Assembly: GCA_963931635.1 (NCBI GenBank)
Contig: OZ007034.1
Coordinates: forward strand, 2,277,506-2,341,505
DNA from: an uncultured Bacteroides sp.
Lineage (GTDB): Bacteria; Bacteroidota; Bacteroidia; Bacteroidales; UBA11471
Length of the DNA stretch: 64,000 nucleotides
Direction of reading: 5' to 3'
Part shown: positions 1 through 64,000 of the stretch, one piece after another
Numbering within the stretch: position 1 is the stretch's first letter
Layout: each line of letters begins with the position of its first letter
The notes under the pieces: model-generated
What the model was told of the DNA's origin: nothing
Database searches by the model: none
What the model saw: the letters and a program-made list of their open reading frames with translations, nothing else
Program-made: the position numbers and the translations under genes

Positions 1-1
1 C

Positions 2-28
2 GACGACGGCATACGCCTTGTCAAATAA
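2..28 (+). CDS. possible 3' end of an upstream gene (..DDGIRLVK*)
   Basis: Frame open from the window edge to TAA at 26-28, followed by a hairpin shared with convergent nadE; too short to identify. Confidence 0.25.
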   Translation, partial: DDGIRLVK

Positions 29-56
29 CGGGGCGACGTACGGCTGCATTATAACA

Positions 57-87
57 GAGGGGCTGCCACATTGTGTGGCAGCCCCTC
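57..87. terminator. 14-bp perfect stem-loop downstream of nadE
   Basis: GAGGGGCTGCCACA-TTG-TGTGGCAGCCCCTC. Confidence 0.7.
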
Positions 88-112
88 ACTGTATATTGTG
101 TGATGGAGTAGA

Positions 113-2041
113 TTAATTTTCCAGCTCCTCGCAGGCTTTGAGCCACAAGGCACTGCTGGCGTCGCTCGGCATGCGCCAGTCGCCTCTCGGCGAAAGGCTC
201 ACCGAACCCACCTTGGGCCCGTCGGGCAAACATGAGCGTTTGAACTGTTGCGAGAAGAAGCGGCGGAAGAAGGTGGTGAGCCACTTTTTGATTGTGGCCC
301 GGTCGTAGGATTCTCCGAAGGCCTCCTGGGCCAGAAAGTAAATCTTTTCGGGCCGGAAGCCGTATCGCAGGAAATAATAGAGGAAGAAGTCGTGCAACTC
401 ATACGGACCTACGAGGTCTTCGGTCTTCTGTTTGATGTTGCCCTGTTCGTCGGCCGGAATCAGTTCGGGGCTGATGGGGGTATTCACAATGTCGATGAGT
501 GTGGCGCCCGTCGCCTTGTCGCTGGCTTGCAGGGCCACCCAGCTCACCAGGTGACGCACCAGTGTTTTGGGTACACCGGCATTGACACCGTACATCGACA
601 TGTGGTCGCCGTTGTAGGTTGCCCAGCCCAGTGCCAGCTCCGAGAGGTCGCCCGTACCGATGACGAGACCGTTGACCTGATTGGCAATGTCCATCAGTAT
701 CTGTGTGCGTTCGCGGGCCTGGCTGTTTTCGTAGGTTACGTCGTGTATGTTTCTGTCGTGGCCTATGTCGGCAAAGTGTTGCAGGCAGGCCTCTCTGATA
801 CTGATTTCGCGTATCGTTACCCCCAGCGAGCGCATGAGGTCGAGCGCATTGTTGTAGGTGCGGTCGGTTGTGCCGAATCCCGGCATTGTGATGCCGAAGA
901 TATGTGAACGGTCGATGTGCAGGCGGTCAAAGGCTCTGACCGTAACGAGCAGGGCCAGTGTCGAGTCGAGGCCTCCCGATATGCCTACCACCACGTTTTG
1001 GGCTCCGGTGTGTTTCAGCCGTTTGACCAGTCCAGAAACCTGTATGTTGAAAATCTCTTCGCAGCGTTCGTTGAGCATTTGCTCGATATGTGGGATAAAG
1101 GGGTGCGGGTCGATCGTCCGGGAGAGCTTTTTGAGGTTGAGGCGGGCCATTTTCACGGCGATGGTACGATAGGGGGCATCGGTTGTAGCGCACGCCGAGA
1201 AACCGGTATTCATGCGTCGTTCGCACATGAGCCGTTCGACGTCGATTTCGGTAACGGTCAGTTGGGCTGTATCGGAGAAGCGCTGGCTCTCGGTCAGCAG
1301 AATGCCGTTCTCGGCAATGATGGCGTTGCCTCCGAAAACAACGTCGGTCGACGATTCTCCAAGCCCCGACGAGGCGTAGAGGTAGGCCGATACCGTGCGG
1401 GCCGACTGTTGCGCGATGAGCTGACGCAGGTAGTGGTGTTTCCCTACCAGTTCGTCGCTGGCCGAGAGGTTGACGATAACGTTGGCCCCGTGCAGGACAT
1501 GATGCGACGATGGCGGAATAGCCACCCACAGGTCTTCGCACAACTCTACGGCCATGACCGCTTTCCCCCACGAGAAGAGCAGCCGCGCACCGAAAGGCAC
1601 CTCCTGCCCGCAGCAGGTGAGGGTGTTGCCCTCGGCCTCGGCGGCCTGGCAGAACCACCGTTTCTCGTAGAACTCCTTATAATTAGGCAGAAAGCTTTTG
1701 GGCACAATGCCGTATATCGTTCCGTGGCCTACGACGACAGCCGTGTTGAAGAGGCGGTTGCCTTGTGCCAGCGGGCACCCCACAACGGCCAGCACGTCGG
1801 TCTCCCGCGAAGCCTTGATGATGCGGCTCAGTGCGGCCTCGGCCTCTTCCAGCAGAAGAGCCTGCCCGAAAAGGTCGCCGCAGGTATAGCCTGTGATGCA
1901 CAATTCGGGGAAAACAATCAGCTCGACCTGTTGACGGTCGGCCTCGTGCAGCAGTTCGACAATCTGTTCGCTGTTGTAGCGGCAGTCGGCCACCCGGCAG
2001 AGGGGAATAGCCGTGGCTGTCTTTATAAATCCGTAGTCCAT
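113..2041 (-). CDS. nadE: glutamine-dependent NAD(+) synthetase
   Basis: N-terminal nitrilase-type glutaminase (FPEL, ELCEDLW) plus synthetase motifs GISGGLDS, ENSQARER, SQQFKRS. Confidence 0.96.
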   Translation of the reverse strand: MDYGFIKTATAIPLCRVADCRYNSEQIVELLHEADRQQVELIVFPELCITGYTCGDLFGQALLLEEAEAALSRIIKASRETDVLAVVGCPLAQGNRLFNTAVVVGHGTIYGIVPKSFLPNYKEFYEKRWFCQAAEAEGNTLTCCGQEVPFGARLLFSWGKAVMAVELCEDLWVAIPPSSHHVLHGANVIVNLSASDELVGKHHYLRQLIAQQSARTVSAYLYASSGLGESSTDVVFGGNAIIAENGILLTESQRFSDTAQLTVTEIDVERLMCERRMNTGFSACATTDAPYRTIAVKMARLNLKKLSRTIDPHPFIPHIEQMLNERCEEIFNIQVSGLVKRLKHTGAQNVVVGISGGLDSTLALLVTVRAFDRLHIDRSHIFGITMPGFGTTDRTYNNALDLMRSLGVTIREISIREACLQHFADIGHDRNIHDVTYENSQARERTQILMDIANQVNGLVIGTGDLSELALGWATYNGDHMSMYGVNAGVPKTLVRHLVSWVALQASDKATGATLIDIVNTPISPELIPADEQGNIKQKTEDLVGPYELHDFFLYYFLRYGFRPEKIYFLAQEAFGESYDRATIKKWLTTFFRRFFSQQFKRSCLPDGPKVGSVSLSPRGDWRMPSDASSALWLKACEELEN

Positions 2042-2064
2042 GATGTTCTTGTCAAGATATATTG

Positions 2065-2072
2065 CAAAAGTA
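2065..2072 (-). promoter_or_regulatory. Bacteroidetes primary-sigma -7 box for nadE
   Basis: TACTTTTG on minus strand (TAnnTTTG consensus) 23 nt before the start codon. Confidence 0.65.
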
Positions 2073-2167
2073 GAAATTTTCGGAGCTTTCTGCCAATTTG
2101 CTTTTGAAATTTTTCTCTTTGGCAGCGAATCCTTATTTTTGTAAGACGATAAATAAACCGATGAAAT

Positions 2168-4351
2168 ATGAAGTTGAATTTACCTGAAATCCTGTGTGCC
2201 GTGGCGCTGACAGTGGGCGCGGCACCGCTCTCTTCGATGGAGGTCGACGACCTCTTTTCGGGAAAATACCGGGCGAAGTCGGTGGCCGGGATACGCCCCT
2301 CGGCCGATGGTGTGCATTATACCTGTCTCTCGCCCGACCGCACATGCATCGTGCGCTATGCCTATGCCACGGGCGAAGTGGTCGATACCCTGCTCGACGT
2401 GGCACGCGTGCCCGGGAAGCCGGTGCAGAGCATCTCGGGATATTCCTTTGGAGAAGACGAAGACCGTATGCTCATCTATACCGATGTGGAGATGATATAT
2501 CGCCGATCGTTCCGTGCCGCCTACTACTTCACGCGGGTGGGAAGCCATGCGTTGCAACCCTTGTCGGAGCAGTTTCCCAAGCAGCAGATTGCCACGCTGT
2601 CGCCCGACGGCACACGGGTGGCCTTTGTTCACGAAAACAATATTTACGTAAAGAATCTCCTCGACGGCAGCGAAGTGCAGATAACGCACGACGGCGAGAA
2701 AAACAAGATACTCAACGGCGTTACCGACTGGGTGTATGAAGAGGAGTTTGCCCAGACCCGCCTGATGGCCTGGTCGCCCGACAGTCGGGCATTGGCCTTT
2801 GTTCGTACCGACGAGAGCGACGTGCAGGAGTATCCCATGCAGCTTTTCTGTACCCCTTCGGGCCGTTACGACGCACCCGACGATGTCTATCCACGTTATG
2901 CCGGATTTAAATATCCCGTGGCCGGTGCCGACAACAGCCGCATCTCGTTCCAGGTATGGAAAGAAAACGACGCTGCCCCTCATGCCGTGGCTTTGCCGGT
3001 CGATGGTGAGACCTATCTCCCGGCCATCAACATAATACCGCGCACCGGCGAGTGGGTCGTTACGGCCCTCAACCGGTTGCAGAATCATATACGCCTGCTG
3101 GCCGTCGACATAGAAAAAGAGACCACTCGTCTCCTTTATGAAGATACGAGCGATACCTACATCAACGAAGAAGATATTACATCGGCCGTTTTCTATCCCG
3201 ACTGCTTCATGGCCTTCTCCGAGAAGACCGGCTACCGCCACATCTACCAGTATGGTTACGACGGCAAGCTGCAACGCACCGTTACCGTGGGAGAGTGGGA
3301 GGTTACCGATTATTACGGACGCGACGCCCGGGGCAACATCTATTACCAGTCGACCGAGGAAGGTCCTCTTTACCGCACGCTCTACTGCATCGACCGTAAA
3401 GGTAAACGCCGTAAACTCTCGACCCGGCCGGGAAACAACACCGCCTGGTTCAATCCCTCGTGTACCTATTACATCAGCCAGTACAGCAACGCCGTCACCC
3501 CTCCAGTCTATACCCTTCACGATGCCAAACGCCGTCGTGTGGTGCGTACCCTTGAAGACAATGCCGACTTCCCGGTTGAGGATTTTGTCAAGAAGGAATT
3601 TTTTACTTTCACGACTCCCGAAGGTGTCGAGCTCAACGGTTTCATGATGAAGCCGGCCGATTTCGACACAACTCGTCGCTATCCGGTCGTGATGATGCAG
3701 TATAGCGGCCCCGGGTCGCAGCAGGTACTCGATGCGTGGAGCTCGGCCGACTGGCAGCAGGTACTCGTGCCGCAAGGCTTCATCGTGGCCTGTGTCGACG
3801 GTCGCGGTACCGGTGCACGAGGCACGGAATTCCGCTGCTGCACCTATGGCCAGCTGGGGGTACTCGAAGCCCAGGACCAGATATCTGCCGCCCGCTATAT
3901 GGCATCGCTGCCCTATGTTGACGCCGGTCGCATAGCCATCTGGGGGTGGAGTTTCGGCGGATTTACCACCCTTATGTCGATGTCGATGAGCAGTGGCGTG
4001 TACAAGGCCGGTGTAGCCATTGCCCCGGTAACCGACTGGCGCTTCTACGACACGGTATATACCGAGCGGTACATGTCGACTCCGCAGCAGAACCGTGTCG
4101 GCTACGATGCCGCATCGCCCTTGTGTCGGGCAGCCTCTCTCTCGGGCAATCTCCTGATTGTTGCCGGTACGGCCGACGACAATGTGCATTACACCAACAC
4201 CCTGCGCTATATCAATGCCCTCGTGGCAGCCGACAAGCAGTTTGAAATGCAGATGTATACCGATCGCAACCACAGCATCTACGGGGGAAACTCCCGCCAG
4301 CACCTCTACAAGAAATTCATCGAATTTTTCCATCGCCAACTCTTGCTGTAG
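2168..4351 (+). CDS. dipeptidyl peptidase IV-like S9B serine peptidase
   Basis: Signal peptide, DWVYEEE motif, catalytic GWSFGG / DDNVH / NHSI triad. Confidence 0.92.
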   Translation: MKLNLPEILCAVALTVGAAPLSSMEVDDLFSGKYRAKSVAGIRPSADGVHYTCLSPDRTCIVRYAYATGEVVDTLLDVARVPGKPVQSISGYSFGEDEDRMLIYTDVEMIYRRSFRAAYYFTRVGSHALQPLSEQFPKQQIATLSPDGTRVAFVHENNIYVKNLLDGSEVQITHDGEKNKILNGVTDWVYEEEFAQTRLMAWSPDSRALAFVRTDESDVQEYPMQLFCTPSGRYDAPDDVYPRYAGFKYPVAGADNSRISFQVWKENDAAPHAVALPVDGETYLPAINIIPRTGEWVVTALNRLQNHIRLLAVDIEKETTRLLYEDTSDTYINEEDITSAVFYPDCFMAFSEKTGYRHIYQYGYDGKLQRTVTVGEWEVTDYYGRDARGNIYYQSTEEGPLYRTLYCIDRKGKRRKLSTRPGNNTAWFNPSCTYYISQYSNAVTPPVYTLHDAKRRRVVRTLEDNADFPVEDFVKKEFFTFTTPEGVELNGFMMKPADFDTTRRYPVVMMQYSGPGSQQVLDAWSSADWQQVLVPQGFIVACVDGRGTGARGTEFRCCTYGQLGVLEAQDQISAARYMASLPYVDAGRIAIWGWSFGGFTTLMSMSMSSGVYKAGVAIAPVTDWRFYDTVYTERYMSTPQQNRVGYDAASPLCRAASLSGNLLIVAGTADDNVHYTNTLRYINALVAADKQFEMQMYTDRNHSIYGGNSRQHLYKKFIEFFHRQLLL

Positions 4352-5248
4352 ATGAATGATTATGTTCGTTCTCCCTTAAACTATATTGGGGGAAAATATA
4401 AACTATTACCCCAAATATTACCTTTGTTCCCTCGCAAAATAAATACGTTTGTCGATTTATTTTGTGGGGGGTGTAATGTTGGTATTAATGTTCATGCACA
4501 TCGCGTAGTATTTAATGATATCCTCTCATATTTGATAGATTTGTATGTATCTCTAAAAGAAAATGATGTTCAGACAATATTGAACCATATAGACCATAGA
4601 ATAGAAACATTCAATCTTTCATTGACAAATGAGGTAGGATATAAAAAAATGCGCGATATATATAATCAAGATAGGAATCCTTTGGATTTATTTGTGTTAG
4701 TCGCGTATTCATTCAATCATCAGATTAGATTCAATAATTCTCATGAATTTAATAATCCATTTGGTAGAGATAGAAGTCGCTATAATGAGACGATGAAAAG
4801 AAATTTACGGCGATTCATTGAGCATATACAATCTTCCAATGCCTTATTTACATGCCAAAATTACGACAAATTTGATTTTTCGGTGTTGGGAGGGGACGAT
4901 TTTGTCTATTGTGATCCTCCATATTTGATTACGACGGGAACGTACAATGATGGAAAAAGAGGGTTTACCGGGTGGTCTGAACAGGAGGAAAAGTGTTTGT
5001 ATGAAATATTGAATGGATTGACAAAATCGGGAATTTCATTTGCTTTGTCTAATGTGTTGATTCATAAAGGGAAAGAGAATGATATATTGAGAAAGTGGAT
5101 AGCTGAAAATAATTATGTTATTCATTATCTGAATAGTGATTATGCCAACTCAAATTATCATACGAAAAATAGGCAAAAAACGTCTACCATAGAGGTGTTG
5201 ATTACTAACTACATTCCAAAGAAGATTCAATATGAGATATTTGGGTAA
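4352..5248 (+). CDS. N6-adenine DNA methyltransferase M1 (Dam/D12 family, like the C-terminal half of M.FokI)
   Basis: SPLNYIGGK, motif I FVDLFCGG, motif IV YCDPPY, C-terminal EVLITNY. Confidence 0.93.
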   Translation: MNDYVRSPLNYIGGKYKLLPQILPLFPRKINTFVDLFCGGCNVGINVHAHRVVFNDILSYLIDLYVSLKENDVQTILNHIDHRIETFNLSLTNEVGYKKMRDIYNQDRNPLDLFVLVAYSFNHQIRFNNSHEFNNPFGRDRSRYNETMKRNLRRFIEHIQSSNALFTCQNYDKFDFSVLGGDDFVYCDPPYLITTGTYNDGKRGFTGWSEQEEKCLYEILNGLTKSGISFALSNVLIHKGKENDILRKWIAENNYVIHYLNSDYANSNYHTKNRQKTSTIEVLITNYIPKKIQYEIFG

Positions 5249-6294
5249 TAAAGAAAATATTATACCTTATATATATTCTGTATTAGAAAGTAAAGGAATT
5301 GTTGGCAAAAGTTTTTTCGATTTTTTTTCGGGAACAACAAGTGTTGCAAAATTTTATAAGCGAAAAGGATATAAGGTATATACGTCAGATATGATGTATT
5401 TCTCATATTGTTTGCAAAAAGCATATATAGAGAATAATGAAACTCCTACGTTCAAAGCTCTTTGTCCTATAATTGGTAATGCAACATCTCGTCTTTTTGA
5501 TTCTCCGTTAGTTTCTGTATTAGAGTATTTGGACACTATACCATTGCGAGACGGTTTTATTTTTGAAAATTACACACCCGGAGGGACATCGTATTTGGCC
5601 TCTCCTCGTATGTATTTTATAGATGAGAACGGGAAAAAAAATAGATGCAATCAGACAACAAATAGAGTTATGGAATAGTGATGGGTTGTTGACTGATAAC
5701 GAGTATTTTATTCTGTTGTCTTGCCTAATAGAGACCGTTTCATTTTATGCAAATGTTTCCGGTGTATATGCGGCATTTCAAAAGAAATGGGATCCACGCG
5801 CTATTAAGACAATGAAACTTCGTCCGATTGAAATCATTAAAAATGATTATAGTAACGAAGTATATTATGGCGATAGCTTATCTTTATTAGATGATATAGA
5901 AGTCGATATTCTCTATATAGATCCTCCATATAATGAACGTCAATATGCGCCTAATTATCATTTATTAGAAACCATAGCATGCTATGATTCGCCAATAATT
6001 CGAGGTGTAACAGGTATGCGCGAATATTCTAAGCAGAAATCTTCATTTTGTAACGAAAAATCAGCATTTTCTGATTTAGATAGGATAGCTCGAATGGGAC
6101 ACTATAACTATTTGGTATTGAGTTATAATTCAGAAGGCATTATGAATAGAGAGGGTATAATAGATACTTTATCTCGATATGGTACGGTTTCATTAGAACA
6201 GTTTGAGTATTTACGCTTTAAAAGTAATAATAACGGTTCATCTCGTACTAAAAAGCATGTATATGAACAAATATATATATTGAAACGCTCGTGA
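5232..6294 (+). pseudogene. N6-adenine DNA methyltransferase M2 (like the N-terminal half of M.FokI), frameshifted at A8 5634-5641
   Basis: ORF 5232-5678 has MRYLGNK and motif I FDFFSGT; ORF 5623-6294 (+1 frame) has YIDPPYN..QY..NYHLLE; deleting one A joins them into one 353-aa protein (..RMYFIDENGKKIDAIR..). Confidence 0.88.
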
Positions 6295-7679
6295 AAAATC
6301 TTTGGATATTGACAGAAGAACGCCCTAAAAAAAACGTTCTGAGAACTATTTTTGAGTATTTTGCAAAAGACCAGAAATGTGGATTTTTCGGGTCTGAGTT
6401 GAGAATATTGCCTATTCTTGATAAGAATAGGTGTTTTTCGTTTGTATATGAAGTAATAGGTTTTAGATGCTCTAAAATAGATAAAGTATATATTAAGACT
6501 GTCTCTGGAAATTCCAGTTTTACAGATTTTCTCGTATTTTATCAAGAAGCACAACCACAAGCAAAAGATACTCCTATTTATGCAATAGAAGAGACTAAAA
6601 CGGATGATAAGGAAAGTCGGAATACCGGGGTTTACCAACGCTGCTCAAAATTTGTTTATATACACTATTATTATCCTCATACCAAGAAGATAATGCTGTA
6701 TAATTTACAAATCACACAGAAACAGGTTCCCACAGAAACATATATTTTTGGGACAAGATTGTTAATGACATTGGGAATTGAAATTTTAGGGAAAAAACTC
6801 GATAGGAATCTATTCAAACCCTTCCAAAGTATTGATGACGTTATCTGTTTTAAAAATAATATGAGACGTCCCCCAAAAGGAAATATTCCAATTGAAATAT
6901 TGAAATTCTCCGATAAGATAGAAATATCTGGACGCTTGTATAAATCGGGGGGCTTGGCTCATGATCCCAATATTGGTGCGTTGAGCATAATATCGGCCGT
7001 GTTGAGGTGTTTAGGGTGGAACGGTAGAATAGAAATTACATGCCATGGATTGGAACAAGAACATGTAGGTGCAGATAACAAGTTTGTTAAAATAGCCCAT
7101 ATTTTAGGACTTGAATTGCAAGGTTTGCAAATTCCTCCATGTAAAATGTTTGACACATATTGGCGATATGAAACACAAGGGGAAAAATTAGGTACGATAT
7201 TTATGCATATTGTCGTAGAAAATTTTACAACAGGATATTCTATATTTGAGAATCATGCTGGTTGTGAAAAAGGTTATTTCGTTACCTCAGACGGCCAACA
7301 TATTCCTTTGGCAAAATATGATGATAGAGAGGCATATAAAGCGGGAGATAAGTCTCGTATCATAGCTATACCCGATTTGGTTTTAGTGGATATTGAAGAG
7401 CACGAGATTATTACAATAGAAGGGAAAAAATACACAAATAGAAAAAAAGGTATAGCTGAATTATCTCTTTACAATAGTTTTGAGGAAAAATATTTAAAAA
7501 GATATTATGCCTCGTTTCGTGTTGTTAGGACAGTTGTTTTATATGGTGGAAAAGAAGAACAGATTGTTGAAATTGAAGTCGGGTTCCTGCTCAATGAGAA
7601 TGGTCGACTTGTTTTGGGAATAAAAGCCCCTCGATTGTTTCATCAAGCAATTAGAAATTTATTTGATTTTTGGGTATAA
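6291..7679 (+). CDS. Type IIS restriction endonuclease, BtsCI-like, two catalytic sites
   Basis: GTG start overlapping the M2 stop (GTGA); D79..E101-X14-Q116R117 and P361D362-X14-E377GK motifs; blocks LTEERPK, EETKTDDxESRNT, DPNIGA, NHAGC match my recollection of BtsCI; adjacent to two FokI-type MTases. Confidence 0.8.
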   Translation: MKNLWILTEERPKKNVLRTIFEYFAKDQKCGFFGSELRILPILDKNRCFSFVYEVIGFRCSKIDKVYIKTVSGNSSFTDFLVFYQEAQPQAKDTPIYAIEETKTDDKESRNTGVYQRCSKFVYIHYYYPHTKKIMLYNLQITQKQVPTETYIFGTRLLMTLGIEILGKKLDRNLFKPFQSIDDVICFKNNMRRPPKGNIPIEILKFSDKIEISGRLYKSGGLAHDPNIGALSIISAVLRCLGWNGRIEITCHGLEQEHVGADNKFVKIAHILGLELQGLQIPPCKMFDTYWRYETQGEKLGTIFMHIVVENFTTGYSIFENHAGCEKGYFVTSDGQHIPLAKYDDREAYKAGDKSRIIAIPDLVLVDIEEHEIITIEGKKYTNRKKGIAELSLYNSFEEKYLKRYYASFRVVRTVVLYGGKEEQIVEIEVGFLLNENGRLVLGIKAPRLFHQAIRNLFDFWV

Positions 7680-7710
7680 AAAAGGATAGGTCTCAGGCCT
7701 ATCCTTTTTT
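7678..7710. terminator. bidirectional intrinsic terminator
   Basis: AAAAAAGGATAGG-TCTCAGG-CCTATCCTTTTTT between convergent genes. Confidence 0.85.
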
Positions 7711-7730
7711 GCGTTATGTGTGGAGGGTGA

Positions 7731-9275
7731 TTACAGGGGCATGTTGCCGTGTTTCTTGGGCGGGTTGCTCTGGTTTTTGTTGGAGCACATGGCCAGGGCC
7801 TGAATCAGTTTCCAGCGGGTGTCGCGCGGCATGATGATTTCGTCGATGTATCCGCGTTCGGCAGCCCGGTAGGGATTCGAGAATTCCGATTCGTACTCTT
7901 TGATTTTCTCGGCTTTCTCCTCGGGAGTTGCTTTGCGGTAAAGAATATTGACGGCACCTTCGGCACCCATGACGGCAATTTCGGACTGCGGGTAGGCCAG
8001 ATTTACGTCGGCTCCCGTCGGTTTGCTTGACATCACGATGTAGGCTCCTCCGTAGGCTTTGCGGGTGATGAGGGTAACTTTGGGCACGGTGGCTTCGGCA
8101 TAGGCATAGACTATCTTGGCACCGTGTCGTATGATGCCGTTGTGCTCCTGTATGGTGCCGGGCAGGAAGCCGGGAACATCTTCGAAGGTAATGATGGGTA
8201 TGTTGAAGCAGTCGCAGAAGCGAATGAACCGTGCGGCTTTGTCGGAAGCGTCGATGTCGAGTACTCCGGCAAGGTAGGCCGGCTGGTTGGCCACGATACC
8301 CACCGAACGTCCGCCCAGGTGGGCGAAGCCGACCACGATGTTGGGGGCGAAGTGCGGCATGACCTCAAAGAAGTACTGGTCGTCGACAACCGGCTCGATG
8401 ATGTCTTTGATGTCGTAGGGCATGTTGGAGTCTTCGGGTATGACGGTCTGCAACTCCTCGACCTGGCGGTGTACATCGTCGGTGCAGGCTACGAGGGGGG
8501 CGTCTTCCATATTGTTTGAGGGGAGGAAGCTGAGCAGCTCCTTGATGTGCATGAGTGTCTCTTCTTCGGTGTCGTACATGAAGTGGGCAACACCGCTCTT
8601 GCTGCTGTGGGTGTAGGCTCCGCCCAGTTCTTCTTTACCCACCTCTTCGTGTGTAACAGCCTTTACCACGTCGGGACCGGTAATGAACATGTGGCTCTTC
8701 TCTTTCACCATGAAGATGAAGTCGGTGAGGGCAGGAGAGTAGCAGGCTCCGCCGGCGCAGGGGCCGAGAATGGCCGAGATTTGGGGTATGACACCCGATG
8801 CAATGGTGTTCTGATAGAAAATCGAGGCATATCCCGAGAGGCTGTTTACCCCTTCCTGTATGCGGGCACCTCCCGAGTCATTGAGGGCAATGATGGGAGC
8901 GCCGTTTTTGAGTGCGAGCTGTTGCACCTTCACGATTTTGGCGGCGTTGCTCTCGCTCAGCGAGCCGCCGTGGGCGGTGAAGTCGTAGGCATAGATAAAG
9001 ACCAGTCGTCCGTCGATTTTACCGTAACCGGTAACCATACCGTCGCCGGGTATCTGCTTCTTTTCCATGCCGAAGTGGGTGCAGCGGTGCGTTACAAACT
9101 TGTCGAGTTCGTTGAACGTGCCTTTGTCGAGCAGCATATCGATGCGTTCGCGGGCGGTCATGCGTCCCGACTCGTGTTGTTTCTCAATCTTTTCAATGCC
9201 TCCGCCTTGTGAGGCTTTCTTGTCGAGGGCTTCAAAGGCCTCGTATATTTTTTCTCTTTCCATTGTTTTAGTCAT
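7731..9275 (-). CDS. acyl-CoA (propionyl/methylmalonyl-CoA) carboxylase, carboxyltransferase subunit
   Basis: DSGGARIQEG, GPCAGGA, RKAYGGAY, C-terminal KKHGNMPL. Confidence 0.93.
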   Translation of the reverse strand: MTKTMEREKIYEAFEALDKKASQGGGIEKIEKQHESGRMTARERIDMLLDKGTFNELDKFVTHRCTHFGMEKKQIPGDGMVTGYGKIDGRLVFIYAYDFTAHGGSLSESNAAKIVKVQQLALKNGAPIIALNDSGGARIQEGVNSLSGYASIFYQNTIASGVIPQISAILGPCAGGACYSPALTDFIFMVKEKSHMFITGPDVVKAVTHEEVGKEELGGAYTHSSKSGVAHFMYDTEEETLMHIKELLSFLPSNNMEDAPLVACTDDVHRQVEELQTVIPEDSNMPYDIKDIIEPVVDDQYFFEVMPHFAPNIVVGFAHLGGRSVGIVANQPAYLAGVLDIDASDKAARFIRFCDCFNIPIITFEDVPGFLPGTIQEHNGIIRHGAKIVYAYAEATVPKVTLITRKAYGGAYIVMSSKPTGADVNLAYPQSEIAVMGAEGAVNILYRKATPEEKAEKIKEYESEFSNPYRAAERGYIDEIIMPRDTRWKLIQALAMCSNKNQSNPPKKHGNMPL

Positions 9276-9783
9276 TAGCTATTATATCCAGCAGAATCAG
9301 TGTCTGGTTTCCGTTTACCGAGTCGCCTTCATTTACCAGAATATCCTTGACGACACACTCCGAATTGACCTTGTAGTTGCTTTGCATCTTCATGGCTTCG
9401 AGTACGATGACTATGTCGCCGGCTTGCAGGTGGTCGCCTTTCTTTACCGGTATCTTTACCACCTTGCCGGGCATGGGGGCAATGATTTTGTCGTCCTGGC
9501 GGGTGTTGTCGCCTTTTTTCATGCGCAGGTACTTGGCCTGGGTGTCGATGATGTCGATGTGGTAGGAGCGGTAGAAGATGTTGACATCGTAGCTTTTGCG
9601 TCCTTCTTTCTGAATGAGTTCGGCATTGTAGGAATTGCCGTCGTGCAATATCGAGCAACTGCCGTTCTCGGCCATGACGATATCTACCTCGTAGGGCTTT
9701 CCGTCGATGGTGAGTTGCACCTTGTTGCCCTCTTTATTGACCAGTGAAACGTCGGCTACACGGTCTCCGATATGTATTTCCAT
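9268..9783 (-). CDS. biotin carboxyl carrier protein
   Basis: APMPGKV and biotinylation motif EAMKM. Confidence 0.92.
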   Translation of the reverse strand: MEIHIGDRVADVSLVNKEGNKVQLTIDGKPYEVDIVMAENGSCSILHDGNSYNAELIQKEGRKSYDVNIFYRSYHIDIIDTQAKYLRMKKGDNTRQDDKIIAPMPGKVVKIPVKKGDHLQAGDIVIVLEAMKMQSNYKVNSECVVKDILVNEGDSVNGNQTLILLDIIAND

Positions 9784-9799
9784 AAGTTCAGTCTCCTTC

Positions 9800-11311
9800 T
9801 TAGATGCGTAATACTCCTTTTTGTAATCCGAATTCGCGCCAGCGGCTGATGGGACGGGCGTCGGTCAGCTGCGCGGGGCTGTTCTCTTCCAGATTCATGA
9901 GATAATCGATGTAGGCAGCAATCATGGCCAGGTTTTCAATCTCTTCGTTGTGGCTGTTGTTGCGTTGCAGCATACGGGCGTTTTTCTCGATGAAGAGGGT
10001 GTTGTATTCACCTTTCACGAAGTCGGGCGTGTGCATGATGCGTTTCAGGTAGCTGAGGTTGGTTTTCAGTCCGGTGATTTTGTATTCATACAGCACGCGG
10101 CGCATGCGTTCTATGGCGTATTGACGGGTAGTGGCCCACACGATAAGTTTGCCTATCATAGGGTCGTAGTACATGGGTATCTCATACCCCTCGTATACAT
10201 AGCTGTCGATGCGTACGCCGATACCGTTGGGCTCGGTGAGTTGCTTGATGATGCCCGGCGAGGGAAGGAAATTGTTTTCGGTGTCTTCGGCGCAGATGCG
10301 GCATTCGATGGCATGGCCGCGCTGCATGAGGTCGCTCTGTTTGAGATGCAGCACCTCGTCGTTGGCTACACGTATCTGCTCCTTGACCAGGTCGACGCCG
10401 CACACCTCTTCGGTGATGGGGTGCTCGACTTGCAGACGGGTGTTCATTTCGAGGAAGTAGAAATGGCGGTGCTTGTCGACGAGAAACTCGATGGTACCGG
10501 CGCCGGAGTAGTTCACGGCCTTGGCGGCGGCTACGGCCTTTTCGCCCATCTCTTTGCGCAGTTCGGGCGTTAGGAAGGGCGAGGGGCTCTCTTCGACGAT
10601 TTTCTGGTGCCGGCGTTGTACCGAACATTCACGGTCGAAGAGGTGTATGACGTTGCCGTGGTTGTCGCCGAGTATCTGGAACTCGATGTGATGCGGTTCT
10701 TCTACAAACTTTTCGAGGTAGACGGTATCGTCGCCAAACGACGACATCGATTCCGATCGGGCTGTGTTGTATGCTTCCATCACTTCATCTTCGTTGTGGA
10801 TGAGGCGCATACCTTTTCCACCACCGCCCATCGATGCCTTCAACATGACAGGAAAGCCTATCTCTTTGCAGATGCGAAGGGCCTCTTCGCCGCTTTGCAG
10901 CGGCTGCTCGGTACCGGGAACGACCGGTACGCCGGCGGCAATCATGCGTTTGCGGGCAGAAATTTTGTCGCCCATCGCTTCCATGGTCTCGGCCGAGGGA
11001 CCGATGAATATGATACCCTCCTGTTTGCAGCGGCGGGCAAACTCGGCGTTCTCCGACAGGAAGCCGTACCCCGGGTGTATGGCATCGGCATGGTGCAGCT
11101 TGGCCGCCTTGATGATATTGTCGATATTCAGGTAACTTTCGTGAGAAGCGGCAGGTCCTATAAGACTGGCTTCATCGGCGTACATGACATGTTTTGATGT
11201 ACGGTCGGCCTCCGAGAATACGGCGACGGTGCGTATGCCCATCTCCTTGCACGAGCGCATGATGCGCACGGCAATTTCTCCTCGGTTGGCAATCAGAATT
11301 TTCTGAATCAT
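9800..11311 (-). CDS. accC: biotin carboxylase subunit
   Basis: IANRGEIA, HPGYGFLSEN, GGGGKGMR, EMNTRLQVEH. Confidence 0.93.
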   Translation of the reverse strand: MIQKILIANRGEIAVRIMRSCKEMGIRTVAVFSEADRTSKHVMYADEASLIGPAASHESYLNIDNIIKAAKLHHADAIHPGYGFLSENAEFARRCKQEGIIFIGPSAETMEAMGDKISARKRMIAAGVPVVPGTEQPLQSGEEALRICKEIGFPVMLKASMGGGGKGMRLIHNEDEVMEAYNTARSESMSSFGDDTVYLEKFVEEPHHIEFQILGDNHGNVIHLFDRECSVQRRHQKIVEESPSPFLTPELRKEMGEKAVAAAKAVNYSGAGTIEFLVDKHRHFYFLEMNTRLQVEHPITEEVCGVDLVKEQIRVANDEVLHLKQSDLMQRGHAIECRICAEDTENNFLPSPGIIKQLTEPNGIGVRIDSYVYEGYEIPMYYDPMIGKLIVWATTRQYAIERMRRVLYEYKITGLKTNLSYLKRIMHTPDFVKGEYNTLFIEKNARMLQRNNSHNEEIENLAMIAAYIDYLMNLEENSPAQLTDARPISRWREFGLQKGVLRI

Positions 11312-11391
11312 ATATTCTTATTTAAGAAGTTGGTATATTCGCAATTATTGGTACATAGGAAAAAACGATGCCGTATTTCTATATTTGGCCG

Positions 11392-11399
11392 CAAAGGTA
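11392..11399 (-). promoter_or_regulatory. -7 promoter box for the carboxylase operon
   Basis: TACCTTTG on minus strand. Confidence 0.6.
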
Positions 11400-11507
11400 A
11401 GGAAAAACTTCTCTTGCTGTTTTTTTAATACTAGAAAATTGCGTTTTTAAGCCTATTCTCATGTGTAATATGATGTTTTCGATGAATGTTTTGGTAGAAT
11501 ATATAAT

Positions 11508-11547
11508 AAAAATCAGGCCAGTCCGTAAATTTATGGACTGGCCTGAT
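11508..11547 (-). terminator. intrinsic terminator of the GH28 gene
   Basis: ATCAGGCCAGTCC..GGACTGGCCTGAT stem with A-run on the left (U tract on minus strand). Confidence 0.75.
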
Positions 11548-11571
11548 GGAATTTACCGAATAGGATTTCGA

Positions 11572-13113
11572 TTACTTGACCGTTATGAAGTTGTTGTTGC
11601 CTTCCTTTATTTCGCTGTTTTCGGCTCGAATAAATTCAGAAACCGGTTCTATTTGTATGCAGTTGTTGATAAAGGCATTTTTTACATGGTCGAATGTAAT
11701 GACGGGTGTACCATCGATCGGGTAACGGGTGCGCACGTTGTTGAGAATGATGTTCTCGCTGTTGGAGAACTGCCAGGGAGAGCCTTTCTCGACCGAGAAT
11801 TCAACATTATTGAAATAGATGTCTTTGGCGGTGTCGACGATGAACCCGATTTTTGCCTCCATGTTGATGTTGTTGAACGAGAGGTTCTGCACTGGCATCT
11901 CTTCGATACCGCTGATATAACCTATTTGTTTGATTTCGCGACCGGTAATGTTGCTCAGGTGTATGTTGCGGAACACGGGAGTGCGTTCGCTTACGGGTTC
12001 AACTTTCGAGGTTTTATCGTAGAAGAGATCGAAGATAAAGGCGTTGCGCTGTATGTTGCGCATGACGATGTTGTCGACACGGATTTGTTCTACCACACCG
12101 CCACGTCCGCGGGAGGCTTTCAGCCGTATACCGGCATCGGTACCGTCGAATACGCAGTTGGAGATGGTAACCCGTTTTACGCCGCCCGACATTTCACTGC
12201 CGATGACTACACCGCCATGACCCGAGAGCATGACACAGTTGGTAATGGTTATGTTTTCGCAGGCTTTCCCGTACTTGCGACCGTCGGCGTCGCGGCCCGA
12301 CTTGATGGTGATGCAGTCATCGCCTACGCTCACAAAGCAGTTTGAGATGCGCACGTTGCGGCAGGAGGTGGGATTGATACCGTCGGTATTGGGCCCTTTG
12401 GGGTTTTTATCGGGGTTTTTTATCGTTACACCCTGTACTACCACGTTGTCGCAAAATGCGGGGTTTATGGTCCAGAAGGGTGAGTTGATGAATTTTACAT
12501 TCTCGATGAGAATATTGGTACACTCAAAGAATTGTACAAAAGGCGGACGGAACATACGGCGTTCCAAGGCTTCTTTGTAATAATCCGATACTTCCAATCC
12601 GGCGTTGGCTTCTTCCCACATGCGTTGCAGTTTGTTTTTCTGATTATCGGGTAACTTACCGCCGTTTTCGTTGATAATTTTTCTTACTCCACTTTCCCAG
12701 GCCCACCATTTAAAACCGTTTCCGTCGAGGGTGCCACGGCCGGTAATGGTGAGGTTATCGGCGTTGTGAGCATAGATGAGTGGAGAAAGGGTATTCATGA
12801 CGGTCCCTTCCCAGCGAATCTTTACAAACGGCAGATAGTCTTCGAAATTATCAGAGAATCGTATTGTTGCCCCAGATTCGATGTGCAGGGTAATATTGCT
12901 TTTCATTTCAATGGTGGCAGTCAGATAGTTTCCTGCTGGGAAATAGAGGGTGCCTCCGCCTTCTTGTGAAGCTTTTTCTATGGTTTCGTTTATCAATTCG
13001 GTACAGGCCTTTTTACCGGTTGTGTCGGCTCCCAATTTTTTTATGTCGTATGTTTTGGCCCAAGAGAGTTGAATAAGGGTCAGGCATAATGAAAACAGGA
13101 AAATTTTTTTCAT
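11572..13113 (-). CDS. glycoside hydrolase family 28 (polygalacturonase-like), signal peptide
   Basis: NTDG, GDDC, GHGG and RLK catalytic motifs. Confidence 0.92.
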   Translation of the reverse strand: MKKIFLFSLCLTLIQLSWAKTYDIKKLGADTTGKKACTELINETIEKASQEGGGTLYFPAGNYLTATIEMKSNITLHIESGATIRFSDNFEDYLPFVKIRWEGTVMNTLSPLIYAHNADNLTITGRGTLDGNGFKWWAWESGVRKIINENGGKLPDNQKNKLQRMWEEANAGLEVSDYYKEALERRMFRPPFVQFFECTNILIENVKFINSPFWTINPAFCDNVVVQGVTIKNPDKNPKGPNTDGINPTSCRNVRISNCFVSVGDDCITIKSGRDADGRKYGKACENITITNCVMLSGHGGVVIGSEMSGGVKRVTISNCVFDGTDAGIRLKASRGRGGVVEQIRVDNIVMRNIQRNAFIFDLFYDKTSKVEPVSERTPVFRNIHLSNITGREIKQIGYISGIEEMPVQNLSFNNINMEAKIGFIVDTAKDIYFNNVEFSVEKGSPWQFSNSENIILNNVRTRYPIDGTPVITFDHVKNAFINNCIQIEPVSEFIRAENSEIKEGNNNFITVK

Positions 13114-13144
13114 GGTGTTGTATGGGTTAATAGTTAGTAGACTC

Positions 13145-13152
13145 CAAAGGTA
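13145..13152 (-). promoter_or_regulatory. -7 promoter box for GH28
   Basis: TACCTTTG on minus strand. Confidence 0.6.
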
Positions 13153-13231
13153 GAAACAAATGGAGAAATACGATGAGGAATATTGTCTCGTAAAGGTGTA
13201 GAAATCGATATTAGGTGCGAATATGCGGGCA

Positions 13232-13897
13232 TTATCCGTTCAATTCATCGTAAGTATAGTTTAAAAATTGATTGAATGGATGTAACACGAGCAGTTCTTC
13301 GGCCGTGCGATGCAACCAGTCTCCCGATTCGAAGAATGCGTCGTCTTTCGAGGCATAGGCCAGATAGTCTCGCTGTTTCAACAGTTCGGGATAGGGAAAG
13401 TCTTTTGGGAAAGGTCGTGGCATTACTTTCAGGGCTCGTTCGTTGTCGAGCCCGTGATATATTTTCAGGAACGCTGGTTCATGGAGTATTTCCAGAAATT
13501 CGTCGCAGTTGTCGTAGACCGATTGTCGCAGGGCTTTCAGCAGAGGTGGTTGCGGGCACCAGATGCCTCCGCACAGCAGACAGTTTCCCGGCTCTATGTG
13601 CAGATAGTACCCTGCACGTGGACTGCTTTTCCCTCCTTTGGCCATATAGGCGGCAAAGTGGGTCTTGTAGGGTGTCTTGTCGGGCGAAAATCGTATGTCG
13701 CGGTATATGCGGTACAGGCACGACGAGGCTTCAAGGCCGTGCAGCTCGTCGTCTTTGTCGCCTATTAGGCCGATGAGTTGGTTGACATATGTCTCAAACC
13801 TTGTGCGTAGTTCGGTATATTCTTTTTTATGGGCGTTGAACCACTCCCGATTATTGTGCGTGCGTAGTTCACGCAGGAAATGGAGTATATCTTTCAT
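13232..13897 (-). CDS. DUF2461 (TIGR02453) family protein
   Basis: NNREWF and RIYRDIRFSPDKTPYK motifs; start trimmed to ATG 13897 (MKDILHFL). Confidence 0.88.
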   Translation of the reverse strand: MKDILHFLRELRTHNNREWFNAHKKEYTELRTRFETYVNQLIGLIGDKDDELHGLEASSCLYRIYRDIRFSPDKTPYKTHFAAYMAKGGKSSPRAGYYLHIEPGNCLLCGGIWCPQPPLLKALRQSVYDNCDEFLEILHEPAFLKIYHGLDNERALKVMPRPFPKDFPYPELLKQRDYLAYASKDDAFFESGDWLHRTAEELLVLHPFNQFLNYTYDELNG

Positions 13898-14033
13898 TAG
13901 AAGAAGTTCCTTGTTTTTTCGACGAATGTAAATATATTTTTCGATATTCCCCGGTTTGTGATGTGAATTTCTGTAAAAATGGCTAACTTGCGCCATGTTT
14001 TTGGAATTTAACAGGAAAATTTGAAAGAATACA

Positions 14034-16013
14034 ATGAAAGAGAATGAGAAAGAGCCGGTAGATTTGCCGGAGAACGCGTTTCGTGAATTGGAGCCGGGCG
14101 AGGAGTATCACCCCATCATGTCGCCCGACCGTAATTACCGGGAGGTTACTCCTTGGTCGGTATCTTGGGGTATTGTCATGGCCATACTTTTCTCGGCAGC
14201 CGCTGCCTACCTGGGACTGAAAGTGGGTCAGGTATTTGAGGCAGCCATACCCATTGCCATCATTGCCGTGGGACTTTCCTCGGCATTCAAGCGCAAAAAC
14301 GGTTTGGGCGAGAATGTCATCATACAGTCTATCGGAGCCTGTTCGGGAACCGTGGTAGCCGGAGTCATTTTTACCCTGCCGGCTCTGTATATCATACCTG
14401 GTTTGTCGGCCGGATTCCTACAAGTTTTTCTGAGTTCGCTGTTGGGCGGTGTGTTGGGTATTCTCTTCTTGATACCGTTCCGTAAATATTTCGTGTCGGA
14501 TATGCATGGCAAGTATCCTTTCCCCGAGGCAACAGCCACTACTCAGATTCTTGTTTCGGGCCAGAAAGGCGGAAACCAGGCCCGTCCGTTGATTTTTGCC
14601 GGACTGGTAGGTGGCCTTTATGATTTTATGCTGTCGACATTCGGCTGGTGGAGCGAAGTGCTTACCACCCGTATTCTGCCCTTTGGCGATGTTGTGGCCG
14701 AGAAGGCCAAGTTGGTGTTCAAGGTCAATACAGGTGCGGCGGTTTTGGGCCTCGGATATATTGTGGGTCTGAAATACAGCCTTATCATCTGTGCCGGTTC
14801 CATCTTTGTCTGGTTCCTGCTTATCCCAGGGTTTGACCTTCTTTGGGGCGATACGGTTCTGAACCTGAACAGCGGCGATGTTGCCCTTACCGTATCGCAG
14901 ATGACTCCGGAACAAATCTTCACGACCTATGCCCGTTACATCGGTATCGGCGGTATAGCCATGGCCGGTATCATCGGTATTGTGCGCTCTTGGGGAGTGA
15001 TACGCAGTGCTGTTGGGTTGGCTTCGCGAGAACTGAAAGGGCAGGCGGCCGCTGTTGGAGCCGGAGTGAAACGTACTCAGCGCGATATCAGCATGAAGAT
15101 TTTGCTCTTTTCGATAGTCATTACCCTTGTTGCCATTTTCCTGTTTTTCTATTTCGGTGTCATCCATAACTTTATGCAGGCTCTTATTGCCTTTGTGGTG
15201 GTAACGCTCATTGCCTTCCTCTTTACGACAGTGGCAGCTAATGCAATAGCCATTGTGGGTACCAACCCGGTGTCGGGAATGACGTTGATGACACTTATAT
15301 TGGCATCGGTCGTGCTGGTGGCATCCGGGCTTTCGGGCAAGGACGGTATGGTTGCTGCCTTGATTATCGGTGGCGTTGTATGTACAGCCTTGTCGACAGC
15401 CGGAGCTTTGGTGACCGACCTTAAAATAGGTTATTGGATGGGTACGACTCCGGCCAAGCAGGAGACCTGGAAATTTGTCGGTACACTGGTGGCTGCTGCT
15501 ACCGTCGGTGGTGTGATGATTATTCTCAACAAGACCTATGGCTTTACCGGTGAAAATGCTTTGGCGGCTCCTCAGGCCAATGCCATGGCGGCCGTCATAC
15601 AACCGTTGATGTCGGGACAGGGAGCCCCTTGGGCTCTTTACGGGATAGGGGCCGTGATAGCCTTGCTGCTGACACTGCTTAAAGTTCCTGCATTGGCATT
15701 TGCTCTCGGTATGTTTATTCCGTTGGAATTGAATACGCCGCTGGTAGTCGGCGGACTCATCAGTTGGTATGTCTCCACACGTTCGACCGACAAGGCTCTT
15801 AACAAGGCCCGTCTTGAAAAGGGTACGCTCTTGGCTTCGGGATTCATAGCCGGCGGTGCCTTGATGGGTGTGGTGAGTGCTGCCATACGTTTTGCCGGAT
15901 TTGAGTATTCTTGTTCCATGAACGAGACCCTTTCCCAGTCGCTCGGTCTGATTCTTTATCTGGCATTGATTGTTTATCTGATAAAGACTAGTATGAGAGC
16001 CAAGAAAGAGTAA
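14034..16013 (+). CDS. OPT family oligopeptide transporter
   Basis: Many TM segments, YLGLKVG, PFPEATA, DLKIGYWMG, APQANAM. Confidence 0.92.
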   Translation: MKENEKEPVDLPENAFRELEPGEEYHPIMSPDRNYREVTPWSVSWGIVMAILFSAAAAYLGLKVGQVFEAAIPIAIIAVGLSSAFKRKNGLGENVIIQSIGACSGTVVAGVIFTLPALYIIPGLSAGFLQVFLSSLLGGVLGILFLIPFRKYFVSDMHGKYPFPEATATTQILVSGQKGGNQARPLIFAGLVGGLYDFMLSTFGWWSEVLTTRILPFGDVVAEKAKLVFKVNTGAAVLGLGYIVGLKYSLIICAGSIFVWFLLIPGFDLLWGDTVLNLNSGDVALTVSQMTPEQIFTTYARYIGIGGIAMAGIIGIVRSWGVIRSAVGLASRELKGQAAAVGAGVKRTQRDISMKILLFSIVITLVAIFLFFYFGVIHNFMQALIAFVVVTLIAFLFTTVAANAIAIVGTNPVSGMTLMTLILASVVLVASGLSGKDGMVAALIIGGVVCTALSTAGALVTDLKIGYWMGTTPAKQETWKFVGTLVAAATVGGVMIILNKTYGFTGENALAAPQANAMAAVIQPLMSGQGAPWALYGIGAVIALLLTLLKVPALAFALGMFIPLELNTPLVVGGLISWYVSTRSTDKALNKARLEKGTLLASGFIAGGALMGVVSAAIRFAGFEYSCSMNETLSQSLGLILYLALIVYLIKTSMRAKKE

Positions 16014-16036
16014 GATAATATTGTGCTATGAATTTG

Positions 16037-16069
16037 GGGTGTCTGTCTTATTGGCAGACACCCATTTTT
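16037..16069 (+). terminator. intrinsic terminator
   Basis: GGGTGTCTGTC/GGCAGACACCC stem followed by ATTTTT. Confidence 0.7.
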
Positions 16070-16170
16070 ATGAAAACCATGTTTTAATGCATAGACGGGA
16101 GTTGCTGTCATTGAGAAATTACGAAAACATTGGAAGGTGAAAAATTGTTTTCTTGTAAAAAATATAAAGT

Positions 16171-16773
16171 ATGAAACGCTCGTTTGAAGAGGCGCTGCGC
16201 AACCGCCGCAGCTATTATGCCATAGGAAATAAGTGGCTTGTGCCACACGATAAGATAGAGACGATGTTGGGAAACGTATTGACCTGTTTGCCCTCGTCGT
16301 TTAATTCACAGTCGACGCGTATTGTCCTTTTGTGTGACGAGGCGCATCGACGGTTTTGGGAGCTTACCAAGAGTGCGCTGCGGGAGATTGTACCAGCCGA
16401 AAGTTTTGGAAAAACCGAGAAAAAGATTGACGTCTCTTTTGAAGCCGGTTGTGGCACGGTACTCTTTTTCGAAGATATATCGGTTGTAGAGAAGTTGCAA
16501 CAAGACTTTCCGCTCTATGCCGACCGCTTTCCTGTCTGGTCGCAGCAGACGGCCGCCATGCACCAGCTGGCTGTGTGGACTCTGTTGGTGGATATGGGAT
16601 TCGGGGCATCGTTGCAACACTATAATCCGTTGGTCGACGAGGTTGTTGCCAAGGAGTGGAAGTTGCCGATATCGTGGCAATTGAATGCCCAGATGCCTTT
16701 TGGTAATCCGTTGCAAGCTCCCGGCGAGAAAGAGGTTTCGCCGTTGGAATACAGGTTGAAAGTATTCCGATAA
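16171..16773 (+). CDS. nitroreductase family protein (Frm2/HBN1-like)
   Basis: RRSYY, PSSFNSQS, GASLQHYNP, AQMPFG. Confidence 0.9.
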   Translation: MKRSFEEALRNRRSYYAIGNKWLVPHDKIETMLGNVLTCLPSSFNSQSTRIVLLCDEAHRRFWELTKSALREIVPAESFGKTEKKIDVSFEAGCGTVLFFEDISVVEKLQQDFPLYADRFPVWSQQTAAMHQLAVWTLLVDMGFGASLQHYNPLVDEVVAKEWKLPISWQLNAQMPFGNPLQAPGEKEVSPLEYRLKVFR

Positions 16774-16781
16774 AGGCGTGT

Positions 16782-16833
16782 ATCCATAAGCAATGAGGCC
16801 GGAGCATATGTTCCGGCCTCATTGCTTATGGAT
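16782..16833. repeat. 52-bp near-perfect palindrome between convergent genes
   Basis: ATCCATAAGCAATGAGGCCGGAGCAT|ATGTTCCGGCCTCATTGCTTATGGAT, 26-nt arms, one G-T mismatch. Confidence 0.9.
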
Positions 16834-16844
16834 TGATGGCCGGA

Positions 16845-17345
16845 CTATTTCAATGCGTTCAGCACAGCTTCGTAATTGGGCTCGTGCGTGATTTCGGGAA
16901 CGAGTTCTTCGTAGATGATTTTTCCCGATTCGTCGAGGACGACAACGGCTCGTGCCAACAGTCCGGCAAGCGGGCTGTCGATAAGTTCTACACCGTATTC
17001 TTTTCCGAATGCGGCCGAACGGAAAGCCGAGACGGGAATGACGTTTTCGATGCCTTCGGTCGTGCAGAAGCGCGATTGGGCAAAAGGCAGGTCTTTCGAT
17101 ATTGCCAATACGACCGTGTTGGCCATCTGTGCAGCCATCTGGTTGAATTTACGCACCGAAGTGGCGCACACGCTGGTGTCGAGACTTGGGAAAATGTTGA
17201 GTACTATGCGTTTCCCTTTCAGATCTTTGTTTGTCAGAGTAGAAAGGTCGCCTTTAACCAACTCGAATACGGGAGCCATTGACCCAACCTGGGGCAGTTC
17301 GCCGCATGTATGCACCGGCTGTTTTTGAAATGTTACAGTAGCCAT
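16845..17345 (-). CDS. tpx: thiol peroxidase (atypical 2-Cys peroxiredoxin)
   Basis: [29 protein letters not shown]. Confidence 0.95.
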
Positions 17346-17420
17346 GATTTTTTAGTGTTAGAAGTGATATAGATATAGGGATATAACGATATACTAGAAC
17401 AGACTATTGGCGCATTTGGT

Positions 17421-20400
17421 TCAAGAGAGCGAAAGCCATTTATACGACTCTTCGATGCTGTATCCGCGTTCCTGGCAATAGCGCTTGCGTTGTTCGTCGT
17501 CGATGCTTCCGATGTGGAAGTAGGTCGATTGCGGGTGGGCGATGAGCAGCCCCGATACGGTGGCACTGGGATACATGGCACCGTTTTCGGTAACCGTGAC
17601 GCCTATCTTTTTGAAGTCGAGCAGGGCATCGAGCGTGAAGCTGAGCGACTGGTCGGGCAGAGAAGGGTATCCTACGGCCGGACGTATGCCTTGGTAATGC
17701 TGCGACAGGAGCGATGCCACATGAGGTTTCTCCATGGGCATGTATCCCCAGTATCGGGTGCGGATGCGGTAGTGCAGCCATTCGGTGGCGGCTTCGACAA
17801 GTCGGTCGCAGAGCGATTGCAGCAGGAGGGAGGCATAGTGGTCGTCGCTCTGTTTAGATAGTTCGACTTGGCGGTTCAGTTCACGGCTGATGGTTACCAC
17901 GAAGGCACCTGTGTAGTCGGTACGGTTCTCGCTGTTTTCGGGTAGTACAAAATCCGACAGGGCAAAGAATGTTCCCTCGGGTTTCTTTTTTTGTTGCCGC
18001 AGGCACGGTATCGTCGTGTCGCCTTGGGGTGTATGGAGAATAATTTGGTTTCCTCGGCTGTTGGCGGCAAAGATGGCGAAGCGGGCTTGCAGGAACATGT
18101 CGCTCTCATTCTTTTCGAGCCGGTCGAGCCATTCTCCGGCTTCACGAAGAAGCCGGTCGGCTTCTTGCGATTTCAATCGTTCTTCGGTCGTAGCGGTCGA
18201 GGGCAGTTGGGCCTTGCACTGTTCGCAGCTGCAATCGTCGGGGCGGGCATTGCCGGTGAGGCGCCAGGTGTGAAGGAAATATTTCCAGTTGATGAAGGGG
18301 CGTACCTCTTTTATGGTAAGACGTTCCTCTCTGATTTCACCAGTTGCCTGTGGTGCGGTAGGCTTGTAGCCGGCCCAGTCGGCGGCAAAGGCTTGTGCGT
18401 TGGCCTCGGCAAGAGATACCAGCGTGTCGTGCCGGTTCTCGACCGAACGCCGCAGCTCGTCTTGTTCGTGGCGAAGTTCAGCCAGGAATTGCTCGCGTGT
18501 CTGGGGGTTGAGCCACCGGGCGGCAACGACGGGAATCTGCGCGGCATCGCGGGTGTGAATGACCGGACCGCTGTACAGTGGCGCAATTTTTACGGCGGTA
18601 TGCAGTTTCGACGTGGTTGCACCTCCCACCATAAGCGGAATTTTCATGCCGGCCTTTTCCATGGCTTCGGCAATGTGGCACATCTCTTCGAGCGAGGGGG
18701 TGATGAGGCCGCTCACACCGATGATGTCGACATTTTCACGCAAGGCTGTCTCGATGATGGTTTCGGTCGGTACCATGACGCCGAGGTCGATGATGTCGTA
18801 GTTGTTGCAGCCGAGCACCACGGCAACAATGTTTTTCCCGATGTCGTGTACATCGCCCTTGACCGTAGCCAGCAGGAATTTCCCGTTTTTGCGGGTATTC
18901 TCCTGCTGTGTAGGGATATAGGGCTGCAAGATGGCGACGGCCTGTTTCATGGTGCGGGCGCTTTTTACCACCTGTGGCAGGAACATTTTGCCTTCGCCGA
19001 AGAGCTGTCCCACGCGGTTCATGCCCTCCATGAGCGGACCTTCAATGATTTTTACGGCGCTGCCATAGAGCGAGAGAGCCTCGTGCAGGTCGGTTTCGAG
19101 CCGGTCGCCCAAACCTTTTACGAGAGCATATTCAAGCCGTTCGTCGAGAGACATGTTTTCGCGCACGTCGGCGGGCTTGTGCTCCTGGGCGGCTGTCGAT
19201 GTGTTTTTTAGGGTTTCGGCAGCTTCAATGAGTCGTTCGGTAGCATCGGCTCTACGGTTGAAGATGACATCTTCGATGCGTTCGAGCAGGTCGCTGGGAA
19301 TGTCGGCATAGGTAACTGCGGTAGCCGGGTTGACGATGGCCATGTCCATGCCGGCCTGTATGGCGTGAAAGAGGAAGACGGCGTGCATCGCCTCGCGCAG
19401 GTAGTTGTTGCCGCGGAACGAGAAGGAGAGGTTGCTGATGCCTCCACTCACTTTGGCTCCGGGCAGATTTTCTTTGATCCATTTTACGGCACGGATAAAG
19501 TCGATGCCGTAGTTGAGATGCTCTTCAATACCGGTGGCCAGGGCGAGGACGTTGGGGTCAAAGATGATGTCGTCGGGGGCTATGCCGTTGCTTGTGAGTA
19601 ATTCATAGGCACGGCGACAGACCTCGATTTTGCGGTTGTAACTGTCGGCCTGTCCGTTCTCGTCGAAGGCCATGACCACCATGGCTGCACCCAAGCGGTG
19701 TATCTCGCGGACGTGGGCAAGAAAGAGCTCTTCGCCCTCTTTCAGACTGATGGAGTTGACAATGCCTTTCCCCTGCACACATTTCAGTCCGGCCGTGATA
19801 ACAGCCCATTTTGAGGAGTCTATCATGACGGGAACCCGGCAGATGTCGGGTTCCGACGCAATGAGATTCAAGAAGGTTACCATCTCGCTTTGGGCGTCGA
19901 GCATGGCATTGTCCATGTTGATGTCGATGATTTGGGCACCGTTTTCGACCTGTTTACGGGCTATGTCCAGGGCTTCTTCGTAATTCTTTTCCGAGATGAG
20001 ACGCAGGAACTTGCGCGACCCGGCCACGTTGCAACGTTCGCCTATATTGATGAAGTTGTTCTCGGGTAAGACTTTCAGCACTTCCAGTCCCGACAGGTAG
20101 AGCCCGGGCTTGACATGTATCGGCTGATGAGGTGTGGCCTGGACGGCCAGGCGGGCGATGGCGGCGATGTGGGCCGGTGTGGTACCGCAGCAGCCCCCCA
20201 CGATATTGACCAGTGTGTCGTCGAGAAATTCCTCGATTTGTGCTGCCATGGTTTCGGGCGTTTCGTCGTACTGCCCGAATCGGTTGGGTAGTCCGGCGTT
20301 GGGATATGCCGATATGTAATAAGGTGCGGTCTCGGCCAGCTGTTTCAAGAACGGTTTCATGTCGCGTGCGCCGAAAGAGCAGTTCAGCCCCACCGACAGG

Positions 20401-21104
20401 ATGTCGGTATGCTGTACCGAAGCGAGGAAAGCATCCAGTGTCTGTCCCGACAGAGTTCGCCCACCCGTGTCGGAGAGGGTAACCGAGAGCATGACAGGAA
20501 CTTTCCGGCCTTTTTCCTGCATCACTTCATCGGCGGCATAGAGGGCGGCCTTGGCATTTAGTGTATCGAATATGGTCTCGATGAGCAGCACATCGACGCC
20601 CCCGTCGATGAGAGCGGATATCTGTTCCCGGTAGGCTTCGGCAAGGGTGTCGAAGGTCAAGGCGCGGAGTGCGGGGTTGTTGACGTCGGGCGACATCGAG
20701 CAGGTCTTGTTGGTCGGTCCTATCGAGCCGGCCACGAAGCGAGGCTTGTCGGGAGTCTGTGCCGTATATGCGTCGGCCGCTTTGCGGGCGAGGCGTGCCG
20801 CTTCGAAATTTATCTCTGCAACCATATCCTGCATATCGTAGTCGCTCATCGATATGCGGTTGGCATTGAACGAGTTGGTTTCGATAATGTCGGCTCCGGC
20901 AGCGAGGTAGGCCTCGTGTATGGCCGTAATGATTTGTGGCTGGGTAAGGCACAGCAGGTCGTTGTTGCCCTTTTGCAGCGTAGTGGCATGGGAGAACCGT
21001 TGGCCTCTGAAATCGGCTTCGGTGAGCCCGTATTGTTGAATCATGGTGCCCATGGCTCCGTCGAGAATCATGACCCTTTTATCGAGAATTTCGGAAATCT
21101 GCAT
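17421..21104 (-). CDS. metH: cobalamin-dependent methionine synthase
   Basis: [27 protein letters not shown]12-binding [10 protein letters not shown]-terminal reactivation domain (GIRPAVGYP); start trimmed to ATG 21104. Confidence 0.96.
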
Positions 21105-21125
21105 CACAAAATAAAAATATACAGA

Positions 21126-21133
21126 CAAAGGTA
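21126..21133 (-). promoter_or_regulatory. -7 promoter box for metH
   Basis: TACCTTTG on minus strand. Confidence 0.6.
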
Positions 21134-21241
21134 ATAAAAAAGAGAAATTAGGGGCGAATAATGTGAAAATATTGAATTATCGTTGATTTTCTCCTTATAT
21201 TTACACTCCGAAAATATGTATTTAAAGAGACGTACAGAATT

Positions 21242-21838
21242 ATGTACAGAAAGTTGGCATATATGGTAGCTATGTGTCTGTGCATGTGTGCCGGAGAATT
21301 GGTAGCGCAGGGTAAGGCGACAAATCGTGTCTATATCTCCAAACCATCGATGGAACTTACCGTTTACGACCGAGACAATCGCGTATTGATGCGCTGTGCC
21401 ATCGGGTGTGGAAAGGTACGTGGCAACAAGCAGAAGAGTGGTGACAACCGTACGCCCGAGGGTGAATTTCCCATTATTCAGATACAGAACTCTTCGTATT
21501 GGGCTCATGATTTCGGCGACGGGAAAGGCCTCATACAAGAGGCATATGGACCTTATTTTATCCGGTTGGGTGTAAGCGGTTTTTCAGGCATTGGTATCCA
21601 TGGCACCTGTTTCCCCGAGTCGATAGGAACCCGTTGCAGCGAAGGGTGCATACGCCTGCATAACGACGATGTGAAGCGACTGGTACAACTTGTTGCCGTA
21701 GGTTCCATGGTCACTATCGAGAGCGATGCTGATAGAAAATTGACGGAGTTGAGTTGTCAAAGAATTTCGTTTGTGCAACCAAAGATAAATATCAGTCGTT
21801 ATAATATAAGAACAATTCCGTTATGGACGATAAGGTAG
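21242..21838 (+). CDS. L,D-transpeptidase (YkuD family)
   Basis: Signal peptide, TPEG, GIGIHGT..SEGCIRL. Confidence 0.88.
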   Translation: MYRKLAYMVAMCLCMCAGELVAQGKATNRVYISKPSMELTVYDRDNRVLMRCAIGCGKVRGNKQKSGDNRTPEGEFPIIQIQNSSYWAHDFGDGKGLIQEAYGPYFIRLGVSGFSGIGIHGTCFPESIGTRCSEGCIRLHNDDVKRLVQLVAVGSMVTIESDADRKLTELSCQRISFVQPKINISRYNIRTIPLWTIR

Positions 21839-22431
21839 CGTTGAATGTTTTGGGAATAACCTATAACAGAGAACAGCCAGAAACCTATATACTCATCATG
21901 GTAGAAGAAGGCGGTGTGCGTCAAATCCCAATTGCCATAAGATTGGCCGAGGCTCAGTCTATCATGGCATTTATACAGAGGGTTGTACCTCGGCGGCCGC
22001 TCACGCACGATTTGTTCTCATCGTTATCCAGGGCTTTTGGTATAGAGTTGCGGGAGGTTTTCATATATCATTATGAGGCCGGTATTTTCTCGACCGAAAT
22101 GATTTTTGATAATGGAGAAAGAGAAGTTCATATTGATGCGCGGGCTTCAGATGCCATAGCTTTGGCCATGCGTTTGCATGCACCCATATTCACCACCTAT
22201 TCTGTTTTGGAAAGTGCGGGGATAACACCCGAACCCATAGATATTTCATCGCCTTCATCAGCTTATGAAGATGATGTGACCCCTCTTAAAAAGTTTACCA
22301 TTGAGTCGTATAGTACCGATGAGTTGAGACGGTGTTTGCAGCAAGCTATCGATAAAGAGGCGTATGAAAAGGCCGCTCGCATACAGCAGGAGTTGAAACG
22401 ACGAGAAGAAAGTGATTCGCCTTTAACTTAA
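21823..22431 (+). CDS. bifunctional nuclease (DUF151) with C-terminal UvrB/C motif
   Basis: RPLTHDL, DARASDAIALA, EAYEKAARIQ. Confidence 0.88.
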   Translation: MDDKVALNVLGITYNREQPETYILIMVEEGGVRQIPIAIRLAEAQSIMAFIQRVVPRRPLTHDLFSSLSRAFGIELREVFIYHYEAGIFSTEMIFDNGEREVHIDARASDAIALAMRLHAPIFTTYSVLESAGITPEPIDISSPSSAYEDDVTPLKKFTIESYSTDELRRCLQQAIDKEAYEKAARIQQELKRREESDSPLT

Positions 22432-22512
22432 ATCCTAAACCGTAGTCAACGCATCTCGTCTTTTTATTGACTTGTATTTTCGGTTCTATTTAATATATCG
22501 GCACTAATTTAT

Positions 22513-22520
22513 TACCTTTG
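22513..22520 (+). promoter_or_regulatory. -7 promoter box for rsmE-kdsA
   Basis: TACCTTTG. Confidence 0.6.
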
Positions 22521-22587
22521 CGCAGTGGCCTCATGGCTGTCGAGTGAAAGTCCAAATCAGGCTCATCGATTCAAGCAACAGAGAAAA

Positions 22588-23295
22588 ATGCATATATTTT
22601 ATACCCCGGATATTGCTGCTACGGGCGAACTACCCGAAGAGGAGTCGCATCACAGTGTGAAGGTGTTGCGCCTTTCCGAAGGCGATGAGGTGATGCTCGC
22701 CGACGGTGCCGGAACCTTTTACCGGGCTGTCATAACCCTGGCGCACCCTAAACATTGTGCCGTCGATATTGTTGAGACCATTCCTGCACCGCCGTCGTGG
22801 GGCTTCAAACTGCACCTTGCCGTGGCACCCACCAAAAACCTTGATCGCATGGAGTGGCTTGTAGAGAAATGTACCGAAATAGGAGTCGATATTATTACGC
22901 CCCTACTTTGCCGCTATTCCGAGAGAAAGGAATTGAAAACCGATCGATTGCGAAAAATTGCCGTCTCGGCCATGAAGCAGTCGCTCAAAGCGGTATGTCC
23001 CGTCGTCGAGGAGATGACTGATTTCCGACGTTTCGTCGAACGCCCCTTCGATGGAGATAAATATATTGCCCATTGCGGCGAAGGCGTGCGGGTGTTGCTG
23101 ACAGACCTTTACCACCCGGGGCACAATGCTCTCGTATTGATAGGGCCCGAAGGCGATTTCAGCCCCGAAGAGGTGACGTGTGCTCTTGCCAATGGATTCC
23201 GTCCCATATCATTGGGTGATAGTCGATTGCGTACCGAAACGGCCGGCATGGTTGCCTGCCATACTCTCCATGTGATAAATATGATGAAAAAATAA
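22588..23295 (+). CDS. rsmE: 16S rRNA m3U1498 methyltransferase
   Basis: HSVKVLR, EKCTEIG, IGPEGDF, LRTETAG; start trimmed to ATG 22588. Confidence 0.94.
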   Translation: MHIFYTPDIAATGELPEEESHHSVKVLRLSEGDEVMLADGAGTFYRAVITLAHPKHCAVDIVETIPAPPSWGFKLHLAVAPTKNLDRMEWLVEKCTEIGVDIITPLLCRYSERKELKTDRLRKIAVSAMKQSLKAVCPVVEEMTDFRRFVERPFDGDKYIAHCGEGVRVLLTDLYHPGHNALVLIGPEGDFSPEEVTCALANGFRPISLGDSRLRTETAGMVACHTLHVINMMKK

Positions 23296-23313
23296 TTACC
23301 TAAAAAGATAGTT

Positions 23314-24135
23314 ATGTATCCCCAACTCGAACAACTGAAACATACCGATTCACATCTCTTCTTCCTCATGGCTGGGCCGTGTGTCATTGAAGGTGAAGAG
23401 ATGGCTATGCGCATAGCCGAGACAATTGTGAAAATTACCGACAAGTGGAATATCCCCTATATATTCAAAGGTTCGTACCGTAAGGCCAACCGTTCACGTT
23501 TCGACTCCTTTACCGGTATCGGCGATGAAAAGGCGTTGCGCATCCTGCACAAGGTACATGAGACATTTGATGTACCGGTGGTAACCGATATTCACACGGC
23601 CGATGAGGCCGCCATGGCAGCCGAGTATGTCGATGTGTTGCAGATTCCCGCCTTTTTGTGCCGGCAGACCGACCTGCTTGTGGCCGCTGCCCGCACCGGG
23701 AAAACGGTCAACATCAAGAAAGGTCAGTTCCTTTCGCCCGAAGCCATGCAGTTTGCCGCCGGTAAAATTGTGGAGTCGGGTAACAGTCATGTCATGCTTA
23801 CTGAGCGGGGTACAACCTTTGGCTATCAGGACCTCATCGTCGACTATCGGGGAATACCTCAGATGCAGAGTTTCGGTTTCCCTGTCGTTCTCGATGTAAC
23901 CCATTCGTTGCAGCAACCCAACCAGACAAGCGGTGTAACCGGTGGTGTGCCGCGACTCATCGAGACCATTGCCCGCGCCGGCATAGCCGTAGGGGTTGAC
24001 GGGCTGTTTATGGAGACTCATCCCGAGCCTTCCAAGGCGAAATCCGATGGTGCCAACATGCTTCCGCTTCACCGGCTGGATTCATTGTTGGGCCGTTTGG
24101 TGGCTTTGCGTCAGGTTGTCGACACGTTTGCATAA
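23314..24135 (+). CDS. kdsA: KDO-8-phosphate synthase
   Basis: AGPCVIE, KANRS, QIPAFLCRQT, NIKKGQF, DVTHSLQ. Confidence 0.96.
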   Translation: MYPQLEQLKHTDSHLFFLMAGPCVIEGEEMAMRIAETIVKITDKWNIPYIFKGSYRKANRSRFDSFTGIGDEKALRILHKVHETFDVPVVTDIHTADEAAMAAEYVDVLQIPAFLCRQTDLLVAAARTGKTVNIKKGQFLSPEAMQFAAGKIVESGNSHVMLTERGTTFGYQDLIVDYRGIPQMQSFGFPVVLDVTHSLQQPNQTSGVTGGVPRLIETIARAGIAVGVDGLFMETHPEPSKAKSDGANMLPLHRLDSLLGRLVALRQVVDTFA

Positions 24136-24145
24136 AAATAGAAAC

Positions 24146-24916
24146 ATGGTTCTTTATTTCTCGGCAACAGGAAATTCACGTTGGGTAGCACGGCAGTTGG
24201 CCGATATCTTCGGACTGTCGTGCCGGTCGGTGTCTCCGGCCGATGAATCGGCTTTGCAAGCGAAAGTCTTTTTGCCCGATGAGCCACTCTTTCTGGTCTT
24301 TCCCGTACATTCATGGGGGCCGGCAGCTCCTATGTTTGATTTTATCCGGCAGATGTCGTTAGACGGATATGAGGGACAGCCGGTCTATGCCGTATGTGTG
24401 TGCGGCGATGATTGTGGGCACGCCGACAGAATCGTTGCCAAACAGTTCCGCCGCAGAGGGGTGGTTTTGACGTCGGCCTTTTCGGTGCAGATGCCCAATA
24501 ACTATATTCTCTTGCCCGGTTTCGATGTAGACTCTCCGGCTGTTGAAGAGGAAAAATTGTCTGCGGCTTCGGCACGTGTGCAAGAGATTGCCGATGCGGT
24601 AAGAACGGGTGGGGGGCACAGGCTCTATTTCTCCGGAAAATGGCCCGCGTTGAAGAGTGTGCTTTACCCGATGTTTATAAAGTATGCCCGTTCGCAGAAT
24701 CGGTTTTATGCAACCGATGCCTGCATCAGATGCGGAAAGTGTATCCGGCTATGCCCGGCCGGAGTGATAACCGCCGATGCGACCGGTCGGCCGCAATGGC
24801 AGAAGAAAGGGTGCGTGCAGTGCCTCGCCTGCATACATCGTTGTCCTTGCAGGGCCATAGAGTATGGTCGTATATCGGAACATAAGGGGCGCTATCATCA
24901 CCCCGATTGTCCTTGA
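24146..24916 (+). CDS. EFR1-family flavodoxin/4Fe-4S ferredoxin
   Basis: YFSATGNS flavodoxin loop plus two CxxCxxCxxxCP motifs; start trimmed to ATG 24146. Confidence 0.88.
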   Translation: MVLYFSATGNSRWVARQLADIFGLSCRSVSPADESALQAKVFLPDEPLFLVFPVHSWGPAAPMFDFIRQMSLDGYEGQPVYAVCVCGDDCGHADRIVAKQFRRRGVVLTSAFSVQMPNNYILLPGFDVDSPAVEEEKLSAASARVQEIADAVRTGGGHRLYFSGKWPALKSVLYPMFIKYARSQNRFYATDACIRCGKCIRLCPAGVITADATGRPQWQKKGCVQCLACIHRCPCRAIEYGRISEHKGRYHHPDCP

Positions 24917-24966
24917 CCGTTACTCTTAATGGGCTAATCTGGAAGATAAAAATTTTGTTTGGAGTT

Positions 24967-25605
24967 TTATTTCTCGATTATTTCTTCGGCCGTATGTCCC
25001 GTGAAATTATCGATAACGACGTCGGCAAGCGTAGCGACTTTTTCTGCCGGGAGTGTCGTTGCCACACCCACGACTGTCATGCCTCCCGCGCGACCGGCTT
25101 GCAGGCCGGCCAGTGAATCTTCAAACACAAAAGCGTTTTCCGGCGCCACATTCAACCGTTTTGCGGCCAGCAGGTACCCTTCGGGGTCGGGTTTGGACCG
25201 GGTGATATCATCAGCCGAAACGACCGTGTCAAAAAATTCTCGAAGATCGGGGTGAGCTTTCCACAAACTATTTAACTTTTCGTTATCGGAGCTAGTGACA
25301 ATGGCTGTGCCGATACCGGCTTTGCGCACACTGTCTAGAAATTCCCGTATGCCAGGTATCAAGTCGAAACGCATGGCTTTTTCCCAGGCCAGGAGGTCTG
25401 TTGCGATTTTTGCCTGCCACTCTTTGTGGTCGGCAAAGAACCGGTCGAATATTTGTCGCAGTGTGTTCCCTTTTATTTTCATGCCGAAATGATCGGTGTC
25501 GTGTAGAAGTTCACTACCTATTTTGTCCCAAAAAATACTGTATTGAGGTTCGGTATCGACGATGACTCCGTCGAGATCGAAAAGAAAAGCCACACGTTTA
25601 TTCAT
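24967..25605 (-). CDS. HAD-family phosphatase (beta-PGM-like)
   Basis: FDLDGVIVDT, KPDPE, FEDS. Confidence 0.9.
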   Translation of the reverse strand: MNKRVAFLFDLDGVIVDTEPQYSIFWDKIGSELLHDTDHFGMKIKGNTLRQIFDRFFADHKEWQAKIATDLLAWEKAMRFDLIPGIREFLDSVRKAGIGTAIVTSSDNEKLNSLWKAHPDLREFFDTVVSADDITRSKPDPEGYLLAAKRLNVAPENAFVFEDSLAGLQAGRAGGMTVVGVATTLPAEKVATLADVVIDNFTGHTAEEIIEK

Positions 25606-25670
25606 CAGAATATTGTATTAGTTTAACGCCGCAAAGGAAATAAAAATAGGCCGACTACACAAATAATTGT

Positions 25671-25678
25671 TACCTTTG
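25671..25678 (+). promoter_or_regulatory. -7 promoter box for the MATE gene
   Basis: TACCTTTG. Confidence 0.6.
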
Positions 25679-25710
25679 CAGTCGTTAAAGGAATTAAAAG
25701 AAAATATTGT

Positions 25711-27072
25711 ATGCCGAGTAATCAGTCCCCTCAGATTTTGGGTACGGCGCCTATCGGTAAGTTGCTGGTAGAGTATTCTTTACCTGCGATTATTGCCATG
25801 ACTGTCGTATCGTTGTACAACGTCATCGACAGTATATTTATCGGCCATGGAGTGGGAGCCATGGCAATAGCCGGTCTTGCCATTACATTCCCGCTGATGA
25901 ATCTGATTATTGCTTTTTGTACCCTTGTTGGTGTGGGCAGTGCAACAATAAGTTCTATTTTCATGGGGCAGAAAGATGTGCAACGAGCTACCTTGGTTTT
26001 GCACAATGCCACCATACTGTTGTTGGTGAACGGTATATTGGTCACCATCGTAACACTTATCTTTCTCGATCCCATACTGCTGTTTTTCGGAGCAAGTCAC
26101 GAAACATTGCCTTATGCCCGAGATTTCATGCAGGTTATACTGTTTGCCAACCCCATAGCCTATCTGTTTGTGGGATTGAACAATCTCATGAGGGCAACAG
26201 GATATCCGCGGAAAGCCATGCTCTCTTCGTTTCTTACCGTTGCTGTCAACATAGTGGCAGCACCTATATTCATATTCCTTTTCAAATGGGGGATACGGGG
26301 TGCAGCTTGGGCAACGGCCTTGGCTCAGTTGACAGGCTTGATTTGGGTCTTGTCTCACTTTTTGAACAAAAGCAACTACATCTCTTTTACAAGAGGGTAT
26401 TTCAAGTTGCGTCGACGCATTATTGCCTCCATTTTGGGAATAGGAATGTCTCCATTTCTCATGAATGCCTGTTCGTGTATAGTGGTGATTATTATCAATA
26501 CCTCGTTGCAGAATTACGGAGGCGATATGGCGATAGGGGCGTACGGTATTGTCAATCGCATGTTGACTCTCTTCCTGATGGTGGTTTTGGGATTGACGCA
26601 GGGCATGCAGCCTATTATCGGGTATAATTATGGTGCCAATCGCTTTGATAGGGTAAAGCAGACGTTACATTATGGACTGATTTTTGGAGGGTGCATTACG
26701 ACACTGGGTTTTCTGGCTAATGAACTGATGCCCGGTGTGATTGTAAGTTTCTTTACCGACAGTCCTGAGTTGCTCGAGGTTTCTCGCAACGGGTTGCGTA
26801 TCATGAGTGCCGCATTCTTTATTGTGGGTTTGCAGATTGTGATTACTCAGTTTTTCCAGTCGATAGGAAAGTCTCAGATATCCATCTTCCTTTCCTTGTC
26901 GCGTCAATTGTTGTTTTTGATACCTTGCTTGCTGATATTACCCCGTTACTATGGTACCGATGGCGTGTGGTGGAGTATTCCCGTTGCCGATGTGGTGGCC
27001 TTTATTGTTGCTGTGGTAGCCATATTGCGTCACATACATAAGATGACCAAGAAGCAGACGATTCTTTCTTAG
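25711..27072 (+). CDS. MATE family efflux transporter
   Basis: About 12 TM segments, YNVIDSIFIG, GIRGAAWAT, QPIIGYNYGA. Confidence 0.92.
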   Translation: MPSNQSPQILGTAPIGKLLVEYSLPAIIAMTVVSLYNVIDSIFIGHGVGAMAIAGLAITFPLMNLIIAFCTLVGVGSATISSIFMGQKDVQRATLVLHNATILLLVNGILVTIVTLIFLDPILLFFGASHETLPYARDFMQVILFANPIAYLFVGLNNLMRATGYPRKAMLSSFLTVAVNIVAAPIFIFLFKWGIRGAAWATALAQLTGLIWVLSHFLNKSNYISFTRGYFKLRRRIIASILGIGMSPFLMNACSCIVVIIINTSLQNYGGDMAIGAYGIVNRMLTLFLMVVLGLTQGMQPIIGYNYGANRFDRVKQTLHYGLIFGGCITTLGFLANELMPGVIVSFFTDSPELLEVSRNGLRIMSAAFFIVGLQIVITQFFQSIGKSQISIFLSLSRQLLFLIPCLLILPRYYGTDGVWWSIPVADVVAFIVAVVAILRHIHKMTKKQTILS

Positions 27073-27182
27073 TGCAGTAAAGATGTCTGTATGGAACCTC
27101 TCTTTGGGCTTTTTCATCAAAGATGAAAACGGTGAAAAGAAGTCAAGTTTGAGTTTGTAGTGACAGTAGACCGATGAAATAC

Positions 27183-27222
27183 TAATGGGCGGTTCGATAA
27201 TTTAAAATCGAACCGCCCATTA
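27183..27222. terminator. 16-bp inverted repeat between convergent genes
   Basis: TAATGGGCGGTTCGAT..ATCGAACCGCCCATTA. Confidence 0.7.
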
Positions 27223-27246
27223 CATTTATAGACTTTTTGTGCCTTT

Positions 27247-27945
27247 TTACTTGATATGAAACATATAGGCGATAGCCGCTGAAATCTGTTGATGGGCCGA
27301 GGCCGAGAAATAGGCATCTTTGCCTTTGCTGTTCTCGAAAAAGTCGTTCAGACCGTAATAGTAACGACCTTCGAGAATGATGCTGTGTTTTTTCAGTTTG
27401 AGTTCCAGTCCAAGGCCTGCCGTTATGCCGTAATCAAATTTTGTCTTGATAGGTTCGAGATATTGACCCGTTTCCCAGCTTTCCGAGAAGTTGGGTAGGT
27501 CGTAAATGTCGAAATTGGAGGTGTAGTTGTCGGAGATGTAAAAACCTATTTGCGGCCCCATGTTGATAAAGAAACGTATAGGTTCGTTTCCGAAAAAGAT
27601 ATGGGAGAGCATGGCTGCCGTGATGTAGTTCATCGTATGGCTGTATGCGTAGGTATTTGGGTTCTGCCGCGAGAAATCTTCATTCCATCCGAATTGTGCA
27701 AAATTGACTTCGCCGATGATTCCGAAATATTTTTCTTCGATGTAGCGTACCGATGCTCCGGCCGTTATGCCGGTAAGGTATTTTTCTCGCACCGATGGCC
27801 GGAAATTGACTTTCGACAAGGTCGCGCCACCTTTGACGCCGATAGAGAGCGCACGGTATTGATTGTTGCGCCGTTGTGCTTCTGTAGGTAAGGAGAGTGA
27901 GAGAAGAATGACCGAAAGCAGTGTGAGATGAAATAGCTTTTTCAT
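27247..27945 (-). CDS. outer-membrane beta-barrel (porin-family) protein
   Basis: Signal peptide, IGVKGG, amphipathic beta strands, EGRYYYGL. Confidence 0.8.
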   Translation of the reverse strand: MKKLFHLTLLSVILLSLSLPTEAQRRNNQYRALSIGVKGGATLSKVNFRPSVREKYLTGITAGASVRYIEEKYFGIIGEVNFAQFGWNEDFSRQNPNTYAYSHTMNYITAAMLSHIFFGNEPIRFFINMGPQIGFYISDNYTSNFDIYDLPNFSESWETGQYLEPIKTKFDYGITAGLGLELKLKKHSIILEGRYYYGLNDFFENSKGKDAYFSASAHQQISAAIAYMFHIK

Positions 27946-27955
27946 AAGAAATAGG

Positions 27956-29938
27956 TTATTCGGTAATGGTTTCTCTCTCTATTTCCAGCGACGGTTTGAA
28001 ACGCAGAAAATAGATGGTGTTGTTGAAGAAGCCGCTCCAATTGTTTATCCGCTGGAAATGATAGCCGGTCTGTATGCCCGGATAGCTCAGCGTTGATATT
28101 TCACGGTCGAAGCAGCGTCCGAACTGTTGCAGGGCTGTCATGAAGAAGAGCCCCGTGTCGTAGCCCAGCAGTACATGTTGCGGGTTGGCCGGCAGCATAT
28201 CTCGATGGAACCAGAATAGAAATTTGTCTTGAATTTCCATCGAGGCCGAGTCGGTGGGCAATGTGTAGAAACGGGAAAAGAAGGTGGTGTTGAGTTGGTG
28301 GAACTGATTGATATATTCTTTGATGTAAAGTTGCCATTCGGGATAACCGTATAGTGAAATGTTGAGATAGGGTTTCTCCTCTTTGAGTTTGCAGAGGGGG
28401 GCCAGCACTTTTCCTACTGAACTGCGGCTCGAAGCGTTGGAGAGGAACATGATGTCGGTGGCCTGGGGTACCATTTCACTGAACGTTTCCATGTAGGGAT
28501 CTTGTCCCAATGAGATTTCGACAAAGTCGCGCTCCTGTTGCAGGAGGCTGCGTTTGATGAGGTCGAGGTATCCGTTTTTGCCATTTTCCTTTCCGCTGTC
28601 GTCGATGACAAAGACGACATAACGGTTGCCAATCTCGCTCAATATTTTTTCTCGGCTTTGGGTATAGAGATTCTCGTGAGGAATGTTGCATTGGAATACT
28701 TTCTCGTTGCGTTCGGCTTCGGTGTTTTTTACGGCGAAGGGGTTGACCACGTTAATGTCGTGTTTCTTTGCAAATTGGGCTACCAGCGTAATATCTTCGT
28801 CTTCGACGGGACCTATAATGAGATCGAGTTTTTTGTCGGCCAGTTTTTGAAGTTGTGCAGTAAGATAGTTGTGGTCGCCCCGGGTATCGACGGCATAGAT
28901 GTTCATGGACATGCCGGTGCGTTTCATGCTGTCGGCGGCCAAGAGTACACCCTGGTAAAATTCGGTGTAGAGAGTCGAACGGGTGTCGAGTGGCCTGTCG
29001 GTCATGAATGGCAGGATAAGGGCAATGTTATAAGGTTCGCCCGCTTGTTTTTCAATCCGTTTGAGCGACGGAGGTGGGGTCTGTCCGGTTTTTTCTTCGG
29101 CTTGTTTTCGAGGTATGGCTATGGTATTTCCTCTTTGTACCTTGTCTTTCCCGTCGTTGACGGCGAGAATTTCGTCAACTGTTACGCCGTGATCTTCGGC
29201 AATACTTTCAATAGTTTCTTTGCGGCTTTTTACCTTGTAATAGAAAATTTCGGGTTTGGGCTCTTCCCGTGTCAACTCCTTGTTGTCCGAGGCGATGCGT
29301 ATGACGTCGCCGACATGCAGGGTCTGCGGAGTGATGCCGGGATTCTCTTTCAATATGTGATTGACCGTTGTGCGGTACCGCTTGGACAGGGAGTAGAGTG
29401 TCTCGCCTTGGGCCACGGTATGGTACACATAGGCATCTTGCGACTGTATAGGGTTGCCTACAATGGCGTTCTGGGGTATTTTCAGCGTATCGCCCACCTT
29501 TATCACCTCTTCGGCTCCGGGGTTGAGTGCGGTGATGCGGTTTATTGATATACCGTACATGCGGGAGAGAGAGTAGAGGGTTTCTCCGCTGGCCACCACA
29601 TGATTGAACGTTTCTTGGGCATTGGCTATTTGAGCCGTATTGTAGCGAACGGGGATAATCAGCAGGTGCCCTTCGGTAAGGGGGCCTTGCTTTATCTCGG
29701 GATTGTATTGGATGATAATGTCGGGGGTAACGTCGAATTTGAGACCGATGCTATCGAGAACATCGTTTTCTTCAATGCGATAGAAGTAATACTCTTTTCC
29801 CTCGATGGTTTTTCGCGAGAAGGTAGTCTGAGGTTTTTTGTCCTTGTTGGTAGAGGTTTGGCCGGCAGCCGATCCGAATGACAGAACGAGCGAGACGGCC
29901 AATAAAAATATAGTTTTTCTGTTGAGTGGTGCCATCAT
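27956..29938 (-). CDS. multi-LysM peptidoglycan-binding protein with C-terminal periplasmic-binding-protein-like domain
   Basis: About four LysM repeats (HVVASGETLYSLS, HTVAQGETLYSLS), then NIALILPF, DLIIGP. Confidence 0.85.
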   Translation of the reverse strand: MMAPLNRKTIFLLAVSLVLSFGSAAGQTSTNKDKKPQTTFSRKTIEGKEYYFYRIEENDVLDSIGLKFDVTPDIIIQYNPEIKQGPLTEGHLLIIPVRYNTAQIANAQETFNHVVASGETLYSLSRMYGISINRITALNPGAEEVIKVGDTLKIPQNAIVGNPIQSQDAYVYHTVAQGETLYSLSKRYRTTVNHILKENPGITPQTLHVGDVIRIASDNKELTREEPKPEIFYYKVKSRKETIESIAEDHGVTVDEILAVNDGKDKVQRGNTIAIPRKQAEEKTGQTPPPSLKRIEKQAGEPYNIALILPFMTDRPLDTRSTLYTEFYQGVLLAADSMKRTGMSMNIYAVDTRGDHNYLTAQLQKLADKKLDLIIGPVEDEDITLVAQFAKKHDINVVNPFAVKNTEAERNEKVFQCNIPHENLYTQSREKILSEIGNRYVVFVIDDSGKENGKNGYLDLIKRSLLQQERDFVEISLGQDPYMETFSEMVPQATDIMFLSNASSRSSVGKVLAPLCKLKEEKPYLNISLYGYPEWQLYIKEYINQFHQLNTTFFSRFYTLPTDSASMEIQDKFLFWFHRDMLPANPQHVLLGYDTGLFFMTALQQFGRCFDREISTLSYPGIQTGYHFQRINNWSGFFNNTIYFLRFKPSLEIERETITE

Positions 29939-29967
29939 GTTGTTTGTGTGTGTATAACCTGACGAGA

Positions 29968-29975
29968 CAAAGGTA
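29968..29975 (-). promoter_or_regulatory. -7 promoter box for LysM-porin unit
   Basis: TACCTTTG on minus strand. Confidence 0.55.
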
Positions 29976-30109
29976 GTAAAAAATCGTTTCGGGGCCTATG
30001 CCGATATGTAATTTTAAGAGAGTTTGCAAAATTGCCGCAGGCTTTTGTGACATTCTTTCCAGAATGGCTCTTTTTGCTTTTTTTATTTCTTCTATACGGC
30101 GAAATGCGT

Positions 30110-30117
30110 TACCTTTG
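30110..30117 (+). promoter_or_regulatory. -7 promoter box for CTD protein-uvrA unit
   Basis: TACCTTTG. Confidence 0.6.
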
Positions 30118-30134
30118 ACCGAAAGTTACAAGCA

Positions 30135-31400
30135 ATGAAAAATTTTCTCCTTGGATTGGGGCTACTCCTTTCTCTTCCCACATTTGCCCAGGTGAGTGTC
30201 GATGGCGGCTGTTATCGCCGTGTCGATACCTCTACCGGATTGTCGGCGGTTTATGTGGTGAAAGAGGCCGGCTCTGTATCGATGCGATATGCTTCGTCGT
30301 CGACCGATGCAATATACTGGTTCCGGTTCGATGCCTCGGGGTTGTCGTCGCGTACCGAAATGCTGGGCACGCAGAACGGAAATCTTTCGTCGCTGGTATC
30401 GCCGTATGCCGATTGTGGATACATGGTGAAACAGGGTAGCGATTCGCTCTGTTTCTGGGTGGCGTCGTATCGGCCCGTGCTTTCGTGCGGCGTAGCCGAG
30501 ATGCAGGAAAACGTGTGCGAGAGCGTGCTGTTGACGGGTGAGGGATTGGCTATACCCTACTATACAACCTTGGGGCAGCGGGAAAATCTCTCCCGATGGG
30601 TTTCGTACACGACATCGGTGTGGGACGCCGCAGCTCTTGCCATAATCGACCAGGTGCCTGTTACGGCCGAGGCCGAAGTGTTGAACGATACCGAAATGGA
30701 AATACCCGTTCCCTATGGATATACTGCTTTTACAGTTGTCGATTCTATTCCGTTGGCATGGGGCGGCAGTGTGCGGCAGACGACGTCGGAGGAGTACGAG
30801 TCTCCGGCCATCTTGATGCATGCCATAGCGGAACAGACGCTAAGGGGCGCTCTCAACGAATCGACCGACCAGCCTTCCGACGGCTTTGGCGGTTCGGCTC
30901 CGGTGGAGATGACCTTTACGGCTTATGTCAGCGGTGACAATTATTATGCGTGGGAATTCTCTTCCAGTTCCGATTTTTCGGTGGTCGACGCTCTCTATCC
31001 CGAACAGCGGCTGGCATACAGCTTCAAAAACGAAGGCACCACCTATGTGCGTTTGCATGCCTACAACGATTACTGCGAGCGCGATACCGTGTTCCAAATA
31101 TCGGTGGGCGAGTCAAAACTTGAAGCGCCCAATGTATTCTCACCCTATGGGAGTCCCGGTGTAAACGATGAATGGAAAGTCGCCTATAAGTCGATTGTCG
31201 AGTTCAAGTGTTGGATATTCAACCGGTGGGGAGAGCAGTTGTTTCATTATCAAGACCCTTCGGGCGGTTGGGACGGCCGTTATCACGGCAAACTGGTACC
31301 TCCCGGGGTTTATTATTATGTCATTGAAGCGCGTGGAGCCGATGGTCAGAAATACAAACTCAAAGGCCACATCAATATCTTGCGCTCAAAAAATCAATAG
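30135..31400 (+). CDS. secreted protein with PKD-like domain and gliding-motility/T9SS type B C-terminal domain
   Basis: Signal peptide; [33 protein letters not shown]. Confidence 0.85.
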
Positions 31401-31412
31401 CCTTTATCATAT

Positions 31413-34241
31413 ATGGCTGATAACGAAGAAAAAATAGAAATTTGGGGGGCGCGGGTGCATAACCTCAAAAACATCGACGTAACCATACCTCGTAATGCTT
31501 TTACCGTTATTACCGGATTGAGTGGAAGCGGTAAATCGTCTTTGGCTTTTGATACGATATATGCCGAGGCGCAACGCCGTTATATAGAAACTTTCTCGTC
31601 GTATGCACGAAATTTCCTAGGCAATATGGAACGTCCCGATGTCGACAAGATTACGGGGTTGAGTCCGGTTATTTCGATTGAGCAGAAAACCGTCAATAAA
31701 AATCCCCGTTCGACGGTTGGCACAACGACCGAGATATACGATTTTCTCCGGCTGCTGTTTGCCCGAGCCGGCGAAGCCTATTCCTATCTGTCGGGCGAGA
31801 AGATGGTCAAGTATACCGAAGAGCAGATACTCCAACTCATCAGCGAGAGATATATGGGGCGGAAGACCTATATACTGGCTCCGCTGGTAAGAAACCGTAA
31901 AGGTCATTACAAGGAGCTCTTTGAACAACTTCGCCGCAAGGGATATTTATCGGTGCGGGTCGATGGCGAGATACGCGAAATATTACCCGGCATGAAACTC
32001 GACCGGTATAAAAACCACAGTGTGGAGTTGCTCATCGACAAGCTGGTGGTTACGCCCAACGACGAACGTCGGCTCAAAGACAGTGTGAGGGTGGCCATGA
32101 AGCAGGGTGATGGACTGCTGATGATTCTCGATGTCGATAAAAACGAATTGCGGCATTTCAGCCGTACGCTGATGGACCCCGCCACCGGGTTGTCTTACAG
32201 TGAGCCGGCTCCCCATAACTTTTCGTTCAACTCCCCTCAGGGAGCCTGTCCCTGTTGCAAGGGGTTGGGCTATGTCAATATTATCGACAAGGAAAAAATC
32301 ATACCCGACACCTCGCTTTCGATTTACCAGGGCGGAATCCTTCCGCTCGGGAAATATAGAAACGTTCTGCTCTTCTGGCAGATAGAGGCTATATGCGAAA
32401 AGTATGGAGCTTCGTTGAAAACGCCCATCAAGGAGTTGCCCGACGAGGCTCTCAACGACATACTCAACGGTACCGATGAGCGGCTCAACGTGAAGAATCT
32501 TTCACTGGGTAATTCCAACTATTTCCTGACCTTCGACGGCCTGGTCAAGTATATCGAGATGCAGCAGCAGTCCGATGCCACGGCCAAGGCACAGAAGTGG
32601 GCCGGACAGTTTGTTACGACGGTTTCCTGTCCCGAGTGTGGCGGAGCCCGTCTCAACAAAGAGGCACTGCATTACCGCATCGATGGCAAGAACATTGCCG
32701 AGTTGTCGAATATGGACATTGCCGAGTTGTATGGCTGGCTCGATCATATCGAAGAGCGGCTCTCGGAGAAACAGGCGGCCATTGTTCGTGAGATACTTAA
32801 AGAGATACGTTCCCGGTTGCAGTTCCTGATCGATGTCGGGCTCGAATATCTGAGCCTTTCAAGAGCTTCGGCCACACTGTCGGGCGGTGAGAGTCAGCGC
32901 ATACGGCTGGCCACGCAGATAGGGTCGCAGCTGGTCAATGTGCTGTATATCCTCGACGAACCCAGCATCGGGTTGCATCAGCGCGACAACATTCGGCTCA
33001 TACACTCCCTCAAACGGCTCCGCGACTTGGGAAACTCGGTTGTCGTTGTAGAGCATGACAAGGACATGATGCTCGAAGCCGACTATATTGTCGACCTCGG
33101 ACCTCGGGCGGGACGTCTCGGCGGCGAGGTTGTCTTTGCCGGAACGCCCCGGGAAATGTTATCGCGAGATACACTGACGGCGGCCTATCTCAATGGAAAA
33201 ATGTCGATACCCGTACCGTCGGTTCGACGTCCGGGTAACGGACATTCCATAATTTTGAAGGGGGCACGCGGCAACAATCTGAAAAATCTGACGGTCGAGT
33301 TCCCGCTCGGAAAATTCATTTGCGTTACCGGCGTGTCGGGTAGTGGTAAGTCGTCGCTGATAAACGGTACGTTGCAGCCGATTATCAGTCAGAAGTTTTA
33401 TCGTTCGCTGGCCGAGCCGTTGCCCTATGATTCAATAGAGGGGCTTGAAAACATCGATAAGATTGTCAATGTCGACCAGTCTCCGCTGGGCCGTACGCCC
33501 CGTTCCAACCCGGCCACCTATTCGGGCCTGTTTGCCGACATACGCAACCTCTTTGTTGAACTTCCCGAAGCCAAGATACGAGGCTATAAAGCCGGCCGGT
33601 TCTCTTTCAATGTGGCCGGCGGCCGTTGCGAAGTGTGCGGCGGTAACGGTTACAAGACCATAGAGATGAATTTCCTGCCCGATGTGCTTGTGCCGTGCGA
33701 AGCCTGCCAGGGAAAACGGTACAACCGTGAGACCCTTGATGTGCGCTTCAAAGGTAAGTCGATAGCCGATGTGCTTGACATGACCATCAATCAGGCCGTA
33801 GAATTTTTTGCCGGCATACCGGCTATACTCTCCAAGGTGAAGACCCTGCAAGACGTAGGTCTCGGCTATGTAAAGCTGGGCCAACCCTCGACGACCCTTT
33901 CCGGTGGAGAGAGCCAGCGGGTGAAACTGGCCACCGAGTTGTCGAAAAAAGATACCGGGAAAACACTGTATGTCCTTGACGAGCCTACCACCGGTCTGCA
34001 TTTTGAAGACATACGGGTGTTGCTGGGTGTACTCAATCGTCTGGTCGACAAGGGAAATACGGTACTGGTTATCGAGCACAACCTCGACATCATAAAGGCT
34101 GCCGATTACCTTATCGACATGGGCCCCGAAGGCGGCCGCAAAGGCGGAACTGTATTACTCACCGGTACTCCCGAAGAGGTTGCCTCGCACCCCGAAGTAG
34201 GGTATACCGCCCGTTTCCTGAAAGCCGAGCTGGGTGTGTGA
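31413..34241 (+). CDS. uvrA: excinuclease ABC subunit A
   Basis: Two Walker A motifs ([16 protein letters not shown]), zinc fingers, LSGGESQR twice. Confidence 0.97.
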
Positions 34242-34408
34242 TACAATCTACGCTACGCAGACGTTGGGTCGCCATTGAATAGGAGGACTGTCGGGCGTTG
34301 CTATAAAAAGTGGCCAAGTCTCGGCTTGATGAAGGTCTCCCTTGTTTTATTTATTAAATTTGAGAAAAGAGAAGAATTAAACTATAAAATTCAATTATCA
34401 TAACTGTA

Positions 34409-34450
34409 TATAAATTAGGGGATTTATTTGATTAAATCCCCTAATTTATA
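34409..34450. terminator. 18-bp inverted repeat between convergent uvrA and Crp/Fnr gene
   Basis: TATAAATTAGGGGATTTA..TAAATCCCCTAATTTATA. Confidence 0.7.
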
Positions 34451-34456
34451 GATTGA

Positions 34457-35158
34457 TTATCCGAATCGGCTGATTTTTCGCAGACGCGGCTCGTCAATAA
34501 TCTGGATTTTTCGGCCATCGACGACGATAATCTTTTCTTCGGCAAAGCAGGAGAGGGTGCGTATGGCATTCGAGGTGGTCATGTTCGATAGGTTGGCCAA
34601 GTCTTCCCGTCCCATATATATACTGAGGGTGATACCGTCTTCTTCCATGCCATAGTTGTCTTTAAGCATGAGCAGCGACTCGGCAAGACGGCCGCGAATG
34701 TGTTTCTGGGTGAGGTTGACCGTGCGTGTGTCGGACATTCCCAAGTCCATGGCCAACTCCTTGATGAAAAAGTAGGCGAGACGGTTGTTCTGTTTCACAA
34801 GACTCTCAATGAGCGGCATGGGCAGAAATCCTATGGTGGCGTTTTCGAAGGCCGAGGCTGCCGTAATATAATCTTCGCCGGCGAAGTAGGCACGGTATCC
34901 AAAGTATTGAATAGGGCGTATCAGTCGCATGATTTGGCATCGCCCACCTATTCCAGCCTTGAAAATTTTTACCTTTCCTTTGATGAGACACATCAACAAC
35001 TCGGCCTTCTCGCCTTCGTTGTATATCATCTCGTTTTTCTTGAAAGTTTGAATATGAAAGTTCTCTATAATAAGGCGTTTCTCTTCGTCGTTGAGAATGG
35101 AGAGCATTCCGGCGAGAGCTTCACTTATGAGGGCCTCTATTGAGTTTTTCTTCACCAT
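34457..35158 (-). CDS. Crp/Fnr family transcriptional regulator
   Basis: cNMP-binding barrel (GKVKI..) and HTH REDLANLSNMTTSNAIRTLS. Confidence 0.92.
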   Translation of the reverse strand: MVKKNSIEALISEALAGMLSILNDEEKRLIIENFHIQTFKKNEMIYNEGEKAELLMCLIKGKVKIFKAGIGGRCQIMRLIRPIQYFGYRAYFAGEDYITAASAFENATIGFLPMPLIESLVKQNNRLAYFFIKELAMDLGMSDTRTVNLTQKHIRGRLAESLLMLKDNYGMEEDGITLSIYMGREDLANLSNMTTSNAIRTLSCFAEEKIIVVDGRKIQIIDEPRLRKISRFG

Positions 35159-35186
35159 AGATGTTATATAACAGTGTTATATGTTA

Positions 35187-35194
35187 CAAATATA
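35187..35194 (-). promoter_or_regulatory. -7 promoter box for Crp/Fnr gene
   Basis: TATATTTG on minus strand. Confidence 0.55.
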
Positions 35195-35287
35195 ATGAAA
35201 ATTGTGGAAATGACAAAAGATTTATTTTGAAAATCATTGTTTGGTTACCACATGCAAATTCTTGGGTGAAGTCGAGACAGAAAAGAC

Positions 35288-35326
35288 GTCGGGCAGCAAG
35301 TCGTATAATTTTACTTGCTGCCCGAC
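35288..35326 (-). terminator. stem-loop after trxB
   Basis: GTCGGGCAGCAAGT..ACTTGCTGCCCGAC, 14-bp stem. Confidence 0.7.
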
Positions 35327-35349
35327 AATGACAGAGGTGGCTGCTTCTA

Positions 35350-36294
35350 TTACAAGCCTTTTTCCAGCAGGTATTTTTCGGCATCAATAGCGGCGCGACA
35401 GCCCGAAGCGGCAGCTGTCACAGCCTGGCGGTAGAGCGGGTCGGCCACGTCGCCGGCAGCAAATACGCCGGGAATGTTGGTGGCTGTTGTGCGGCCGTTG
35501 GTTACGATATACCCCGCTTCGTCGGTGGTGATGGCCGGAAAAGCCTTGGTGTTGGGAGTGTGTCCGATGGCCAGGAAGAAACCATCGATGGCGATATCGA
35601 CATACTCTTCCCGGTCGGTTCCCTTGTATTTTACCAAGTGGGCTCCTTCTACGCCGTTTTCACCGAAGAGACCAACGGTCTGTGTCTCGAAAAGAACTTC
35701 TATGTTGGGGCTGTCCATGACTCTTTCCTGCATGATTTTCGAAGCTCGCAGGTAATTCTTGCGCACAATCATGTACACTTTGCTGGCCAGATGTGACAGG
35801 TACACGGCTTCTTCGCAGGCTGTGTCGCCACCACCGACGACGGCGACGACTTTTTTTCGGTAGAAAAATCCGTCGCAGGTGGCACAAGCCGATACCCCCT
35901 GTCCGGCGTATTTTGTCTCATCGGGAAGTCCCAGGTATTTGGCCGATGCTCCCGTGGCGATAATGACGGCATCGGCTTCTACGATTTTTTCGCCATCGAT
36001 GGTGAGACGATAGGGAGCTTGCGCAAAGTCGCTGGCCGTAACGATACCGGTGCGGATTTCGGTGCCGAAACGGGCAGCCTGCTGACGCAGTTGTTCCATC
36101 ATTTCACTACCGGATATTCCCTCGGGGTACCCGGGGAAATTTTCGATGTCGGTTGTGGTCGTAAGCTGTCCACCGGGTTGTATGCCTTCGTACAGTACGG
36201 GGCTGAGGTTGGCGCGTGCGGCATATATGGCTGCGGTGTAGCCGGCAGGACCCGACCCGATAATCAGACAACGTATTCTTTCGTTACTTTCCAT
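35350..36294 (-). CDS. trxB: thioredoxin-disulfide reductase
   Basis: GSGPAGY, CATCDG, GGGDTA, FAAGDV. Confidence 0.97.
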   Translation of the reverse strand: MESNERIRCLIIGSGPAGYTAAIYAARANLSPVLYEGIQPGGQLTTTTDIENFPGYPEGISGSEMMEQLRQQAARFGTEIRTGIVTASDFAQAPYRLTIDGEKIVEADAVIIATGASAKYLGLPDETKYAGQGVSACATCDGFFYRKKVVAVVGGGDTACEEAVYLSHLASKVYMIVRKNYLRASKIMQERVMDSPNIEVLFETQTVGLFGENGVEGAHLVKYKGTDREEYVDIAIDGFFLAIGHTPNTKAFPAITTDEAGYIVTNGRTTATNIPGVFAAGDVADPLYRQAVTAAASGCRAAIDAEKYLLEKGL

Positions 36295-36324
36295 AGGTGT
36301 ATTCTTTTGGGTGAATATGAATGT

Positions 36325-36939
36325 TTATCTCAAATCGATGATGGTGGCTTGGGGAAATTGTTCTTCCTTGAAAACAAAGTGTTCCGGACGAAAGTTCTTG
36401 TTGCTCTCGTAGCGGGTTATGGCTATTTCGGCACTTTGTCCGCCGTTTTGCAAGAGCGTAAGACGCGACAGGGTACTACTCTTTTCGTCGATGAAAAGGC
36501 GTATCTCCGAGATTTCCGATTCTTGTCGGGGGGTGAGCAACAATTCGCATATATGGTTGCTTTCACCGATGAAACGGCAGTCGAAGTCGTCCTTGTAGCG
36601 GGTCAGCAGGAGGCAAGGGTTGGTCTGTGCCAACTCTTCGGGGGTGGGGGTGCTGATGTTTACCTCCTGGGTCGATTGCAGGTAGGTCCACTGGGTGGTG
36701 CCGTCGAACCATGTCGACATCTCGGGCAGAACGATGGTAAATCGTCCCCCCTGTACTTCGATTTTGCCTTCGGCTTCGGGGGCTCCGCTCTGTCGGATAA
36801 TAAAACTCAGCGTTGTGCCCTTTTGTGAATCGATGCGATTCACCATCTTGTCGAGCAGGCGAGTGGCTCTGTTCTGGGCTTGAACGGCAAACGGCAGGAC
36901 CATGCAGAGAAGGAGTGTGAGCAGGCAGGCACGTTTCAT
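36325..36939 (-). CDS. LolA-like outer-membrane lipoprotein carrier
   Basis: Signal peptide, WFDGTTQWTY..EVNI, position after ftsK; start trimmed to ATG 36939. Confidence 0.8.
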   Translation of the reverse strand: MKRACLLTLLLCMVLPFAVQAQNRATRLLDKMVNRIDSQKGTTLSFIIRQSGAPEAEGKIEVQGGRFTIVLPEMSTWFDGTTQWTYLQSTQEVNISTPTPEELAQTNPCLLLTRYKDDFDCRFIGESNHICELLLTPRQESEISEIRLFIDEKSSTLSRLTLLQNGGQSAEIAITRYESNKNFRPEHFVFKEEQFPQATIIDLR

Positions 36940-36946
36940 AACGGGT

Positions 36947-39475
36947 TTATCGGAGAGCATTTAATATCTGGTTGAGTTGTATTTCATCGACGACGAGTAC
37001 CTGGCGGGCCTTACTGCCTTCAAACGGACCTACGATACCGGCAGCTTCAAGCTGGTCCATCAGGCGTCCGGCCCGGTTGTAACCGATGGAGAATTTCCGT
37101 TGAATGAGCGATGTAGAGCCTTGTTGGTTGGCAACAATCAGCCGGGCGGCCTCTTCAAAGAATGGGTCACGTTCTTTGAGGTCTACGGCTGCGTTGTTCC
37201 CTCCGTTGGAGTCGGTAACATATTCGGGCAACAGGTAGGCGGTGGGATAGGCCTGTTGCGAACTGATATATTGGCATATCTTTTCTACTTCGGGTGTGTC
37301 GACAAAGGCACACTGCACGCGAGTGAGACCACCGTTGCACGAGACCAGCATATCGCCTTTTCCTATCAACTGGTTGGCTCCCGGGGTATCGAGAATGGTG
37401 CGGGAGTCTATCATAGATGCCACCTTGAAGGCGATGCGGGCGGGGAAGTTGGCTTTGATGCTTCCGGTGATGATGTTGGTCGAAGGGCGTTGTGTGGCAA
37501 TAATCATGTGTATGCCCACGGCTCGGGCCAGTTGGGCAATGCGGGCAATAGGCAGTTCGACCTCTTTGCCGGCAGTCATAATCAGGTCGCCAAACTCGTC
37601 GATGATGACGACAATATAGGGCATATAGCGATGCCCTTTTTCGGGATTGAGCTGTCGGGCGATGAATTTGGCGTTATACTCTTTGATATTGCGCATTCGA
37701 GCCTCTTGCAGCAGTTTGTAACGGTTATCCATCTCTACGCATACCGAGTTGAGGGTCTGTACTACTTTGTTGGTATCGGTAATGATGGCTTCTTCGCTAT
37801 CGGGTATCTTGGCTAGGAAATGTCGCTCGATGACGCTGTAAATGCTGAACTCAACTTTCTTGGGGTCGACCATCACAAATTTCAGTTGTGAGGGGTGTTT
37901 CTTGTAGAGAAGCGATGTAATGATGGCATTCAGACCGACCGACTTTCCTTGTCCGGTAGCACCGGCCACCAGTATATGCGGCATTTTGCAGAGGTCGACC
38001 ATGAATATTTCGTTGGTGATGGTTTTGCCCAGAGCCAGCGGTAAATCATAGTCGCATTCTTGAAATTTGCGGGAAGCGATGATGGGGCGCATCGGTACCA
38101 TCTGCGGGTTGCGGTTAGGAACCTCTATACCTACGGTTCCTTTGCCGGGAATCGGGGCAATGATGCGAATGCCGAGGGCGGCGAGGCTCAGGGCGATGTC
38201 GTCTTCCAAGTTCTTGATTTTGGAAATCTTGATACCGGCTTCAGGCACAATTTCATACAGAGTAACCGTGGGGCCGACAGTGGCTTTTATCGAACTGATG
38301 CGTAGGCCATAGTTTTCGAGTGTATTGATGATGCGCTGTTTGTTGGCCTCTTGCTCGTTGATGTCGATGGTGTTTGTGCTTGATTTGTCTTCGCGCAACA
38401 AGTCGAATGTGGGGGCTTTATAGTACGACAGGTCAAGTGTGGGGTCGTATTCGTCGAGCTCGCTTTGTTCCTGCGCTTCGACCTCTTCGACGCCTTGCTC
38501 GATGGTGAAGACGGGTTCCTGGGTGTCGGGCTCGGTAGCGTCGTTTTGTGGTTCTACGGGTATGGCACTATCTTCTGTTTCTGAATGTTCCTGATTGGAA
38601 ATCTCTTCACTATTGTTTATGTCGATAGAATTATCGGCCAATTCATCGGCATTTTCTTCCGTTTCGGAGGGATTTTCTCTTTCCGGTGCCGACTCAACGG
38701 GCGTTGTCTCGACATTGGCTACTACCACTTCTTCGGGAACAGAGATTGCCATTTCGGTGTGCAGCGGGTTGTCGTTTTCGGTGGTAGATACCGGTGCGGC
38801 AGGAGCGACGGTTCTTTTTTTACGGATAAAATCCATACGGAAGAAGGTGCGCAGAAGTGGTATCGTGCGCCTGCTGAATGCAATGAGCAGCAACAGTATG
38901 CCCGAGAGGATAAGGAGCAGAGTGCCCGGCCACCCTATTTTGGCTTCGAGCCATAGCGTAGCGTAATAGCCGTGATACCCCCCCAGGAAAAGGTAAGAAT
39001 CTTCGTAGAGATGCCTGAAAAAGAATCCAAACGTGAGAGAGCAAATAATAATCAGAGCGCACGTGTAGGCCAGTGAACGGACAATCGACAGTTTGATGAC
39101 GTTCATCAGTTTAAGTCCTACTCGGCCTATGAATATGGCGATGAAAAAGGCCGATATGCCTACCCATCTGTTGATGAAGAAGTCGGCGCATATGGCACCT
39201 TGTGAGCCTCCCCAATTCTGTATGTCGTTGCCGATGCTGTTCATCTCTTGGGAGGTCTGGTAGTCGATGACACTCTGGTCGGCGGCTCCGTCGAAAAAGA
39301 AGGAGATGAACGAGATGGTCAGGAATATGGCGAAGAAGAGCAATATAAGCCCTGCCACGAAGCGGGTGCGTTCGTCGCGGGAGAGCCGTGCAATTTTATG
39401 GCGTAGCGGCTCCTTATTCGGTTGGTTGGGAATATCTTTCTTGGATGTATTTTTTTCCGTTTTTTTTGTAGCCAT
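36947..39475 (-). CDS. ftsK: DNA translocase FtsK
   Basis: N-terminal TMs, acidic linker, GATGQGKS, IDEFGDL, ATQRPS, gamma domain GYNRAGR. Confidence 0.96.
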   Translation of the reverse strand: MATKKTEKNTSKKDIPNQPNKEPLRHKIARLSRDERTRFVAGLILLFFAIFLTISFISFFFDGAADQSVIDYQTSQEMNSIGNDIQNWGGSQGAICADFFINRWVGISAFFIAIFIGRVGLKLMNVIKLSIVRSLAYTCALIIICSLTFGFFFRHLYEDSYLFLGGYHGYYATLWLEAKIGWPGTLLLILSGILLLLIAFSRRTIPLLRTFFRMDFIRKKRTVAPAAPVSTTENDNPLHTEMAISVPEEVVVANVETTPVESAPERENPSETEENADELADNSIDINNSEEISNQEHSETEDSAIPVEPQNDATEPDTQEPVFTIEQGVEEVEAQEQSELDEYDPTLDLSYYKAPTFDLLREDKSSTNTIDINEQEANKQRIINTLENYGLRISSIKATVGPTVTLYEIVPEAGIKISKIKNLEDDIALSLAALGIRIIAPIPGKGTVGIEVPNRNPQMVPMRPIIASRKFQECDYDLPLALGKTITNEIFMVDLCKMPHILVAGATGQGKSVGLNAIITSLLYKKHPSQLKFVMVDPKKVEFSIYSVIERHFLAKIPDSEEAIITDTNKVVQTLNSVCVEMDNRYKLLQEARMRNIKEYNAKFIARQLNPEKGHRYMPYIVVIIDEFGDLIMTAGKEVELPIARIAQLARAVGIHMIIATQRPSTNIITGSIKANFPARIAFKVASMIDSRTILDTPGANQLIGKGDMLVSCNGGLTRVQCAFVDTPEVEKICQYISSQQAYPTAYLLPEYVTDSNGGNNAAVDLKERDPFFEEAARLIVANQQGSTSLIQRKFSIGYNRAGRLMDQLEAAGIVGPFEGSKARQVLVVDEIQLNQILNALR

Positions 39476-39500
39476 GTTTCAGCAGATTAAATCTTACCCA

Positions 39501-39508
39501 CAAAAGTA
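39501..39508 (-). promoter_or_regulatory. -7 promoter box for ftsK-lolA-trxB
   Basis: TACTTTTG on minus strand. Confidence 0.6.
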
Positions 39509-39564
39509 ATAAATTCTGAGGCAAAGGACGCGGTTTTATCGAAGAATATTTGACGGGCAATTTT

Positions 39565-41028
39565 TCATTTTTTCCAGAAATAGGAGGTGAAGAGAATGAG
39601 CACCGTAAAGATTTCAAGGCGTCCTATCAACATGGTGAATGAAAGCAACCACTTGCCGGTATCGGGAATGATGGCAAAAGAGTAGAGGGTGCGGCCGAGT
39701 CCGGGGCCGGAGTTCCCGATACACGATATGGCACAACCGAAGGCCTCTTCGATCGTCAATCCCATGGTGGCCAAGGCCAATGCACTTACGATAACAACGA
39801 TGGCATAGATGAAAAGGAAGGCCAAAATTTTTGTGACGATTTCGTGTGAGATGGCTTGTTGGTTAACCCGAACCGGCACTATTGCATTGGGGTGTACCTG
39901 TCGATAAAATTCGTATATCGTATTTTTGAGGAGAACCACGATGCGTATAACCTTGGCACCGCCACTGGTAGAGCCGGCGCATCCGCCGCAAAACATCAAC
40001 AGACAGATGAGTATGCAGAAGAAGGGCCCCCATGCCACATAGTCGGCCGAGATAAATCCGGTGGAGGTGATTATCGAAGCGACTTGAAAAAGAGAAATTC
40101 GGATGGTGGATTCAAGTCCCATTTTTTCGTATTCTCCATTAAAGTATAATCCGACGGCTATGAGTATTGTGAATATGAGGGTAATGAGCAGATACCATTT
40201 TACCTCTTCGTTTTCGAAGGTCTTTTTTAGTTCTCCTCGTACAGTCCTGTAAACAAGGGCATAATTAATACCTGAGATGAGCATGAACAGTATGACCACG
40301 TATTCGATATAAGCCGAATTCCAGTAGGCGATACTGGCATTTTTGGTAGAGAATCCGCCGGTCGATGCGGTGGTAAGAGCGTGGCATACGGCATCGAAAA
40401 GGTTCATGGGGCTCAGGCTGAGAAGTAGCGTGAGAACAAGAGTAAGACCCAGGTAAGTAGACCACAGCAATTTAGCCGTTTGCCCGATGCGAGGTCCCAA
40501 CTTATCGTGCATAATTCCGGTCGATTCGGCATTGAAGAGCTGCATGCTGCCCCCGCTGTTGAGCAAAGGTAATACCGCCAGCGTGAAGAGTATGATACCC
40601 AATCCACCCAGCCATTGTGTAAGGCTGCGCCAAAACAGAATACCGTGTGGCAATATCTCTACGTCGTTGATGACACTGGCTCCCGTACCAGTAACACCCG
40701 ACATGGTTTCAAAGAAAGCGTCGGTCATGTTATCGACCGCCCCCGACAAGAGATATGGTAACGAACCGAGTAAAGAAAAACACACCCAACATAAAGCCAC
40801 CACCATGAATCCGTCGCGCTTTCCCAAAGATTTGCGCTCGGTATTGGTGTACTGAAAGAAGAACAGACTTCCTACGACAATGGCTATGACAATGGTTATG
40901 AGAAAGGCCATTGTATCGTTTTCGCCATACCCTAATGAGATGCCCAACGGTATGAGCATAGATGCAGCTTCCAACCAAAGAAGGACGCCCAATATTTTGA
41001 GTATTAGTCTGTAATTGATGTCGGCCAT
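39565..41028 (-). CDS. trkH: Trk potassium uptake membrane protein
   Basis: FETMSGVTGTG, STGGFS, AGSTSGG, GRLEIF. Confidence 0.94.
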   Translation of the reverse strand: MADINYRLILKILGVLLWLEAASMLIPLGISLGYGENDTMAFLITIVIAIVVGSLFFFQYTNTERKSLGKRDGFMVVALCWVCFSLLGSLPYLLSGAVDNMTDAFFETMSGVTGTGASVINDVEILPHGILFWRSLTQWLGGLGIILFTLAVLPLLNSGGSMQLFNAESTGIMHDKLGPRIGQTAKLLWSTYLGLTLVLTLLLSLSPMNLFDAVCHALTTASTGGFSTKNASIAYWNSAYIEYVVILFMLISGINYALVYRTVRGELKKTFENEEVKWYLLITLIFTILIAVGLYFNGEYEKMGLESTIRISLFQVASIITSTGFISADYVAWGPFFCILICLLMFCGGCAGSTSGGAKVIRIVVLLKNTIYEFYRQVHPNAIVPVRVNQQAISHEIVTKILAFLFIYAIVVIVSALALATMGLTIEEAFGCAISCIGNSGPGLGRTLYSFAIIPDTGKWLLSFTMLIGRLEIFTVLILFTSYFWKK

Positions 41029-41034
41029 AGATTG

Positions 41035-42369
41035 TTATCCGAAAAGTTTTCCCAATTTGTGAATGACTGTATCGAGGCAGAATACCATGACATGGTCGTT
41101 GGCCTGAATTTGTGTATTACCATTGACAATCATGGCCTTTCCATCGCGAATGAGTCCACCCAGAGTAATGTCGCGCGGGAGATTCAGTTCCTTGATAGGT
41201 TTGTGGGTAATTGGAGCTCCCTCCTTGACAATAAGTTCGGCCACTTCGGCATCGGACATGGCCAGGCATTTCACGTTGGAAGAGTCCGCATCGAGAAGAA
41301 GTTGGAAAATACGGCTGGCAGTGAGCAGTTTTTTGTTGATGACAGAACCGATATCGAGGCTCTCTGCGGTAGGAATAAAAGAGAAGTTTTCGACTTCGGC
41401 AACGGTTTTGACGGCGCCGAAACGTTTGGCCGACAGACAGGCCAGTATATTGGTCTCGGCACTGTCGGTAAGGGCGACAAAGGCGTCGGTGTCTTTGATG
41501 CCCTCTTCTTTCAGAAATTCGGTGTCGCGTCCATCTCCGTTGATAATGACGACTTCGGGAATGGTATTGGCCAACTTGTAGCACTTCTCTTTATCGATTT
41601 CGATGATTTTCATTCGCATCGAGTCGGGCAGTATGTGAGCCAGTCTGATAGCTATGCGGTTACCGCCCATGATGACAACCTTGTGGACATCAATTTCTTT
41701 TTTGCCCGTGAGTTGTTGTATGTCGTGAATGTGTCCGGGTGTGGTGGTGAAGTAGACGATGTCTCCCACTAATATTTCATCAGAGCCTCGCGGTATGATA
41801 GTGCGGTCTTTACGTTTGATGGCGGCAATGTGGTACAGAAGGTGAGCTTTGTTTAACTCCGAGAGGGTCTGGTTCAGTATCCGGGCATTCTCTCTTATTT
41901 TGGCACCGATAAGAATAAGTTCGCCGTTACAGAGTTCAAACCAGTTTCGTACCCAGTTATGACTCAATGCCGTAACGATTTCTTCAGCGGCAAGCATTTC
42001 GGGGTATATCAGTTCATCTACGCCAGTGCTTTTAAAATAAGCCTTGTTCTCGGGGAGCATGAATTCGTAGTTGTCGATGCGGGCAACCGTTTTACGCGAG
42101 CCAAGTCTCTTGGCATACTGGCAGGCTACGATGTTGCGTGTCTCGTAGGGCATTACGGCAATGAACAGGTCGGCTGCTGCAGCGCCGGCTTGTTTCAGAA
42201 TCTTGAACGACGTGGGAGAACCGGTGATTGTCATCAGATTGTAGTTCGAGTCGAGCCAGCGCAGTTTTTCTATATCGGTGTCGATAAGTACGATGTCCAA
42301 ATTTTCTTTCGATAATAATTTGGCCAAATGAGTGCCGACTTCACCTGCTCCTGCAATAATGATTTTCAT
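41035..42369 (-). CDS. trkA: Trk potassium uptake regulatory subunit
   Basis: MKIIIAGAGEVG and two RCK repeats. Confidence 0.95.
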   Translation of the reverse strand: MKIIIAGAGEVGTHLAKLLSKENLDIVLIDTDIEKLRWLDSNYNLMTITGSPTSFKILKQAGAAAADLFIAVMPYETRNIVACQYAKRLGSRKTVARIDNYEFMLPENKAYFKSTGVDELIYPEMLAAEEIVTALSHNWVRNWFELCNGELILIGAKIRENARILNQTLSELNKAHLLYHIAAIKRKDRTIIPRGSDEILVGDIVYFTTTPGHIHDIQQLTGKKEIDVHKVVIMGGNRIAIRLAHILPDSMRMKIIEIDKEKCYKLANTIPEVVIINGDGRDTEFLKEEGIKDTDAFVALTDSAETNILACLSAKRFGAVKTVAEVENFSFIPTAESLDIGSVINKKLLTASRIFQLLLDADSSNVKCLAMSDAEVAELIVKEGAPITHKPIKELNLPRDITLGGLIRDGKAMIVNGNTQIQANDHVMVFCLDTVIHKLGKLFG

Positions 42370-42420
42370 TGTTCTGTGTTTATCGTATGAAACAACTTGT
42401 GATATCTGTTTCGGTGTGTT

Positions 42421-44313
42421 CTACCACTTTTCAATCAATAATTTCTCTATACTCGCAGCATCCATGCCGCATAAGGCATATAGTTCGGCAACGCTTCCCT
42501 GTTCGATAAAGCGGTCGGGAATGCCTACGCGACGAATGCGAGGAGTGTAGTTGTTTTCGGTCATGAATTCAGCAACAGCACTTCCCAAACCACCTTCGAT
42601 AGTCCCATCTTCGACGGTTACAATGCGCTCAAACTGTTTCCCCACACGATGCAAAATGTCGGTATCGATGGGTTTCAGAAATATCATGTCGTAATGGGCT
42701 ACCGACACGCCTTTTACTTGGGCCGAAGCAATGGCTTTTTGTACTTGTGTTCCGATGGGACCGATAGAAAGTACGGCGATGTCTTTTCCTTTGGAAAGTT
42801 GTCGGCCTTTTCCTATTTCCAGTTTTTGCATGGGGCAGTGCCAGTCGACGCGGGAGCCACGTCCGCGGGGATAACGTATGGTGAAGCAGTGTCCTGTCGA
42901 TTGGGCTGTGTACATGAGGTGCCGCAAGTAGTGTTCATCGAGCGGTGAGGCAATCGTCATGTTTGGAATACAGCGCATGTAAGCCAGGTCGAAGGCTCCG
43001 TGGTGGGTCATACCATCTTCGCCTACAAGTCCGGCCCGGTCGAGACAGAAGACTACGGGCAGGTTCTGTATAGCCACGTCGTGTATTACCTCGTCGAATG
43101 CCCGTTGCATAAATGAGGAATAGATGTTGCAATAAGGCAATAACCCTTCTTTGGCCAGTCCGCCGGAGAAGGTTACCGCATGTTCTTCGGCTATGCCAAC
43201 ATCGAATGCACGGTTTGGAAACTTCTCCATCAGGTAGGTCATCGAGCAGCCGGTGGGCATGGCGGGAGTGATACCTACTATCTTTTCGTTCTGTTCGGCC
43301 AGTTCTACGAGAGTATGTCCGAAGACGTCTTGGAAGAGAGATGGCTGGTTGGGCGCATCGTTCTTGATGCGTTCGCCCGTCTCTTTGTTGAATCTCCCCG
43401 GTGCATGCCATACGACGGCATTTTCTTCGGCCGGTGCATATCCTTTGCCTTTGACGGTTTTGATGTGTAGTATTTTGGGACCCGACATCTCTTTGATGTT
43501 GTTCAGCACTCTTACCAGTTGTTTCACATCGTGCCCGTCGATAGGCCCGAAATAGCGGATATTCAAACCCTCAAAGATGTTCTGATGTCTCGATATCAGC
43601 GCTTTCAGGCTATTGTTGAACCGGAGTATAGCACCTTTCTGCTGTTCCGATACGAGCCGCATTTTTACTAACAGCCGGTATAACTGGTAACGTATGTTGT
43701 TGTAGAACGGCAGGGTATTGATGTGCGACAGGTAATGGTGGAACGCACCGACGTTGTTGTCGATGGCCATATTGTTGTCGTTGAGGATAATCAGCAGGTT
43801 GTTGGGGTTGGTCGACGCATTGTTGAGTCCTTCGAAAGCCAGTCCTCCGGCGATGGCGGCATCGCCAATAACAGCAACGACCTTGCGGTCTTTTTCACCT
43901 TTCAAGCTGGCAGCAACCGACATGCCCAGTGCTGCCGATATGGAGTTGGAGGCGTGGCCGGCAACGAAGGTGTCGTAGGGGCTTTCCATAGGAGAGGGAA
44001 ATCCGCTCAGCCCGCCCAGTTTACGGTTGGTCGAAAAACGTTCTCTTCGGCCTGTAAGTATTTTATGGGCATAGGCCTGGTGCCCCACGTCCCATACGAT
44101 GCGGTCGTAGGGAGTATTGAGTATATAGTGAAGAGCGACTGTAAGCTCTACAGTTCCGAGGCTTGATGCAAAATGTCCGGGATTTTTAGATAGAGCATCA
44201 ATAATGAATTGGCGCAATTCATCGCACACTTGTGGAAGCTGCCCGAGGTCGAGGCGGCGCAGGTCGTCGGGGGTGTATATGTCGGGGAGTATGGGCTTTT
44301 TCTCGGTAGTCAT
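42421..44313 (-). CDS. dxs: 1-deoxy-D-xylulose-5-phosphate synthase
   Basis: [32 protein letters not shown]; start trimmed to ATG 44313. Confidence 0.96.
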
Positions 44314-44331
44314 TTCGGTGTGATAAACACG

Positions 44332-44339
44332 CAAAGATA
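44332..44339 (-). promoter_or_regulatory. -7 promoter box for dxs-trkA-trkH
   Basis: TATCTTTG on minus strand. Confidence 0.6.
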
Positions 44340-44450
44340 CATTTTTCTTCTTAAAATAGTAAATCTATCTGCATGAATTATCGATAAACCGGTTTTGTGG
44401 TTGGGAGAAGAAGAAAGCCCCAGGTATGAGTAGTGGGTTGGATGTTGAGG

Positions 44451-46922
44451 TTATTCCAATTCTACCACGGTGATGCCGGCCCCTCCAAACTGTACATGTT
44501 CGTCGTGAAAAGAACGTACTCCTGAAACACCTTTGAGGTATTCTCTGACCAGTTGTCGCAGGGCTCCTGTTCCGGTACCATGCAAGATGCGCACCTGTTC
44601 GGCGCCTACTTGTATGGCATCGTCGATAAAGTATACAACGGCTTGCAGGGCTTCGTCGGCCCTGAATCCGCGAATGTCGATTTCCCGGCGAAAATTCAGA
44701 CTTTTTTCCCTCATGCTGTTGGTTGTGTCTTCACCTACGAAAGTGGCTTTTACAGCCTGTTCCCGTTTGAGCCGACTGCGGTTTACTTTTTCGAGTTGTT
44801 CGATTTTGACGGTCGACCGCATCTGCCCGAAGATGACGGTCGCTTTTTTTCCTTGAATCGACTCTACTTCGCCGGCTGTCTGTTGTCCTTTCAGGCACAC
44901 GGCATCACCTATGGCAATGGCTGTCTTCTCGGTTTCTGGGCTTTTTTCTTCGGTTTTACGACGATTCTTTTTCGCTTCCCGTTCCTTGATTTTTTCAATT
45001 TTCCTCGATATGGCATCGGGGTTTTCTTCGTTGTCGGAAAGGCCTTTCTTGAAAGATTGCAGTTCCTGACGGGCGGTACGGGTCTTCTCTTTTTCGGCCT
45101 CGGACTCTTTGATGGCGCGTATGGTGTTTTCGATGCGGGCGTTTGAGTCGGCAATGAGTTGCTCGGCTTTTTGTTTGGCCTCTTTCAAGATGCGTTTCCG
45201 CTCTTTCTCAATTTCTTGCAAATCGTCGGCATATTTGCGGGTGAGCTCTTCCAACTGTTTTTCCCGCTGCCTGATGTTTTGACGTTTGTTTTCCCAGTAA
45301 CGTTTATCCCGCACGATGTCTTGCAGGTATTTGTCCATGTCGATGTAGTCTGAACCTACCTTTTCGGAGGCATCGGCGATGACATCTTCGGGCAATCCGA
45401 TTTTCCGAGCTATTTCTATGGCGAACGAACTGCCCGGATTTCCTATCGACAACTTGAAGAGTGGCTGCATCATGTGTCGGTCGTAGAGCATGGCGCCGTT
45501 GACGATACCCGGTGTGTCTTTGGCAAATTGTTTCAGGTTTTGGTAGTGCGTGGTGATGACCCCGAATGATTTTTTCCGATTAAACCGGTCGAGAAGCGCC
45601 TCGGCTATGGCACCGCCAATCTGCGGCTCGGTACCTCCGCCAAATTCGTCAATAAGCAGGAGCGCTCCCTCGTTGCAGTTCTTGACAAAGAATTTCATGT
45701 TTGTCAGATGCGAACTGTATGTACTGAGGTCGTTTTCTATCGACTGTTCGTCGCCGATGTCGATGAAGATGTGGTCGAAAACACCTGTGTGGGAGTTTTC
45801 ATACACGGGAATGAGCAATCCGCATTGCAGCATGTATTGCAACAGTCCGGTTGTTTTGAGACAAACCGATTTTCCTCCGGCATTGGGTCCGGAGATAAGC
45901 AGTATGCGTTGTTCGGGAGTGAGGCATATGTCAAGGGGGACGACCTGCTTGTTCTGCTTTCGCAGCGACAGAAAAAGCAGGGGGTGTATGGCGTGGTACC
46001 ATTCGATTTGCCGGACGTTCTCGAAATGGGGCAGCAGCGCATTTATTTCAATGGCAAACAGTGCTTTGGCCCGAATAAAGTCGATGTCGGCAAGAAACTC
46101 GTAGGAGTGAGCGATGTCGGCAAGGTAAGGACGCAGTTCATCGGTAAAAAGGGTGAGGATGCGGACTATTTCGCGACGTTCTTCCCCTTCGAGTTCTCTG
46201 ATGCGGTTGTTGGCCTCCACCACTTCGGCCGGCTCTATATATACCGTCTTTCCGCTGGCCGACTCGTCGTGTACGATACCCTTGATACGTCGTTTGTAGG
46301 CGGGAACGACCGGTATTACCAGTCGTCCTTCGCGCAGGGTGGGGGCCACCTCTTTATCGACAATTCCCTCGCTTTGGGCGTTGCGGAGAATGGCATTCAG
46401 GCTTCGGGAGATGCTCGACAGGGTCTGGTTCATCTCCCGTCGTATCTGGGCCAGCTGGGCCGAGGCGTTGTCTTTGATGTGTCCGAATTTGTCGATTATC
46501 TGGTCGGCACGGGTCAGCAGTTGAGGAAAAACCACAACGTCTCCGGCCCGGGATTTCAGGTGAGGGTAGAGGCTTTCTTCGTCTTCGCCTGAGATGAAAA
46601 AACCGACAATATCGCGTATGGTCTCTAACGAGCGGCGCAGGTTGAAGAGCTCGGTTTCATCGAGAAAAGTGCCCTCAATGCGAATGCGTTGCAACGATGG
46701 TCTGATGTCGAAATAGTGGTCGGCCGGGAACTCTTCGTCGTTTTGCAGCAGATGGGTAAACTCTTCGGTTTCGCGCAGCAGCGGTTCGATGATGTCGAAC
46801 GATGTCTGGAATTTCATGTCGGCAACCCGCTCGCTGCCCAGTGTACTCAGGCAGCGGTCGCTAATGAGCCGGCGTATTTTATCGAAACCGATTTTCTCTT
46901 CGAAGTTCTGCGGATAGGTCAT
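44451..46922 (-). CDS. mutS2: MutS2 endonuclease with Smr domain
   Basis: GPNAGGKS, LSTYSSH, DEFGGGTEP, coiled coil, ILHGTGTG; start trimmed to ATG 46922. Confidence 0.94.
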   Translation of the reverse strand: MTYPQNFEEKIGFDKIRRLISDRCLSTLGSERVADMKFQTSFDIIEPLLRETEEFTHLLQNDEEFPADHYFDIRPSLQRIRIEGTFLDETELFNLRRSLETIRDIVGFFISGEDEESLYPHLKSRAGDVVVFPQLLTRADQIIDKFGHIKDNASAQLAQIRREMNQTLSSISRSLNAILRNAQSEGIVDKEVAPTLREGRLVIPVVPAYKRRIKGIVHDESASGKTVYIEPAEVVEANNRIRELEGEERREIVRILTLFTDELRPYLADIAHSYEFLADIDFIRAKALFAIEINALLPHFENVRQIEWYHAIHPLLFLSLRKQNKQVVPLDICLTPEQRILLISGPNAGGKSVCLKTTGLLQYMLQCGLLIPVYENSHTGVFDHIFIDIGDEQSIENDLSTYSSHLTNMKFFVKNCNEGALLLIDEFGGGTEPQIGGAIAEALLDRFNRKKSFGVITTHYQNLKQFAKDTPGIVNGAMLYDRHMMQPLFKLSIGNPGSSFAIEIARKIGLPEDVIADASEKVGSDYIDMDKYLQDIVRDKRYWENKRQNIRQREKQLEELTRKYADDLQEIEKERKRILKEAKQKAEQLIADSNARIENTIRAIKESEAEKEKTRTARQELQSFKKGLSDNEENPDAISRKIEKIKEREAKKNRRKTEEKSPETEKTAIAIGDAVCLKGQQTAGEVESIQGKKATVIFGQMRSTVKIEQLEKVNRSRLKREQAVKATFVGEDTTNSMREKSLNFRREIDIRGFRADEALQAVVYFIDDAIQVGAEQVRILHGTGTGALRQLVREYLKGVSGVRSFHDEHVQFGGAGITVVELE

Positions 46923-46943
46923 TGCTTGTAGATATGGTTGCCG

Positions 46944-46951
46944 CAAAGGTA
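46944..46951 (-). promoter_or_regulatory. -7 promoter box for mutS2
   Basis: TACCTTTG on minus strand. Confidence 0.6.
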
Positions 46952-46983
46952 CGAAATCTTCTTAAAAATCGGACCGGGGGCGT

Positions 46984-48012
46984 TTACTTCCATTTTTTTG
47001 TCCGCAGGAAAATGTATACTCCGACTCCTATACACACCATGATACCCCAGGCTACCGGATAGCCGTATTTCCATTTCAGTTCGGGCATGTTCTCGAAGTT
47101 CATGCCCCATACACCGACAAGAAATGTCAGTGGAATGAAGATGGTCGATACGATGGTGAGGCTTTTCATGATGGAGTTCATGCGCAGGTCATTGTTTGAG
47201 ATGTAGAGGTCGACCAGTGAAGAGAGTGTCTCGCGACAGATTTCAATGTTCTGGGCTACATAGTTGAGGTGGTCGTTCAGGTCGTTAAAGAAAACTCTGT
47301 TGGTCTTGTGTATCAGTGGCGATTCGGAACGCACCAGTCGGGAGTATTGTTCTTTAAGTGGCAATACGGTACGTTTGAGAAGCAGGTATCTTCGCCGCAG
47401 GGTCTGTATTTCGACACTGAGTTCATGGTCGTTGTTTTCGAGCAGAAGTTCCGATTCCAAGTCTTCGAGGGCGTTGTCGATTTGCGATGAAACCGATATG
47501 AAGTTTGTTACCAGGTCGTTCAGCAGTACGGTGAGCAGATAGTCGGAGGGCCGTGTGCGGATTTTCAGAATATTGTTGCGCAGAGCCTTTTCGATTTCCC
47601 GAAAGGCCGGAGTCTCATATTCCATAAAGGTGAGTATGAAGTTTTCGCCCTGTACGATACTTACCTGCGACTCTTTCTCCTGGTCGAAATATTTGGCGAT
47701 GACGATGTTGAACTTCTCATATTCCTCAATCTTGCAAGGGTGGTCGGGGTTGAGAATATCCTGCATGATGAGGAAATTGATACCGAAGTGGGTACAGATA
47801 TTTTGTATGTCGGTCGTGTTTTGAAGTCCGCACACCTGCAACCAGTGTATGTAGTCGGACTTTTCCATCTGGGGTATGAGAATTTGCAGACTGTTCTCGA
47901 CATGTTCGCTGATGTCGTTTGCGTTGTAGCTGAACAGATGCAGTTGGGTCGGTGTCGTATTTTCGCTGTTATAGGTAAGCCGGTCGGTAAGCAGATTGTT
48001 GCGGGTATTCAT
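46984..48012 (-). CDS. corA: magnesium/cobalt transporter CorA
   Basis: C-terminal PLTFLVGVWGMNF..MPEL. Confidence 0.92.
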   Translation of the reverse strand: MNTRNNLLTDRLTYNSENTTPTQLHLFSYNANDISEHVENSLQILIPQMEKSDYIHWLQVCGLQNTTDIQNICTHFGINFLIMQDILNPDHPCKIEEYEKFNIVIAKYFDQEKESQVSIVQGENFILTFMEYETPAFREIEKALRNNILKIRTRPSDYLLTVLLNDLVTNFISVSSQIDNALEDLESELLLENNDHELSVEIQTLRRRYLLLKRTVLPLKEQYSRLVRSESPLIHKTNRVFFNDLNDHLNYVAQNIEICRETLSSLVDLYISNNDLRMNSIMKSLTIVSTIFIPLTFLVGVWGMNFENMPELKWKYGYPVAWGIMVCIGVGVYIFLRTKKWK

Positions 48013-48191
48013 GAAACTTGTTTTTTATGTTTTTTCTGTTGTTGGAGACAGCCCTCTAAGATATAGGTTATACACATCAATGACAAATCGAAGAGTATAT
48101 TCTCGTTTCAGGGTTGGTTAAAAAATGTTTTCACAAAATGAACAAAGAGAATCTTTCTTATGTTTATAGGATAAAAAATTTTTTGAAATAT

Positions 48192-48650
48192 ATGGGAAAA
48201 GGCCTGAATTACATTTGGCCGGTACTCTTGTGTATAGGAGGCGGCTTTTTGGCAAGTTTGCTGCAACGGTCGGCTATTGTCGAGTGGTATCCCGGCCTGG
48301 ATAAGCCTTCGGTAACCCCTCCGGCTATTGTTTTTCCTATTGTGTGGACGGTACTTTATGTTATGATAGGATTGTCGTTGAGCTTTCTTCTGAATCGGCG
48401 TCCGTCGGGTTGGCTGATAGGATTGTGGGGGGCACAGTTGGCTCTGAACTTTTTGTGGAGCCTGCTATTTTTTATGTGTCGCAATCCGTTTTGGGGCCTT
48501 GTCGATATAGTGCTGCTCGATTTCCTGGTTGTTTTATATATAGTGAAGGTATATACAACCTGTGCCGTTTCGTCGTGGCTCTTTGTGCCATATGCCCTAT
48601 GGCTGTTTTTAGCCACCTATCTCAATGCATATATTGTCTTCAACAACTGA
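48192..48650 (+). CDS. TspO/MBR family tryptophan-rich sensory protein
   Basis: WY..L.KP..TPP..VFP.VWT.LY, LNFLWS..FF, PYALW..LA..LN; start trimmed to ATG 48192. Confidence 0.9.
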   Translation: MGKGLNYIWPVLLCIGGGFLASLLQRSAIVEWYPGLDKPSVTPPAIVFPIVWTVLYVMIGLSLSFLLNRRPSGWLIGLWGAQLALNFLWSLLFFMCRNPFWGLVDIVLLDFLVVLYIVKVYTTCAVSSWLFVPYALWLFLATYLNAYIVFNN

Positions 48651-48678
48651 ATCAATGTCAAACTTTAAAAAATAAATT

Positions 48679-49251
48679 ATGACACACCAGAAGCCTCAAT
48701 TACCTTATGCCGCCGATGCTCTTGCCCCGATTATGAGCCAGGAGACCCTCGATTATCATTACGGCAAGCATCTGCAAACCTATGTGGACAACCTCAACCG
48801 CTTGATAGAGAACACGCCATACGATGGTATGGTGCTCGATGAGATTGTGAAAAGTTCCGACGGGGCTATCTTTAACAATGCTGCACAAGCGTGGAATCAC
48901 ATCTTTTTCTTTGATACACTTTCGCCCCAAAGAAAAGATATACCGGCCTCGCTTGTCGACGTATTGAATAGAGATTTCGGTTCAATCGAAACCTTCAAAG
49001 ACCAGTTTTCCAAGGCTGCTGTCTCCCTTTTTGGTTCGGGTTGGGTGTGGCTTTCTGCCGACAAGCAGGGCCATTTGTCGCTCGATGCCATGAACAATGC
49101 CGGTACTCCGCTGGCTAAAAATTTAAGGCCGTTGCTCACCATCGATGTTTGGGAACATGCCTACTACATCGATTATCGCAACCGCAGGGCCGATTATGTA
49201 AAGGCCTTTTGGTCGCTTGTCGATTGGGATGAGGTGGCAGGTCGTTTATGA
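48679..49251 (+). CDS. sod: Fe/Mn superoxide dismutase
   Basis: HYGKH, NNAAQAWNH, DVWEHAYY. Confidence 0.96.
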   Translation: MTHQKPQLPYAADALAPIMSQETLDYHYGKHLQTYVDNLNRLIENTPYDGMVLDEIVKSSDGAIFNNAAQAWNHIFFFDTLSPQRKDIPASLVDVLNRDFGSIETFKDQFSKAAVSLFGSGWVWLSADKQGHLSLDAMNNAGTPLAKNLRPLLTIDVWEHAYYIDYRNRRADYVKAFWSLVDWDEVAGRL

Positions 49252-49274
49252 GTCATTTTACAAATGAAATCGGG

Positions 49275-49311
49275 GAAAAAAGGTCCCGATATCACGTCGA
49301 GCCCCTTTTTC
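49275..49311. terminator. degenerate bidirectional terminator between sod and phoU
   Basis: GAAAAAAGG..imperfect stem..CCTTTTTC. Confidence 0.45.
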
Positions 49312-49348
49312 ACGATTATTCATGTTCTGTTTATCGGTCGGGCCATAA

Positions 49349-50038
49349 TCAATCTTCATGAATCGATGGCGCAGCCGAGTAGAGGTGTTTCAACACTTCG
49401 GCGTCGATATAAAACACGGTTTCTTCGGCCAAGTTGATGATGTGGTCGCCGGTACGTTCAAGTTTGCGTAAAATGGCGGCTATTTCCAGACAGAACCGAA
49501 TGGCCGAGGGGTAATCTTTTGCATACTCGGCCAGTTTGTCGAGTGCTTTTTTGTTGAGAGAGTCCAAAAGATCGTCTTTCTCGATGACCGACTTGGCCAA
49601 AGATACATTGGACGTTTCTAATGCTTTGTATGTTGTCGTGAACATTTGCAGCACTTGTTCATACATGTCGGTCAATTCTTTGGCATTGAAAAGTTGCTTG
49701 TCTGCATCGGAAATGGCATTTCTTACCACAAACCTGGCTATGCTGTCGGCATAATCGCCGATGCGTTCGAGGTTGTTGTTGATTTTCAACATGGCCAACA
49801 TAAAACGGAGGTCTACGGCCACCGGATTATACAATGCGATGAAGTCTTCAATGTCGCTATCGATTTTCAAATCGAATGCATTTACCCGTTTTTCTCTTGA
49901 GGCGACGCTGTTTGCCAACTCCTCGTCGTGGTTGCGCAAGGCTTCGAAAGCATTTTCGAGCTGTTGTTGCACCAGCAACCACATGTCACTCACTTCATTT
50001 TTTATCGCGATAAGTTCGTTTTCAACAAATTTTACCAT
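49349..50038 (-). CDS. phoU: phosphate signalling protein PhoU
   Basis: PVAVDLR, LERIGD and LERTGDH repeats. Confidence 0.95.
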   Translation of the reverse strand: MVKFVENELIAIKNEVSDMWLLVQQQLENAFEALRNHDEELANSVASREKRVNAFDLKIDSDIEDFIALYNPVAVDLRFMLAMLKINNNLERIGDYADSIARFVVRNAISDADKQLFNAKELTDMYEQVLQMFTTTYKALETSNVSLAKSVIEKDDLLDSLNKKALDKLAEYAKDYPSAIRFCLEIAAILRKLERTGDHIINLAEETVFYIDAEVLKHLYSAAPSIHED

Positions 50039-50055
50039 AATAAATTGCTTTTATT

Positions 50056-50808
50056 TTATCCAAAACGTCCTGTAATGTAATTTTGTGTGGCTTCCTTGGA
50101 AGGATTTGTAAAGATTTTTTTCGTATCGTCATATTCTACCATTTCTCCTAAGTAGAAAAATGCTGTTTTGTGGCTGACGCGAGCGGCTTGTTGCATGCTG
50201 TGGGTAACGATGACAATCGTTGTTTGCTTGCATAATTCGCATATCAGTTCTTCGATTTTTGCCGTCGATATGGGGTCGAGGGCCGAGGCCGGTTCGTCCA
50301 TCAGCAGAACCGATGGTGACACGGCCATGGCCCGGGCTATGCACAAACGTTGTTGTTGGCCCCCCGAGAGAGCATAAGCCGACTCTTTCAACTTGTCTTT
50401 CACCTCTTCCCATAAAGCGGCACCTTTCAAGGCTTCTTCCACTTTGTGTGAAATGTATTCTTTGTCTTTGACCCCGTTGACACGCAAACCATAGGCCACA
50501 TTCTCGAAGATGCTTTTGGGAAAAGGATTGGGGCGTTGGAATACCATGCCTACGTTTCTCCGTAAAACATCTACTTCGACCGACTTGTCATAGATGTCTT
50601 GTCCGTCGATGGAGATATTGCCGGTCAGCCTTGTATTGGGAATCAGGTCGTTCATGCGGTTGAAGAGACGCAGAAAAGTCGATTTTCCGCAACCCGATGG
50701 GCCGATAAATGCCACGACTTGATTTTCGGGGATTGTTAAGGATATATTTTTCAAGGCATGGAAATTCCCATAATAAAAATCTACATTGGTTGCCTTTATT
50801 TTGTCCAT
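50056..50808 (-). CDS. pstB: phosphate ABC transporter ATPase
   Basis: [25 protein letters not shown]. Confidence 0.96.
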
Positions 50809-50823
50809 GGTGTTTCTTGTTTG

Positions 50824-51705
50824 TTATTTTAACTTTATTTTTTTGTCGAAGTGGTTGCGTATGCCGTTGGCGGCCAGATTCATGATGAGAACGATGACGA
50901 TGAGGACAAAAGCCGTCCCGTAAGCAATGGGTTCTTGGGCTTCGATGTCGGTTCCACTGGTGGCTACGACGTAAAGGTGATAGGGCAGGGCCATGCATTG
51001 GTCAAAAATCCCCGTGGGTAATTTGGGTAAAAAATAGGCCGCGCAAGTGAATAGGATAGGAGCTGTTTCGCCCGAAACTCGTCCCAGAGACAAAATCAAT
51101 CCTGTTATGACACGGGGAGTGGCCATCGGAAGCAGTACATTCCAGATGGTCTGGGCTTTTGTGGCACCCAAAGCAAGGCTTCCTTCTCTGAAGTGGTTCG
51201 GAATGTCTTTGAATGTTTCTTCGGTCGTGCGAATAATGATGGGAAGTGCCAACAGTCCCAATGTAAGGGAGCCAGCCAAAATGCTGTCGCCGAAATCTAA
51301 CCGATTGACAAAAAATGCCATTCCGAAGAGGCCGAATACAATCGACGGTATGCCGGCCAAGTTGTTGGTCATGGTCCGTATGAAATTGACCAGTTTCCCC
51401 GAACGGGCATATTCACTCATGTATATGCCGCTCATGATTCCTATGGGAAACGCAAATATGGCGCTGCCAATCATCAAATAAAATGTCCCGACGATGGCCG
51501 GCCAGATTCCTCCCTTGGTCATGCCGTCGCTGGGAGCTTGGGTGATAAAGTCCCAGTTGATGACACCAAACCCTTTGATGAGGATAAATCCCAAGATAAA
51601 AAAGAGTATGACGACAATGCTGTAACTGAAAATCCGGAATAAAGCGAATGCCGAATTTTGAGCTAATTTCCTCCGTTTGATAAAAGAGGTGGTGTTGAAA
51701 CTCAT
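50824..51705 (-). CDS. pstA: phosphate ABC transporter permease
   Basis: GIPSIVFGLFG, REGSLALGA, GETAP. Confidence 0.95.
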   Translation of the reverse strand: MSFNTTSFIKRRKLAQNSAFALFRIFSYSIVVILFFILGFILIKGFGVINWDFITQAPSDGMTKGGIWPAIVGTFYLMIGSAIFAFPIGIMSGIYMSEYARSGKLVNFIRTMTNNLAGIPSIVFGLFGMAFFVNRLDFGDSILAGSLTLGLLALPIIIRTTEETFKDIPNHFREGSLALGATKAQTIWNVLLPMATPRVITGLILSLGRVSGETAPILFTCAAYFLPKLPTGIFDQCMALPYHLYVVATSGTDIEAQEPIAYGTAFVLIVIVLIMNLAANGIRNHFDKKIKLK

Positions 51706-51709
51706 AATA

Positions 51710-52903
51710 CTATTTTTTTATTTTGTTGCGTGCCGAAACGATTTCCACGCAGGAGTTGATGAACAATGTGATAAAGAATAGAATGACACCGAGCAAGAAC
51801 AGGGATTGGTAATGGGCCCCTCCGGCCGGGGCTTCTCCCAATTCGGCTGCAATCGTAGCGGGGATAGTACGCAGCGGTTCCATGATCGATGTCGGTATGA
51901 CCGCCGCATTGCCGGTCACCATAAGCACGGCCATTGTCTCGCCGATGGCGCGGCCTATGCCCAGAACGACACCTGAGGTGATACCCGATATCGAAAACGG
52001 TATGACGACCTTGTATATGGTTTGCCATTGTGAGGAACCGAGTGCCAAACTGGCTTCTCGCATGGATCTTGGGCAACTGCGCATGGCATCTTCGGCAACG
52101 GTGATGATGGTAGGCAGAGCCATGATGGCCAGAACGATGCTTCCGGCCAGTCCGGATTCTCCGACAGGGAGGTCGAAGACGTTTTGCAGGGAAGGAACGA
52201 TGACGGCCAATCCGAAAAATCCATATACGACAGAAGGTATGCCGTTGAGAAGTTCGATAATCGGTTTCAATATTTTTCTGATTTTGGGATTGGCCACTTC
52301 TGACATGTATATGGCTATGGAAAGCCCGAAAGGAAGAGCTATCAGTATGGCAAAGAAACTTACCCAAAGAGTTCCGTACAGCAATGGCAGGATTCCGAAA
52401 ATGGGTGACGGTGTGGCGGTGGGGTACCATTCTTTGCCCAACAAGACATCTTTTACCGGAATGTTTTTGTCTTCAATCAAGCGTATGCCGGGTTCGTTTT
52501 GAACCAGGTTTTTGGGGACAAAAGCAATCATGCCCTTTTCTTGCCGAATGATGTCTCCTATTTTATTCCCCGCATATTCATATTCGGCTCCGAGTTCTTC
52601 TTCGGAATAATATTGGGACAAATCTTCGAGCCGGAATGTTTGCACGGGAATGTCTTCGCCTCCCAACTCTTTCCAGTTGGGTATTTCTTCATCGAAGAGG
52701 TTTTTTATCTGCTCTGCACTTAACGATTTGATTTTGTTTTCTTTGTTGACGGCGAGCGTATATCCGTCTTCGATTATCGGATTGTTGAAGAGACCGACTG
52801 CTTCGGTAAACAAGAAACCAATAATCAACAAAATGGCCGCGCTGGTTACAAAGCCGCTGACGGTAAACAACCGCGTTGCAATATAGTCAATCCATTTTTT
52901 CAT
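51710..52903 (-). CDS. pstC: phosphate ABC transporter permease with PstS-like periplasmic insertion
   Basis: GIPSVVYGFFG, REASLALG, RAIGETMAV; about 100-aa soluble insert after TM1. Confidence 0.93.
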   Translation of the reverse strand: MKKWIDYIATRLFTVSGFVTSAAILLIIGFLFTEAVGLFNNPIIEDGYTLAVNKENKIKSLSAEQIKNLFDEEIPNWKELGGEDIPVQTFRLEDLSQYYSEEELGAEYEYAGNKIGDIIRQEKGMIAFVPKNLVQNEPGIRLIEDKNIPVKDVLLGKEWYPTATPSPIFGILPLLYGTLWVSFFAILIALPFGLSIAIYMSEVANPKIRKILKPIIELLNGIPSVVYGFFGLAVIVPSLQNVFDLPVGESGLAGSIVLAIMALPTIITVAEDAMRSCPRSMREASLALGSSQWQTIYKVVIPFSISGITSGVVLGIGRAIGETMAVLMVTGNAAVIPTSIMEPLRTIPATIAAELGEAPAGGAHYQSLFLLGVILFFITLFINSCVEIVSARNKIKK

Positions 52904-52913
52904 ATAGAATTTT

Positions 52914-53747
52914 TTATAATGTGGCGGGAATGAATCCTAATTCCAAAGAAATGTTTTCGGCCTTTTCTGATGTGATGAATTGTATATAAGGACGGACTTT
53001 TTCTTCGTCTTTTTTATTGTAATAATAGTAAAGCGGCCGCACGATGGGATATTTTTTTGCCCGGGCGTTTTCTATCGACGGGTGAACATAGTTCTTTCCA
53101 CCGTCGTATGATACGTTGATGGCTTTAACAAAAGGGTTGAGGTAGGCCATGCCCACATAACCGATGGCTCCTTTGGTTTGTCTTATCGATTGTATGATGG
53201 CTCCTGTTGCCGGCATGGAAAGGATATTGTTGGTGTAGTTCTTGTTTTCCAGCACGCTTTCTTTGAAAAATTCGTATGTGCCCGATGAGGTTTCCCGTGA
53301 ATATACGATGATTTTGGCATCGGGGCCGCCCACTTCTTCCCAGTTGGTTATTTTCCCCCGAAAAATGGCCTCCAATTCTTCTCGCGTGAGATTGTTGACC
53401 GGATTTGACGGATTGACGATTACTGCCAATGCATCGTAAGCTACAATGACTTCGTTGACCTCGGTGCTGTTTTGTTTCAGTTTCATTTTCTCTCCGAATT
53501 TGATGCGCCGGGAAGACATGGCAATATCGGTCGTCCCTTCCATAATGGCCGAAATGCCCACTCCGCTGCCACCACCTGTGACGGTGACCGATGTATTTGG
53601 ATATTCGTGCATGAATGTTTCGGCCCATTTTTGGGTGAGAGGAAGAACCGTGTCGCTGCCTTTGATGCGTTGTGAAGCAGATGGTTGAGAAAAGATGAGG
53701 AACAACGGGAGAATCAAAAGAATGTTTTTATACATATTATTCGGCAT
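52914..53747 (-). CDS. pstS: phosphate-binding protein
   Basis: GSDTV, GGGSGVG, RETSSGT, YPIVRPL; start may be the second Met (53735). Confidence 0.94.
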   Translation of the reverse strand: MPNNMYKNILLILPLFLIFSQPSASQRIKGSDTVLPLTQKWAETFMHEYPNTSVTVTGGGSGVGISAIMEGTTDIAMSSRRIKFGEKMKLKQNSTEVNEVIVAYDALAVIVNPSNPVNNLTREELEAIFRGKITNWEEVGGPDAKIIVYSRETSSGTYEFFKESVLENKNYTNNILSMPATGAIIQSIRQTKGAIGYVGMAYLNPFVKAINVSYDGGKNYVHPSIENARAKKYPIVRPLYYYYNKKDEEKVRPYIQFITSEKAENISLELGFIPATL

Positions 53748-53950
53748 TAATTTGACGATGCAAAATTCATATTATAATGCGAAAAAGATGTTACATTCAG
53801 ATTAAAATTTTTTTCACAATGAAAATAATTGTACCACTACATGATTATAAAGTTTCATTATGGGGAATATGTTATGCTGGCCAGCGTGGGAAAAAGTATT
53901 CGGGTCGATGTAAATAAAATAAAGGAATGTGATAAATGGATTTTATTCGC

Positions 53951-53958
53951 TATCTTTG
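53951..53958 (+). promoter_or_regulatory. -7 promoter box for glnS
   Basis: TATCTTTG. Confidence 0.6.
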
Positions 53959-54006
53959 CCGCTATTAAACAAACGTGATATATCTGCAAGTAGAAAAACT
54001 TTGACC

Positions 54007-55710
54007 ATGACACAAGTAGCAGAACAAAATGAAGAGGAAAAGAAAAGCCTGAATTTTATAGAACTGGCTGTCGAGGCCGATTTGGCTGCCGGCAAAAACG
54101 GAGGTCGGTTGAATACCCGTTTCCCGCCCGAGCCGAATGGCTATTTGCATATAGGCCATGCGAAAGCGATATGCATGGACTTTGGCATTGCCGAGAAATT
54201 TGGCGGAACCTGCAATTTGCGTTTCGATGACACCAATCCTGCCCGTGAAGATGTGGAATATGTCGATTCCATCATGGAAGATATACATTGGTTGGGCTTC
54301 GATTGGGGAGACCGTCTCTATTATGCATCGGATTATTTCCCCAAATTGTATGATTTGGCCATACGCATGATAAAAGAGGGCTATGCCTATGTCGACGAGC
54401 AGACCTCGGAGCAGATTGCCCAGCAGAAGGGTACCCCCACCCAACCCGGAGTGAGCAGCCCTTATCGCGACCGCCCCATAGAAGAGAATCTCGACCTTTT
54501 TGAACGCATGAACAAAGGTGAGTTTGAAGAAGGTTCGATGGTATTGCGCGCAAAAATCGACATGGCCTCTTCGAACATGCACATGAGAGACCCGATCATG
54601 TATCGCATCATCAAGCACCCGCATCACCGTACGGGAACGAAATGGAACGTATATCCCATGTACGATTTCGCCCATGGACAGTCGGACTATTTCGAAGGGG
54701 TGACCCACTCGATATGTACGTTGGAGTTTGAAGTACACCGTCCCCTGTATGAGTGGTTCGTGAAATTCCTTGCCGACGAGAGCTATTGCCCGCGACAGAT
54801 CGAGTTCAACCGCCTCAATCTCACCTATACGGTGATGAGCAAGCGCAAATTGTTGCAGCTCGTGCAAGAGAAACTCGTGAGCGGTTGGGACGACCCCCGC
54901 ATGCCGACCCTCTGCGGATTGCGCCGTCGCGGGTACACCCCTGAGTCGATACGCAATTTTGTCGACAAAATCGGCTACACCAAATTCGACGGTCTCATCG
55001 ACGTGGCGTTGCTCGAACACAGCATACGCGAAGACCTCAACAAAAACGCCAATCGGGTAGCAGCCGTTGTCAATCCCGTGAAACTGGTTATTACCAATTA
55101 TCCCGAAGACAAGGTTGAGTATCTCGATACCGAAAACAATCCGGAGAAACCCGAAGCTGGTGTGCATACGATACCTTTCACCCGTGAACTCTATATTGAG
55201 CGGGACGACTTTATGGAGAATCCTCCCAAAAAATTCTTCCGCATGACTCCGGGGCAGGAGGTGCGACTCAAATCGGCTTATATCGTGAAGTGTACCGGAT
55301 GTAAAAAGAACGAAGCCGGCGACATAGAAGAGATATATTGCGAGTATGACCCTGAAACTCGCAGCGGTATGCCGGGAAGTAACCGTAAGGTAAAAGGTAC
55401 CCTGCATTGGGTGCCGGCTCGATATGCCGTAGAAGCCGAAGTGCGCATGTACGATCGACTATTCATGGTTGAGAATCCGGCCGAGGAGAAGGAAAAAGAT
55501 TTCCGGGAATTGTTAAATCCCGATTCGCTGAAAGTCGTGAAAGCCTATATCGAGCCATATTTGGCCGAGACGGCAGAGGTGGGAAATCATTATCAATTCC
55601 AACGTATCGGCTATTTTTCGGTCGACCCCGATTCCACACCCGGACATCTGGTCTTTAACCGTACCGTTTCGCTGAAAGACAGTTGGGAGAAAATAAAGGA
55701 TAAACATTGA
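54007..55710 (+). CDS. glnS: glutamine--tRNA ligase
   Basis: TRFPPEPNGYLHIGH, MSKRKL, FNRTVSLKD; start trimmed to ATG 54007. Confidence 0.96.
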   Translation: MTQVAEQNEEEKKSLNFIELAVEADLAAGKNGGRLNTRFPPEPNGYLHIGHAKAICMDFGIAEKFGGTCNLRFDDTNPAREDVEYVDSIMEDIHWLGFDWGDRLYYASDYFPKLYDLAIRMIKEGYAYVDEQTSEQIAQQKGTPTQPGVSSPYRDRPIEENLDLFERMNKGEFEEGSMVLRAKIDMASSNMHMRDPIMYRIIKHPHHRTGTKWNVYPMYDFAHGQSDYFEGVTHSICTLEFEVHRPLYEWFVKFLADESYCPRQIEFNRLNLTYTVMSKRKLLQLVQEKLVSGWDDPRMPTLCGLRRRGYTPESIRNFVDKIGYTKFDGLIDVALLEHSIREDLNKNANRVAAVVNPVKLVITNYPEDKVEYLDTENNPEKPEAGVHTIPFTRELYIERDDFMENPPKKFFRMTPGQEVRLKSAYIVKCTGCKKNEAGDIEEIYCEYDPETRSGMPGSNRKVKGTLHWVPARYAVEAEVRMYDRLFMVENPAEEKEKDFRELLNPDSLKVVKAYIEPYLAETAEVGNHYQFQRIGYFSVDPDSTPGHLVFNRTVSLKDSWEKIKDKH

Positions 55711-55732
55711 AGCATATATTAATCTATTTCTT

Positions 55733-55770
55733 GCCGGAGTAATGCGGAAAATTTTTCGCTTTACTCCGGT
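55733..55770 (+). terminator. stem-loop after glnS
   Basis: GCCGGAGTAATGCGGAAAA/TTTTTCGCTTTACTCCGGT. Confidence 0.55.
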
Positions 55771-55790
55771 ATTGTCTTAAAATAGAGTTT

Positions 55791-57236
55791 ATGGACCAGG
55801 AAGATATCAACTCAGAATTGATACGTCGTTATGAAGATATGCTTCGTAAGGGAGAACGTTGTTATTTCGATGCCGAAGACATAGAGGACATCGCCTATGA
55901 ATATGAGCTATCGGAACAATACCAGGCAGCCCTTGATGTCATCGAATATGGATTGGAATTACACCCGGGCAATCCCGAGTTGTTGGTGCGCCGCGGTGGT
56001 TATTTGTTATGCCTCGACCGTATCGATGAAGCTGAGGAACAGATGGCTGCTGTGCAAAGCCATACGGTAGATGCTCTTCTTATTCAGGCAGAGATATCAC
56101 TTATACGTTCACAGTTTATGAAGGCTGTGGGCTGTATCCGAGAGTTGCTTGATTCCGACGAATTGTCACTCGACATATGCCTTGATGTAATAGACCTGTT
56201 CCTGGATTATGATTGTCTCGATGATGCCTATTCGTTTATCGAAGAAGCTTGTCGCCGCCTGCCCAAAGAGAAGGATGCTCTCTTGCGTGAGCTGGCACAT
56301 ATCTATGAAGACCAGCAGAAGAACGACGAGGCCATTGCCATATACAACCAGTTGCTCGACAGGAATCCCTATTCTCACGCCGATTGGTTCGACTTGGCCC
56401 GTCTGTTGGCCTTGCAGGGAAAATACGATGAAGCCATAGAAGCCTGCGATTTTGCCTTGGCCATAGACGAGAATCATGTCGAGACGATGATATCGAAAGG
56501 CTGTTGTCTTTATGACAAAGGCGAATTTCAGGCCGCCATGCACATATTCGACGAGGTACTCGAAATGGCCGGCGACAAGAGTATGGCCCATGCCATGCTG
56601 GCAGCCTGCTATGCCCACATGGAGATGTATGAAAAGGCTATTGATTCGTTGCTCTTGGCCATACAATATGCCGACTATCCGAATGCCGATCTATATTATC
56701 AACTGGCTACTAATTATTATAGTCTTAACGATATACCCCATACACGAGAAGCTCTGAAAAAAGCGCTCGAAGTAGATTCCTGCCACATCGATGCTCTACT
56801 GTTTAATGCCGAGATAGATATGTATGAAAATCGGCTTGACGATGCCGAAAAAGAGTTCGGCAAAGTACTTGCCCTTGATGCCGAGAATGCGTATGCTAGT
56901 AAGAGTCTGGGCCAAATCATGGAGTTACGGGCTGTAAAATCGGTCGGAGAGGAGCGATCCCGTTACCGCCTTCGTGCCATTAAATATTACACGCAGGCGG
57001 TCGATTATTCTCGCTATACCGATGTGGAGATGCTGTTGAGTCTTGCCTTGGCCCACTTCAAGTATGGCGATGTCGAGGAGGCCATGCGTCTGGCCGGAGA
57101 GATAGAGACGCTTATGAGCGACCCCCAAATATTGAATTCTCTTGATGAGGAAAACCATAAGCGGGTCGAGTCGTTGGCCCATATCATGAATCTGTTGCGG
57201 GACGAATTGGGAAGAAATCTGAATACAAACTTGTAA
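55791..57236 (+). CDS. tetratricopeptide repeat protein
   Basis: Repeated TPR-like helices (EAIAIYNQLLDRNPY, EAIEACDFALAIDE). Confidence 0.85.
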   Translation: MDQEDINSELIRRYEDMLRKGERCYFDAEDIEDIAYEYELSEQYQAALDVIEYGLELHPGNPELLVRRGGYLLCLDRIDEAEEQMAAVQSHTVDALLIQAEISLIRSQFMKAVGCIRELLDSDELSLDICLDVIDLFLDYDCLDDAYSFIEEACRRLPKEKDALLRELAHIYEDQQKNDEAIAIYNQLLDRNPYSHADWFDLARLLALQGKYDEAIEACDFALAIDENHVETMISKGCCLYDKGEFQAAMHIFDEVLEMAGDKSMAHAMLAACYAHMEMYEKAIDSLLLAIQYADYPNADLYYQLATNYYSLNDIPHTREALKKALEVDSCHIDALLFNAEIDMYENRLDDAEKEFGKVLALDAENAYASKSLGQIMELRAVKSVGEERSRYRLRAIKYYTQAVDYSRYTDVEMLLSLALAHFKYGDVEEAMRLAGEIETLMSDPQILNSLDEENHKRVESLAHIMNLLRDELGRNLNTNL

Positions 57237-57253
57237 ATAATATCATTTAATTT

Positions 57254-58198
57254 ATGGAAGAAAAAAGAAGTGAGAAGGAGAACGGCGTTACTAAACGAGG
57301 AGTGAAAGATTATGCCGTAGTCATGCTTAAAGGTATAGGTATGGGTGCCGCCGACGTTGTGCCCGGGGTTTCGGGTGGAACGATAGCCTTTATCGTAGGC
57401 ATTTACGACGAACTTATAGACTCGATAAAAAGCATCAATATACATTCGCTGAAATTGTTGTTTACCGGAAAGTTTATAGCTTTTTGGAAAGCAATTAATG
57501 CCAATTTCTTATTGTCTTTGATTGTAGGCATTGCTATCAGTATCTTTTCTTTGGCAAAACTTATTACCTATTTACTCGATAATGAACCGGTACTGGTGTG
57601 GGCTTTCTTCTTTGGCCTCGTCTTGGCTTCTACATGGTTTGTCTCAAAAGATATTAAGGAGTGGAACTGGAAAACGATTCTGGGCTTTATAGCAGGAGCC
57701 GCCATAGCTTATTACATTACCATAGCGACACCGGCCGAGACATCGACCAACCTGCTGTTTATTTTCTTTTGCGGGGCAATTGCCATTTGTGCCATGATAT
57801 TGCCCGGCATATCGGGAAGCTTCATCTTACTTCTCCTGGGAAAATATTATTACATCATGGAGGCGATTAACAAGTTGGACTTTGTCGTGCTTGGTGTTTT
57901 TGCCGTAGGAGCGCTTCTTGGTATCACAAGTTTCTCGCGTGTACTCTCCTATGCATTGAAGTATTTCCGCAATATTACACTGTCGGTCTTAATCGGTTTT
58001 ATGTTGGGGTCGCTCAACAAAGTTTGGCCGTGGAAAGAGGTGGTGGAGACCTATGTCAATAGTCATGGTGAGGTGAAACCTCTCGTCGAGAACAACATCT
58101 TGCCAAGCGAACTTGTGGTGGAAGGGTTTGTCTTGATGGTGGTAGGCTTTGTCCTTGTGTATGTCTTGGAAAAACTGTCGGCAAAGAAAGTTAGTTGA
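57254..58198 (+). CDS. DUF368 family protein (undecaprenyl-phosphate translocase family)
   Basis: Duplicated re-entrant motifs MGAADVVPGVSGGT and AMILPGISGS. Confidence 0.9.
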   Translation: MEEKRSEKENGVTKRGVKDYAVVMLKGIGMGAADVVPGVSGGTIAFIVGIYDELIDSIKSINIHSLKLLFTGKFIAFWKAINANFLLSLIVGIAISIFSLAKLITYLLDNEPVLVWAFFFGLVLASTWFVSKDIKEWNWKTILGFIAGAAIAYYITIATPAETSTNLLFIFFCGAIAICAMILPGISGSFILLLLGKYYYIMEAINKLDFVVLGVFAVGALLGITSFSRVLSYALKYFRNITLSVLIGFMLGSLNKVWPWKEVVETYVNSHGEVKPLVENNILPSELVVEGFVLMVVGFVLVYVLEKLSAKKVS

Positions 58199-58241
58199 TT
58201 TTCTGCTTTTTTTCGATAAATTCGTGTTCTGATTCTTCTCG

Positions 58242-59783
58242 ATGGATGACAATAAGCAGCTCGAAAACAATAAGCGCATAGCTCGCAATACCCTCTTCCT
58301 GTACCTGCGCATGATACTTATCATGGGGGTGAGTCTGTATACATCACGGGTTATACTGAATGTGCTAGGCGATGTTGATTTTGGTTTGTATAATGTTGTT
58401 GCGGGTGTGATTGTCATATTTTCGTTCATGACCGATTCAATGGCAAGCACTTCCTCGAGATACATAACCGTAGCTCTTGGTGGTGGCGATAAAGTAGAAC
58501 TGCAACGAGTTACAAGTACTACCCGACTTATACAGGTATTTCTTGCTATCGCTATTTTTGTCTTGGCTGAGACTATCGGTTTATGGCTGTTGCTTAATAA
58601 ACTGGTGATTCCTCCTGATAGAGAGGTAGCTGCTTTTTGGGTGTATCAGTGCTCGGTGTTGACAGCTATGGTAACTATATTAAGTTCACCTTATAATGCA
58701 TTAATCATAGCACATGAGCAAATGAAGGCTTTTGCCTATATTTCATTGCTTGAAGCTGTCTTGAAATTTTTGATTGCTTATTCTCTTTTGTATGTTGACA
58801 GTGATAAGCTCGTCTTGTATGCTGTGTTATTGCTTGTTTTGCAACTTTTTATACGTTTTTGTTATCTTATCTATTGCCGGAAGCATTTTCCTGAGGTAAA
58901 AGCACGATTGCATTTTGAGAAACAGAGATTTAAAGAGATGTTTGCATATTCAGGCTGGACCTCTCTTGAATTTTTGGCTGTTGCCGGTTATACACAAGGT
59001 TTGAATGTTTTGCTCAATATTTTTTTCGGACCTGTAGTAAATGCTGCTAATGCAATATCGGTTCAAGTTCAAGGAGCCGTAAACCGATTTATATCAAGTT
59101 TTCAAACGGCCTTAAAACCTCAGATTACAAAATCTTATGCCTCTAATGATCTTAATTATATGCACAAATTGGTTCTTTACGGGTCGAAATATGCTTTTTT
59201 CTTAATGCTTATACTGGGATATCCTATTTTTATTAATATAGAGTATATATTGAAATTGTGGTTAGGTAATGTACCACAGTATACAATAATTTTTGTCAGA
59301 TTGATGTTGATAATATCATTGGTGGGTTCGTTGAGAAATTCTCTCCACTCGGCTTTGCATGCTACAGGTAGAATACGCAAAGTACAGATTGTTGAGACTG
59401 TAACATTACTGATGATTGTACCTGTCTCATACGTTATTTTGAAGTGCGGTGTGACTTACCCGGCAATAGTGTTTGGCGTGTTTTTGGTTGTTAAAATTAT
59501 TGCCTTGATTTTTTATGCTCATTATATTTTGCCCATGATAAAGTTGTCAGTCACCTCGTATCTTTGTGTTGTTATATATCCGTTACTTTTTATTATAGCT
59601 GTTTTAGGTGTACTATTTATTTTGTGTACTCCAAGAATGGATATCTCTTATTTGATTGTTTCTTCAGTAGTAAGCGTGTGTGTGGTTATTATACTGATTT
59701 ATACCATGGGAATGAGAAATGATGAACGTAAATTTTTAAAGGGAAAAATTTACGGCTATTATCATCATTGGATAAAAAAATAG
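58242..59783 (+). CDS. polysaccharide flippase (Wzx/MATE-like)
   Basis: NKRIARNT..LYLRM, LG..DFGLYNVV, PQITKSYA, many TM segments. Confidence 0.87.
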   Translation: MDDNKQLENNKRIARNTLFLYLRMILIMGVSLYTSRVILNVLGDVDFGLYNVVAGVIVIFSFMTDSMASTSSRYITVALGGGDKVELQRVTSTTRLIQVFLAIAIFVLAETIGLWLLLNKLVIPPDREVAAFWVYQCSVLTAMVTILSSPYNALIIAHEQMKAFAYISLLEAVLKFLIAYSLLYVDSDKLVLYAVLLLVLQLFIRFCYLIYCRKHFPEVKARLHFEKQRFKEMFAYSGWTSLEFLAVAGYTQGLNVLLNIFFGPVVNAANAISVQVQGAVNRFISSFQTALKPQITKSYASNDLNYMHKLVLYGSKYAFFLMLILGYPIFINIEYILKLWLGNVPQYTIIFVRLMLIISLVGSLRNSLHSALHATGRIRKVQIVETVTLLMIVPVSYVILKCGVTYPAIVFGVFLVVKIIALIFYAHYILPMIKLSVTSYLCVVIYPLLFIIAVLGVLFILCTPRMDISYLIVSSVVSVCVVIILIYTMGMRNDERKFLKGKIYGYYHHWIKK

Positions 59784-59787
59784 AGTT

Positions 59788-60780
59788 TTAGCAACGTTGG
59801 TCTTTAGTTCCTAAATGTGCCAAATAATCGGGGTACGAAAGATACTCTTTGGAATGAACATATTTATATCCTATTAGATTTCCTTTCCAAATGTTGAAAA
59901 GAATATACCACTTCCTCTTGGATAGAAAATTTATAAACGAAAAACATAAATATATTAGACTGGTTCCTAAATAAGAAAAAATACAAAGAATCTTGTTTTC
60001 CCGTTTAGTTTGAATAGAATATATGGTTCTCCACCAGATAGCATATCGTATGATAATGGCGTTCAAGTGTGCTTCTCGATAATTTTTGTGGTTCCCACTT
60101 TTTGCATTCAAATGGACGATACCGCTATTATAATATATAAGAGTTCTATATCCGTATAAATATAATTTATAGTAAAATAGTTGGTCGTCGCCTAAAGCAT
60201 ATTTGAAATGGTCTATCCAGCGTTCATCTTCAAAATGAATGTGTTCATAGGCTTTTTTTCGGCATAATAAACAAGCAAAGGCTGCGCTTTGTGTAGGCAT
60301 GATTGCATCGGGGTCATTGTTATAGGAGTAATGGCCAGAGCGCCTTATTTTGAATGCCCAATGTTTATCCCAATGAGGGAATGTCTGAGAAGAAAGAGCT
60401 GCTTTTATTTTGGCTCTAAATGAAAGCTCATGATTTAGGAATATATTGGGAGATATACAATCACCATTATATTGTTTCAACGCCGAGAATAACTTTTCAA
60501 CGCCATTATTGGGAATAACGATGTCATCGTCAAGAAATAGAATCCACTCTGTGTCTATTTCATTAAAAGGTAAAGAGCGTTGGCTTACCATACCCTTTGG
60601 ACAGTAGATGTATTGTTCGATGCCAATAGTCTCTTTGGGTATGGAATAGCCTTCGGCAATGTAGACGAGTATTTTTTGTGGAGGAATGGTTTGTTTCTGT
60701 AAGGAAAGAAGAGTCTGAAGATATTTTTCTCCGCCAGTTCCTAATGTACGTATAGCTACACAATATTGAGGGGTATCCAT
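59788..60780 (-). CDS. glycosyltransferase family 2-like
   Basis: GT-A fold start (YCVAIRT), WILFLDDD DxD motif, GDDQ. Confidence 0.82.
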   Translation of the reverse strand: MDTPQYCVAIRTLGTGGEKYLQTLLSLQKQTIPPQKILVYIAEGYSIPKETIGIEQYIYCPKGMVSQRSLPFNEIDTEWILFLDDDIVIPNNGVEKLFSALKQYNGDCISPNIFLNHELSFRAKIKAALSSQTFPHWDKHWAFKIRRSGHYSYNNDPDAIMPTQSAAFACLLCRKKAYEHIHFEDERWIDHFKYALGDDQLFYYKLYLYGYRTLIYYNSGIVHLNAKSGNHKNYREAHLNAIIIRYAIWWRTIYSIQTKRENKILCIFSYLGTSLIYLCFSFINFLSKRKWYILFNIWKGNLIGYKYVHSKEYLSYPDYLAHLGTKDQRC

Positions 60781-60807
60781 ATTATAATTATATAGTCTGA
60801 GATGATT

Positions 60808-61878
60808 CTATTTGGGCGCTTTGAAGTATAGCCCTATGGCAATGAAGGCATAGAGAATGTTGGGTATCCACACAGCCAGTTGGGGGGATGTGGCGCCCGA
60901 TATGGCAAAGGTTGAGGACACCATGTCGAAGAGAATGTAGGAGAAACTCAGCAGCAGCCCCATGGCGATGTTGAAGCCCATGCCTCCTTTGACCTTGCGC
61001 GAGGAGAGAGAGACGCCGATGAGGGTGAGTATGAAAGCCGCAGCCGTGTTGGCAAAACGCCGGTGATACTCGATTTCGAACCCGATAATGTTGGCCACAC
61101 CCCTTTGTTTCTGCCGGTCGATGTAGGTTTTCAGTTCGGGAGTCGTCATCAGTTCGCTGTCGTATTTGGAAATAAGAAAATCCGATGGCTCAATGCTGAT
61201 AATCGTGTCGAGTTGAGAGCCGCGAGAGAGGTATTCATGCATACCGTCGAAGTCGCGTATTACATAGTTTTTTACGACCCAATGGTAGTTTTCGTCGTAG
61301 GTAACCGATTGAGCCGTGAGTCTCGATTGGAGAATCTTTCCGTCAAATTTTTCAAGAGAAAAGCGGTATCCTGTTTTTGTCCGGTTGTCGTAGCGGCTGA
61401 TGTAGGCAATGACACCAGGCTCGACTTGTAGTTGGATATTACTGGCATAGTCGACCTTTTTGTTTTTCACATAGGTGTTTTGAAATTCTATGCGGGTAGC
61501 TGTAGCCGGCGGTATGATGTAGCTGTTGAGGTAGAAATTGAGTCCGGCAATGATTCCGGCCGAAATCATGTAAGGAACCAGCAGCCGTTTGAAACTGATG
61601 CCACTGGCCAACATGGCGATAATCTCAGAATTGTCGGCAAGTTTGGAGGTGAAAAAGATAACCGATATGAAAGTAAACAGCGGGCTGAACAGGCTGATAA
61701 AGTAGGGGATAAAGTTGAGATAATAGTCAAAAATCGTAGCCCTGAACGGTGCTTTGAGTAAGGCGTCGAGTTTCTCGTTTACGTCGAAAACCACGACAAT
61801 GGCAATAATCAGGGCAATGGCAAACACATATGTCCCCAAAAACTTTCGTATAATATAAAGGTCTATCTTTTTTATCAT
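60808..61878 (-). CDS. LptF/LptG family LPS export permease
   Basis: IDLYIIRKF, NSEIIAMLASGIS, WIPN; start trimmed to ATG 61878. Confidence 0.9.
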   Translation of the reverse strand: MIKKIDLYIIRKFLGTYVFAIALIIAIVVVFDVNEKLDALLKAPFRATIFDYYLNFIPYFISLFSPLFTFISVIFFTSKLADNSEIIAMLASGISFKRLLVPYMISAGIIAGLNFYLNSYIIPPATATRIEFQNTYVKNKKVDYASNIQLQVEPGVIAYISRYDNRTKTGYRFSLEKFDGKILQSRLTAQSVTYDENYHWVVKNYVIRDFDGMHEYLSRGSQLDTIISIEPSDFLISKYDSELMTTPELKTYIDRQKQRGVANIIGFEIEYHRRFANTAAAFILTLIGVSLSSRKVKGGMGFNIAMGLLLSFSYILFDMVSSTFAISGATSPQLAVWIPNILYAFIAIGLYFKAPK

Positions 61879-61895
61879 ATCCGGGTATGGAAAGA

Positions 61896-63026
61896 TTACA
61901 ATCGTTGGGTTACTCGCACGACCATCTCTCTTTTCCACGAGACAAAGTCGCCATTGATGATGTGTTTGCGAGCTTCTCGCACCAACCATAGATAGAAGGC
62001 CAGATTGTGTATCGAGGCTATTTGAAGGGCCAGCAGCTCATCAGCAATGAAAAGGTGACGCAGGTAGGCGCGGGAGTATTGTTCGTCGACGTATGATGCA
62101 CCCCCTTCTTCGATGGGAGAGAAGTCATCGGCCCATTTGCGATTGCGCATGTTCATGATACCGTTGCGGGTGAAGAGCATGCCGTTGCGTCCGTTGCGGG
62201 TGGGCATGACGCAGTCAAACATATCGACTCCTCGTTCGATGGCTTCCAGCAGGTTGGCCGGTGTGCCTACCCCCATGAGATAACGAGGCTTGTCGACTGG
62301 CAGTATTTCGTTGACGACCTCTATCATTTCATACATTTTCTCGGTAGGCTCGCCTACGGCCAGGCCACCGATGGCATTACCGTCGGCACCCAGGTCGGCA
62401 ACGTGTCGGGCGGCTTCGCGGCGCAACTCGGGATAAACACATCCCTGCACAATGGGGAAGAAGGCTTGCCGGTAACCATATTTCCCTTCGGTCTCGTTCA
62501 TATGCTTCCAACCCCGGTCGAGCCACCTTTGGGTGAGCGAAAGCGATTTGCGGGCATAAGCATAGTCGGCATCTCCTGGGGTGCATTCGTCAAGAGCCAT
62601 GATGATGTCGGCTCCGATGATACGTTGCGTATCGACGACGTTTTCGGGGGTGAAGAGATGTTTCGACCCGTCGATATGGGAGCGGAACTGTACACCCTCT
62701 TCGGTAAGTTTTCGTATGCCTGACAATGAAAATACCTGAAAACCGCCACTGTCGGTCAGTATAGGCCTTTCCCACCCGTTAAATTTGTGTAGCCCTCCGG
62801 CCCGTTCGAGAATATCGAGCCCCGGACGCAGGTAGAGATGGTAGGTGTTGCCCAGTATGATTTGAGCCTTTATGTCGTCGCGCAACTCATGTTGGTGTAC
62901 CGCTTTGACGCTGCCCACTGTCCCTACAGGCATGAATATGGGTGTCTCTATCGTCCCGTGGTCGGTAGTGATAAGACCGGCGCGAGCATTGCTTTGTGGG
63001 TCGGTATATTGTAAGATAAAGTCCAT
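61896..63026 (-). CDS. tgt: tRNA-guanine transglycosylase
   Basis: TPIFMPVGT, NTYHL, TDSGGFQ, DMFDCV.PTR. Confidence 0.97.
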   Translation of the reverse strand: MDFILQYTDPQSNARAGLITTDHGTIETPIFMPVGTVGSVKAVHQHELRDDIKAQIILGNTYHLYLRPGLDILERAGGLHKFNGWERPILTDSGGFQVFSLSGIRKLTEEGVQFRSHIDGSKHLFTPENVVDTQRIIGADIIMALDECTPGDADYAYARKSLSLTQRWLDRGWKHMNETEGKYGYRQAFFPIVQGCVYPELRREAARHVADLGADGNAIGGLAVGEPTEKMYEMIEVVNEILPVDKPRYLMGVGTPANLLEAIERGVDMFDCVMPTRNGRNGMLFTRNGIMNMRNRKWADDFSPIEEGGASYVDEQYSRAYLRHLFIADELLALQIASIHNLAFYLWLVREARKHIINGDFVSWKREMVVRVTQRL

Positions 63027-63045
63027 ATGACGAAGAAATACCTTG

Positions 63046-63053
63046 CAAAGATA
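63046..63053 (-). promoter_or_regulatory. -7 promoter box for tgt-lptG
   Basis: TATCTTTG on minus strand. Confidence 0.6.
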
Positions 63054-63270
63054 ATTTTTTCTTGCCTTTGCTACAACCTTGCCCCTTTAAAACGTGTTAC
63101 AGGTGATAAGAATGTCGAGAATGCCGACCGTATCACGGTCAAAATGTCAGCGTATGGTAGAAGGTTCAACAGGCAATAGATAAAACGATTGGGGTTTGAT
63201 AGAAATTTTTTTCTGTCGTTTTGTCATTTTAACAGGTTCAGAAACAGAATAAATGGCGGTAAACCTTTTT

Positions 63271-63286
63271 TGGCATCGGCTTTGCA
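63271..63286 (+). promoter_or_regulatory. sigma-54-type -24/-12 promoter for clpB
   Basis: TGGCATCGGCTTTGCA fits TGGCAC-N5-TTGCW with exact GG-N10-GC spacing. Confidence 0.65.
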
Positions 63287-63330
63287 GAAAAGATGATAAA
63301 AGAATGAAATAAAAGAAAGGAGAACAAGAT

Positions 63331-64000
63331 ATGAACTTTAACAATTTTACCATCAAGTCGCAAGAGGCGGTGCAGAAGGCTATCGATATGGCTACGCGGC
63401 GCAACCAGCAGTCTATCGAGCCTACCCATCTGCTGCTTGGCGTCATGGATGTGGGCGAGAGTGTTGTGGGGTATCTGTTCCAGAAAATGGGCGTGAATAC
63501 CGCACTCTTGAAATCGTCGCTCGAAAGGGAGTTGGAAACGCTGCCCAAAGTGAGCGGAGGTGAGCCCTATCTCAGCCGAGAGAGTAACACCGCTTTACAG
63601 AAGGCTGTCGATTATTCTGCCAAGTTGGGCGACCAATTCGTCCCGCTGGAAGCTATCATAATGGCAATCTTGCAGACTTCGTGCACGGCATCGAAACTGC
63701 TTATTGATGCCGGCGTAGCCGAGAAAGAGTTGGGAATGGCCATCGACGAGTTGCGTAAAGGGCAGAAGGTGAAAGATGCTTCGGCCGAAGAGACCTACAA
63801 CTCATTGAGTAAATATGCCATTAATCTGAACGAGCGTGCTCGTTCGGGTAAACTCGACCCTGTTATCGGTCGTGATGATGAAATTCGTCGTGTGCTGCAG
63901 ATTCTGAGCCGTCGTACCAAGAACAACCCTATCCTTATTGGTGAACCCGGTACCGGTAAAACGGCCATTGCCGAGGGATTAGCTCATCGTATCGTGCGCG
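63331..64000 (+). CDS. clpB: ATP-dependent chaperone ClpB (5' part, runs off the window)
   Basis: Not in the ORF track; translated by hand: [50 protein letters not shown]. Confidence 0.93.

Follow-up and report, generated by a model that had tools for sequence, protein, structure and literature searches.

An eighth A that splits a methyltransferase gene of a BtsCI-like type IIS restriction-modification locus is probably a one-base homopolymer error of the record

Genes and features of the locus

We analysed a stretch of 64,000 nucleotides (the window) of contig OZ007034.1, from the genome of an uncultured Bacteroides sp. (G000). In it, two methyltransferase genes (M1 and M2) are followed by a nuclease gene. 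The features are as follows.

4352..5248, plus strand: M1, an intact D12-class (Dam-family) N6-adenine DNA methyltransferase of 298 aa (ORF)
5232..6294, plus strand: M2, a second D12-class methyltransferase (ORF pieces with complementary Pfam and PADLOC profile ranges)
5634..5641, plus strand: A8 tract, which is A7 in all the other assemblies examined (X1, X5, X6, X11 and L026)
6291..7679, plus strand: type IIS-like restriction endonuclease, intact, 462 aa (PADLOC REase_II PDLC03445, E 3.6e-68)
7677..7711, plus strand: terminator-like hairpin with a T run (16 pairs, 5 of them G-C), directly past the nuclease stop

M1 matched PF02086 with an E-value of 1.6e-43 (149.7 bits, profile positions 1–244) and TIGR00571 (dam) with an E-value of 5.4e-51. 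Both M1 and M2 scored above the gathering score of PF02086, as D12-class N6-adenine methyltransferases do, and DPPY, which we take to be motif IV, is seen in the translations of M1 and of the C-terminal piece of M2. On the fused PADLOC model PDLC03287, M1 aligned to positions 360–642 of 646 (E 5e-112) and M2, in two pieces, to positions 1–122 and 120–338. This model is presumably of the M.FokI/M.BtsCI type, judging from its length. By these profile ranges M1 corresponds to the C-terminal half, and M2 to the N-terminal half, of the fused two-domain methylases.

The GTG start of the nuclease overlaps the TGA stop of M2 as GTGA, in line with the original prediction made from the sequence alone. 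The REase_II model that identified the nuclease bears no enzyme name. No family was returned for this protein by NCBIfam, and a search of the PDB by sequence gave no solved relative, the only matches being three weak ones to TPR proteins (best E 0.05). Two sets of catalytic motifs were found in it, D93-X6-E100-X15-Q116 R117 and P361 D362-X14-E377-G378-K379. We aligned 27 sequences, that is the query and 26 full-length relatives with 24–63% identity, taken from 150 listed. E100, R117 and D362 were invariant, and Q116, P361 and E377 were at least 90% conserved; D93 was not invariant. M1 and the nuclease had been described as intact, and the ORFs of 298 and 462 aa bear this out, the nuclease having every conserved catalytic residue. 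One homologue, P0005, is 590 aa long, against 462–466 aa for the rest, and may be a fusion or a read-through call.

The three genes lie on a 3.3-kb island of low G+C content (4352–7680; 31–37% G+C versus 52–60% in the flanks). The island starts right after the stop (TAG) of an upstream 727-aa ORF, together with the ATG of M1 (4349–4354); by eye, this ORF resembles a dipeptidyl peptidase. No integrase, repeat or tRNA was noticed at the edges of the island when the sequence was read. The hairpin at 7677–7711 stands between convergent genes, and is common to the nuclease gene and a convergent 514-aa ORF (7677–7731). A second terminator-like hairpin (6409–6433, 11 pairs followed by TTTTT) lies ∼120 bases inside the nuclease ORF. 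A scan for the terminator consensus found 3 sites versus 2.1 expected, which is near chance.

BtsCI-like features of the system

According to PMC2831314, BtsCI (GGATG 2/0) is a monomer having two catalytic sites, D121/E128/R145 and D388/E403/E405. The same text gives two predicted isoschizomers, Cup_ORF1489 of Campylobacter upsaliensis (463 aa) and Nfl_ORF1032 of Neisseria flavescens (472 aa), each of them with two separate methylases that correspond to the halves of M.BtsCI, and puts the identity between M.BtsCI and M.FokI at 62%. In M.FokI, a tandem methylase, GGATG is the target of the N domain and CATCC that of the C domain (extracts of PMC3985630).

The N-terminal site of the BtsCI-like (Mva1269I/BsmI) group, (S/K)(D/E)-X6-E-Xn-QR, is present in the nuclease described here as K92 D93-X6-E100-X15-Q116 R117; at the position of D93 the text of PMC2831314 allows D or E. 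The spacer is printed there as X14, but the paper's own residue numbers, E128 and R145, give X15, as here. The C-terminal site of the group, PD-Xn-EX(K/E), is present as P361 D362-X14-E377-G378-K379. D93/E100/R117 and D362/E377/K379 are therefore spaced in the same way as D121/E128/R145 and D388/E403/E405 in the published description of BtsCI. The likeness to Cup_ORF1489 and Nfl_ORF1032, as far as extracts of the same paper describe them, extends to the size of the nuclease (∼462 aa), to the two separate methylases matching the N- and C-terminal halves, and to the C-terminal motif PD-Xn-EXK. The present locus differs from BtsCI in its gene order, M(C-half-like), M(N-half-like), R, and from the group in its host, a Bacteroidales-type gut bacterium. 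As in the case of M.FokI, M2 and M1 together cover one fused methylase model, which agrees with the earlier proposal that two methylases serve an asymmetric site. However, the methylase halves are separate genes here, and the nuclease has no similarity to the FokI chains in the PDB.

We also observed that no 5-mer of the genome is more strongly under-represented than GGATG/CATCC (O/E 0.35, z −59, 1597 sites). This strong genome-wide avoidance, a further point of likeness to BtsCI, supports the BtsCI-like assignment, and it shows pressure from some GGATG enzyme, not necessarily from this nuclease. We have provisionally filed the system as BtsCI-like on the basis of its architecture and motifs, R.BtsCI being compared through its published description. 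The locus would then be a complete type IIS restriction-modification operon of the BtsCI-like kind, with nothing out of the ordinary, located on a low-GC island. Each of the two methylases, M1 and M2, would modify one strand of an asymmetric site, for which GGATG/CATCC is the probable candidate, and the 462-aa nuclease would have two different catalytic sites, one per strand. We infer GGATG as the recognition site, and likewise one strand per methylase; the latter fits the coverage of the 646-position fused model PDLC03287 by M2 (1–338) and M1 (360–642). With this assignment, the BtsCI-like group gains a complete member with a split methylase.

The 3328-base island has a single GGATG, at 6602 (6602–6606). 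No other D12-class methylase was found in the genome. Among the 6-mers, the ten most under-represented are the CTNNAG hexamers, all 16 of them (10 strand-symmetric classes, including CTCGAG, CTGCAG, CTATAG, CTACAG and CTTAAG), with O/E of 0.10–0.37. We know of no enzyme with CTNNAG specificity; the depletion suggests strong past or present restriction pressure on these sites.

M2 is split at the A8 tract

The window reads GGG at 5631–5633, eight A at 5634–5641 and T at 5642, with the coordinates that the original prediction had given for this tract. The N-terminal ORF of M2 (5232–5678, 148 aa, ending in ...ENGKKNRCNQTTNRVME) passes through the A8 tract and stops 37 bases past it. The C-terminal ORF (5623–6294, 223 aa) is in the next frame and starts with MRTGKKIDAIR; its ATG at 5623 sits 11 bases 5′ of the tract. 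On PF02086 (253 positions, cut-off 22 bits), the N-terminal piece covers positions 1–67 (50.3 bits) and the C-terminal piece positions 97–248 (73.6 bits). On PADLOC PDLC03257 (343 positions) the two pieces cover 13–130 and 127–341, respectively. NCBIfam returned no family for either piece. As both pieces belong to one family and cover complementary ranges of it, M2 is a single gene that has been cut once, as the original prediction had described. When read with seven A, M2 is one protein of 353 aa.

Other assemblies carry seven A

We compared the tract with that of other assemblies. All 24 runs listed as carrying the sequence are assembled contigs, and those of four runs from four studies were aligned to window positions 3800–8200. 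The runs, whose sequencing platforms are unrecorded, were thus compared as contigs and not as raw reads. Contigs follow the majority path, and rare variants, such as a minority A8 subpopulation, are lost from them. No RNA run was listed as carrying the sequence; X20, a putative RNA run, had 0.22 of the sampled sequence words. In all four runs (4/4, from 4 studies), one letter was left out at 5634, giving A7, at the full depth of the contig.

X1: one letter left out at 5634, depth 21.2/21.2; all 4401 bases in one piece, 0 other differences
X5: one letter left out at 5634, depth 16.1/16.1; 2 substitutions
X6: one letter left out at 5634, depth 10/10; 27 substitutions
X11: one letter left out at 5634, depth 6.5/6.5; stretch covered in three pieces

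X1, which is identical over 4.4 kb except for the tract, was flagged as a possible source sample of this genome. In all four runs of the study of X1, 0.98 of the sampled sequence words were present, and none of these runs contained 1.00 of them; the words that include A8 would appear to be absent from all four. Of the 7 long homopolymers in the aligned stretch, among them a T8 (5321) and a further A8 (6327), only the one at 5634 differs in the runs. Since the other six were unchanged in every run, the run contigs do not generally shorten 8-base runs.

A metagenome collection was also scanned with a pattern consisting of the two tract flanks with 5–11 free bases between them. The pattern matched one contig, L026, which reads GGG-A7-T; over 2456 bases aligned with the window its identity is 99.47%, with 12 mismatches and 1 gap. 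A7 was therefore present in all five independent assemblies examined (the contigs of the four runs, and L026), and A8 in this record only.

The out-of-frame A8 state is private to this record. No second out-of-frame allele was seen among the five other assemblies, and no tract-length polymorphism among strains that are 2 to 27 substitutions apart over 4.4 kb. ON and OFF tract lengths did not alternate across strains or assemblies, as they do in a phase-variable gene, all five others having A7. The original prediction had held that reads uniformly showing A7 would mean an assembly error. This outcome has been nearly reached; the uniformity was found in five of five assemblies, and these are contigs, not reads.

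M2 is in frame in relatives

A search of a protein collection with the 223-aa piece as query gave 2030 proteins at E 1e-10 or better. The best match, P0121 (353 aa, 12 member sequences), reads ...FIDENGKKIDAIRQQ... and is exactly the A7 reading of M2. The predicted ENGKKIDAIR reading, with an intact 353-aa methyltransferase, thus exists as a protein. Among the 120 matches listed, 110 are 336–374 aa long and 10 are 226–298 aa long. We considered whether the homologues of 226–227 aa might represent recurrent breaks at the tract. Of eight short forms examined, five begin upstream of the tract position, their first residue being the conserved Met of PRMYF. These were rejected as tract breaks and are truncated gene calls; any upstream truncation gives the same start.

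The nuclease was present in 5 of the 61 genomes searched, G000 included. It is full length in G005 (87% identity) and in G002 (66% identity), a remnant in G006, and a weak match with stops in G034 (E 9.6e-4). In the same-genus orthologues, G005 and G002, M2 is an intact ORF of 353 aa, whose stop overlaps the nuclease start by 4 bases. The tract position reads AAC GGA AAG AGG ATT in G005 and AAT GGA AAG GTT ATA in G002. No homopolymer is thus kept in these relatives, as a repeat would be in a phase-variable gene, which makes the run of A a lineage-specific accident of two AAA lysine codons. A check of tract length in homologues had been suggested for the switch, and the two orthologues give it no backing.

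A search of 401 genomes of the order with P0121 gave matches in 28 at E 1e-40 or better, G000 included. M2 is full length and without stops in 24 of the 27 other genomes; in three of the 24 it is fused, with open frames of 624–638 aa. The three broken copies, in G006 (at a contig start, with 1 TGA), G223 (10 stops) and G263, are decayed remnants and not tract variants. In G263 (L056, 1128–2799, minus strand), M1 is split into pieces of 61 and 248 aa, M2 is cut after PRMY, and a 109-aa ORF joins the C-terminal part of M2 to the C-terminus of the nuclease, by an internal deletion. A match over positions 1–129 in this genome had been a candidate for a tract frameshift. It was rejected as a deletion remnant, with M1 broken and the C-termini of M2 and the nuclease fused. 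Decay in this family also removes nuclease sequence (G263 and G006), a picture different from the clean lesion of one base in the present record. The out-of-frame state is not conserved, as it would be in a programmed frameshift; 24 of 27 genomes have M2 in one frame, and 110 of the 120 listed proteins are 336–374 aa long.

Genome-wide scan for homopolymer frameshifts

We scanned the whole genome for long homopolymers at which a one-base change merges two long frames. This flagged 49 of 1384 long homopolymers, versus 52 of 3000 sites drawn at random. Such a flag is noisy, as frames also merge at A-rich gene junctions. From the 48 flagged sites other than that in M2, 22 were picked for long frames on both sides, leaving out 26, and both halves were compared with Pfam. 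A family was found on both halves at 6 sites, on one half at 6 and on neither at 10. At no site among the 22 was a single Pfam family divided between the halves, a result that bears on the 6 sites with a family on both halves; these are pairs of complete genes, either different or duplicated. Within the limits of this weak test, homopolymer frameshifts are not generally frequent in the assembly, and M2 is singular. A pair of adjoining ORFs was also seen in the window (50827–52936, minus strand), each with a complete BPD_transp_1 domain, the first also matching PBP_like_2. They meet at a T7 run (51713–51719) and are separate genes, not a frameshift.

Origin of the eighth A

The aforementioned data argue against a switch, and the A8 is best treated as a probable one-base record error, or at most as a private lesion. 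An intact nuclease and an intact M1 beside a single one-base lesion point to an artefact or a very recent event and not to decay. We consider it probable that the assembly has miscounted this homopolymer by one A. The natural M2 allele would have seven A and would encode an intact 353-aa N6-adenine methyltransferase; the eighth A would be a length miscall in an assembly of a single 2.85-Mb contig, and no switch would exist. Among the explanations originally offered, homopolymer error is now the one with the best support, four of four runs and L026 having A7. Long-read homopolymer indel errors, as dealt with in extracts of PMC12007338 (Kastor) and PMC8011154 (Homopolish), are similar in that a one-base error splits a conserved gene in a one-contig assembly, and M2 is likewise in frame in other assemblies and in homologues. 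The present case differs from these in that the 22 sites tested yielded no further error of this type. In practical terms this amounts to a correction; M2 is to be read as an intact 353-aa methylase, the record probably having a one-base homopolymer error.

The A8 might instead be a real and recent +1 insertion, private to the strain or population, either as a first step of decay or selected in culture. M2 would then be dead and only the strand of M1 methylated, which requires that hemimethylation suffices or that the nuclease is poorly expressed. We regard this as unlikely, although several observations speak for it. A singular lesion in an otherwise clean assembly, whose 22 tested sites gave no further obvious homopolymer frameshift, leaves room for a real mutation. 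The family does decay, with broken copies in 3 of the 27 other genomes (G006, G223 and G263), and as there is no other D12-class methylase in the genome to serve as a backup, the lesion would have to be tolerated or very young. However, A8 was found in 0 of 5 other assemblies, one of which is identical over 4.4 kb apart from the tract, and the four runs of the likely source study all lack some of the words. Moreover, a dead M2 beside a nuclease with all its catalytic residues, in a genome with 1597 GGATG sites, would be expected to be under strong counter-selection. On balance we infer an error, and not a private mutation, as the origin of the extra A.

The original prediction had favoured a phase-variable switch. 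In such a reading, slipped-strand mispairing turns A7 into A8 (OFF) with appreciable frequency, nuclease translation is uncoupled as well, and the result is a reversible, safe shut-down with an altered methylome. A true switch would be unusual, in that a gut Bacteroidales-type bacterium would phase-vary one strand-specific type IIS methylase in step with the coupled nuclease. A frameshifting homopolymer does lie in a methylase ORF, which is ON in five assemblies and OFF in one, and the overlap of the M2 stop with the nuclease start is common to this locus and both orthologues (G005 and G002). Homopolymer-driven switching of restriction-modification genes is known in Helicobacter and Campylobacter. 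We nevertheless find a switch very unlikely. The single OFF observation comes from the record under suspicion, and an out-of-frame allele was not met a second time. With 7 bases the tract is short; it is built from two AAA lysine codons, and is replaced by AAG AGG in G005 and by AAG GTT in G002. Its length is invariant among strains 2 to 27 substitutions apart (4.4 kb), 24 of 27 genomes have M2 in frame, and the homologues of 226–227 aa are calls from the Met of PRMYF and not tract breaks. Phasevarions, as described in extracts of PMC5909438, PMC7383803 and PMC4209511, also have a repeat in a methylase ORF whose length sets the frame. However, those repeats are long, conserved and polymorphic, whereas the tract here has 7 bases, is not conserved and is invariant in five assemblies.

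It is highly improbable that the A7 run is a low-rate slippage site and that the assembly caught a population in which A8 cells prevail. Were such a population real, the frameshift would stop M2 translation 600 bases short of the overlapping nuclease start and so lower both methylase and nuclease, which would give this two-methylase type IIS system a self-protecting OFF state and a hemimethylated GGATG methylome from M1 alone. Finally, an A8 run is slippery in principle, and the ATG at 5623 opens the second frame 11 bases before the tract, but a real and expressed A8, through programmed transcriptional or ribosomal slippage or through a two-chain enzyme restarted at this ATG, is extremely improbable and not needed, the population allele being in frame; programmed frameshifts keep the out-of-frame state, whereas the in-frame state is the rule here (24 of 27 genomes and 110 of 120 listed proteins), and the tract itself is missing from the orthologues in G005 and G002.
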